Shown: positions 1-32,000 of the stretch, piece by piece
Layout: every line of letters starts with the position of its first letter
Numbering within the stretch: position 1 is the first letter of the stretch
Source of the DNA: an uncultured Gammaproteobacteria bacterium
GTDB taxonomy: Bacteria > Patescibacteriota > Microgenomatia > UBA1406 > GWC2-37-13
Length of the DNA: 32,000 nucleotides
Direction of reading: 5' to 3'
Assembly (NCBI GenBank): GCA_964632205.1
Contig: CAZWBE010000002.1
Coordinates: forward strand, 1 to 32,000
Made by a program: the position numbers and the translations under genes
The notes under the pieces: model-generated
What the model was told of the DNA's origin: nothing
The model's input: the letters and a program-made list of their open reading frames with translations, nothing else
The model's database searches: none

Positions 1-36
1 TTTACGGCTGCGGAGGTTCGAATCCTCCCCCCTGGA
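1..36 (+). tRNA. 3' portion of a tRNA gene truncated by the window edge (isotype undetermined)
   Basis: T-arm GGAGG/TTCGAAT/CCTCC at 12-28, then the 7-nt 3' acceptor strand CCCCTGG (29-35) and discriminator A36. CCA is not encoded (next bases CAG). Bases 1-11 may belong to a long variable arm. The D-arm and anticodon lie outside the window. Confidence 0.6.
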
Positions 37-55
37 CAGGATTGGATTTGAAGAG
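31..55. repeat. Direct repeat copy 1 (CCTGGACAGGATTGGATTTGAAGAG), overlapping the last 6 nt of the tRNA
   Basis: 24/25 identical to 2076-2100. The perfect 21-nt core GACAGGATTGGATTTGAAGAG is at 35-55. Confidence 0.85.
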
Positions 56-202
56 TAATGACATTGAAGGAGATTGAAAAAGAAGTAATGGTCTTAGCCA
101 GAAAAGAGAGAGATTTATGCTAAATTATATGAAGTTTTATCTTAAAAAAAGAAAAGGAAAAGTGCCGAAATATTCAATGAAAAAATCAAACAATGAAAAA
201 AA

Positions 203-808
203 TCAAGCTTTACTAATGAAGGGTAGAAAAAGAAAAAATAAAAAAATAAAGTACTCCCACCATGTTAACAAAATAAAGCATAAGATATAAGACAAATATC
301 GCCATTTCATTGGTTTAATAAAAAATGTTGTTTTTAAAAAATAATCAGACACTAATGTTGGCCCGAGAAGACTTGAAAGAAACTTCATTTTAGTTTCAAT
401 TCTCATATTTAATAAACTCTCTCCAATAGTTTGATTGTCGTTTAACAATGAGACAAAAAATATATAGATAAACCATACAAAAAATGAAAAAAACCACCAT
501 AATAATGAACCGATTGGTGATTCTTGAGATAGAATATTATTTAGAATATTATTTATTATTATTAGAGAAAAAATAAAAAAAATACCGGCGAAGAAAAAAT
601 CTATACTTGAGATAACTAATCTTGTTACAATATGTTCAAGTGAATAGATTTTTACTTTTTTCTCAAAAATTTTATCTTCTTTAATAATATTTTGTAATTT
701 ATGGTTACTTTCATCGTATGAATAATCTTTTTTTATTAATCTATCTCCGCAATATTTACAATATTTAGCATTCTTTATGTTTTGTTTACCGCAGTTGTTG
801 CAAAACAT
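203..808 (-). CDS. Zinc-ribbon plus RDD-like multi-pass membrane protein
   Basis: 201-aa ORF. N-terminal CxxC-x10-CxxC ribbon (FCNNCGKQNIKNAKYCKYCG), then several hydrophobic segments with an RDD-like R..xxxD motif (RLVISSIDFFF). Confidence 0.7.
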   Translation of the reverse strand: MFCNNCGKQNIKNAKYCKYCGDRLIKKDYSYDESNHKLQNIIKEDKIFEKKVKIYSLEHIVTRLVISSIDFFFAGIFFIFSLIIINNILNNILSQESPIGSLLWWFFSFFVWFIYIFFVSLLNDNQTIGESLLNMRIETKMKFLSSLLGPTLVSDYFLKTTFFIKPMKWRYLSYILCFILLTWWEYFIFLFFLFLPFISKA

Positions 809-814
809 ATTTTT

Positions 815-820
815 ATTATA
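815..820 (-). promoter_or_regulatory. -10 box TATAAT (minus strand) 6 nt upstream of the ATG of 203..808
   Basis: The plus strand reads ATTATA at 815-820, with 6 nt (809-814) before the start codon at 808-806. The same ATTATAAT core gives a plus-strand TATAAT at 817-822 facing 843..1712. No clear -35 box. Confidence 0.4.
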
Positions 821-842
821 ATCAACCTGCTAAAATTTCTTT

Positions 843-1712
843 ATGGAATTTAATTTTAATAAGATCAGGCATAGAAATGAAAGATTATATTTAATTCTAA
901 GCTTTATAATAATTTTAATTATCTTAATAACTACAAACCTATTTAATGGTTTTATTTACGCAATATTATTTTTATTGTGGATAATATTTAATATTATAAT
1001 TTTACAAAGAAAATACTTAGGTAATGCTTTAAGAGTTAGTGATAAGCATTTCTACAGAGTCAATATAATAGTTGATAATTTATGTAAAAAAATCAGGATA
1101 AAAAAACCAAATATCTACATTACATATGATCCTTATCCAAACGCTTTTGCTTTTGGATTTATCCATCCATACAATATTGTTTTAAACTCCTCACTTGTAG
1201 AAAATTTAAGTGAAGATGAATTAGAGACAGTTATTGCTCATGAATTAGGTCATATATATTTCAAACATACAAAAATTTTAACCATATTTAATACAATGAG
1301 TAATGATATTTTTTATAAATTTTTTCTTCAATTAATCCTTATCGGTTTTTGGTATAGAGCAACAGAATATACCTGCGATAATTTTTCTTTAATTTTAACG
1401 AAAAATCCTCAAGCTATAATATCAAGTTTAATTAAAATCTATATAAGCATAAAACATGAAGAGAAAATTGATGAAGAGCAAATCCTTGAACAATTTAAAA
1501 TGAGTAAAAAAGATTTATTTAGCATTCTTGGAGAATTAAGCGAAACTCATCCATATTTTGTAAAACGAGTAAATAATATTATTGAACAATACAAGAAATT
1601 AGGTTACGAGTATTTCAAAAGAGGAAGTAATATTTATTGCGTTAATTGTGGAAAGAAGATAGATCCAAATTCAAAATATTGTATTTATTGTGGTTACTTA
1701 ATTTCATATTAA
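843..1712 (+). CDS. M48-family (HtpX/Ste24-like) zinc metallopeptidase with C-terminal zinc ribbon
   Basis: 289-aa ORF. N-terminal TM segments, HELGH (HExxH), a downstream glutamate in ATEYTCD, and THPYFVKRV, which matches the M48 THPxxxxR signature. The C-terminal ribbon is CxxC-x10-CxxC (YCVNCGKKIDPNSKYCIYCG). Confidence 0.8.
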   Translation: MEFNFNKIRHRNERLYLILSFIIILIILITTNLFNGFIYAILFLLWIIFNIIILQRKYLGNALRVSDKHFYRVNIIVDNLCKKIRIKKPNIYITYDPYPNAFAFGFIHPYNIVLNSSLVENLSEDELETVIAHELGHIYFKHTKILTIFNTMSNDIFYKFFLQLILIGFWYRATEYTCDNFSLILTKNPQAIISSLIKIYISIKHEEKIDEEQILEQFKMSKKDLFSILGELSETHPYFVKRVNNIIEQYKKLGYEYFKRGSNIYCVNCGKKIDPNSKYCIYCGYLISY

Positions 1713-1814
1713 AATTTTTTTATTATTTTAATTAATTAAATTACAGGATAAAGATGTTCTTTTCCTCCAAAAATATTAAATAAATATGTACACCGAAATG
1801 AAGGGTGGGTAAAA

Positions 1815-2012
1815 TTAATCTTCCTTCCCTGATTTAGTAACTCCTTTTCCGGTGATTGGATCTCCACCTTTTTTAGGGCTAGTTTGACCTATTTGACGCC
1901 ATACTTCTTCTTGGGCAGGTTTTGTAGACTTACCAGTTATTTTTTCCACTTGCATTGTGAAAGCAAGTTTTTTTAATAATAGTGAAAGAAAGCTTTTTTC
2001 CATTTCTACCAT
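1815..2012 (-). CDS. Small lysine/glycine-rich hypothetical protein (65 aa from the first ATG)
   Basis: The track ORF (1815..2027) begins at an upstream TTG. The first ATG (MVEMEKS...) is at 2012, preceded by TATAAT. I recognised no family. The coding region is locally more GC-rich than its flanks. Confidence 0.4.
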   Translation of the reverse strand: MVEMEKSFLSLLLKKLAFTMQVEKITGKSTKPAQEEVWRQIGQTSPKKGGDPITGKGVTKSGKED

Positions 2013-2017
2013 TTTTT

Positions 2018-2039
2018 TATTATACAATTATTATACAAT
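2018..2039. repeat. Perfect 11-bp tandem duplication (TATTATACAAT x2)
   Basis: 2018-2028 equals 2029-2039. On the minus strand this gives two tandem TATAAT boxes (2024-2019 and 2035-2030). Confidence 0.85.
2019..2024 (-). promoter_or_regulatory. -10 box TATAAT (minus strand) 6 nt upstream of the ATG at 2012
   Basis: Minus strand reads TATAAT-AAAAAA-ATG. A weak -35 (AGGACA) lies 17 nt upstream. Confidence 0.4.
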
Positions 2040-2075
2040 GTTGTCCTTATAGAAAGTTCTAACATCGTCCACGAG

Positions 2076-2100
2076 CCTAGACAGGATTGGATTTGAAGAG
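2076..2100. repeat. Direct repeat copy 2 (CCTAGACAGGATTGGATTTGAAGAG)
   Basis: 24/25 identical to 31-55, and 2045 bp downstream of copy 1. Confidence 0.85.
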
Positions 2101-2272
2101 AAAATAATACTAATTTAGGGTTTTCATCCCCTCTTATAAAAATTGCAACCTCTTCAGAAGTTATTCTACTTGATGTTTCTTTTTTAATGGAAATATAAAT
2201 ATAAATAAAAATAATAGCTGCTTCATTATATAAGTTTTTTTAAAGTTTGGGATGGTATTATTTTTTATTTTC

Positions 2273-2300
2273 CTTGAAGAATTGAACTTGAAGAATTGAA
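2273..2300. repeat. Perfect 14-bp tandem duplication (CTTGAAGAATTGAA x2) upstream of the hyp-like operon
   Basis: 2273-2286 equals 2287-2300. It shares the TTGAAGA core with the 25-nt direct repeat (TTTGAAGAG). Confidence 0.8.
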
Positions 2301-2442
2301 ACGTTGTTTTTTTATTCGGCTGTAATCTAATTGATTGAGGTTTATCTTAATAGATTTTTTTTATAATAATATAAAATATTTTTTTAAATTACTTAGTAAA
2401 AGAGAGTGTATTTGGAAAATAGTTTTTCTTAATTATTTTAAA

Positions 2443-2613
2443 ATGTGTTTTATTAGACCTTTAAAAATAAAACAAATTGATGGGAAAAAAATCATTCTTG
2501 AAAATGGGATTGAAGCATATTATCATAAAAAGATAGGTGAGCTTAAAATTGGTGATTCAGTCGTCGTCTACGGAAATTTAGTTCTTAATAAAATTTATGA
2601 GCCAAAAAGATAA
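2443..2613 (+). CDS. hypC: HypC/HupF-family [NiFe]-hydrogenase maturation chaperone, miniature (56 aa)
   Basis: An internal ATG gives the N-terminus MCFIRPLKIKQIDG, which matches the HypC MC(I/L)xxPxxI..IDG signature with the essential Cys2. The distal IGDSVVVYGNLVL resembles the HypC GDwVLVHVGFA strand. The upstream 36 codons of the track ORF (TTG at 2335) are low-complexity. Confidence 0.6.
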   Translation: MCFIRPLKIKQIDGKKIILENGIEAYYHKKIGELKIGDSVVVYGNLVLNKIYEPKR

Positions 2614-3556
2614 AGATAGTTTAAAAAAAGGGGTTTTATTAGCTTTGATAGCCGCTATCATCTCAGGATTTGCTATTTTTTATTCCAAATTTGCCGTGGC
2701 TAAAATTCCTCCTTTAATTTTAACTACCTCAAGAAATATGACAGCGGCAGTCTTATTAATGGTGAGTTATTTTTTATTATTAAGACGAAGACAAGAACTG
2801 AAAAATTTAAAAAAAGAAGATGCGATTAAATTGGTGCTTATTGGCATTATTGGTGGTGCTTTACCTTTTTACCTTTTCTTTAGCGGGTTGCAATTAGTTA
2901 AAGCGCCGATAGCTAATCTTATTCATAAAACGCTTTTTATTTGGGTGACTTTTCTTGCCGTGGTCTTTCTTAAAGAAAAGCTTAATTTAGGCTACATTAT
3001 TGCTTTTATTTTAATTTTTATAGGAAATTTTTATTTTGCCAAAATTCCCACGTCTTTTGGCAAAGGAGAATTGTTGATTTTAATTGCCACTCTTTTTTGG
3101 TCGGTGGAGAATATTTTGGCGAAAAAAGTTTTAAAGAACGTTTCCTCTGAATTAGTCGGTTTGTCGCGGATGGGGATTGGGTCGTTAATTCTAGTAGCGG
3201 CGTTAATCACCACCGGACAATTGGGGAAATTATCTGCGATTAACAGTCAGCAATTAACAGTGATTTTAATTGGGGGGACAATTTTATTTTTTTATGTTTA
3301 TTTTTGGTATAAGGCTTTAAAATACGCACCTGCTAGTTTGGCAACATTAATCTTAACTTTTTCGGTGGTAGTGGGTAATATTTTAACCGGGGCTTTTGCC
3401 GGAGTGAAAATTTTACCAAAAGATCTTTATTCATCATTTTTAATTATAATTGCCACGATTATTCTTTATTTTGTAGCCACACACCAACCCGCCTACGACC
3501 TGCCAGGTCGTAAGCGGAGCCTGGCAACAATCCGAAAGTCAGCTAAAAATGGATAA
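2597..3556 (+). CDS. EamA/DMT-superfamily permease (about 10 TM segments)
   Basis: 319-aa ORF with two repeated 5-TM halves typical of EamA domains. Its start overlaps the hypC-like stop by 17 nt, and its stop overlaps the next start by 8 nt. Confidence 0.75.
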   Translation: MSQKDKDSLKKGVLLALIAAIISGFAIFYSKFAVAKIPPLILTTSRNMTAAVLLMVSYFLLLRRRQELKNLKKEDAIKLVLIGIIGGALPFYLFFSGLQLVKAPIANLIHKTLFIWVTFLAVVFLKEKLNLGYIIAFILIFIGNFYFAKIPTSFGKGELLILIATLFWSVENILAKKVLKNVSSELVGLSRMGIGSLILVAALITTGQLGKLSAINSQQLTVILIGGTILFFYVYFWYKALKYAPASLATLILTFSVVVGNILTGAFAGVKILPKDLYSSFLIIIATIILYFVATHQPAYDLPGRKRSLATIRKSAKNG

Positions 3557-4319
3557 TCAAGGCATACTTCTTTGTGCTAAATACGCCGTTTCTCCCAATT
3601 TTTTTGGTTATTGTGGTCCTGATAAAAATTTAAGTTTAGTTGACCACCTAAAAGAAAGTATTGCCGATGATGAATTGGTGGCGATTCTTTCTGATTTTGA
3701 AACCTTATTTCCCTATCTTCAATTAATTGCTCGCCAAAATAAAATTACCGATCCATTTGATCGGCGGGTAGTAGAAGCTTACTGGCTTGGCAATAATTTC
3801 TTAAAACCGACAACAGCTTTAGAGTATGAGGCGTTTGCAAAAGAAAAATTATTATTGGCAGGTAAGTTATCAAAAGATGATTTTTTAAATCTAAAGTTAA
3901 AAATTAACCGGTTAAAATTTATTCCTCATCATGCTTTTCATGTTTTTAATATCTTCAAAAGAACTGGTCATGACTCAAGTTTCCATACCATCAAAACCAT
4001 GGATGAGTGTCGGATTGGTTGGGGTAAGATAATTAAAATTCAAAAATCGAAAATCAAAAATTACAATGAAAAATTAAAAATTAATTCGGTTATAATTGAA
4101 ACCAAAACTTTAATCATTAAAGACGATCAATTAGCTTTATCTAAATCGTTTAGTAGAGAATTAAAAGTTGATTATAAGGGTAAGATTTTTGTCAATAATT
4201 TAAATATTGGTGATTGGATAAGTTTTCATTGGGGATTTGTTTGTGATAAATTAACCGCCAAACAGGTAGCCAATTTAGAATTTTATACACAAAAAGCAAT
4301 TGATTTTTATAATCTATGA
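3549..4319 (+). CDS. Uncharacterized conserved protein with a HypC-like C-terminal segment (possibly the family catalogued as DUF6390; from memory, unverified)
   Basis: 256-aa ORF. The N-terminal motif AKYAVSPNFFGYCGP and RVVEAYWLGN recall conserved hypothetical proteins seen next to hydrogenase and hyp genes. The C-terminal IGDWISFHWGFVCDKL resembles the HypC GDWVLVHVGFA motif. It is translationally coupled on both sides. Confidence 0.6.
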   Translation: MDNQGILLCAKYAVSPNFFGYCGPDKNLSLVDHLKESIADDELVAILSDFETLFPYLQLIARQNKITDPFDRRVVEAYWLGNNFLKPTTALEYEAFAKEKLLLAGKLSKDDFLNLKLKINRLKFIPHHAFHVFNIFKRTGHDSSFHTIKTMDECRIGWGKIIKIQKSKIKNYNEKLKINSVIIETKTLIIKDDQLALSKSFSRELKVDYKGKIFVNNLNIGDWISFHWGFVCDKLTAKQVANLEFYTQKAIDFYNL

Positions 4320-4648
4320 AAATCTATGTTTTTGGCAATCCGTTAGTTAAAGAAGACTGTCTTCCTTTAGAGTTGAGTAATCAGCTAAAAAATAAATTTA
4401 AAGAAATTGAATTTATTCCGGCTGACCCTAATGAAAATTTTCCTCCCAAAGGAGAGAAAGATTTAGTCATTCTCGATACTGTCAAAGGGATAAAAAAACC
4501 AATGTTATTAGATTTAGATGATTTTGAGAAGAAAAAAAAGACTCCATTATCTCCTCATGATTACGATCTTTTATTTCACCTTCTCCTTTTAAAAAAACTA
4601 AAAAAAATTAACAAAGTGTTGATTATTGGCGTTCCTTTTTGCGAATAA
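4316..4648 (+). CDS. [NiFe]-hydrogenase maturation endopeptidase (HycI/HybD-like), miniature (110 aa)
   Basis: GNPLVKEDCLP matches GNxLxxDDGxG. VILDTV and LSPHDYDL supply the Asp and His of the metal-binding triad. ATGA start/stop overlap with the upstream gene. Confidence 0.65.
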   Translation: MKIYVFGNPLVKEDCLPLELSNQLKNKFKEIEFIPADPNENFPPKGEKDLVILDTVKGIKKPMLLDLDDFEKKKKTPLSPHDYDLLFHLLLLKKLKKINKVLIIGVPFCE

Positions 4649-4663
4649 GATTTTTTTAAAAGA

Positions 4664-5974
4664 TTATAGCCATTTTACCTTTAAAAAATGAGCCGCACAA
4701 CTCATACATGGATCAAAAGCACGAATAAATTTTTCCGCCTCATAAATAATTTTTTCTTTTGAAGCCCCCTCTTGCAGTAAATTTTCAACAATTTGATGAA
4801 TGCCTTTTTCCATAATAATTTGATTTTGTCCCGTTGGGACGACAATTTCTGCTTGTTTAATTAATCCTTCTTTGCTAATTTCTAATTTATGATAAAGAGT
4901 ACCCCTGGGAGCTTCAATAACCCCCACCCCTATTGATTCAATTAGATTAATTTTTAGGAGTTTTTCTTCTTTAATCTCCGAAAGATTGTTGATTAGTGAG
5001 TAAGCCATATCAATGGCGTGGAGAACTTCAATTGCTTGAGCTAAATTATTGTCAAATAAATTAGATGAAGGAAAATGTTCTAAATATTTTTTAACCTCAA
5101 TTTTTGTTTGAGGATGAAGTTTATCTTTGGATAAATTAATTCTTGCCAAGGCGCCAGTCATTAAATAATGATTATCTAATAAAAAACCGCGGGCTTGAGA
5201 ATAGGGGATGATTACACCCTTAAGATGATTACCAAAATCTTTTTCTTCAATAATTTTTCCGTTACTGGTATGGATTTTCCCATCCAAAAAAGAAAAATCA
5301 TCCGAGACTAAACTAGAAAAAATAAAAGGGAATCGGGGAATGAATCGCCAGGAAGAATTAAAAAAAATCTCCATCAGTCTCAATATCTTTGGTCTGATTT
5401 TTTCCATTTCAGGAAGAAGTTTTTTTAATTCTTCAATTTTAGGCAATTTAGAAAAGCCGCCAATCGTTGGGTATGGGGCATGAACTGAGCGACCGCCAAC
5501 AATAATTGATAATTGATTACCAATTTCCTTAACAGCAAAAGCATCTTCCAGTAATTGATGTTCAACGAGAATATTTTCATTAAAATCAAGAATCGACTCT
5601 TTACCAAAATAATCAGGGAGACTAAAGATATAGAGATGAAGAGCATGATCGCGAATGATTAATCCCAGAAAAAGCAGTTTTCGTAAAAGAAGGGTTTGAA
5701 AAGAGGGAGTGATATTTAGAGCTTTTTCTATTGCTTCAATGGCGCATAAAAGATGAGCATTGGAACAAGTACCGCAAATGCGTGATAGAAGTTGGGGCAC
5801 GGCTAAAACGGGTTTTCCCTCAACTGCTTGGGTATAAAATCTTTTCCATTCGGAAATATTAAATCTCAACTCCTCAATTTTTTTATTTCTTACCTTTATT
5901 TCCAATGAAGCCGCCCCCTCAATTTTTGAGATTTCAGATAGGTTGATGTCAAAATCAACATCAGATTGATGCAT
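4664..5974 (-). CDS. [NiFe]-hydrogenase large (catalytic) subunit, group 3-like
   Basis: 436 aa. N-terminal RICGTCSNAH (RxCGxCxxxH) and C-terminal DPCMSCAAH (DPCxxCxxH), followed by a 7-residue tail FLKVKWL that could be the protease-cleaved extension. Confidence 0.9.
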   Translation of the reverse strand: MHQSDVDFDINLSEISKIEGAASLEIKVRNKKIEELRFNISEWKRFYTQAVEGKPVLAVPQLLSRICGTCSNAHLLCAIEAIEKALNITPSFQTLLLRKLLFLGLIIRDHALHLYIFSLPDYFGKESILDFNENILVEHQLLEDAFAVKEIGNQLSIIVGGRSVHAPYPTIGGFSKLPKIEELKKLLPEMEKIRPKILRLMEIFFNSSWRFIPRFPFIFSSLVSDDFSFLDGKIHTSNGKIIEEKDFGNHLKGVIIPYSQARGFLLDNHYLMTGALARINLSKDKLHPQTKIEVKKYLEHFPSSNLFDNNLAQAIEVLHAIDMAYSLINNLSEIKEEKLLKINLIESIGVGVIEAPRGTLYHKLEISKEGLIKQAEIVVPTGQNQIIMEKGIHQIVENLLQEGASKEKIIYEAEKFIRAFDPCMSCAAHFLKVKWL

Positions 5975-6047
5975 AAAAATAAAATTGAAAGTTAAAAATC
6001 TAAAATTAAAAATAACAACTGGAAATTTTAAATTGACAAAAAATAGC

Positions 6048-6518
6048 TTATATAAATAAATACTTATTTAACACCTTTAAAAAAAGTTCCTCATTCATAG
6101 GACAACCTGGGACGATTTCATCAACTTGAACGACATCGGCGATTTTTAAAACTTTTTCTTTATATGTAAATTTCTCCAAAATCGGTTTAATTCTTTCTAG
6201 CTGTTTTTGATTAAAAAAATTTCTTTGATTAGCTGGCGAACCTAGTACGGCACAGGAACCAATTGCCACTAAAATTTTTGCCTGTTGACGAATTTTTTTC
6301 AGTTTTTCTTCTTGGATGTTAGAAGTGATGGCTCCTTCAACAAAGGCGATATCCATCGGTTTAATATTTTCATCTTCTTTTTTAAAAATTCTGGCGTGAA
6401 CAAATTCAATTTTTTTAAACCAAACCTGATAGTTTTTATTTAAAAGCTCGGTGAAAATAATCGTTGAATCTTCACAGCAAGTGAAGCTGAACCAACCGAT
6501 TTTAAGTTTTTGGGACAT
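6048..6518 (-). CDS. [NiFe]-hydrogenase small subunit, proximal-cluster domain only (156 aa)
   Basis: KIGWFSFTCCEDS, DIAFVEGAITS, IGSCAVLGS and VPGCPMN align (from memory) with the N-terminal roughly 150 aa of group 3b delta subunits such as Pyrococcus HydD. The ORF ends right after GCP, so there is no medial- or distal-cluster Cys-rich region. Confidence 0.8.
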   Translation of the reverse strand: MSQKLKIGWFSFTCCEDSTIIFTELLNKNYQVWFKKIEFVHARIFKKEDENIKPMDIAFVEGAITSNIQEEKLKKIRQQAKILVAIGSCAVLGSPANQRNFFNQKQLERIKPILEKFTYKEKVLKIADVVQVDEIVPGCPMNEELFLKVLNKYLFI

Positions 6519-6524
6519 GTTTTT

Positions 6525-6533
6525 ATTGTAGCA
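6525..6533 (-). promoter_or_regulatory. Extended -10 promoter TGcTACAAT, 6 nt upstream of the small-subunit ATG
   Basis: Minus strand reads TGCTACAAT-AAAAAC-ATG (ATG at 6518-6516). No Shine-Dalgarno sequence is possible in a 6-nt spacer. Confidence 0.45.
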
Positions 6534-6678
6534 AATTTATAACAATTTCTGATATATTAATAAAATAATCAGAGCTTAAAAAATTTTAAATTTGAAAACT
6601 GAGTAATTATCAATCTTACAATTTGGCTATAAATTATGCTGCTGAACTCGAGGTTTTATATTTAATTTTAAAATATCT

Positions 6679-7725
6679 ATGACCCTTACAGAAGTTTCAT
6701 ATTATACGCGTAAATTTTTACCATTTGTTTTTTTATTTTTTATTATTTTTCTAATATTTTTCTATGCGATTAAATTATTTTTTATTTATCTTGCCTCTCT
6801 TCAGCCGAAAAAAATCTACACCAATCCAGTTTTTGGCAAGATTAAAAAACCATATTTACCAGAAGCAAGCGGTAGCGCCGGTTTTAATTTTACCTTAGAT
6901 ACAATTGAGGGAAAGCCAATTACTGCTTCGGAATCAGCCAAAGTTTACTTTCTTCCTCCTTCTATTGCCCGTTTTGGTTACCGAGAGAAAATATATCTGA
7001 TGGCAAAGACATTTGGTTTTGATACGATGTTGGTAAAGCATACCTTAATTGGTAAGGAAGCAATTTTTAGTGATGAAAAGCAGAAATTAACAATTGACAT
7101 TACTAATTTTAATTTCCGTTATGATTATTATTTTGAAGAAGAAGTGGATTTGTTTTCTCAACCATTAATTCCTTCAAAAAAAGAGATAGAAAATAAAGCC
7201 ATCGATTTTTTAACAACGGTCGGAAGGTATCCCAATGAATTGGCGAAAGGAAAGATTAATATAAACCTAATGCGATATGACTGGCAAGAAAAAAAAATTA
7301 TTGCCGTTTCTCGATCCAATGAAGCAAACATAGTTGAGGTTAATTTCTATCGCCCAGATATTGAGGGAATAGCGGTTGTTACTCCAGGGTTTCCTTCCAG
7401 TCAGAATTATGTTGTTTTTACTTTTTTTGAAGAAGGGTTTAGAGTTTTGCGAGCTCAGGTGAAGTTTTTTGAAAAATCAGAGGAGCAAGTGGGTGTTTAT
7501 CCATTAAAAACAGGAGAGGTTGTTTGGGAGCAGCTAAAAAAAGGGCAGGGATTAGTAGTGTCAGCTCCATCGGATCAGAAAAATATTGTTATTAAAAATA
7601 TGTTTTTAGCGTATCTTGACCCTGATGTTTATCAAGAGTACCTTCAACCAGTTTATGTCTTTTTAGGAGAGCCAAATTTCATTGCTTATGTTCCGGCGGT
7701 TTCTGATGATTTTCTTACGGATTAA
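6679..7725 (+). CDS. N-terminally membrane-anchored hypothetical protein
   Basis: 348-aa ORF. One strong N-terminal TM segment (FLPFVFLFFIIFLIFFYAIKLFFIYL), then a soluble region with no motif I recognise. Confidence 0.6.
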   Translation: MTLTEVSYYTRKFLPFVFLFFIIFLIFFYAIKLFFIYLASLQPKKIYTNPVFGKIKKPYLPEASGSAGFNFTLDTIEGKPITASESAKVYFLPPSIARFGYREKIYLMAKTFGFDTMLVKHTLIGKEAIFSDEKQKLTIDITNFNFRYDYYFEEEVDLFSQPLIPSKKEIENKAIDFLTTVGRYPNELAKGKININLMRYDWQEKKIIAVSRSNEANIVEVNFYRPDIEGIAVVTPGFPSSQNYVVFTFFEEGFRVLRAQVKFFEKSEEQVGVYPLKTGEVVWEQLKKGQGLVVSAPSDQKNIVIKNMFLAYLDPDVYQEYLQPVYVFLGEPNFIAYVPAVSDDFLTD

Positions 7726-8617
7726 GATAGGCTAAGTTTTCTTCAGCCCAAAAAATAACTTTTTTTGTATCAGTAAAACGATCTTGGCTTTTAAGGATGA
7801 CAATAATGAGTTGATGACCATTTTTTTTATAAAAACTGACTAAATTTTCACCGGCATTTTCCGTATAGCCGGTTTTTACTCCACCAACACCAGGAATTTC
7901 ACCTAAAAGCTTATTCACATTAGATAACCGATGAAAGATTTTAAAATCAATATCAGAGATAGTAATTTCTTTAGTGGCGACGATTTTAGTTAAATACTCG
8001 TTGGAAAGAAGGGTTCGGGAGGCTAAAGCCAAATCAAAAGGAGAGGTTGTTTGTTTGATATCATCATAGCCAGCGGGGTTAACAAAATGGGAATTAATCA
8101 TTTTTAGCTCCTTAGCTTTTTTGTTCATCAGATCAATAAAATTTTGGTAACCAAAATTTTCAGCCAACGCATAAGCAGCATCATTGGCCGAGTGAACTAA
8201 AACTCCATATAATAAATTTTCTACCGTTATTTTTTCTCCTAAAACTAATCCCATTATTTGCCCATCGCTAATCACTTTATTAATGGTAATTATTTGATTT
8301 GGTTGGTAGACATCATAGGCGACTAAAGCGGTAATTATTTTTGTCGTTGAGGCAGGAAAAAATGATTTGCGGGAATGGCGCTCCATTATGGGAGTGAAGG
8401 AAGGATAGTCAACAACATAAACTCCTTGAGCGGAGATTTCCGGATAATAAGGCAATTTTAAATAGGGGACAGGATTTAATTTAATATTTAATTTTTTTTC
8501 TTGTTGGCTAAAAAGATTACGATTGTAAGCGAAAATACGAAAATAATAAGAATTACCGGGGTAGAAGAGAAAAAGAAGGGTATAGAAAACAAATAAAAAG
8601 TGAAATCTTAAAGACAT
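7715..8617 (-). CDS. D-alanyl-D-alanine carboxypeptidase (peptidase S11, PBP5-like)
   Basis: 300 aa. N-terminal signal/anchor, SxxK (ASTTKIITA), SxN (HSANDAA) and KTG (VKTGYT) motifs. Confidence 0.85.
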   Translation of the reverse strand: MSLRFHFLFVFYTLLFLFYPGNSYYFRIFAYNRNLFSQQEKKLNIKLNPVPYLKLPYYPEISAQGVYVVDYPSFTPIMERHSRKSFFPASTTKIITALVAYDVYQPNQIITINKVISDGQIMGLVLGEKITVENLLYGVLVHSANDAAYALAENFGYQNFIDLMNKKAKELKMINSHFVNPAGYDDIKQTTSPFDLALASRTLLSNEYLTKIVATKEITISDIDFKIFHRLSNVNKLLGEIPGVGGVKTGYTENAGENLVSFYKKNGHQLIIVILKSQDRFTDTKKVIFWAEENLAYLNP

Positions 8618-8713
8618 GAGTTTAATTGCTATTATTAATTTATTTCCCTTTAATCGAAAATATATTTAAGCGCAAAAAAAATTAAAAGGTTATTTTACAT
8701 AAAATAAGCTAAG

Positions 8714-10081
8714 TTATTTTAATTTAATACCTAACTCTTTTAACTGTTCTTCTGGTACTTCTGAGGGAGCGTTCATTACTGAGGTTTTTCCTCCTGATGA
8801 GGCAGGAAAGGCAATAATTTCTCTCACTGAGGGTTCATTCAAAATTACCTGAAGTATTCTATCAAGCCCTAAAGCAATTCCACCGTGGGGAGGTACACCA
8901 TAACAAAAAGCCTCTAATAAATGGCCAAATTTCTCTTCAATTTGTTTTTTTGTGTGACCCATAATTTCAAAAATCTTTGTTTGTAAATTAGGATCAGTTA
9001 TTCGAATTGAACCGCCGCCAACTTCAAAACCATTTAAAACTAAGTCATATTGGTCAGCTCTTACTTTTTCATATTCTTTTTTTTCCAATAAAGACAAATC
9101 TTCTTTTTTTGGAGCCGTGAAAGGATGATGGGTGGCATCCCAGCGATTTTCATTTTTTTTCCATTCAAAACAGGGAAAATCAACCACCCAGCAAAAACCA
9201 AGAATATACGGATCTTTCTTTTCTCTAATATCTGGTCGATCAGATTGATATTTTGTCATTGCCTCCTTATAGGTAATTTTTGGGAAAGGAACTCTCAAGA
9301 ATTTTTTTTCGGGAAAGACTTTTTTAATTACCTCTTGTAGTAAATTTTCAATTATTGAGACTATCTCTTCTTGAGTAGTGAATGATTTTTCTACATCCAG
9401 TTGAGTAAATTCACCATAGGCGCGGTCAGCGCGAGGATCCTCGTCACGAAAACAGCGGGCGATTTGGTAATATTTTTCAATTCCCGCCACCATCAAAAGT
9501 TGCTTGTATTGTTGAGGTGATTGGGGTAAGGCGTAAAATTTTCCCGGCTGCAGTCTTGAGGGAACAATGAAATCACGAGCTCCTTCGGGAGTGGCTTTAG
9601 TTAAGATTGGCGTTTCTATCTCAATAAATCCTTCCTTATCCATAAAATTTCTGATTTCTTTAATAAAATGGTGACGCATAATAAGATTTCTTTTCATTCT
9701 CTCTCGTCTTAAATCTAAATAGCGATATTTGAGGCGGACCTCTTCATCAATTTCGTAACCGCTGTTATTAATGGGTAAGGGCAGAGGTTTGGCTTGAGAG
9801 AGAATTTCTAATTCTATTGCCTCAATCTCAATTGTTCCGGTTTTGATTTTGGGATTAATAAGATTTTTAGGTCGCTCTTTCACCACTCCTTTAATCCTAA
9901 CCACATCTTCTGAATTTAATTGCCTAAATGATTTATTACCAACAATTTGAATTACTCCTGTTTTGTCGCGAAGATCAATGAAAACTATTTCCTTATGATC
10001 GCGTTTGCTGTTAATCCAACCGTAGACTTCAACTTCTTTTCCAATTTTGTCAACTGTTTCTTCTATAAATAAGGTTTTCAT
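8714..10081 (-). CDS. aspS: Aspartate--tRNA ligase, bacterial-type catalytic core without the GAD insertion domain
   Basis: 455 aa. N-terminal OB anticodon-binding domain, motif 2 FRDEDPRADRAYGEFTQLDVE, HHPFTAP, and motif 3 GGIALGLDR. Confidence 0.9.
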   Translation of the reverse strand: MKTLFIEETVDKIGKEVEVYGWINSKRDHKEIVFIDLRDKTGVIQIVGNKSFRQLNSEDVVRIKGVVKERPKNLINPKIKTGTIEIEAIELEILSQAKPLPLPINNSGYEIDEEVRLKYRYLDLRRERMKRNLIMRHHFIKEIRNFMDKEGFIEIETPILTKATPEGARDFIVPSRLQPGKFYALPQSPQQYKQLLMVAGIEKYYQIARCFRDEDPRADRAYGEFTQLDVEKSFTTQEEIVSIIENLLQEVIKKVFPEKKFLRVPFPKITYKEAMTKYQSDRPDIREKKDPYILGFCWVVDFPCFEWKKNENRWDATHHPFTAPKKEDLSLLEKKEYEKVRADQYDLVLNGFEVGGGSIRITDPNLQTKIFEIMGHTKKQIEEKFGHLLEAFCYGVPPHGGIALGLDRILQVILNEPSVREIIAFPASSGGKTSVMNAPSEVPEEQLKELGIKLK

Positions 10082-10120
10082 TAAATAATTTATAAATTAG
10101 CCATTAATAATTAGAGATTA

Positions 10121-10149
10121 ATTCTAATATTTTTTTTTCTGCTTGACAA
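10121..10149 (-). promoter_or_regulatory. Sigma70-like promoter TTGTCA-N17-TAGAAT upstream of aspS
   Basis: On the minus strand the -35 is at 10149-10144 and the -10 at 10126-10121, with an exact 17-nt spacer. It lies about 39 nt upstream of the aspS ATG (10081). Confidence 0.5.
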
Positions 10150-10236
10150 GATGTGCGAGATGTTATTGGGATATAAACAAATCCTACCCGACTGTTTTAC
10201 CTGATTAATTTTGAGTGTTTTAGGCTTGGTATTAAC

Positions 10237-11916
10237 TTAAAAGAGGATATTGGTTATTTTTCCTCGCACCTGATTTTCATCTTGCCAATAATTAATTTCC
10301 AGATTGTAAACAATATCAATGTTTTGTCCGCGTGACATTTTAGCAAAGTTAGAAGCGCCGTTAAAAAAAATTAATTCCAGAGGAGAAGAAAGATTATCGC
10401 TGACAAAAATTTTTAAGTGTTCATTCTTTTTACCAAAGATTTTAGCATTAACCACTTTTCCCTGACTGTAAAACGTCGGTTGCGGGTTGCCAACGCCAAA
10501 AGGTTGAAGTTTTTCTAGTGATTGTGTTAGTGAAAGAGTGATTTTTGAAAGGGGAATTTTTAAATCAACCTCAATTGTTTTTTCTAAAGTTTTCTCATCG
10601 ATTAAAGATGCAGCTAATTTTTGTGCTGACTGGTAAAATTTATCTAATTGTTTTTCCTCAAGAGTAAAACCGGCGGCTTGTTGGTGACCACCGACATCAA
10701 TTAGGTATTTTTTTAAAGTCCTTAAAAAATTAGTAATGTGAAAGTTGGGAATTGACCGGGCTGATCCCTTGAAAAAGCCATTCGTCTTAGTTAAAACGAT
10801 CGTTGGTCGGTAAAATTCTTCAGCGATTTTTGAGGCAACTAAACCAATGATGCCTTCATGCCACTTATCAGAAATTAAAATTAATATTTTATTTAAGTTT
10901 TTAATTTGTTTTTTTGCTTCCTCGACTGACTTTTCAACCAGCGTTTGTCTTTGAATATTTTTATTGCTGGCTTTACTGGCTAAATAGTGAGCTCGTTTTT
11001 CATTGGTAGTACATAAGAGCCGCAAGGCATCAATGGCATGCTCTAGTCGTCCGACCGCATTTATTCGGGGAGCGATAATAAAACCAATCTCATAAGGAGT
11101 GATTCTTCTACTTTCAAGGCCGGCTTCTTTGAAGATGTGTTTTAAACCCTGACGTTTTATTTTTCCAAATGCTTCCAAGCCATATTTAACTAAACTTCTG
11201 GTGGGGCCGATTAAAGGGACAAGATCAGCAATTGTTCCGATCGAGGCAAGGGCAAGATAATCATTCTCAAAGTTGAAAGTTAAAAGACCAAGATTGGTAT
11301 TTTCTGATTTAAAATTAGTAAATATTTCTTTAGCAAAAAAATAAGCCACTCCTGCCCCAGAAAGTTCTGGGAGGTGGAAAATAGCTTCAGCTTCGTTTGG
11401 GAGCGTTTCTGCTTTTAGATGATGATCAGTGACAATTACTTTCATACCTAATGATTTGGCGTAACTAATTTTATCGTTAGCGGTTATCCCATGGTCAACG
11501 CTGATAATCAATGCTGGATTAAACTGTTTCTTAATCGTTTCAATCCCCTTTATTGAAAATCCATAACCCTCTTTTTTTCGATCAGGAACATAGGGCATCA
11601 CCTTAAAACCGAGAAGATACAATGTTTCCCATAGAATTGCTCCTCCTGTTATTCCATCGGCATCATAGTCAGTGTAGACAACAATCATTTGATTATTGTC
11701 TTTTATTTGTTTGAGAGTTTTTGTGGTTTTTTGCCATTCTTTTTTAAAGCCAAAATCGATTAGGTTGATTTTCAAAGGTGAAAGGGGGGATAAAAATTCT
11801 TCTTTATCTTTTATTTTTCTGTTTTTAAGTAAGATGTTGATTATTTCTTGATCTTTTATCTGATCATCGTTTTTAATTTCGGATTGATATTTTATTTTCA
11901 TAGGTTTATTATCCAA
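10237..11916 (-). CDS. recJ: Single-stranded-DNA-specific exonuclease RecJ
   Basis: 559 aa. DHH-family motifs DYDADGITG, SVDHG and TDHH, a DHHA1-like GGHQQAAG, and a C-terminal OB-like region. Confidence 0.9.
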   Translation of the reverse strand: MDNKPMKIKYQSEIKNDDQIKDQEIINILLKNRKIKDKEEFLSPLSPLKINLIDFGFKKEWQKTTKTLKQIKDNNQMIVVYTDYDADGITGGAILWETLYLLGFKVMPYVPDRKKEGYGFSIKGIETIKKQFNPALIISVDHGITANDKISYAKSLGMKVIVTDHHLKAETLPNEAEAIFHLPELSGAGVAYFFAKEIFTNFKSENTNLGLLTFNFENDYLALASIGTIADLVPLIGPTRSLVKYGLEAFGKIKRQGLKHIFKEAGLESRRITPYEIGFIIAPRINAVGRLEHAIDALRLLCTTNEKRAHYLASKASNKNIQRQTLVEKSVEEAKKQIKNLNKILILISDKWHEGIIGLVASKIAEEFYRPTIVLTKTNGFFKGSARSIPNFHITNFLRTLKKYLIDVGGHQQAAGFTLEEKQLDKFYQSAQKLAASLIDEKTLEKTIEVDLKIPLSKITLSLTQSLEKLQPFGVGNPQPTFYSQGKVVNAKIFGKKNEHLKIFVSDNLSSPLELIFFNGASNFAKMSRGQNIDIVYNLEINYWQDENQVRGKITNILF

Positions 11917-12856
11917 ATAATTTTTTTTCTGTTTCTTCTTTTGATGAAAATTGGGTAGCGTTTAATTTTTGACCTAGCTGAAGGAAACTTTTTGATACTT
12001 GGCCTATCTGATTATAAGCATTAGTAATATGTTTGGTGAGAATTGATAAGGCTTCATTTGTTTTTTCATATTCTTTTTTAATGGCTTTTAAAAGGTTTAA
12101 GATTTCTTTGGCCTGTGTTTGAATCCGCGCTCCTTCATAGGACATCAAAATAGCTTTCATATAAGCATAGAAACTGATTGGTGAGACGGGTAGAACTCTC
12201 ATTTTGCCGGCAAAATCGAAAAGTTGGGCATTATTAATAATCTCATAATAAACTGGTTCGGAGGGGATATACATTAAAACATAATCAGTTGTTCCCTCAC
12301 TTACTTGAATGTATTTTCTTGAGATATCGGTGATATGTTTTTTTACATCAACAATAAACTCTTTTTTTGCTTTTTCTTTTTCATTTGAAATAGTTTCTTT
12401 TATCATTCGACGAAAATTATCCATAGGAAATTTTGCATCAATAGGAATTATTCCTTGAGAAGTTTTAATAATAGCATCAACTCTTTCTCCATTTTTAAAA
12501 GTATATTGAATTTTGTAAGAGTCTTGAGGAAAGTATTGTGCTAGTAGTTCTTTTAAAACCTGTTCGCCGATATTACCACGCAGTTTAGGTGAAGTGAGTA
12601 ATTCTTGAAGCTCTTGCATTGAGTGACCAATTTGCGAAAACTCACCGATTGACTTTTGTATTTGAGAGAGATGAAGGGTAAATATTTTTATACTTTCGGT
12701 TAATTTTTGGTCAACATTATTAGTTGAGGTTTTAAGCCATTGAATTAACTCATCAGAAAGTTTAGACTTTTGCTCAATTTGATTAAGCCAAAAGCGGATG
12801 ATGAAAAGGGTAATAACAAAAGCAATAATCAATAAAATAAAAAAAGTATCACTCAC
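11909..12856 (-). CDS. rmuC: DNA recombination protein RmuC (short form)
   Basis: 315 aa. N-terminal TM segment, a coiled-coil region, and RGNIGEQVLKELL and IPIDAKFP, which match RmuC conserved blocks. It overlaps the recJ start by 8 nt. Confidence 0.8.
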   Translation of the reverse strand: MSDTFFILLIIAFVITLFIIRFWLNQIEQKSKLSDELIQWLKTSTNNVDQKLTESIKIFTLHLSQIQKSIGEFSQIGHSMQELQELLTSPKLRGNIGEQVLKELLAQYFPQDSYKIQYTFKNGERVDAIIKTSQGIIPIDAKFPMDNFRRMIKETISNEKEKAKKEFIVDVKKHITDISRKYIQVSEGTTDYVLMYIPSEPVYYEIINNAQLFDFAGKMRVLPVSPISFYAYMKAILMSYEGARIQTQAKEILNLLKAIKKEYEKTNEALSILTKHITNAYNQIGQVSKSFLQLGQKLNATQFSSKEETEKKLFG

Positions 12857-12863
12857 ACAAAAA

Positions 12864-13754
12864 TTATATCAGATTTCCGCCACGAAAGATTTTTGGCTTA
12901 AGCCAATCCTGGGGAGTATTTTGTTCTGGTTGAGTCTCTTTTTCTACTACCTCAATTGGTTTGATGTTTTGAGTTTCTTTGATAGGGAAAGAAGGCGAGA
13001 ATTGTTTTTCTGGTTTTCTAAAAGTTTTTTTTATCGCTCCAGCTCGTAGAAGTTGGGCGGCATTTTCAAAAGTTTCGGCAGTCACAGAATAAGAAGTAAA
13101 ATTATTGGTAGCAGCACTTATTCCCGCATATAAATTGGTGGCCATATCTGGATCTATTTCTATATTAAGATTTTTAAGAAGCGTCAAAATTAGCTCTGAA
13201 ACAGAAGAAGAAGTTTTATTAACAAAATTAACAGTGCCAAAATGAGCGTTGGTTAAATGACGGTCGATATTGATGATGTCGCAGCCAACAAAAAGCTTTT
13301 GGTTTTCGTGGTAAAGATTTCCTAAACTGTTAAGACTAGGTACATCAATTGTAATTAAAAAATCAACCGCTCCTCCTGTATATGAATATTTAACTTGGGA
13401 TGGGTCAAGTTTTTGGTAACCGGGTCGGGGAGTAATAATTAAATTGAAAAAGTCTCCTTTGATATTATAATCTACCTTATCAATTCCTCCTTCAATATAA
13501 GGAAAAGAAATGACTAAACTATCACCGCTGGCGACTAAATTTTTTTGGATTTTATCAACACCGGTTAAATTGTGTTTAATTTCGGTATCACAAGCCAGGG
13601 TTATTGTTTTGCCTCCTTTATTTAGTCCTAAATATAAAGCAGTAGCGGCAGCCACGGCATCAAAAGAAGGATTAGTGGGTAAAAGGAGACTACCAGTTTT
13701 TCCTTTGTTAATAATTTCACTGATTCGTTGGAAAACGTTATTATCCTTATTCAT
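12864..13754 (-). CDS. DHH-family (NrnA-like) protein with degenerate catalytic motifs and no DHHA1 domain
   Basis: 296 aa. NPSFDAVAAA aligns with NPDGDAxGS, IDRH with IDHH, and SAATNNF with TDTGGF. A low-complexity tail replaces the GGGH-bearing DHHA1 domain. Confidence 0.65.
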   Translation of the reverse strand: MNKDNNVFQRISEIINKGKTGSLLLPTNPSFDAVAAATALYLGLNKGGKTITLACDTEIKHNLTGVDKIQKNLVASGDSLVISFPYIEGGIDKVDYNIKGDFFNLIITPRPGYQKLDPSQVKYSYTGGAVDFLITIDVPSLNSLGNLYHENQKLFVGCDIINIDRHLTNAHFGTVNFVNKTSSSVSELILTLLKNLNIEIDPDMATNLYAGISAATNNFTSYSVTAETFENAAQLLRAGAIKKTFRKPEKQFSPSFPIKETQNIKPIEVVEKETQPEQNTPQDWLKPKIFRGGNLI

Positions 13755-13758
13755 AAAA

Positions 13759-15210
13759 CTATAAGATAGATTTTACCACATCACCCACCCGTATGTCAAG
13801 AGAGGGAGAAAAAATCATTCCTGCTTCTTGACCTTTTTTAACTTCTTCTACGCGTTTTGCCCGAATTTTTAAAGAAACAAGTTTTGTTTTGCCAATAAAT
13901 TTATTATCACGATAGGCTTCTAATTCATCACCAAGATTGATTTTTCCCTTAACAACTTCGACGCCAAAAACTGGTTCTTTTTCAATTATAAAAGCAGCCA
14001 ATATTTTTGCCTCTCCTTTTAAATTTTTTTCTTTTTCTTCTTTTTCTATCAAGAGTTTTGTCGCTTCATTTAATTCTTTTTCTAGTTCATAGATTATATT
14101 ATAGGTTTTTATAATTACTTTTTCCTGTTTAGCTAAAGCAAAGACTTCCGATGGAGGGTTGATAGAAAAGCCTATGATAATAGATTTTGTTGTTTTAGCC
14201 AGAAAAACATCAGATTGAGTAATATCCCCCACTGCTTTTAAGATAGTTTCAATTTTATTATTTTTTTCCAATAATAAATCAATAGCTTCAAGGCTACCAA
14301 CAGAATCAGCCTTAATTATTAAAGAAAGTTTCTTTTCAGAAGAAACAGAGGAATAGAGTGATTTCATATCCACCTCTTTTTTGTAAGATAAAAAGAGATG
14401 GTTTTTCTTTTTCTTTTGGCTTGGTTGATTTTGAATAAGAGCGCCTACCTCAGGTATTCGTTTGAAGCCTAAAAGCTCAAAAGGAGTCGAGGGTAATACT
14501 TGGTTTAATACTATTCCTTGGTCGTTTATCATGGCCTTAATTTTTAATTTTTCTTCATCAGCATAAACAACATCACCAATTTTTAGAGTGCCATCTTTGA
14601 TTATTGTAGTTGCTACGATTCCTCTTTTGTCTTTTTTTGTTTCAATAATATAAGCTTGTGGTGGATGGTGAGGATTATATTGTAAATTAAGATCAGCGGC
14701 AAGAAGGAGAATTGTTTCTAAGAATTCCTTAACTCCTTTGCCAGTTTTAGCAGAAAGAAGGACCGTTGGGATTGAGCCACCTTTTTCTTCCACTAAAACT
14801 TCGTATTTTATTAAATCGTTTTTTACTTTTTCAGGATTGGCTTCGGGAAGGTCAATTTTATTTATGGCCACTAAATAAGGTATTTTTGCCGCCTTAATAT
14901 GAGCAATAGATTCAACTGTTTGGGGCATAACGGAATCTTTTCCATCAATGAGTAGGATTGCCAAATCAGCCACGTTAGCTCCCCGTGCCCTTAATTTTGA
15001 AAAAGCCTCATGCCCAGGAGTATCGATAAAAGTAATCCTATCAGTCTTGTAGCCTTTTATTCCAGTTTTAACTTCATAAGCGCCAATTTTTTGAGTAATA
15101 TTACCATGTTCCTTTTCAGCCAAATGGCTTTGTCTTATATAATCCAAAAGACTAGTTTTTCCATGATCGACATGACCTAAAATAGTTACGACTGGCGGCC
15201 GAGGAAACAT
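13759..15210 (-). CDS. infB: Translation initiation factor IF-2, starting at the G domain (no N-terminal region)
   Basis: 483 aa. GHVDHGKT 12 residues from the start, DTPGH, NKID, then IF-2 domain II and C1/C2-like regions. Confidence 0.9.
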   Translation of the reverse strand: MFPRPPVVTILGHVDHGKTSLLDYIRQSHLAEKEHGNITQKIGAYEVKTGIKGYKTDRITFIDTPGHEAFSKLRARGANVADLAILLIDGKDSVMPQTVESIAHIKAAKIPYLVAINKIDLPEANPEKVKNDLIKYEVLVEEKGGSIPTVLLSAKTGKGVKEFLETILLLAADLNLQYNPHHPPQAYIIETKKDKRGIVATTIIKDGTLKIGDVVYADEEKLKIKAMINDQGIVLNQVLPSTPFELLGFKRIPEVGALIQNQPSQKKKKNHLFLSYKKEVDMKSLYSSVSSEKKLSLIIKADSVGSLEAIDLLLEKNNKIETILKAVGDITQSDVFLAKTTKSIIIGFSINPPSEVFALAKQEKVIIKTYNIIYELEKELNEATKLLIEKEEKEKNLKGEAKILAAFIIEKEPVFGVEVVKGKINLGDELEAYRDNKFIGKTKLVSLKIRAKRVEEVKKGQEAGMIFSPSLDIRVGDVVKSIL

Positions 15211-15232
15211 ATAGTTAATAAAAAATATTAAT

Positions 15233-16222
15233 TTAACTTGCTTTATTTTTAATTTTTTCCTCCGAAGAAGTTTTGGTTTTTGTTTGAATGATATCTATAT
15301 CAAATTCGGTTAATTTTGAAGCCAAACTGACATTAATTCCTCCTTTTCCAATAGCCAGTGGGGCTTCTTTTTCATCAACCATCACCTTTGCTACTCGAGC
15401 TTTTTCATCAACTTCCACATTTGTTACTTTTGCTGGAGAGAGGGCGGCAATTAAAAATAATTTTATATCATTATTCCACTGAATAATGTCTATTTTTTCC
15501 ATTCCTCCTAATTCGTCGGTTACCGTCTGAACTCTTACGCCTTTTTGACCAACGCAAGTCCCAACTGGATCAACCCCACTTTGGGTGCTGTAAACAGCAA
15601 TTTTAGCTCGCTCACCTGGTTCGCGAACTACCTTTTTTATGATTACGGTGCCGTTAGCTACTTCCGGAACTTCCCTTTTAAAAAGCTGTTCGATTAATTT
15701 AGGATCAGTCCGAGAGACGATTATTCGAGGATTACCAAATTTATCATTAATAATTTGCTTTAAATAGACTATCAGGGAATTATTTAGTTGATATCGCTCA
15801 TTTTTTATTTGTTCTTCTTTCGGAAGAATTGCTTCTGTTTTTCCAATATCAAGATAGCAGTTGTTACTATCATAACGGATGATACGTCCGCGAATAATTG
15901 TTCCAATTTTAGACTTATAGTGATCAGTGACAGTTTTTTTTTCAACTTCTCTTATTTTTTGGAGAATGACTTGTTTTGCTGTTTGTGCGGCAATACGACC
16001 GAAGCCTGGAGGAGTTATATCATGATCACCTTCAAATATTTTTGTTTCTCCTGTTTCTCGATTGACTCTAGCATAAATTTTTCCTGTTTTTTGGGGATAT
16101 TCTCTTCTATAAGCAGCAATAATAGCTGCTTCAATTGAGGTGATAACATCATCTATTGAAATACCTCTTTCGGTGGCTACTTGATTTAAGGCGAGAGCAA
16201 ATTCTGATTTAATTATTGTCAT
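15233..16222 (-). CDS. nusA: Transcription termination/antitermination factor NusA
   Basis: 329 aa. N-terminal domain, S1 domain and two KH domains (GxxG-type VGQKGVRV and IGKGGINV). No C-terminal AR repeats. Confidence 0.9.
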   Translation of the reverse strand: MTIIKSEFALALNQVATERGISIDDVITSIEAAIIAAYRREYPQKTGKIYARVNRETGETKIFEGDHDITPPGFGRIAAQTAKQVILQKIREVEKKTVTDHYKSKIGTIIRGRIIRYDSNNCYLDIGKTEAILPKEEQIKNERYQLNNSLIVYLKQIINDKFGNPRIIVSRTDPKLIEQLFKREVPEVANGTVIIKKVVREPGERAKIAVYSTQSGVDPVGTCVGQKGVRVQTVTDELGGMEKIDIIQWNNDIKLFLIAALSPAKVTNVEVDEKARVAKVMVDEKEAPLAIGKGGINVSLASKLTEFDIDIIQTKTKTSSEEKIKNKAS

Positions 16223-16344
16223 ATTTTTTATTTTATCACAGAAAGGGTTGTTTTCAATGAGAAAGTGGAAATTATTTATTGGCTTTTAGATTCAGTATTT
16301 GGAGTATCTGGTTAAAATAAGATATATTTTCTTCGTGAGTTTTA

Positions 16345-17022
16345 TTATTTTTCTATTGTTTTTTCAGTATCTTCTTCCGGTGCAGCTTCTTTAGATTGAA
16401 TTTCGGTAATAACCTCGGGAGCAACGCTTGTTGTCTCTGGTGTGGTGCTTTCTTCTTTATGGGCAATTACCGAAACAATTACTTTTTCAGGAGCAGTTTT
16501 TATATCGTAATTATTTGTTTTAGGAAGATCATTCACCTTAATCTCTTGACCGATGTCATTTAAAGATGAAATATCAATGTCAATTGTGGGGGGAATGTTT
16601 TGCGGAAGGGCTTCAATTAAAAGAGAGTTTAAATGAGTTAAAAGAATTGCTCCTAGTTCTTTTACTGCTTTTGAAACACCTACGACTTTGATAGGAACCT
16701 CAGTTTGTACTTTTTTATCTAAATCAATTTTTCTAAAGTCGACATGGAGTATATTATCAGTAAGAGGGTCTCTTTGGAGATTTTTGATAAGCACAGGAAT
16801 TAAATTTTCGTTTAATTTAAGATAAACAATACCGGTTTCTTTTGCTGTTTTATAGATTTTAATGAAATCCTTAAAGTTAACAGTTATCGCTTGAGATTTA
16901 AATTCTCGGCCGTAAATATTAGCCGGAATAAAGCCGTCGGCTCTTAATTTTTTTACTTTACGACCAAAGATCGTCCGAGTTTTAGCCTCCAAAATAAGTT
17001 TATTACCCTGTGGTTTTTCCAT
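16345..17022 (-). CDS. rplY: 50S ribosomal protein L25 (Ctc-type, long form)
   Basis: 225 aa. RTIFGRKVKKLRADGFIPANIYG matches the L25/Ctc N-terminus. Acidic C-terminal tail. Confidence 0.85.
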   Translation of the reverse strand: MEKPQGNKLILEAKTRTIFGRKVKKLRADGFIPANIYGREFKSQAITVNFKDFIKIYKTAKETGIVYLKLNENLIPVLIKNLQRDPLTDNILHVDFRKIDLDKKVQTEVPIKVVGVSKAVKELGAILLTHLNSLLIEALPQNIPPTIDIDISSLNDIGQEIKVNDLPKTNNYDIKTAPEKVIVSVIAHKEESTTPETTSVAPEVITEIQSKEAAPEEDTEKTIEK

Positions 17023-17035
17023 CTTTTATAAAATA

Positions 17036-19294
17036 TTACTCTTTAATTAGTTCAATAAAGAAAATTTTGTCTGTGTTAAGAACAGTATTATAAACAATGT
17101 TTCTTTCTTTGACAAGGGGAGAAAAGTTTTGGTTAAGTAAAAAAATATTTTTGGGAAGGTTAAATTCTAAAATTAAATCATTATTAGAGGAACCAATTTG
17201 TTTTTGAATAATTAACTGATAAATTTGTTTTCCTTTTTCCAACATTTGCGATAATTGATAGTCAATTTTTATTTCTACCGTCTTTTTTGGTGGCACTTCA
17301 AAGAAAAAACCAATATTTTTTAGTTGATTAATTTGTTCAGTATAATCCTCAATTATTACCCCATCTTTAGTGATACTTTTTAAAATAGTATTTTTTGGCA
17401 AAAGGACTTGAAAAAAATTTCGATACGTCCCGCCTGGGAAGAAATCTCCAGGAGAATCGTTTTTATAATTAACTATGAGTAAATGATTAATAGTACCTTT
17501 AGAGTCAAAATTGGTTTTAAAAATAAAAGAACGATTAATAAAAAAATTAACCTTATTAACGCCGAGATTAGCATCGTAGGCAAAAAAATAATCGGCAAAA
17601 CAATTTCCAAAAGAATTAGCGCACTTAGGTTCGATTAGGCGCCCCGACCAGTACCACATGTCAATAAAATTTTGTAATCGTTGGTTATCAAAGTAGATAA
17701 CAATTTGTTTTTCATCGAGGGATTTTTTAATTGCCATGGCGAGTTTGATAAAAGAAACATTTTCTAAATTAATGACAATCTGCCGCGTAAGAGCTGATAA
17801 GAAACTTTTTTTTTGAATGGAGCCAGGGAAAAACCCTTTTTCTGAGTATATCTGGGCTTTTAAATAAAAATTTTTACTGTTGATGTATTCACCAAAGTCC
17901 GGTAAATAAATATCCCCAAACGCCGACAGAACTTGTTCAATGCTAGTTGTCGTGATTAAAATTGCTCCCGCGAAATCTGACATTTGCAGCTCTTTTTCTA
18001 AAAAAAATTGCGCTTTGAGATAGTTTTCCAAAAAATCCGGTGAAAAGTTGGAATCACGAAGAAACCAATGAGGTAGATTAAGATATTTTTTGATTGGTTC
18101 AGGGGGCTCTATATGAATTTTTAACTGACCATCAGCATCATAAACATCATAAATTTTAATATCTTCTATAGAGTAGTCCTTAACGTCAATAACCCCAAAA
18201 GATCCTAAAAAACCACCACCTGGTCGAAGTTCTCTGTTGTTGGCAAAAAAAATTAAATATTTTAATTCTTTATCTTTAGCTAAAATAATATCTAGATGCT
18301 CAAAAATTTTTTTTATTTTAGAAACACCATCGGAAACCTCCAATAATTGAGATTTAATATTTTTTAAAGGCAAAAAATAAGAGGGAATTTTTTGATTAAT
18401 ACTTTTAAGATCTTCATCTAAATAAGTAATGCTTTTTTTTAATTTTTTTACATGAAGATTAAGAGATAATTTTTCCTTGGTATTTTTATTTTTTTTAAAA
18501 AGTAATTTTTGAATTTCCTTAGCGTGAGTGTTTATTTCATAAGGATAACTAAGAATATTTTGAGTTTTCTCAGCCATATCAATGAGGTTATCGGGAAAAA
18601 GAGCGAGTGAAAATAATGAATAAGTTGGTCTTGAGATAAGATAGAGTCTTTGAGTAGTTTTAAGTAGTATTTTGCTAGCGTTGATTGAAGAGTTAGTTTT
18701 TTTAAAGTCTTCTTGCTTGAGTAACAAAACACCTCGATAAATAAATATGAAAGAGCCAATTAAAGGGATAATAAAGGCCAGATGAATAAGGATAAAGAAA
18801 CTAATAAATAAGGTAATTAATCTTTTCGGAGTTAGAAGGAGATTTATTTTTTGCCAATATCTTTGAAAACCCTCTTTTTCTATTTTATAAACTTTTGGAA
18901 AAAAAAGTCTTAAGTATTTCTCTTTTGTTTGTGAAAAAGAGAACCAAAGGATTCTCTCGATATCATTTTCTTTAATAATATCACCAGTGATATTAATTAC
19001 TTTTATTTGATGAGGCAAGTTTTTTAAGAATTGATCCATTTGAGCTCCTTGATTAAAAAAAATTAATATAAGCCGTTTAACATTAATATTCATAAGGGTA
19101 TTAATATCTAACGTTTCATTGATAAATAAGCAATAATCGAATGATGCCAGCGATTTAGGGATTTTTGAGGAAAAAAAAACCTCTGCTTGATGTTTTTTTA
19201 ACTCTGATTTTAAAAGAGAAATAAAAGGAAAATTGGTTTTTGAAACGATGAGAATTTTTTGCTTTTCTTCGGTTATTTCCGTTGTTAGGTTCAT
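17036..19294 (-). CDS. Large membrane-anchored protein, DUF4012-like
   Basis: 752 aa. About 150-aa N-terminal cytoplasmic region, a TM segment (LITLFISFFILIHLAFIIPLIGSFIFIY), and NNRELRPGGGFLGSFG, which matches the DUF4012 E(L)RxxGGxxGS block as I recall it. Confidence 0.65.
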   Translation of the reverse strand: MNLTTEITEEKQKILIVSKTNFPFISLLKSELKKHQAEVFFSSKIPKSLASFDYCLFINETLDINTLMNINVKRLILIFFNQGAQMDQFLKNLPHQIKVINITGDIIKENDIERILWFSFSQTKEKYLRLFFPKVYKIEKEGFQRYWQKINLLLTPKRLITLFISFFILIHLAFIIPLIGSFIFIYRGVLLLKQEDFKKTNSSINASKILLKTTQRLYLISRPTYSLFSLALFPDNLIDMAEKTQNILSYPYEINTHAKEIQKLLFKKNKNTKEKLSLNLHVKKLKKSITYLDEDLKSINQKIPSYFLPLKNIKSQLLEVSDGVSKIKKIFEHLDIILAKDKELKYLIFFANNRELRPGGGFLGSFGVIDVKDYSIEDIKIYDVYDADGQLKIHIEPPEPIKKYLNLPHWFLRDSNFSPDFLENYLKAQFFLEKELQMSDFAGAILITTTSIEQVLSAFGDIYLPDFGEYINSKNFYLKAQIYSEKGFFPGSIQKKSFLSALTRQIVINLENVSFIKLAMAIKKSLDEKQIVIYFDNQRLQNFIDMWYWSGRLIEPKCANSFGNCFADYFFAYDANLGVNKVNFFINRSFIFKTNFDSKGTINHLLIVNYKNDSPGDFFPGGTYRNFFQVLLPKNTILKSITKDGVIIEDYTEQINQLKNIGFFFEVPPKKTVEIKIDYQLSQMLEKGKQIYQLIIQKQIGSSNNDLILEFNLPKNIFLLNQNFSPLVKERNIVYNTVLNTDKIFFIELIKE

Positions 19295-19300
19295 GTTTCT

Positions 19301-19306
19301 ATTGTA
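19301..19306 (-). promoter_or_regulatory. -10 box TACAAT (minus strand) 6 nt upstream of the ATG at 19294
   Basis: Minus strand reads TACAAT-AGAAAC-ATG. A possible -35 (TTAGCA) lies with an 18-nt spacer. Confidence 0.4.
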
Positions 19307-19437
19307 TAATTTCTTATTCTTTAATGCTAATTTTAAATCGTTGTGGTTTTAAATTTATTGAGAATGAACTTAAGTTGGTAAAAGCCCTTAATAAATAAAA
19401 AAGAAGCTAATGGTTTTAATTTAAAATTTACTAAAAA

Positions 19438-19911
19438 ATGGCGAAAATTGTTTCCTTTAATCAATTAAAAAAAAAGAAAAGCAAATTAATTATTAAAGGA
19501 AAGAAACCCGTGCTCGTGGGTGGATGTTTTGATTTAATCCATTATGGACATATCAAGTTTTTGAAAAAAGCAAAGGCTATTGGTGATTTTCTCATCGTTG
19601 CTTTGGAGTCTGATAAATTCATTAAAAAAGATAAAAAAAGAGATCCTATCCACAAGCAAAAAGAGCGGGCAGAAATTTTGGCTTCATTAGATATGATTGA
19701 CTTAGTAGTCACTCTTCCATTTTTTTCTAGCGATCAACAATATTTTAATATGATCAAGACAATTAATCCAAAAATTATTGCCGTTACCCAAGGTGACCCA
19801 AAAATTAGGCAAAAAAAGAAACAAGCTAGAAAAGTTGGGGCAATAGTGAGGGTTGTTACTCCTTTATTAAATAAGTTTTCAACAAGAAAAATTATTATGA
19901 AATTTACTTAA
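19438..19911 (+). CDS. Cytidylyltransferase-family (HxGH) nucleotidyltransferase
   Basis: 157 aa. GGCFDLIHYGHIKFLKKAK matches the GxFDxxHxGH signature shared by TagD, RfaE-II and RibL-type enzymes. The substrate cannot be inferred. Confidence 0.7.
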   Translation: MAKIVSFNQLKKKKSKLIIKGKKPVLVGGCFDLIHYGHIKFLKKAKAIGDFLIVALESDKFIKKDKKRDPIHKQKERAEILASLDMIDLVVTLPFFSSDQQYFNMIKTINPKIIAVTQGDPKIRQKKKQARKVGAIVRVVTPLLNKFSTRKIIMKFT

Positions 19912-19914
19912 ATT

Positions 19915-20451
19915 ATGAGATTGTTTGTGGCAATTGATTTGCCTTTATCAGTTAAAAAAAAGGTAGAAAAAGAGTTAGTGAAGATTAAACAACTGTACCC
20001 TGATTTTAGGTGGGTGCCGCGGGAAAATTTTCACATCACTCTTCAATTTTACGGAGAAAGGAAGGATGAGGAGAAAATAAAAGAACAACTAGAAAGAAGT
20101 CTTTTTGATCAGCAATCTTTTTATCTCTATTCTACCTATGTTGGTCTCTTTATTAATAAAAAAATTGTTATTTACCTTGGTTTTAGGCGAGAGAAAAAAT
20201 TAGAACAATTAGTTGATAAAGTAAAAGCTGCTGTAACTACTAATTCTTATGGAGAAAAAAAATTCATTCCTCATTTAACTTTAGCCCGTTGTCGTATTCC
20301 CTCCAAACAACAATATTTTGCTTTAAAGAAAAGACTAAGTAAGCTAAAAATTAATATCTCTTTTCCGGTTAAAAAAGTGACTCTTTTTGAAAGTATTCTA
20401 GAAGGGAAGGCGGCAACATATAAAAAGAAGGGGGAGATATTTCTTATATAA
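19915..20451 (+). CDS. thpR: RNA 2',3'-cyclic phosphodiesterase (2H phosphoesterase, ThpR/LigT)
   Basis: 178 aa. Two HxT/S motifs (HITLQF and HLTLAR) with typical spacing, and MRLFVAIDLP at the N-terminus. Confidence 0.8.
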   Translation: MRLFVAIDLPLSVKKKVEKELVKIKQLYPDFRWVPRENFHITLQFYGERKDEEKIKEQLERSLFDQQSFYLYSTYVGLFINKKIVIYLGFRREKKLEQLVDKVKAAVTTNSYGEKKFIPHLTLARCRIPSKQQYFALKKRLSKLKINISFPVKKVTLFESILEGKAATYKKKGEIFLI

Positions 20452-20460
20452 AATTTTATA

Positions 20461-20500
20461 AAAAACCACCTCTGAGATTAAATCTCAGGAGTGGTTTTTT
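20461..20500. terminator. Bidirectional intrinsic terminator between convergent genes
   Basis: AAAAACCACCTCTGAGAT-TAA-ATCTCAGGAGTGGTTTTTT forms a 9 bp + 7 bp stem with a 2-nt internal mismatch. It is flanked by an A-run and a T-run, so it can terminate both strands. Confidence 0.7.
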
Positions 20501-20517
20501 AATATTAAAAAATTCTT

Positions 20518-20661
20518 TTATGCGGTGCCTATTTTATACATTCCTGTACCGCAATCAGGACATTTGGCTTTCATGGCTGGTTTACCATTTTTCATGGTTA
20601 CTTTTTGAGGATTGGTTACTTCTTTTTTTCCTCGACATTTAACACAGTACATTGATGCCAT
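20518..20661 (-). CDS. 47-aa zinc-ribbon protein (DUF5679-like), absent from the supplied ORF track
   Basis: Manual translation gives MASMYCVKCRGKKEVTNPQKVTMKNGKPAMKAKCPDCGTGMYKIGTA. Two CxxC pairs, and a strong SD (AAGGGGGTGA) 5-6 nt upstream of the ATG. Confidence 0.75.
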   Translation of the reverse strand: MASMYCVKCRGKKEVTNPQKVTMKNGKPAMKAKCPDCGTGMYKIGTA

Positions 20662-20680
20662 AATATCACCCCCTTTCAAT

Positions 20681-20971
20681 TTATTTTATAATCCTAACAA
20701 AATAAAGCAAAATTTCAAGCGCAATTATTACCCCTATCAGAATGAAACTTTTTCGCAGATCGGTTAAAAAAAAAGAGACTGTTTCTGTATCGCTATCTTT
20801 ATTTTTCTTTTCAAAAGTTATGTTTAACTCGGTTTTATTGGTAGCTTTTTTTGAACTTTGGGTTGATATTACCTCTTTTTTAAATGATGGTGGGGTCTGT
20901 AATCTTTCCAGAAGTTTTAACTTTCTTCGATATTGAGCAATTATTTTTTCTTTTTTTGTTTTTTTTGGCAT
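20681..20971 (-). CDS. Small tail-anchored membrane protein (hypothetical)
   Basis: 96 aa. Basic N-terminus (MPKKTKKEK...) and a single C-terminal TM segment (FILIGVIIALEILLYFV). Confidence 0.5.
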   Translation of the reverse strand: MPKKTKKEKIIAQYRRKLKLLERLQTPPSFKKEVISTQSSKKATNKTELNITFEKKNKDSDTETVSFFLTDLRKSFILIGVIIALEILLYFVRIIK

Positions 20972-21072
20972 AAAATAGTAAAAAAAAGCAAGATCTTCAA
21001 AATATTATACTAAAAACATTAAAAGCATTAGTTCTCAAATTTTATTTGTTCATTTTTAAATATTAAAACATA

Positions 21073-21101
21073 TTGACACTTATTTGTAAAGAAGTTACAA
21101 T
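21073..21101 (+). promoter_or_regulatory. Near-consensus promoter TTGACA-N17-TACAAT immediately upstream of 21111
   Basis: -35 at 21073-21078, an exact 17-nt spacer, and -10 at 21096-21101. Only 9 nt separate the -10 box from the ATG. Confidence 0.6.
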
Positions 21102-21110
21102 GGTATCCAA

Positions 21111-21569
21111 ATGGTTATCATAGTTGCCGTTGTTTTTTTTATTTGGTTGCTTACTTTGACTTTTATCATTTTTAAATTAAGAAGTCATTACTATAATTTA
21201 GTTTCTCGTACCAGAAAAAGAAACATTGATGATATCCTTGATCACTTATTAAATACAAATGATAATTTTAAAAAAGAAATAAGTCTAATTAAAAAAGAGC
21301 TAGATGAGGAGATAAATAAGTCTAAATTCCATTTACAAAAGATTGGTTTAGTTCGTTTTAATCCTTTTGAAAGAATAGGGGGAGAGCAGAGTTTTGTTTT
21401 AGCTTTTCTTGATGCTGAAAATAATGGGTTAATCATTAATTTTATTTATACCCGAGACGGATTACGAGTTTACACAAAAAAGGTTAAAAAAGGAAAAGGA
21501 GAAAAGCATGAGTTATCTGAAGAAGAGCAGGAAGCTATAAAAAACAGTTTTTCGACGGATAAAAAATAA
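21111..21569 (+). CDS. DUF4446-like membrane-anchored protein
   Basis: 152 aa. N-terminal TM segment, a coiled region, and VRFNPFERIGGEQSFVLAFLDAENNGLIINFIYTRDGLRVYTKKV, which matches the DUF4446 core as I recall it. Confidence 0.6.
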   Translation: MVIIVAVVFFIWLLTLTFIIFKLRSHYYNLVSRTRKRNIDDILDHLLNTNDNFKKEISLIKKELDEEINKSKFHLQKIGLVRFNPFERIGGEQSFVLAFLDAENNGLIINFIYTRDGLRVYTKKVKKGKGEKHELSEEEQEAIKNSFSTDKK

Positions 21570-21656
21570 GATGATAAGAGATTATAAAATCTATAAATTT
21601 TATATTTAAATTTTATATTTTATACTCGTTAAAACCCGAAATTAAAGTTAATTTTT

Positions 21657-22829
21657 ATGATCAATAAAAAAGCCGGTTTTTTTATTAGTTTTATAATTTT
21701 TCTTTTATCAGCTTATACCTCTTATTCTTTTTTTTCTCAGGGGCCTGAGAAATTTATTTCCCCTTTAGTTACAGAATATAAAGTGCCAAAAGGCAACGGA
21801 AATAATTTTAACGGAAGTGAGATTACCAATGAACCAAAAACAGAAGAATGTCCTTTAAATGGCGAAATGTTGACTAAAACTCAAAAATCTAAATGGGAAA
21901 AGAGAAGACCTTTGGGGGTGATGATAGAAAACCACGTAGATGCTAGGCCACAATCGGGATTATCATCAGCCGATGTCGTTTATGAGGTTGTGGCAGAAGG
22001 AGGGATTACGAGGTTTTTAGCAATCTATTATTGTAAAGATGCTCCTTATATCGGCCCAATTCGTTCGGCGCGAATTTATTTTATTAAAATTCTTGAAGGG
22101 TATGGAAGCTATCCGCTTTATGCCCATGTTGGTGGAGCGAATACACCTGGACCAGCTGATGCTTTAGGTTACATCAAAAAAATTGGTTGGTCTCTTTACA
22201 ATGATTTAAATCAATTTTCCGTCCCCTATCCTTATTTTTGGCGAGATTATGAACGGTTACCAGGAAGAGCAACAGAACATACAGTTTATTCATCAACAAT
22301 AAAGCTATGGCAGTTTGCTAAGGATAAAAGGGGCTTAACTAATATTGACGATAAAGGAAGATCATGGGATGAGACATTTACTCCCTGGAAATTTAAAGAT
22401 GATGCGTCATTAAAAGAAAGAGGAACAATAGAAAAAATAGATTTTGGGTTCTGGACACAATCGGCTTCTCAATATTCGGTCGTATGGGATTATGTAAGAA
22501 GCAGGAACACATATTTAAGAACCAATGGAGGCGAACCACATCTTGATAAAAATACGGGTAAACAACTTGAGGCCAAAAATGTTGTTATCGTCTTTGCTCA
22601 TGAATCACTTGCTAATGACGGTTATGAAGGAGGGCATCTTCTTTATAAATTGTTGGGAAATGGCGATGCTTTAATATTTCAGGATGGCAATGCAATTACT
22701 GCTTTTTGGGAAAGGAAAAATGAAAAAGATTTAATGAGGTTTCTTAATAAGGAGAGGAAGGAGATATTAATGGTAAGAGGTCAGATATTTATTGAAATTT
22801 TACCGGTAGGCAATAAAGTAATTTACTAA
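21657..22829 (+). CDS. DUF3048 (YerB-like) secreted or membrane-anchored protein
   Basis: 390 aa. N-terminal anchor, and RPLGVMIENHVDARPQSGLSSADVVYEVVAEGGITRFLAIY, which matches the DUF3048 N-terminal block. Confidence 0.7.
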   Translation: MINKKAGFFISFIIFLLSAYTSYSFFSQGPEKFISPLVTEYKVPKGNGNNFNGSEITNEPKTEECPLNGEMLTKTQKSKWEKRRPLGVMIENHVDARPQSGLSSADVVYEVVAEGGITRFLAIYYCKDAPYIGPIRSARIYFIKILEGYGSYPLYAHVGGANTPGPADALGYIKKIGWSLYNDLNQFSVPYPYFWRDYERLPGRATEHTVYSSTIKLWQFAKDKRGLTNIDDKGRSWDETFTPWKFKDDASLKERGTIEKIDFGFWTQSASQYSVVWDYVRSRNTYLRTNGGEPHLDKNTGKQLEAKNVVIVFAHESLANDGYEGGHLLYKLLGNGDALIFQDGNAITAFWERKNEKDLMRFLNKERKEILMVRGQIFIEILPVGNKVIY

Positions 22830-22838
22830 ACTAATTTT

Positions 22839-23414
22839 ATGTTAAAAAATATTATCCCCTCAAAAACAAGACGTAAAATTTTAGAATTTTTTTTCCATCA
22901 TCCCAATGAAAATTATTATCTGAGAAGCATTGTTCGAGAAGTAGACGAAGAAGTGAATGCCGTCAAGCGAGAGCTTGATAATTTGTCAGAAGAAAAATTA
23001 CTCCTAAAAGAAAGACGGCTTAATAAAGTTTATTACAGTCTTAATAAAAATTATCTTTTTTATGATGAATTTTTACGAATTTTTACAAAAACCGGATTTT
23101 TACCTACCCAGATTTATAAAAATCTTCCAAAAATTGGTAAGGTAAAATTTATTGTTTTGTCAACTAAGTTTGCTAAAAATCTTGCCATTAAAGATGATGA
23201 AATATATATCCTTTTTGTTGGGGTGATTGTTATTCCCGAAGTTGAGGTAATTATTTCTCAAGCGGAAAAAAACTTTGGCCGGCCGATAAATTATACCGTC
23301 ATGACCGAAGAGGAATTTATTTTTCGTAAAAAAAACAATGACCCCTTCATTTGGCGATTTTTAAAACAGCCAAAAATAATGTTGGTTGGGATAGAAGAAG
23401 AATTGTTAAAATAA
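22839..23414 (+). CDS. Winged-helix (ArsR-like) DNA-binding protein with an uncharacterized C-terminal domain
   Basis: 191 aa. KTRRKILEFFFHHPNENYYLRSIVREVDEEVNAVKRELDNLSEEKLL is typical of a wHTH domain. Confidence 0.55.
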   Translation: MLKNIIPSKTRRKILEFFFHHPNENYYLRSIVREVDEEVNAVKRELDNLSEEKLLLKERRLNKVYYSLNKNYLFYDEFLRIFTKTGFLPTQIYKNLPKIGKVKFIVLSTKFAKNLAIKDDEIYILFVGVIVIPEVEVIISQAEKNFGRPINYTVMTEEEFIFRKKNNDPFIWRFLKQPKIMLVGIEEELLK

Positions 23415-23446
23415 TTACTCAGTAGTAAATAAGCTAATCATCATCG

Positions 23447-24778
23447 ATGAAATTGTTAAAAATTTCTATCCTGTTTTCGCTATTAATACTACTAGTCTGG
23501 ATTGATTTACCAGAGAATTTTCGCATATTTAATTACACAATAAATCCACCAACGATTTCGGTAAATGTTTTTGGCTTCAATCTAAAAAAAGAATTTAAAA
23601 CTCATTTAGGTTTAGATCTTAAAGGTGGGAGTCGCTTAATTTTTGAAGCCGATACAACCAAAATTTCCCCGTCCGATTTAGATGATGCCTTAGATTCAAC
23701 AAGAGATATAATTGAGAAGAGAGTTAACTACTTTGGTGTTTCTGAACCAATGATCCAGACATTAAAGTCAGGAGGCAAATATCGAATAAGCGTTGATCTT
23801 CCCGGGGTGACTGACATTTCTCAAGCAATTAATCTTATTGGTAGAACCGCTCAGTTATCATTTAAAGAAGAAGCAACAGTTGAGGCAAAGATCGCTACGA
23901 CAACACCAATTTTTACTAGATTAACCAAAGACACCGGATTTACTGGGAAACATATAAAAAAAGCCCAATTAAGTTTTGATCCCCAGAATGGTAAGCCCCA
24001 AGTGTCTTTAATTTTTAATAAAGAAGGAGTTAAATTATTTGCTGATATTACCACTCGTAACGTTGGCAAACCAGTGGCGATTTTTATTGATGATTTTCTT
24101 ATCTCAGCGCCAGTAGTTCAACAACCAATTGTTGATGGTAACGCAGTAATAACCGGTAATTTTACCGTTCAGGAGGCAAAAAAATTAGCCATTGCGATTA
24201 ATTCTGGCGCTTTACCATTATCGATTAAATTAATTGAACAAAGAAACATCGGCCCAACTTTAGGAGCGACTGAAGTGAAAAAAAGTGTGTATGCGGGAGT
24301 AGTTGGGCTTTTAATGGTTTTATTTTTTATGATCGCCTACTATGGCAAGTTAGGCATTATTGCCGCTATTGCTCTTATTATTTACGGTCTGATTTCCTTG
24401 GCCATTTTTCGTTTAATACCCGTTGTCTTGACGTTACCGGGAGTAGCTGGATTTATTCTTTCTATCGGGATGGCGGTTGATGCCAATATCTTGATTTTTG
24501 AAAGAATAAAAGAAGAATTAAGAGCGGGCAAAGATTATGATGTGGCAATAAGACTTGGTTTTGGTCGAGCCATTGATGCTATTAAAGATGCTAATTTGAC
24601 AACCCTTTTAGTAGCCTTTATTCTTTTTAATCCTCTTAATTGGGAGTTTTTGCCACAGTTTGGATTAGTTAGAGGGTTTGCTTTGACATTGGCGATTGGG
24701 GTAGCGACGAGTTTATTTACAGGAGTGGTGATAACAAAAAGATTAATTGGTTTATTTTATAAACAAGTTAAAAGTTAA
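23447..24778 (+). CDS. secD: Protein translocase subunit SecD
   Basis: 443 aa. LGLDLKGGS block, a periplasmic domain, and a C-terminal 5-TM bundle with GMAVDANILIFERIKEE. Confidence 0.9.
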   Translation: MKLLKISILFSLLILLVWIDLPENFRIFNYTINPPTISVNVFGFNLKKEFKTHLGLDLKGGSRLIFEADTTKISPSDLDDALDSTRDIIEKRVNYFGVSEPMIQTLKSGGKYRISVDLPGVTDISQAINLIGRTAQLSFKEEATVEAKIATTTPIFTRLTKDTGFTGKHIKKAQLSFDPQNGKPQVSLIFNKEGVKLFADITTRNVGKPVAIFIDDFLISAPVVQQPIVDGNAVITGNFTVQEAKKLAIAINSGALPLSIKLIEQRNIGPTLGATEVKKSVYAGVVGLLMVLFFMIAYYGKLGIIAAIALIIYGLISLAIFRLIPVVLTLPGVAGFILSIGMAVDANILIFERIKEELRAGKDYDVAIRLGFGRAIDAIKDANLTTLLVAFILFNPLNWEFLPQFGLVRGFALTLAIGVATSLFTGVVITKRLIGLFYKQVKS

Positions 24779-24853
24779 AAGGCAAAAATTAAAAGTTTTA
24801 ATTTGGCATCCTTACATTGTCTAAATTTTTAACTTTTAATTTTTAATTTAATT

Positions 24854-25720
24854 ATGCTTAACTTTCTTAAGCATCGTTTAATCTGTTTTCTAATTTCTTT
24901 GATAATTATCAGTGTTGGTCTATTTTCTATCATCAAATGGGGCTATCGGTTTTCTATTGATTTTGTTGGGGGGACAAACTTAGAATATTTGATTGATAAA
25001 AAAATACAGCCAGAGCTGTTCAAAAATTTTTTTGAACAAAATAAAGTTAATGTCTTTAATATAAACCAAAAAGGAAAAATTGTTCAAATAAGAACATCAC
25101 CAATCGATGAAAAAAAAGAGTTAAAACTAAGAAAAAGTTTAGAAAAAAAATTTAAGGCAAAATTTGATTTAATGAAATTTGAAACCGTAGGACCAGTTTT
25201 GGGTCGTGAGACAATGGTAAGAACAGTCATTGCTTCATTTTTGGCAATTTTTGGGATTTTAATTTATATGAGTTTCGCTTTTAAAAGTTTTAATTTTGCC
25301 TTAGCGGCTATTTTAGCGATGTTACATGATTTTTTAGTCGTTGTTGGTAGTTATTCATTAATTTCCCATTTTTTCGGTGCCGAGCTTGACACTTTATTTG
25401 TCACTGCTTTGTTAACTACCATGTCATTCTCAGTCCACGATACGATCGTCATCTTTGATAAGATAAGAGAATATTATCAATCAGAAGAGAAAATTGATAT
25501 AGAATTTGCCGCTAATAAAGCCTTAACGGAAACGATGGTAAGATCGCTTAATAACTCCATGACGATTATTTTTATGCTTTTGGCTTTAATCTTGTTAGGA
25601 GGGTCAACCATCCGCTTTTTTGTCATTACCCTTTTGATTGGTACGGTTACCGGTACTTATTCCTCTCCGTTTGTTGCCACACCAATACTTGTCGCTCTTG
25701 AAAAAAAGAAGAAACAATAA
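24854..25720 (+). CDS. secF: Protein translocase subunit SecF
   Basis: 288 aa. IDFVGGT block, HDxxxxxG (LHDFLVVVG), and SVHDTIVIFDKIRE. Confidence 0.9.
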   Translation: MLNFLKHRLICFLISLIIISVGLFSIIKWGYRFSIDFVGGTNLEYLIDKKIQPELFKNFFEQNKVNVFNINQKGKIVQIRTSPIDEKKELKLRKSLEKKFKAKFDLMKFETVGPVLGRETMVRTVIASFLAIFGILIYMSFAFKSFNFALAAILAMLHDFLVVVGSYSLISHFFGAELDTLFVTALLTTMSFSVHDTIVIFDKIREYYQSEEKIDIEFAANKALTETMVRSLNNSMTIIFMLLALILLGGSTIRFFVITLLIGTVTGTYSSPFVATPILVALEKKKKQ

Positions 25721-25746
25721 GCAAAAAGTCTAAAAATTTATTTAAT

Positions 25747-26367
25747 ATGAAAATACTACGCTTTTCTCTTGGGCAACTGGCGACGAATTGTTATTTTTTG
25801 ATAAGAGAAAAAAAGTGTCTCATTATTGATCCTGCCGATGAAGCAGGGTTTATTTTGGAGCAACTTCAGAGAATGAATCTAGTGTTAAGTGGTATGCTGA
25901 TTACCCATGGTCATTTTGATCACCTAATGGCGGCAGGAGAGGTGCAAAGATCGTTTAAGATTCCTTTATATATTTCCTCTAAAGACCATTTTTTAGTTGA
26001 TAGATTGGCAGAAACAGCCCAATACTTTTTAGGATATAAACCAATAATTCTACCAATAAAGATAATTAAGAATTTTGAACGTGATGGATTAATGGAAATT
26101 GAAAATTTTAAATGGCAAATCTTTTTTACCCCCGGCCACACGCCGGGTAGTTGTTGTTTTTACTTTCCCGACGAGAAAATTATTTTTACCGGCGATACAT
26201 TATTCAAAAACGGCATAGGTAGATATGATTTTTCATACAGTAACAAAAAAGATTTAAAAAATTCATTAAGAAGGATATTGAGTTTGCCGGAAGAGGTAAC
26301 TGTTTATCCCGGCCATGGTGAAGAGACAACAGTTGGGAAAGAAAAAAACAAGTTTTCTACTCTCTAA
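25747..26367 (+). CDS. MBL-fold metallo-hydrolase (glyoxalase II-like)
   Basis: 206 aa. THGHFDH motif, and downstream TPGHTPGS and GDTLF. Confidence 0.8.
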   Translation: MKILRFSLGQLATNCYFLIREKKCLIIDPADEAGFILEQLQRMNLVLSGMLITHGHFDHLMAAGEVQRSFKIPLYISSKDHFLVDRLAETAQYFLGYKPIILPIKIIKNFERDGLMEIENFKWQIFFTPGHTPGSCCFYFPDEKIIFTGDTLFKNGIGRYDFSYSNKKDLKNSLRRILSLPEEVTVYPGHGEETTVGKEKNKFSTL

Positions 26368-27707
26368 TTTTTGAATCTCTCAATTTCCTTTAACAAAGTT
26401 TCCCTTTCATTTTTAAGTTTCCCCTCCTCGACGTCGTTAAATATTTGGGATAAAACCTGACCAACTTTTGGACCGGGTTTTATTTTTAAAATTCTCATTA
26501 CGTCGTAGCCATTAATTTTAAGGTCAGTAATTTTAAAAGGTTCTTTTTGAACTTCAATTAAACGTTTTCTGAAAAGATCAAAACGCCACGAAGTTGCCCT
26601 GGCGCCACTACCTAATCTATCAGCAAAGCGTAAACTAATAATATCATCAAGATACTCTTTTCCAACATTTCTAATAAATCGCCTAATGGCTTTATCGGTT
26701 TGAATTTCTGAGACAGTAAACTGATGAAATTTAACCAAACGGACAAGTTTTTCTTTTTGTTTTTTAGACAACTTAAAGCGATCGGCGATTTTTTGAGCCA
26801 GCTGGGTCCCCGCGACTTCATGGTTGTAAAAAGTAATCAGGTTAGTTTTTTTATCCTGCTTAAAAGTTTTTGCTTTACCAACATCGTGAATCAAGGTAGC
26901 AAAGCGGGTGATTGGGTCATTTGATGAGCAATATTTAAGAGCCCTAACAAGATGAGTTCCCACATCATAGATGTGGTGACGTTTGGGACTTTTTTGAGGA
27001 ATGGCAAAACAAACATCAAGTTCCGGAAGGATAAAAGATAAAAGACCGGTATTTCGTAAAAATAAAATACCTTCTGATGGGTGATTACTCGCCAATATTT
27101 TTAAGAATTCATCCCTAATTCTTTCCCAAGAGATTTTAGTAATCAGCGAGGCGTTTTTTTTTATTGATTGTCTGGTTTTTTCCTCAATTAAAAATCCCAA
27201 TTGGCAGGCTAGACGAATGGCTCGTATTAGCCGAAGAGCATCTTCATTAAATCTTTTATCTGCATCACCAACGGCAACAATAAGTTTTTTTTTAAGATGT
27301 TCTTGACCATGATAAGGATCAATTAATTGTTTACCATCATAAGCTATGGCGTTGATAGTAAAATCCCTTCGCGCTAAATCTTCCTCAATCGTATGTGCCC
27401 ACTTAATCTTTTCCGGATGGCGAAAATCTTTGTATTCTTCTTCCTTTCGGAAAGTCGTTACCTCAAAAATTAATTCTTTTCCATTAATTTTTTGAACAAT
27501 ACCAACCGTTCCAAATTTATTATCATAAAAACTATCAGGGAATAATTCTATAATTTCTTCCGGTTTGGCATCGGTAGCAAAATCCCAATTTTTCACTTCT
27601 TGATTGAGTAGTAAATTTCTTATCGCTCCACCGACAATATATATTTGGTACCCTCTTTTTTTAAATGAATTTAAAAAATCATTGACAATTGGTGGCAACA
27701 TGAACAT
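26364..27707 (-). CDS. cca: tRNA nucleotidyltransferase (CCA-adding enzyme family) with HD domain; catalytic DxD reads NxD
   Basis: YIVGGAIRNLLLNQEVKNWDFATDA aligns with GGAVRDxxxxxxxxDxDIAT. EDLARRDFTINA and NEDALRLIRAIR motifs, and a C-terminal HD domain (HDVGK). I place the start at the ATG at 27707 (MFMLPP...), because the TTG extension to 27767 overlaps the hrcA promoter. Confidence 0.8.
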   Translation of the reverse strand: MFMLPPIVNDFLNSFKKRGYQIYIVGGAIRNLLLNQEVKNWDFATDAKPEEIIELFPDSFYDNKFGTVGIVQKINGKELIFEVTTFRKEEEYKDFRHPEKIKWAHTIEEDLARRDFTINAIAYDGKQLIDPYHGQEHLKKKLIVAVGDADKRFNEDALRLIRAIRLACQLGFLIEEKTRQSIKKNASLITKISWERIRDEFLKILASNHPSEGILFLRNTGLLSFILPELDVCFAIPQKSPKRHHIYDVGTHLVRALKYCSSNDPITRFATLIHDVGKAKTFKQDKKTNLITFYNHEVAGTQLAQKIADRFKLSKKQKEKLVRLVKFHQFTVSEIQTDKAIRRFIRNVGKEYLDDIISLRFADRLGSGARATSWRFDLFRKRLIEVQKEPFKITDLKINGYDVMRILKIKPGPKVGQVLSQIFNDVEEGKLKNERETLLKEIERFKN

Positions 27708-27760
27708 ATTGTTAATAATTATAGCTGATAAGCAAAATTTTATTAAATAATAAATACCCC

Positions 27761-27789
27761 TTGACAAATTAGCAGAAGTATATTAAGAT
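27761..27789 (+). promoter_or_regulatory. hrcA promoter TTGACA-N17-TAAGAT
   Basis: -35 at 27761-27766, a 17-nt spacer, and -10 at 27784-27789, 8 nt before the ATG at 27798. Confidence 0.5.
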
Positions 27790-27795
27790 TGCTAA
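27769..27795. promoter_or_regulatory. CIRCE-like HrcA operator (degenerate)
   Basis: TTAGCAGAA-N9-GATTGCTAA compared with the consensus TTAGCACTC-N9-GAGTGCTAA. The outer TTAGCA/TGCTAA hexamers are perfect and the inner 3 nt diverge. It is embedded between the -35 box and the ATG of hrcA. Confidence 0.5.
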
Positions 27796-27797
27796 TT

Positions 27798-28538
27798 ATG
27801 GAAGATCTAACTCAAAGACAAGTAGATATTTTAAAAGCGATAATTAAGGAGTACTCAGAAAGCGGTAATCCGGTAGGTTCTGAAGTATTGGAAAAGAAAT
27901 ATAAACTGGGTTTTTCGCCAGCAACTATTAGAAATGAAATGGTTGAATTAGCCAAAAAAGGTTATTTAAAAAAAAATCATTTTTCTTCAGGTAGAATTCC
28001 TTCAGCAAAGGGATTTCGTTTTTATATTAAATATTTAATGAAGCAAAAAGATCTTTCTACCACCGATGAAATTTCTTATAAAAATAGCATTTGGGATGAA
28101 CGACAGGAAGCCCACCGTCTCCTTTCTCAAGCAACCAAGGTCCTTTCCCAAAAAACCGGTCTTTTATCTCTAACGGCGACTAATTTTGGCGATCTTTATT
28201 ATGCGGGTGTTGCTAATTTGTTATCTCAACCAGAATTTTCCGATCTAAGTTTATCAAGAAGTTTGTTTGAAAGATTAGACGAAACTAGTTTTTGGGAGAG
28301 AGTATTAGATAAATTTAATAAGATAGAGGAAGAAATTATGTATATGTTAGGAGAAGAAGATTTTCATGATCCTTTATTTGATTCTTGTGGAAGTGTTTTT
28401 GGTGAATTTGAGGGAAATAAAATTAAAGGGATAATTGGGGTTGTCGGCCCAAAAAGAATGTATTATGATTTTATTGCTCCCCAGATTAGATATTTTTCGA
28501 ATTTAATTGAGCAGATTATTAGAGAGCAAGGTTTTTAA
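27798..28538 (+). CDS. hrcA: Heat-inducible transcription repressor HrcA (short, 246 aa)
   Basis: LTQRQVDILKAIIKEYSESGNPVGSEVL...SPATIRNEMVELAKKGYL matches the HrcA N-terminal wHTH. The first ATG is at 27798 (the track ORF starts at a TTG at 27789). Confidence 0.85.
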   Translation: MEDLTQRQVDILKAIIKEYSESGNPVGSEVLEKKYKLGFSPATIRNEMVELAKKGYLKKNHFSSGRIPSAKGFRFYIKYLMKQKDLSTTDEISYKNSIWDERQEAHRLLSQATKVLSQKTGLLSLTATNFGDLYYAGVANLLSQPEFSDLSLSRSLFERLDETSFWERVLDKFNKIEEEIMYMLGEEDFHDPLFDSCGSVFGEFEGNKIKGIIGVVGPKRMYYDFIAPQIRYFSNLIEQIIREQGF

Positions 28539-28545
28539 TATCAAT

Positions 28546-29025
28546 ATGAGTAACAAAAAAACGAAAGAATGTTGTAAGAAATTGGAAATTGAAAAATTAA
28601 AAAAGGAGATAGAAGAGTACAAAAATAAGTATTTACGCGCCTTAGCTGATTATCAAAATTTAGAAAAAAGAGTGGAGCAGCAACGAAAAGAGTTGATTGA
28701 TAGCGCTAATGCAAATTTATTATTAAAAATTTTGCCAATTTTAGACAATTTAGAAAAAGCCGAGATTTTTATCAAAGATAAAGGTTTAAAAATGATAAAA
28801 GATAGCTTATATCATTTTTTAAAAGCGGAAGGGGTTGAGGAAATTGATGTTTTAGGAAAGGAGTTTGATCCTCAATTAGCGGAAGCGGTTGACGTAATAT
28901 TGAGTGATAAAGATAATATTGTTGTAGAAGTCTTAAGAAAGGGATATAAGTTTAATAATAGAGTATTAAGAGTAGCACAAGTGAAAGTAAGCAAAAAAGA
29001 AATCGAGAAAGGAGCAGAAAAATAA
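28546..29025 (+). CDS. grpE: Nucleotide exchange factor GrpE
   Basis: YLRALADYQNLEKRVEQQ and ILPILDNLEKA match GrpE blocks. The first ATG is at 28546; the track ORF extension back to 28507 overlaps hrcA. Confidence 0.85.
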   Translation: MSNKKTKECCKKLEIEKLKKEIEEYKNKYLRALADYQNLEKRVEQQRKELIDSANANLLLKILPILDNLEKAEIFIKDKGLKMIKDSLYHFLKAEGVEEIDVLGKEFDPQLAEAVDVILSDKDNIVVEVLRKGYKFNNRVLRVAQVKVSKKEIEKGAEK

Positions 29026-29120
29026 TCAAGAAAAGAGCTTATAAAAGGTGATTATATGTAAAATCCTAATTATTTAAATAAAGCTTATTAACTCGTTATT
29101 AGTTAATTAAGGATAAAAAT

Positions 29121-30998
29121 ATGAGCAAAATCATTGGTATAGATTTAGGAACAACCAATTCTTGTGTGGCAGTAATGGAAGGAGGAAAACCAAAAGTAAT
29201 TCATTCCCAAGAAGGTAGAAATGTTATTCCATCAGTTGTTGATCCAATAAAAAGAATTGTTGGTGATGTGGCCAAAAGGCAAATGATTATTAATCCAAAA
29301 AACACGATTTTTTCGATTAAAAGATTAATGGGGAGACGGTTTTCTGACGAATCAGTCAAATATGATATTAAATGGTTGCCTTATAAAATCAAAGAAGGTC
29401 AAAATCAAATGGCCATTGTTGAAGTGGAGGGGAAAGCATTTACTCCCCAAGAAATTTCAGCGATGATTTTGCAAAAAATTAAATCAGACGCTGAGGCTTA
29501 CTTGGGAGAAAAAGTGGAAAAGGCTGTTATTACGGTGCCAGCTTATTTTGATGATTCACAAAGACAAGCAACCAAACAGGCCGGGGAGATTGCTGGCCTG
29601 GAGGTAGTGAGAATCTTAAATGAGCCAACAGCGGCTGCTTTAGCTTATGGCTTAGATAAGAAACATACTCACACGATTGCCGTTTATGATCTAGGAGGTG
29701 GGACTTTTGATATTACAATTTTAGAATTAGGTGAGGGCGTTTTTCAGGTAAAAGCAACTAATGGCGACACTCATTTGGGCGGGGATGATTTTGATAAGAT
29801 AATCTTAGATTATCTTGCCGATGAATTTAAAAAGGAAAATGGAATTGATTTGAGAAAAGATCCGCAAGCGCTACAACGGCTACGCGATGCTGCTGAAAAG
29901 GCCAAGATAGAACTCTCTTCTTCTTTAGAAGCCGAAATTAATTTGCCGTTTATTACCGTTAAAGACAATCAACCTCTCCATTTAGTAATGAAACTAACGC
30001 GGGCAAAATTGGAATCATTAGTGGCTCATTTAATTGAAAAGACCTTTAAACCAGTTAAGGATTGTTTAAAAGATGCTAAAATTACCGAAAAAGAGGTAAA
30101 TGAGGTAATTTTAGTAGGAGGGATGACAAGAATGCCGAAAATCATTGATGAGGTAAAAAAATTCTTCGGTAAAGAGCCAAATCGATCGGTTAATCCTGAT
30201 GAAGTAGTTGCTATTGGGGCGGCTGTCCAAGCCGGAATTATTTCAGGCGAAGCTAAAGATGTTGTCTTACTGGATGTAACTCCTTTAACTTTGGGTGTTG
30301 AGACGTTGGGAGGAGTAATGACTCCCCTTATTCAAAGAAACACAACGATTCCAACGGCAAAATCAGAGATTTTTTCAACCGCGGCTGATAATCAAACTCA
30401 AGTTGAAATTCATGTTCTTCAAGGTGAACGACCTTTAGCGAAGGATAACAAATCTTTAGGTAGATTTATTCTTGATGGTATTCCCCCTGCGCCTCGCGGG
30501 GTACCGCAAATTGAGGTAACTTTTGATATTGACGCCAATGGTATTTTAACGGTAACAGCGAAAGATAAAGCAACAGGAAAATCTCAGGCAATAAAAATTA
30601 CCGGATCGACCGGTTTGAAGAAAGAGGAGATTGAAAAAATGAAAGAGGAGGCAGAAAAGCATGCAGAGGAGGATAGAAGGGAAAAAGAGAAAATAGAGGC
30701 AAGAAATAAGGCGGATAATATGATTTACGTAGCGGAGAAATCTTTAAAGGAGGCTGGTGATAAGGTAAAAAAAGAGCTTAAAGAAGAAATTGAGAAGAAA
30801 ATTAAAGATCTGAAAGAAACATTAGATAAAGGATCAAAAGAAGAAATTGAAGATAAAACCGCCGTTCTTTCTGAATCACTGCAAAAAATTGGCCAGACGA
30901 TGTATGAGCAGTCTAATAAGGAACAACCTTCCAATGGAGAAAAAAAAGAGGAGAAAAAAGGAAATAAGGATGTCGAAGAAGGCGAGGTAGTTTCTTAA
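29121..30998 (+). CDS. dnaK: Molecular chaperone DnaK (Hsp70)
   Basis: 625 aa. [18 protein letters not shown] and [11 protein letters not shown] signatures. SD AAGGA about 8 nt upstream. Confidence 0.95.
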
Positions 30999-31100
30999 AA
31001 TAAAAAAATCAAAAATAAAAATAGCAAGATAAATTTAAAATATTTTTATTTTAATTCTTAGATATATATAAATATATAAATTGATAGTAAATTATTATTT

Positions 31101-31964
31101 ATGGCTGATTATTATGAAATTCTTGGTGTTTCCAGAAATGCCTCTCTTGATGAAATTAAATCTGCTTATCGCAAACAAGCCTTAAAATGGCATCCTGATC
31201 GGAATAAATCTCCTGAGGCGTTGGAGAAATTTAAAGAAATAAACAAAGCCTACGAGGTTCTTTCTGATCCGAAAAAAAAAGAAATATATGACCAATATGG
31301 AGAAACGGCTTTTAAGACGGGTGGCGGTTTCTCTGGAGATGGGAGAACTTATACTTATCGGGAAGGGCCTTTTACTTATTCTTATACTACTTCTAGTGAA
31401 GGATTTCCTTTTGATTTCGAATTTACTGGATTTTCTGATCCTTTTGAGATTTTTGAGCAGTTTTTTGGTTTCCAGTCACCTTTTTCACGGGTGCGTCGTC
31501 AAAGAAGAGAACTTTATCAGGCAGTTTTAACTTTTGAGGAGGCGGTCAAGGGGACAGAAAAAGAAGTTATTATCAAAGGAGAAAGAAAAAAAATAAAAAT
31601 ACCAGCTGGTGTAGATGATGGAACGCGAATACGCTTTTCTGATTTTGATTTACAAGTTAAAGTTAAACCCCATCCCTATTTTAAAAGAGAGGGTCAGGAT
31701 ATATATTATGAAAAAGAAATCTCTTATCCGATGGCGGTTTTAGGAGGAGTAGTTGAGGTGCCAACCATTGATGGCAAAATAAAAATAAAAGTTAAACCAG
31801 GGACAACAACCGGAACAATGCTAAGATTAAAAGGTCAGGGAGTAATTTACCCTCACTCGTCTCGTCGAGGAGATCAATATGTTATCTTTAAAATAAAGGT
31901 ACCGGAAAGAGTTTCTTTTAAGGCAAAAAAGTTATTACAAGAGTTAGAAAAAGAACTTTTATAA
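31101..31964 (+). CDS. J-domain co-chaperone, class B (DnaJ/CbpA-like, no zinc-finger domain)
   Basis: 287 aa. J-domain with HPD (KWHPDRN), a G/F-rich linker and two C-terminal beta domains. The protein has no cysteine, so the CxxCxGxG repeats are absent. Confidence 0.85.
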
Positions 31965-31985
31965 ATTTTAAAAGAGGATAATTAA

Positions 31986-32000
31986 ATGGAACCAAGAGAA
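31986..32000 (+). CDS. Start of an unidentified CDS running off the window (MEPRE...)
   Basis: ATG at 31986, preceded by SD GAGG (31974-31977) with an 8-nt spacer. Only 5 codons are visible. Confidence 0.3.

Follow-up and report, generated by a model that had tools for sequence, protein, structure and literature searches.

The question raised by this locus is what a 256-residue protein, encoded between the genes for a membrane transporter and a hydrogenase maturation endopeptidase, contributes to the formation of a [NiFe]-hydrogenase. The maturation of these enzymes is seen as well mapped, with HypA-F and a protease as its components, and the iron source and the anaerobic synthesis of CO are the questions left open (PMC10847431, PMC12134894). 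The protein belongs to DUF6390, a large family in which a HypC-like module with its functional Cys and His residues intact is linked to transporters, and which is absent from the model organisms of maturation work. In this report, we propose that DUF6390 probably assists hydrogenase building as a metal-handling protein that has been overlooked so far. If DUF6390 were a metal relay or sensor, an extra step would lie between uptake and cofactor assembly. The whole stretch of DNA that was analyzed, 32 kb in length, is referred to below as the window.

The DUF6390 gene and its neighbors

The open reading frame is found at 3549..4319 on the forward strand and encodes 256 amino acids. Its ATG lies within the 3' end of the preceding EamA gene, so that the two genes share 8 nt, the EamA stop included, and its TGA forms an ATGA overlap with the start of the reading frame at 4316..4648. 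The gene is translationally coupled on both sides. The translation contains AKYAVSPNFFGYCGP, RVVEAYWLGN, and GDWISFHWGFVCDKLTAKQ. These coordinates, overlaps, and motifs had been given in an earlier note on this DNA, and all of them were confirmed. The same note had guessed at membership in DUF6390, and the guess was right: PF19927 (DUF6390 in Pfam; gathering cutoff, 25 bits) is matched with an E-value of 2.1e-50 and a score of 171.9 bits, residues 2-255 being aligned with positions 2-238 of the 244 in the profile. The protein is a full-length member, and no difference from the rest of the family was seen.

The PF19927 entry carries no functional annotation. Relatives are labeled by NCBI and JGI as "DUF6390 family protein" or "hypothetical protein", and occasionally as "hydrogenase maturation factor"; a search of the literature found no paper that names DUF6390. 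A family called "fam002", with homology to hypC, has been reported to adjoin the hydrogenases of CPR bacteria, and that account leaves unsaid to which of the two, DUF6390 or the small HypC, fam002 corresponds (PMC7304191). Two further matches of the protein, to the colicin E2 R-domain in Pfam (E = 0.13) and to Mediator Med4 in the PDB (E = 0.71), were treated as noise.

A mini-HypC of 56 residues (MCFIRPLKI...; 2443..2613, forward strand) is recognized by a local HypC HMM with an E-value of 5.7e-11. The true start is the ATG at 2443; the longer, TTG-started reading frame gives a weak match to Pfam HupF_HypC (E = 0.17). The mini-HypC keeps Cys2 and has a Tyr at the position equivalent to His51. 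Its 3' end overlaps by 17 nt the start of the gene for an EamA/DMT-family membrane transporter of 319 residues (2597..3556, forward strand), in which both repeats of the family are found (Pfam EamA, E = 1.2e-38). The DUF6390 gene is followed by that for a truncated HycI-like hydrogenase maturation endopeptidase of 110 residues (4316..4648, forward strand), whose matches to Pfam HycI (E = 8e-4) and TIGR00072 (E = 5e-4) both lie below the cutoffs.

The hydrogenase itself is encoded on the reverse strand. The large subunit (4664..5974) matches Pfam NiFeSe_Hases (E = 5e-29) and the NCBIfam ShyA/HydA models (E ~ 1e-67), and was assigned to the group-3b-like, CPR "hyd2" type by comparison with Jaffe et al. 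2020 (PMC7304191). Its metal-binding motifs RICGTCSNAH and DPCMSCAAH are intact, and a C-terminal tail of 7 residues follows the His. The truncated small subunit (6048..6518; 156 residues) matches Pfam Oxidored_q6 (E = 1.8e-19) and VhuG/HydD-like NCBIfam models, and its length agrees with the ~164 residues of "hyd2" small subunits (PMC7304191). The minimal "hyd2" kit comprises the large subunit, the truncated small subunit, the His-less mini-HypC, and the mini-protease. Neither a tblastn search of the 32-kb window with the proteins of E. coli as queries nor Pfam scans of its other reading frames detected HypA, HypB, HypD, HypE, or HypF. The absence of these genes, like the identities of the neighboring EamA, endopeptidase, and large subunit genes, is as the earlier note had described it.

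Two domains and a putative Cys/His site

An AF2 model of the protein (pLDDT 85.8) divides it into an all-helical N-terminal domain (residues 1-153; 3549..4007, forward strand), with helices across residues 3-154, and a C-terminal domain (residues 154-256; 4008..4319, forward strand), with strands within residues 157-235 and a helix at 237-255. The latter arrangement is that of an OB-fold followed by a terminal helix, and comparisons of profiles and of predicted structure indicate that the C-terminal domain is a true HypC homologue. When the DUF6390 profile was aligned by hhalign with an alignment of 27 HypC sequences, a Prob of 94.9 and an E-value of 4.8e-8 were obtained, with C154 placed on Cys2 of HypC and H227 on His51. 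The same equivalences were found when the family HMM was searched against the PDB, where HypC from T. kodakarensis was matched with an E-value of 0.025. The sole specific match returned by Foldseek was HypC (2z1c, 3vyu, and 3vys; prob 1.0, target TM 0.64-0.85, rmsd 1.4-2.0 A), and it was recovered again with a better model. HupF_HypC was also the only recurrent secondary Pfam match among 104 members of the family, appearing weakly in 29 of them with a best E-value of 5.5e-5.

The window protein by itself is more distant from HypC. It has no match to Pfam HupF_HypC at E <= 1, the gathering threshold of PF01455 (28.5 bits) is not reached, and direct comparison with the HypC sequences in the PDB gives E-values of only 0.7-1.5. 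A chance or low-complexity origin of the likeness is ruled out by the profile-profile alignment, the fold search, and the Pfam matches across members. The HypC-like C-terminus and OB-fold proposed in the earlier note are thus borne out, with an extent of about 100 residues (154-256) rather than the last 60 or so.

The Cys2 residue of HypC is essential, and the adjoining His51 is required both for making the cofactor and for the interaction with HypD (PMC9002611). Like the HypC, HupF, and HybG proteins of PF01455, which are chaperones that carry Fe(CN)2CO during maturation, DUF6390 combines the OB barrel and C-terminal helix with residues aligned to Cys2 and His51, both of which are invariant in the family (C154 and H227 each in 104 of 104), and its gene also lies within hydrogenase maturation clusters. 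In contrast to these proteins, which are about 75-90 residues long, DUF6390 has 256 residues and opens with the 153-residue helical domain, so that C154 is internal and lacks the free N-terminus that Cys2 acquires upon removal of the Met. DUF6390 further differs in that it co-occurs with a separate HypC, is coupled to transporters, and is sometimes fused to DNA-binding domains.

The N-terminal domain appears, from sequence and model comparisons, to be a new helical domain with no known relative. Searches of PDB sequences with the protein and the family profile, Foldseek searches with two models, and Pfam and NCBIfam scans returned no relative of this domain. Its motifs are GYCGP, which contains C22, VEAYWxGN, and PHHxFH, which contains H127, H128, and H131. 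A reading of GYCGP and PHHxFH as HypD-like motifs by homology was rejected; comparison with HypD and HypB of E. coli by hhalign yielded Prob values of 0.1-0.2, that for HypD being 0.1.

Conservation was determined for 104 diverse DUF6390 representatives sharing 26-50% identity. The residues G81, H128, C154, and H227 are invariant; C22 is kept in 103 of the representatives, which supports the expectation in the earlier note about the GYCGP cysteine, H131 in 91, C232 in 81, and H127 in 79. Covariation was analyzed by DCA (Neff 243) on a gap-masked alignment; the result obtained before gap masking was set aside, as it was dominated by indel artifacts. The beta-sheet pairs of the model were recovered and served as a positive control. 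The two domains are coupled through F18/G20/Y21-K206 (z = 5.3-6.9), H131-V215 (z = 6.8), and L7-G221 (z = 7.2), and further couplings were found for Y21-P126 (z = 6.6), F19-T150 (z = 7.7), and K206-F226 (z = 6.3). Covariation thus connects the segments around C22, H128, C154, and H227, which suggests that the four residues form one inter-domain Cys/His site, their proximity being read from the covariation of neighboring residues only. The conserved set could be a purely structural zinc site. It must also be considered, for any role in metal handling, that the Cys of HypC stands at the N-terminus and has its amino group free, while that of DUF6390 is internal, and the chemistry may differ.

Hydrogenase clusters, transporters, and gene fusions

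The DUF6390 family comprises about 900 clusters at 50% identity and is present in more than 583 species genomes from four or more phyla, an archaeon among them; its members come from CPR, Chloroflexota, Actinomycetota, and Bathyarchaeia. Co-location with hydrogenase genes was found across these distant lineages, with a hydrogenase-related gene within 8 kb of DUF6390 at 71 of 80 loci, each counted at the level of the GTDB species. The neighbors at the 80 loci include EamA (60), the large or small subunit (59), the protease (45), HypC (43), and HypA (16). EamA is directly 5' of DUF6390 at 60 of the loci, and an endopeptidase homologue is 3' of it at 39. The earlier note had held that homologues mostly from genomes lacking any hydrogenase would speak against a role in maturation; the great majority lie in [NiFe]-hydrogenase clusters, as a rule behind the gene for HypC, and the Actinomycetota and HTH-fusion loci are in such clusters as well. 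The hydrogenases concerned are group-3b, group-1-like, and HoxH-like.

DUF6390 is directly coupled to one of four unrelated transporter classes, namely EamA, two ABC types, and MFS. An Fbp/Phn/Pot-like ABC system accompanies it in Actinomycetota, a Nik/Opp-like ABC system in Chloroflexia and with the PadR and XRE fusions, and an MFS transporter with the ArsR fusion. In L024/P0134, DUF6390 is fused to the C-terminus of EamA itself. The earlier note had anticipated neither the constant pairing with a transporter gene nor the recurrent fusions to EamA and to HTH domains. Relatives of the window protein, which has no HTH domain of its own, are fused behind HTH domains of four types (XRE, PadR, ArsR, and GntR), and each of these fusions is encoded directly 5' of a transporter operon. 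Only a small share of the family members carry such an HTH domain. This architecture is that of metal- or ligand-responsive regulators of the NikR/ModE type, although the DUF6390 sensing domain is unrelated to the ACT-like domain of NikR or the Mop domain of ModE, and no DNA-binding domain is present in the window protein.

The substrates of these transporters were also considered. NCBIfam gives only generic carboxylate, amino acid, or amine transporter similarity for EamA, and only sub-threshold similarity to PhnS2/T2/U2, Pot, and ferric-ABC systems for the actinobacterial ABC transporter, and none of these matches specifies a substrate. Recognizable nickel transporters (CbiM/PDGLE and NicO) are encoded separately in some DUF6390 clusters, and therefore a substrate other than free Ni is mildly favored for the DUF6390-linked transporter. 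SBP_bac_5 systems are classically nickel or peptide importers, which argues for Ni over Fe.

Proposed function and competing explanations

We hold, tentatively and with somewhat less than even confidence, that DUF6390 is a metal- or ligand-binding chaperone or sensor that stands between a dedicated transporter and the assembly of the cofactor through HypC. A chaperone or sensor is preferred to a pure scaffold because of the coupling to transporters and the fusions to HTH domains and EamA. DUF6390 would be a two-domain accessory protein, in which C154 and H227 of the HypC-homologous domain and C22 and H128 of the helical domain, with the less conserved H131, H127, and C232, most likely make up a single Cys/His site between the domains. 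A metal may be bound there, either as an ion or as part of a metal-containing species, iron being slightly favored over nickel as the presumed ligand. Since the gene adjoins that for HypC and is coupled to that for a membrane transporter, DUF6390 could serve as the cytoplasmic acceptor or sensor for the cargo of the transporter. The cargo would be passed on, or its availability reported, to the process in which the hydrogenase active site is assembled with the help of HypC, with HypC or the large subunit as the presumed recipient of any hand-off. The stand-alone form, as in the window, would be a chaperone or adaptor and the EamA-fused form would be tethered to the transporter. In the HTH-fused form, DUF6390 would be the part that binds the effector and so controls the neighboring transporter operon, and such proteins would form a new type of regulator responsive to metals or ligands. 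Among the points against the proposal, the transporter families are heterogeneous, a substrate common to them being an assumption, and the HTH fusions that inform it are few.

The same fusions would be read differently if DUF6390 delivered nothing and were purely a sensor or regulator, which responds to a small molecule, to a metal, or to the state in which HypC or the large subunit is found, and which gates the adjacent transporter through protein-protein contact or, where an HTH domain is attached, transcription. This explanation agrees with the four HTH classes to which DUF6390 has been fused independently, each fusion lying directly 5' of a transporter operon, and with the fusion to the C-terminus of EamA, and OB/TOBE-like ligand domains, which occur in ModE-type regulators and ABC ATPases, offer a precedent. 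Most members have no DNA-binding domain, however, and the strict retention of the two catalytic-site residues of HypC, together with the position between hypC and the protease gene, points to participation in maturation. We regard a purely sensory role as unlikely. It overlaps with the chaperone or sensor proposed above, and the two are inseparable by sequence alone.

The Fe(CN)2CO group is held by Cys2 of HypC and Cys41 of HypD, the source of the iron being unresolved (PMC10847431). DUF6390 might be a single-chain equivalent of the HypC-HypD complex, with C22 in the role of Cys41, that assembles or holds Fe(CN)2CO in organisms with a minimal kit. This corresponds to the suggestion in the earlier note that the protein could make up for absent canonical Hyp functions. 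It resembles the complex in having a Cys/His pair on a HypC fold and C22/H128 on a partner domain, a set of two Cys and two His that parallels C2/H51 of HypC and C41 of HypD, and its gene follows hypC in the place that hypD occupies in canonical hypABCDE operons such as that of E. coli. No HypD, HypE, or full-length HypF was detected by tblastn in the 1.22 Mb around 86 DUF6390 genes and in the window, where HypC was found repeatedly, and just 10 of the 47 stand-alone HypC proteins linked to DUF6390 retain His51, a residue required in E. coli for HypC to interact with HypD. The N-terminal domain, on the other hand, resembles HypD, with its CGxHxH and GPGCPVC motifs, in neither sequence nor fold (hhalign, as above), being all-helical rather than Rossmann-like, and has no counterpart of the [4Fe-4S] motif of four Cys on which the redox chemistry of HypD depends. 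Where DUF6390 occurs in Actinomycetota and Chloroflexota, the hydrogenases are of the group-1 type, and in such organisms hypDEF normally lies elsewhere in the genome. The coupling to transporters and the HTH fusions are also left unexplained, and we consider a substitute for HypD decidedly unlikely. Our literature search, CPR papers included, found no statement on the hyp gene content of DUF6390-bearing genomes.

A narrower version applies to CPR bacteria with the minimal "hyd2" hydrogenase, in which DUF6390 and EamA together would replace the HypD/E/F route, with Fe(CN)2CO built on the Cys2His2 site or with a precursor or ligand imported from the host; this version seems very doubtful to us. 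If DUF6390 did substitute for HypD in these ultra-small genomes, it would define an alternative, HypD-independent route of [NiFe] maturation and would bear on whether CPR episymbionts make active hydrogenase on their own.

It is quite improbable that DUF6390 is a specialized HypC paralogue comparable to HupF, HybG, or HoxL, that is, a large-subunit-specific chaperone with the N-terminal domain as a protective or specificity cap and with incidental transporter adjacency, as the HypC homology, the retained Cys and His, and a second stand-alone HypC in the same cluster (like the HypC/HupF and HypC/HybG pairs; PMC9002611, PMC12134894) might suggest, since the Cys is internal rather than N-terminal, the range of associated hydrogenases is not subunit-specific, and coupling to four unrelated transporter classes, including a physical fusion, is unlikely to be incidental.

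The HypC-homologous domain of DUF6390 and its conserved residues

The open reading frame at 3549..4319 (+), which encodes 256 aa, was found exactly as the earlier note had described it, and the suggestion made there that its product belongs to DUF6390 proved correct, since the protein is a full-length member of this Pfam family (E = 2.1e-50). DUF6390 is catalogued without an assigned function. It is nowhere mentioned in the literature searched, where the only trace found is a protein family adjoining hydrogenases of the Patescibacteria (CPR) that shows hypC homology (PMC7304191). The family comprises 896 clusters at 50% identity (E ≤ 1e-3) and, with two queries, 992 and 3,635 clusters at 90% identity; it is present in more than 583 species-representative genomes.

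The AlphaFold2 model, calculated from a 62-sequence, two-clade alignment, was confident (pLDDT 85.8, pTM 0.85). The predicted fold is all alpha-helical from residue 3 to 154, followed by a beta-barrel (157-235) and a terminal helix (237-255). The proposed resemblance of the C-terminus to HypC was borne out by four independent comparisons. HypC from T. kodakarensis was the sole specific PDB match found by Foldseek (first model: probability 1.0, target TM 0.70-0.85, rmsd 1.4-2.0 Å; second model: probability 1.0, TM 0.64), and the family HMM recovered HypC from the PDB at E = 0.025. Pfam HupF_HypC matches 29 of 104 diverse members (best E = 5.5e-5), every other secondary Pfam family matching at most 3, and hhalign against a 27-sequence HypC alignment gave Prob 94.9 and E = 4.8e-8 for residues 154-249. 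On these grounds the C-terminal part of DUF6390 is a HypC homologue. The protein is not a strict member of the HypC family, however; the cysteine is internal, the polypeptide is three times larger, and the score falls under the Pfam threshold. The N-terminal domain has no match in PDB, Pfam, or NCBIfam. Kinship to HypD or HypB was rejected after comparison with both, to which the domain is unrelated.

In both the HMMER and hhalign alignments, C154 corresponds to Cys2 of HypC and H227 to His51. Cys2 is essential and bears all of the cofactor-related modifications, and the adjoining His51 is required for cofactor synthesis and for the interaction with HypD; Fe(CN)2CO is thought to be held between Cys2 of HypC and Cys41 of HypD (PMC9002611, PMC10847431). 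Across 104 representatives with 26-50% identity to the window protein, invariance is confined to G81, H128, C154, and H227, and therefore the two function-defining residues of HypC rank among the most conserved positions of the family. The cysteine of the GYCGP motif, C22, whose conservation the earlier note had proposed to check, is retained in 103 representatives, H131 in 91, C232 in 81, H127 in 79, and C9 in only 35.

Spatial proximity was probed indirectly by mean-field DCA of 344 gap-filtered sequences (Neff 243), in which the predicted beta-sheet pairings, used as a positive control, rank among the top pairs. The GYCGP loop couples with P126, the neighbor of H127/H128 (z = 6.6), with T150, four residues ahead of C154 (z = 7.7), and with K206 (z = 5.3-6.9), which in turn pairs with F226, the neighbor of H227 (z = 6.3). 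The pairs H131-V215 and L7-G221 are likewise strong. The covariation fits, rather than proves, a single inter-domain site composed of C22, H128, C154, and H227. These four residues could also form merely a structural zinc site.

The hydrogenase island and its counterparts in other lineages

Four genes form a tightly packed string on the forward strand, with DUF6390 in third place. DUF6390 is preceded by a HypC-like ORF of 56 aa (2443-2613) and an EamA/DMT transporter (2597-3556), which overlaps the former by 17 nt and DUF6390 by 8 nt, and is followed by a HycI-like protease of 110 aa (4316-4648) that shares an ATGA overlap with the DUF6390 stop. The string converges on the reverse-strand genes for the [NiFe]-hydrogenase large subunit (LSU, 4664-5974) and a truncated small subunit (SSU, 6048-6518, 156 aa). 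The LSU has both metal-binding motifs intact (RICGTCSNAH and DPCMSCAAH) and a C-terminal tail of 7 residues, and no beta/gamma diaphorase subunits were found near 4664-6518. This minimal hydrogenase matches the CPR 'hyd2' type, in which the small subunit is truncated and the beta/gamma subunits are absent (Jaffe et al. 2020, PMC7304191). As the earlier note had stated, the 32-kb window holds no HypA, B, D, E, or F by tblastn with the E. coli proteins.

The window protease is shorter than E. coli HycI (156 aa) and scores under the Pfam and TIGRFAM cutoffs; such short forms come after DUF6390 in 39 of 80 loci. Two ORFs belong to no Pfam family, one of 348 aa with a predicted membrane helix at its start, divergent beside the SSU gene (6679-7725, +), and one of 191 aa (22839-23414, +). 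Two divergent genes (203-808, -, and 843-1712, +) encode membrane proteins with CxxC...CxxC zinc-ribbon-like ends, the second also carrying a HELGH metalloprotease motif (M48/HtpX-like). The remaining genes are housekeeping (IF-2, NusA, L25, SecDF, HrcA-GrpE-DnaK-DnaJ, CCA-adding enzyme, AspRS).

Unbiased clustering of every ORF within ±8 kb of DUF6390 at 80 species-level loci returned hydrogenase genes as the recurrent neighbors. EamA is directly upstream in 60 loci, and an LSU or SSU is present in 59, a short or full HycI protease in 45, HypC in 43, HypA in 16, and group 3b beta/gamma subunits in 14-15. Further neighbors are Ni/Co-type CbiM/PDGLE, Nramp, P-type ATPases, VKOR/DsbA, and a pyridine-nucleotide oxidoreductase with ferredoxin. 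At least one hydrogenase-related gene occurs in 71 of the 80 loci, and 7 of the other 9 are contigs ending close to DUF6390. The association extends beyond CPR and group 3b. The gene order in Chloroflexia is SSU-LSU(600 aa)-cytochrome b-HycI-HypA-HypC-DUF6390-NikA-like substrate-binding protein (SBP), and in a Bathyarchaeon HypA/HypB...HypC-DUF6390. In Actinomycetota, DUF6390 lies within hydrogenase clusters, with HypC directly upstream at one locus and HypC with HycI ~6.6 kb upstream at another. Given this linkage across lineages, the homologs are therefore not found mostly in hydrogenase-free genomes.

By tblastn, HypD, HypE, and genuine HypF were not found in 1.22 Mb around 86 DUF6390 genes, and HypB gave a single match. 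The stand-alone HypCs beside DUF6390 always keep Cys2; His51, which is otherwise highly conserved, is present in only 10 of 47, being replaced by N, Y, Q, or A (Tyr in the 56-aa HypC of the window), whereas the HypC-like domain of DUF6390 is never without its His51 equivalent. These substitutions suggest that the partner HypCs have given up the canonical interface with HypD.

The nearest named relatives of the window protein are from Roizmanbacteria and other Patescibacteria. Many contigs syntenic with and closest to the window (L001, L002, L004, L007, L008, L016, L017, L020, and others) are TPA MAGs titled 'uncultured Gammaproteobacteria', 'Pseudomonadales', or 'Saccharibacteria', labels that are probably wrong. 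Some CPR islands contain extra metal-transport genes, either between the protease and LSU (L011, L026) or upstream of EamA (L005, L007, L017); these encode Nramp together with an MgtE-like protein, and CbiM with a PDGLE-domain protein (Ni/Co ECF type).

Transporter coupling and fusions

A transporter gene is always directly coupled to DUF6390, frequently via overlapping codons, and its class varies by lineage. The partner is EamA/DMT in CPR and some Chloroflexota. In Actinomycetota it is an ABC system of SBP_bac_1/11, a fused double permease, and an ATPase-TOBE protein, only distantly Phn/Pot/Fbp-like. A Nik/Opp-type SBP_bac_5 ABC system occurs in Chloroflexia and beside PadR and XRE fusions, and an MFS transporter beside an ArsR fusion. 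The DUF6390 module was also found fused onto the C-terminus of EamA, which indicates physical association, and behind four HTH classes (XRE, PadR, ArsR, and GntR). Every HTH fusion heads a transporter operon. Hydrogenase genes lie within 10 kb of the GntR, XRE, and ArsR fusions; none are present on the short PadR-fusion contigs. A module that has been joined to DNA-binding domains repeatedly and independently bears the hallmark of effector binding. In L088/L089 a 394-aa protein without a Pfam match (2466-3650) lies between the PadR fusion and the SBP_bac_5 importer.

Proposed function of DUF6390

The observation in the earlier note is confirmed and its interpretation partly supported. We regard DUF6390 as an accessory protein derived from HypC in which both a domain and the context are new. 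The literature searched holds no description of its domain architecture, Cys/His quartet, transporter coupling, HTH fusions, or His-less partner HypCs. It is a widespread, testable, and as yet uncharacterized component of a pathway considered essentially complete. Our tentative proposal, rated at slightly under even odds, is that DUF6390 binds a metal or metal complex and works with a dedicated transporter as its partner in the cytoplasm. The putative site would be shared by the novel N-domain, through C22, H128, and nearby His, and the HypC-derived domain, through C154 and H227. The protein would pass on the transported species, or information on its availability, for use in the HypC-dependent construction of the [NiFe] site. 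In the HTH-fused form the same fold may regulate the transporter operon. Homology, conservation, linkage, and fusions are observed; that the protein binds metal, which partners it contacts, and which way transfer runs are inferred.

Iron is slightly favored as the cargo, because HypC holds Fe(CN)2CO with the very residues retained here, because recognizable nickel transporters (CbiM/PDGLE, NicO) are separately encoded in some of the same clusters, and because a fused double permease, a typical feature of ferric-type systems, is part of the ABC system in Actinomycetota. Nickel, or a nickel-chelate, must be taken seriously as well, given the NikA-like SBPs, the adjacency of HypA, and the general absence of HypB. 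The transporter classes point the same way, DMT, MFS, and Opp-type ABC transporters being those that move opine metallophores.

That DUF6390 is purely a sensor or gate, with no role in delivery, appears rather unlikely. We consider it improbable that it acts as a single-chain HypC-HypD surrogate, a reading in line with the compensation for missing Hyp functions suggested in the earlier note. In favor of this reading, the gene is placed after hypC, hypD/E/F are missing from the flanks, and the partner HypC is His-less, but the N-domain is not HypD-like and lacks a [4Fe-4S] motif, the transporters and HTH fusions are left unexplained, and the absence of hypD/E/F pertains to locus flanks. HypD-independent cofactor biogenesis in the minimal CPR islands, the most novel of the readings, is more doubtful still. 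The least likely is that DUF6390 is a HypC paralogue dedicated to one subunit and capped at its N-terminus, a reading weakened by its occurrence with three different hydrogenase groups and by the transporter fusions.

Genes for MinD/ParA/CbiA-type (CooC-like) P-loop ATPases were observed in Actinomycetota and other DUF6390 loci, where HypB might be expected (L083, 14542-16058 and 1305-2069; L081, 6549-7783; L085, 6461-6793; L091, 11518-12312). Some are split into pieces of 254, 105, and 138 aa. It is possible that these ATPases are alternative nickel-insertion NTPases.

Follow-up and report, generated by a model that had tools for sequence, protein, structure and literature searches.

The 32-kb stretch of DNA analysed here (the window) contains a two-gene [NiFe]-hydrogenase locus, hydS and hydL (Table 1), which we assign to hyd2, a clade from the CPR described by Jaffe et al. 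(2020, BMC Biol 18:69; PMC7304191). As judged from its sequence, the catalytic large subunit is paired with a small subunit that has one Fe-S cluster. We consider it reasonably probable that this is a functional cytoplasmic hydrogenase, from a CPR bacterium of Microgenomates/Roizmanbacteria affinity, for which a separate ferredoxin or flavoprotein serves as electron partner. In the published description, hyd2 is related to group 3b and has a truncated small subunit (mean 164 aa) and an uncertain function; beta and gamma subunits are not consistently present, and flavoprotein (PF07992) and Fe-S families lie near a subset alone (PMC7304191). The window pair is assigned to hyd2 on the basis of shared diagnostic features and shared host lineages (Roizmanbacteria): its relatives are found in CPR bacteria, the large subunit is 3b-related, the small subunits are of ~164 aa, a HypC-like gene is a neighbour, and beta and gamma genes are not proximal. 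Nothing substantive differs between the window and the published clade.

The initial annotation had suggested a possibly novel minimal architecture, and had named a described clade with one-cluster small subunits of about 150 aa as the finding that would speak against it. Hyd2, with its consistently truncated small subunits, is such a clade (PMC7304191). As the type is already on record, the window adds no new kind of hydrogenase. What is added to hyd2 here is an analysis of the ligand motif, an operon with DUF6390, EamA and endopeptidase-like genes, the occurrence in an archaeal contig, the operon-level linkage to ferredoxin and reductase genes, and fusions to flavoproteins. A literature search found no post-2020 papers on truncated small subunits in Patescibacteria.

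Large-subunit relatives of the hyd2 type were found in at least 308 GTDB species genomes from many CPR phyla. The comparative set comprised 80 loci whose large subunits are 49–68% identical to hydL of the window; ligand conservation was counted in 73 loci and the median small-subunit length in 74.

Table 1. Features of the hydrogenase locus and of the convergent operon in the window.
Feature	Position	Strand	Length	Description	Basis
HypC-like chaperone	2443..2613	(+)	56 aa	N-terminus MC...	PF01455 (weak)
EamA-family transporter	2597..3556	(+)	319 aa	10 TM; ORF overlaps both neighbours	PF00892
DUF6390 protein	3549..4319	(+)	256 aa	Helical domain and C-terminal HypC-like OB domain	PF19927
Endopeptidase-like protein (hydrogenase maturation)	4316..4648	(+)	110 aa	Convergent with hydL	HycI/TIGR00072
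hydL	4664..5974	(-)	436 aa	[NiFe] large subunit	Motifs and PF00374
hydL C-terminal tail	4667-4687	(-)	7 residues	FLKVKWL, predicted cleavable	
hydL L2 motif	4688-4714	(-)		DPCMSCAAH; C-terminal Ni-Fe ligands, final His	
hydL L1 motif	5753-5782	(-)		RICGTCSNAH; N-terminal Ni-Fe ligands	
hydS	6048..6518	(-)	156 aa	Small subunit; proximal-cluster (flavodoxin-like) domain only	PF01058
hydS C139	6102-6104	(-)		Further cluster ligand	
hydS C89	6252-6254	(-)		Further cluster ligand	
hydS CCEDS	6465-6479	(-)		C14-C15-E16-D17-S18, non-canonical first ligand motif	

The large subunit is intact and related to group 3b

The large subunit has both Ni-Fe motifs and the short tail exactly as first noted. Its match to PF00374 is clear (E 5e-29; 101.9 bits, gathering score 25.8), and a comparison with 16 diverse relatives showed no variation in the tail, in the PRG motif or at any of the four Ni-Fe Cys. 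The retention of all Ni-Fe ligands and of the conserved tail suggests that the enzyme is functional, as had been proposed. The earlier placement close to group 3b is likewise borne out. Among solved structures, the alpha subunit of the 3b hydrogenase SHI was the best match (E 3e-58), ahead of groups 3c (9e-44), 3d (2.5e-33), 3a (1e-30) and 1 (≤ ~1e-20), and no group 4 large subunits occurred among the best 60 of 66 PDB matches. In NCBIfam, hydL scored 226–230 bits with ShyA/HydA and at most 121 bits with other hydrogenase types; the ShyA/HydA equivalog cut-offs (700 and 880) were not reached.

The small subunit is genuinely short

The small subunit matches PF01058 (E 2e-19, 70.2 bits against a cut-off of 27), has no Tat signal and ends 17 residues past the GCP motif. 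As its alignment is confined to residues 3–151 of the 261-aa delta subunit of Pyrococcus furiosus SHI, the domain that holds the medial and distal clusters is missing, in agreement with the initial annotation. A 3b-type delta subunit of ~250 aa with proximal, medial and distal clusters was not matched by this 156-aa protein with its four Cys, and its 48–62 bits lie below the HydD/ShyD equivalog cut-offs of 460–500 (NCBIfam). The gap between hydS and hydL is only 73 bp, and the small subunits of relatives are equally short (median 164 aa, 74 loci). This shows that the truncation is real, and a frameshift is ruled out by the family-wide short length. An AF2 model of hydS (pLDDT 82) had SHI delta, HydS and HoxY as its best folds.

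Ligands of the single cluster

All four Cys of hydS (14, 15, 89 and 139) lie at candidate ligand positions. In the small-subunit alignment of 73 loci, C89 and C139 are invariant, C14 and E16 are kept in 73/73 and D17 in 72/73, whereas position 15 is Cys in 67 and Ser in six; among family members, the change of C15 to Ser occurs in ~11%. Close relatives with GCEGC or CCEGC set the register of the motif: C15 corresponds to the first canonical Cys, and S18 occupies the site of the second. In this register, S18 has taken the place of the second of the canonical Cys ligands of the proximal cluster. The reported replacement of CxxC stands.

As C14 and D17 are nearly invariant and C15 is not, we favour D17 as the fourth ligand, in a C14-x-x-D17 set of three Cys and one Asp (C14, C89, C139 and D17). 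This also favours the C-x-x-D idea of the initial annotation. Alternatively, C15 may be the fourth ligand, in a tandem-Cys set as in cluster N2 of complex I. The three invariant Cys would fit a [3Fe-4S] cluster as well. The tandem Cys had been taken as reminiscent of NuoB. It can be traced to the CCEGC motif that is common among full-length 3b-like small subunits, and a real link to NuoB is not supported. An affinity to NuoB or group 4 is rejected on this origin, the final His of L2, the lack of group 4 large subunits among the best 60 of 66 PDB matches and the score of the NuoB HMM (E ~1e-4). Group 4 and complex-I-like enzymes have a HycE/NuoD-type large subunit whose L2 motif ends in Arg, together with antiporter-like subunits in the membrane.

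A conserved convergent operon

Convergent to hydSL lies an operon with overlapping ORFs for the HypC-like, EamA, DUF6390 and endopeptidase-like proteins, which accompanies hydSL across CPR phyla and in an archaeal contig. The endopeptidase-like gene was found in 70 of the 80 loci, DUF6390 in 67, EamA in 49 and the HypC-like gene in at least 25, compared to 74 for the small-subunit gene. Other Hyp genes were found by motif searches in two loci and nowhere else in the 80: HypD in L050, and HypE/HypF in L075. A scan for promoters and terminators performed no better than on shuffled sequence.

These genes would serve to mature the hydrogenase. The endopeptidase-like protein has weak HycI/TIGR00072 matches (E 5e-4 to 8e-4) that are below the curated cut-offs; its invariant residues G7, N8, D14, D54 and H81 resemble the metal triad of HybD-type proteases. 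The match of the HypC-like protein to PF01455 is also weak (E 0.033), and its orthologue in the archaeal locus L083 has a recorded PF01455 match. We took its start at 2443; the mechanical ORF call starts upstream at 2335. The EamA protein (PF00892, E 1e-38) also occurs in L083 (36% identity) and in the P0369 locus.

DUF6390 (PF19927, E 2e-50), on which a literature search found no paper, is probably a maturation factor as well, judging from its likeness to HypC. It matched HypC-like proteins with E 6.5e-4 (hhalign), and Foldseek matches to HypC had a probability of 1.00 and TMt 0.69–0.82, yet E ~0.02. A 166-aa archaeal DUF6390 homologue matched the HypC-like protein of the window with E 2.7e-6. 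Invariant residues are C9, C22, C154, H127, H128, H131 and H227, and C232 is nearly so.

These Cys and His residues could also bind a metal or cluster. DUF6390, possibly together with EamA, might then be a structural or redox subunit of a membrane-associated complex of three or four components, with electrons leaving via DUF6390. The frequency of both genes, including their presence in archaeal or sister-group loci, is compatible with such a role. We nevertheless regard it as unlikely, as both genes are on the opposite strand in an overlapping operon with maturation genes, the C-terminal domain of DUF6390 resembles a cofactor chaperone, no Fe-S or flavin domain was recognisable in DUF6390 with Pfam or NCBIfam, and EamA-family proteins are transporters.

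Redox partners in the window and in relatives

The observation that no partner subunit flanks the pair can be extended to the whole 32-kb window, which contains no genes for Fe-S proteins, flavoproteins or cytochromes, no beta (Fe-S) or gamma (FAD/NAD(P)) subunit genes, no NuoE/F/G-like diaphorase genes adjoining hydSL, and no membrane subunits except the EamA transporter. In the subclade to which the window pair belongs (~27 loci), no partner gene adjoins the pair, and no recurrent beta/gamma-like gene cluster was found in the 80 related loci.

More distant relatives do have candidate partners. A reductase with Pyr_redox_2 and Rubredoxin_C domains (FAD ferredoxin:NAD(P)+ type) is present in 19 of the 80 loci, on the same strand in 17 of these, and in 12 loci it ends -8 to +15 bp from the start of the small-subunit gene. 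A Fer4_15 ferredoxin is found in 11 of the 80 loci, mostly just upstream of the reductase. One locus (L055) has a separate TrxR-like gene upstream. Moreover, a thioredoxin-reductase-like Pyr_redox_2 domain is fused to the small subunit on three contigs (P0361), including the archaeal L083, and a NuoF-like protein is fused to it on one contig (P0367).

As hydS lacks medial and distal clusters, conservation suggests that its single cluster is close to the surface, where it would be near enough for direct electron exchange. A loosely bound, separate partner would take over from the beta and gamma subunits that classical group 3b enzymes use. In some relatives, this partner would be the single-cluster ferredoxin together with the FAD ferredoxin:NAD(P)+ reductase whose genes lie immediately upstream; in others, it would be the TrxR-like or NuoF-like flavoprotein that is fused to the small subunit. 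Extrapolating from these more distant relatives, the partner in the window lineage would be encoded elsewhere; a ferredoxin, alone or together with such a reductase, is the most likely candidate. The enzyme would release surplus reductant as H2 or, where H2 is abundant, work in the opposite direction.

The exposed cluster might instead reduce a small molecule directly, such as polysulfide, elemental sulfur or another low-molecular-weight oxidant, with no protein partner. Sulfhydrogenases are the closest characterised enzymes, reduction of sulfur compounds has been proposed for CPR 3b-type enzymes, and the window subclade never has an adjoining partner gene. This reading seems improbable to us: Jaffe et al. 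(PMC7304191) ascribe the sulfur reduction of classical 3b enzymes to beta/gamma, which are absent here, and the repeated linkage and fusion of relatives to ferredoxin and flavoprotein modules points to protein partners.

That the pair is an H2 sensor or a decaying, non-catalytic remnant, as the initial annotation had also considered and as the shortened and non-canonical hydS might suggest, is very improbable: four Gottesmanbacteria-type loci have a divergent histidine kinase gene upstream, but a signalling partner is absent from the other 76 of the 80 loci and from the window, the catalytic residues are all invariant, the small subunit is 66–81% identical across the best 120 of 1769 homologues, and the spread over so many species genomes, the conserved tail and the adjoining endopeptidase-like gene speak against both. 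Regulatory hydrogenases (group 2b) have neither a C-terminal extension nor a dedicated endopeptidase, and they work with a signalling kinase.

Implications

The preferred reading, with a separate ferredoxin or flavoprotein as partner, can be extended tentatively, although we find the extension doubtful as a whole. Ultra-small symbionts (CPR bacteria and DPANN-like archaea) may use the hyd2 core as a portable H2 module that can be plugged into different partners. Its cluster ligation would have shifted by one residue, from C15/C18 to C14/D17, giving three Cys and one Asp; its wiring to flavoproteins would differ between lineages; and DUF6390 and EamA would be obligatory factors for maturation or nickel supply. 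If this is true, the thioredoxin-reductase-like fusion would be an H2:disulfide (thioredoxin) oxidoreductase, and DUF6390 and EamA would be previously unrecognised factors for this type of hydrogenase.

Many CPR genomes encode few redox enzymes, hyd2 among them, so its partner decides whether H2 is made or consumed by these organisms and to what this is coupled. The comparative evidence turns the "function uncertain" of hyd2 into testable proposals: a route via ferredoxin with or without an FAD reductase, C14/D17 versus C14/C15 as ligands, an accessory role of DUF6390 and EamA, and the archaeal TrxR fusion.

Comparison with known hydrogenases

A small subunit with one cluster is not a novelty among solved hydrogenases. 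HoxY from the NAD+-reducing group 3d hydrogenase (PDB 5xf9_C, 178 modelled residues in a 189-aa chain) and HydS from electron-bifurcating HydABCSL (PDB 7t2r_E, 179 aa) are close to hydS in size. They are also its best full-length structural matches (TMq 0.74–0.76, TMt 0.65–0.67 in a comparison with the AF2 model). HoxY and HydS are known to have the proximal cluster only and to pass electrons straight to another protein. However, their enzymes form stable complexes with NuoF/NuoE/NuoG-like diaphorase subunits from the same operon, whereas none adjoin the window pair, and the large subunit of the window is farther from 3d than from 3b.

In FrhG of the F420-reducing hydrogenase (group 3a), the proximal cluster is ligated by Asp60 (Mills 2013, PMC3591093). 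Like hydS, FrhG has lost the second Cys of CxxC and has a carboxylate available as fourth ligand. The Asp of FrhG is at the canonical Cys site, which is S18 in the window, whereas the Asp of hydS is one residue earlier. Unlike FrhG, hydS has an extra invariant Cys (C14) ahead of the motif, and it lacks the medial and distal clusters that FrhG retains.

NuoB/Nqo6 of complex I (cluster N2) has the same fold as hydS (Foldseek E ~1e-5), a length of ~155 aa, one cluster, and two consecutive Cys in its first motif. It is nevertheless far more distant in sequence, and the second tandem Cys of hydS is dispensable, in contrast to the tandem-Cys ligation of NuoB. Unlike complex I, the window has no membrane subunits next to the pair, and the Ni-Fe site of its large subunit is complete.

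The best match in sequence and fold for both subunits is SHI of P. furiosus and Thermococcus (group 3b, alpha-beta-gamma-delta; PDB 9nez, 5yxy). SHI delta has 261 aa, three clusters and a canonical CxxC, compared to the 156 aa and CCEDS of hydS, and natural SHI is NADPH-linked through beta/gamma, which the window pair lacks. An engineered SHI alpha-delta heterodimer (PDB 9e1j) is active without beta/gamma and does not use NADPH; pyruvate:ferredoxin oxidoreductase can pass electrons to it directly (Hopkins 2011, PMC3200332). Until now, heterodimers of this kind were man-made, and a natural two-subunit [NiFe]-hydrogenase is of interest to enzyme engineering.

Two-Subunit Hydrogenase of the hyd2 Type

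The AT-rich window (GC ~31%) has a gene content typical of CPR/Patescibacteria and carries two intact hydrogenase genes, hydS and hydL, separated by a 73-bp spacer (see table). The hydL product contains RICGTCSNAH and, just ahead of its C-terminal tail FLKVKWL, DPCMSCAAH. The hydS product has exactly four cysteines (14, 15, 89 and 139) and ends 17 residues past its GCP motif. Against solved structures, it matches only residues 3–151 of the 261-aa delta (small) subunit of Pyrococcus furiosus soluble hydrogenase I (SHI; E 1e-12), so the domain that would hold the medial and distal clusters is absent. Among the other ORFs of the 32-kb window, a Pfam sweep found no Fe–S protein, flavoprotein or cytochrome genes. 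The initial annotation had described both subunits and the missing redox neighbours in these terms, and the ORFs, motifs, 156-aa length, alignment and Pfam sweep all agree with it.

The best solved relatives of the large subunit were the group 3b structures 5yxy_A and 9nez_D (E about 3e-58), versus 9e-44 for group 3c, 2.5e-33 for 3d, 1e-30 for 3a and ~1e-20 or weaker for group 1. Among NCBIfam models, ShyA/HydA scored ~230 bits and the remaining types at most 121 bits, where ~230 bits is far beneath both equivalog cut-offs (700 and 880). Best matches to group 3b, combined with scores well under these cut-offs, point to a group 3b relative, yet not a canonical 3b enzyme. Jaffe et al. (2020) divided the CPR group-3b-related hydrogenases into hyd1 and hyd2, the latter with a shortened small subunit (mean 164 aa; PMC7304191). 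The hyd2 branch in their tree is long, Roizmanbacteria have the highest number of copies, a hypC-like family lies close by, beta/gamma subunits are inconsistently present, a PF07992 flavoprotein or Fe–S protein is nearby in subsets only, and "its function remains uncertain" (PMC7304191). The two-gene architecture, at first thought potentially novel, thus matches in its features and host lineages a clade on record since 2020, the very outcome that the initial annotation had named as telling against novelty, and the window pair is a further member of a known, biochemically uncharacterised kind of hydrogenase.

Positions of hydrogenase-associated features in the window and in related loci (L handles)
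Feature	Sequence	Position	Strand	Remarks
hydS, small subunit, 156 aa	window	6048–6518	−	PF01058, E 2e-19
hydL, large subunit, 436 aa	window	4664–5974	−	PF00374, E 5e-29
HypC-like	window	2443–2613	+	
EamA transporter	window	2597–3556	+	
DUF6390	window	3549–4319	+	PF19927
Endopeptidase-like	window	4316–4648	+	
348-aa protein	window	6679–7725	+	
Two uncharacterised proteins	L004	14018–15019		after HypC-like gene
Ferredoxin	L045	7822–8091		reductase gene immediately downstream
Reductase	L036	7656–8900		
P0361-type fusion	L083	8001–9503		
P0361-type fusion	L084	3807–5309		
EamA transporter	L083	7078–8001		archaeal contig
Sister group	L087	7001–8772		

Convergent Accessory Cassette

ORFs were called in 80 related loci and then clustered. 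The two-gene architecture recurs among these relatives, as the small subunit (median 164 aa) lies immediately upstream of the large subunit in 74/80 loci. Downstream and convergent are genes for an endopeptidase-like protein (70/80 loci), DUF6390 (67/80), an EamA transporter (49/80) and a HypC-like protein of 57–64 aa (at least 25/80). Because the four ORFs mutually overlap in the window, they form one operon. The mechanical call of the HypC-like gene opens at TTG 2335 (2335–2613, +); orthologues (57–58 aa, starting MC...) indicate that the true start is the ATG at 2443. The endopeptidase-like protein has only weak HycI/TIGR00072 matches, and its G7-N8, D14, D54 and H81 are invariant, a pattern resembling the metal triad of HybD-type proteases.

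A literature search found nothing on DUF6390. In hhalign, its residues 154–240 can be aligned to the HypC-like protein (E 6.5e-4), and this apparently HypC-like C-terminal domain begins at the invariant Cys154; C9, C22, H127, H128 and H131 are invariant in the N-terminal part. In the AF2 model (pLDDT 72), the C-terminal beta domain matches HypC structures in Foldseek at probability 1.00 (TMt 0.69–0.82), though with E only ~0.02. An archaeal 166-aa homologue matches the window HypC-like protein (E 2.7e-6), and some JGI entries label the family "hydrogenase maturation factor". DUF6390 may be an overlooked factor of this kind. Canonical HypD and HypE/HypF motifs lie close to hyd2 at two loci, so this hydrogenase type does not as a rule dispense with the standard Hyp machinery. 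An EamA-family transporter accompanies the hydrogenase in CPR bacteria, on an archaeal contig (L083) and in a sister group of short small subunits (the P0369 locus), and nickel or metabolite supply is one possible role. We read the convergent operon as a probable maturation or supply module. The same linkage could mean that DUF6390 and/or EamA are genuine subunits; beside the HypC-like domain of DUF6390, we consider this unlikely.

Some lineages carry further genes past the cassette. In 12–13 Roizmanbacteria-type loci (L004 and 11–12 others; absent from the window), the HypC-like gene is followed by those for two uncharacterised proteins without Pfam family, the first of ~176 aa with a CCKE C-terminus and the second a ~152-aa membrane protein whose N-terminal part contains a CPAC motif. 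Four Gottesmanbacteria-type loci (L032, L052, L067 and L072) have a VKOR and DsbA-like pair there.

Ligands of the Single Cluster

Over 73 loci, the first ligand motif of the small subunit reads GWF[ST]F[ST]-C-[C/S]-E-D-[S/N]. C14 and E16 occur in 73/73 and D17 in 72/73, position 15 holds Cys in 67 loci and Ser in the other 6, and C89 and C139 are invariant. A census of 270 small-subunit-like proteins contained CCEDS 137 times, CSEDS 18 times and CCEDN four times. L052, L067 and L072 have the CSEDS variant with three Cys only, and L061 has CCEDS; in these four loci, a divergent PAS histidine kinase gene lies upstream of the small subunit.

The register is fixed by relatives: as the close relatives P0365 and P0376 from the full-library search have FTGCEGC and many full-length 3b-like proteins have TCCEGC, C15 corresponds to the first canonical Cys and S18 to the site of the lost second one. 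By this alignment, C14 is an extra Cys that is common already among 3b-type proteins, and hyd2 is set apart by G17D and C18S, plus the fixed C14. The best reading is a one-residue shift to C14-x-x-D17, giving a putative cluster with three Cys and one Asp, as had been proposed initially; it is favoured because C14 and D17 are conserved while C15 is replaceable. Alternatively, the tandem C14 and C15 could act as ligands like those of complex I cluster N2, or a [3Fe-4S] cluster could sit on the three invariant Cys. Precedent for Asp ligation exists in group 3a, where Asp60 of FrhG binds the proximal cluster (PMC3591093), at the position equivalent to S18 of the window protein. Sister groups (P0369–P0377 and locus L087) have equally short small subunits (150–166 aa) with other Asp substitutions (TCDEGC, GDEGC), the same two-gene layout and a small convergent gene, and the GDEGC locus adds EamA and a protein with a HypC-domain match. 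Minimal 3b-like hydrogenases therefore reach beyond strict hyd2.

Candidate Electron Partners in Related Loci

No partner gene adjoins the pair in the ~27 loci of the window subclade, which share a Roizmanbacteria-type synteny (AspRS, a D-Ala-D-Ala carboxypeptidase gene and a 348-aa protein). The 348-aa protein, which bears an N-terminal membrane helix and matches no Pfam family, keeps its place upstream of the hydrogenase and beside the other two genes in 19 Roizmanbacteria-type loci; it is probably unrelated to the hydrogenase.

Outside this subclade, 19 loci carry a ~415-aa gene with Pyr_redox_2 (E 4.5e-54) and Rubredoxin_C domains; ferredoxin:NAD+ reductases, HcaD and AndAa for example, rank among its best NCBIfam matches. 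It lies on the same strand in 17 loci and ends −8 to +15 bp from the small-subunit start in 12. A single-cluster ferredoxin of 89–105 aa (Fer4_15, E 8e-10) occurs in 11 loci, mostly directly upstream of the reductase gene, with a CxxAxxC...CP pattern typical of [3Fe-4S] ferredoxins. Parcubacteria-type loci (L036, L040, L045, L050, L058, L070, L079 and others) have operons in the order ferredoxin, FAD ferredoxin:NAD(P)+ reductase, small subunit, large subunit; none of these operons occurs in the window's Roizmanbacteria-type subclade. In L055, a stand-alone thioredoxin-reductase-like gene (CATC motif) lies upstream.

Two kinds of fusion were also found. In P0361 (500 aa, three contigs), a TrxR-like Pyr_redox_2 domain with a CVNC motif is fused to a CCEDS small subunit. 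In P0367 (702 aa; JGI 3300072015, 6.8-kb contig), a long Pro/Thr/Ser-rich linker connects a NuoF-like Complex1_51K and NADH_4Fe-4S module with a TCSEDS small subunit; the large subunit comes next and then convergent protease-like and DUF6390 genes. L083 is a DPANN-like archaeal contig (ribosomal proteins S27e and S24e, Spt4, Rpb7) with HypC, a short DUF6390-like gene, EamA, the P0361 fusion, a large subunit with 51% identity to that of the window and a protease-like gene, so the cassette is not limited to CPR. A TrxR-like fusion beside this cassette on an archaeal contig suggests that the fusion may be an H2:disulfide oxidoreductase and that the cassette may have passed between domains. The one-cluster small subunit is therefore physically connected with three unrelated modules of ferredoxin or flavoprotein type, which suggests that the single cluster is a docking point for swappable soluble partners, most of them linked to NAD(P)H. 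That it reduces sulfur compounds or other small acceptors directly would be compatible with the partner-free loci, yet seems rather improbable beside these linkages and fusions.

Proposed Role and Known Counterparts

Of 1769 small-subunit homologues, the top 120 are 155–194 aa long and 66–81% identical; the top 120 large-subunit homologues are about 425–481 aa long and 60–81% identical. Sixteen diverse large subunits share the four Ni-Fe cysteines, the PRG arginine, E19 and the tail residues F430, L431, V433 and W435. A pattern scan across GTDB species, each represented by a single genome, detected a relative in 308 genomes. This conservation contradicts a degenerate enzyme, and the sensor or remnant entertained initially is highly improbable. 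All 80 fetched loci are from Patescibacteria lineages (among them Roizman-, Gottesman-, Chisholm-, Azam-, Yanofsky-, Giovannoni- and Moranbacteria, WWE3 and various Parcubacteria). TPA metagenome-assembled genomes with the CPR cassette are often titled 'uncultured Gammaproteobacteria bacterium' or 'uncultured Candidatus Saccharibacteria' (L004, L007–L010, L012–L013 and others), which look like placeholder or mislabelled taxonomy.

We consider it reasonably probable that the pair is a soluble catalytic core whose maturation is helped by the convergent operon. The redox partner of its single, non-canonically ligated cluster would be a ferredoxin and/or a Pyr_redox_2-type flavoprotein whose gene lies elsewhere in the genome, and the enzyme would vent reductant as H2 or take up H2 when it is abundant. 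What was observed is that the genes are intact and conserved, that the cassette travels with them and that partner genes are linked or fused in relatives; the partner in this lineage, the catalytic direction, the cluster ligands and the roles of DUF6390 and EamA are inferred from this. These comparisons narrow the open function of hyd2 to specific experimental questions.

Both the size and the electron transfer of such a core have known counterparts. The AF2 model of the small subunit (pLDDT 82) has its best full-length structural matches in HoxY (5xf9_C, 189-aa chain, 178 residues modelled) and HydS of HydABCSL (7t2r_E, 179 aa), with TMq 0.74–0.76 and TMt 0.65–0.67. Both are of similar size, are also among the sequence matches and carry the proximal cluster only. 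An engineered P. furiosus SHI alpha-delta heterodimer is highly active, has lost NADPH use and takes electrons straight from pyruvate:ferredoxin oxidoreductase (PMC3200332), a biochemical precedent for such a two-subunit core.
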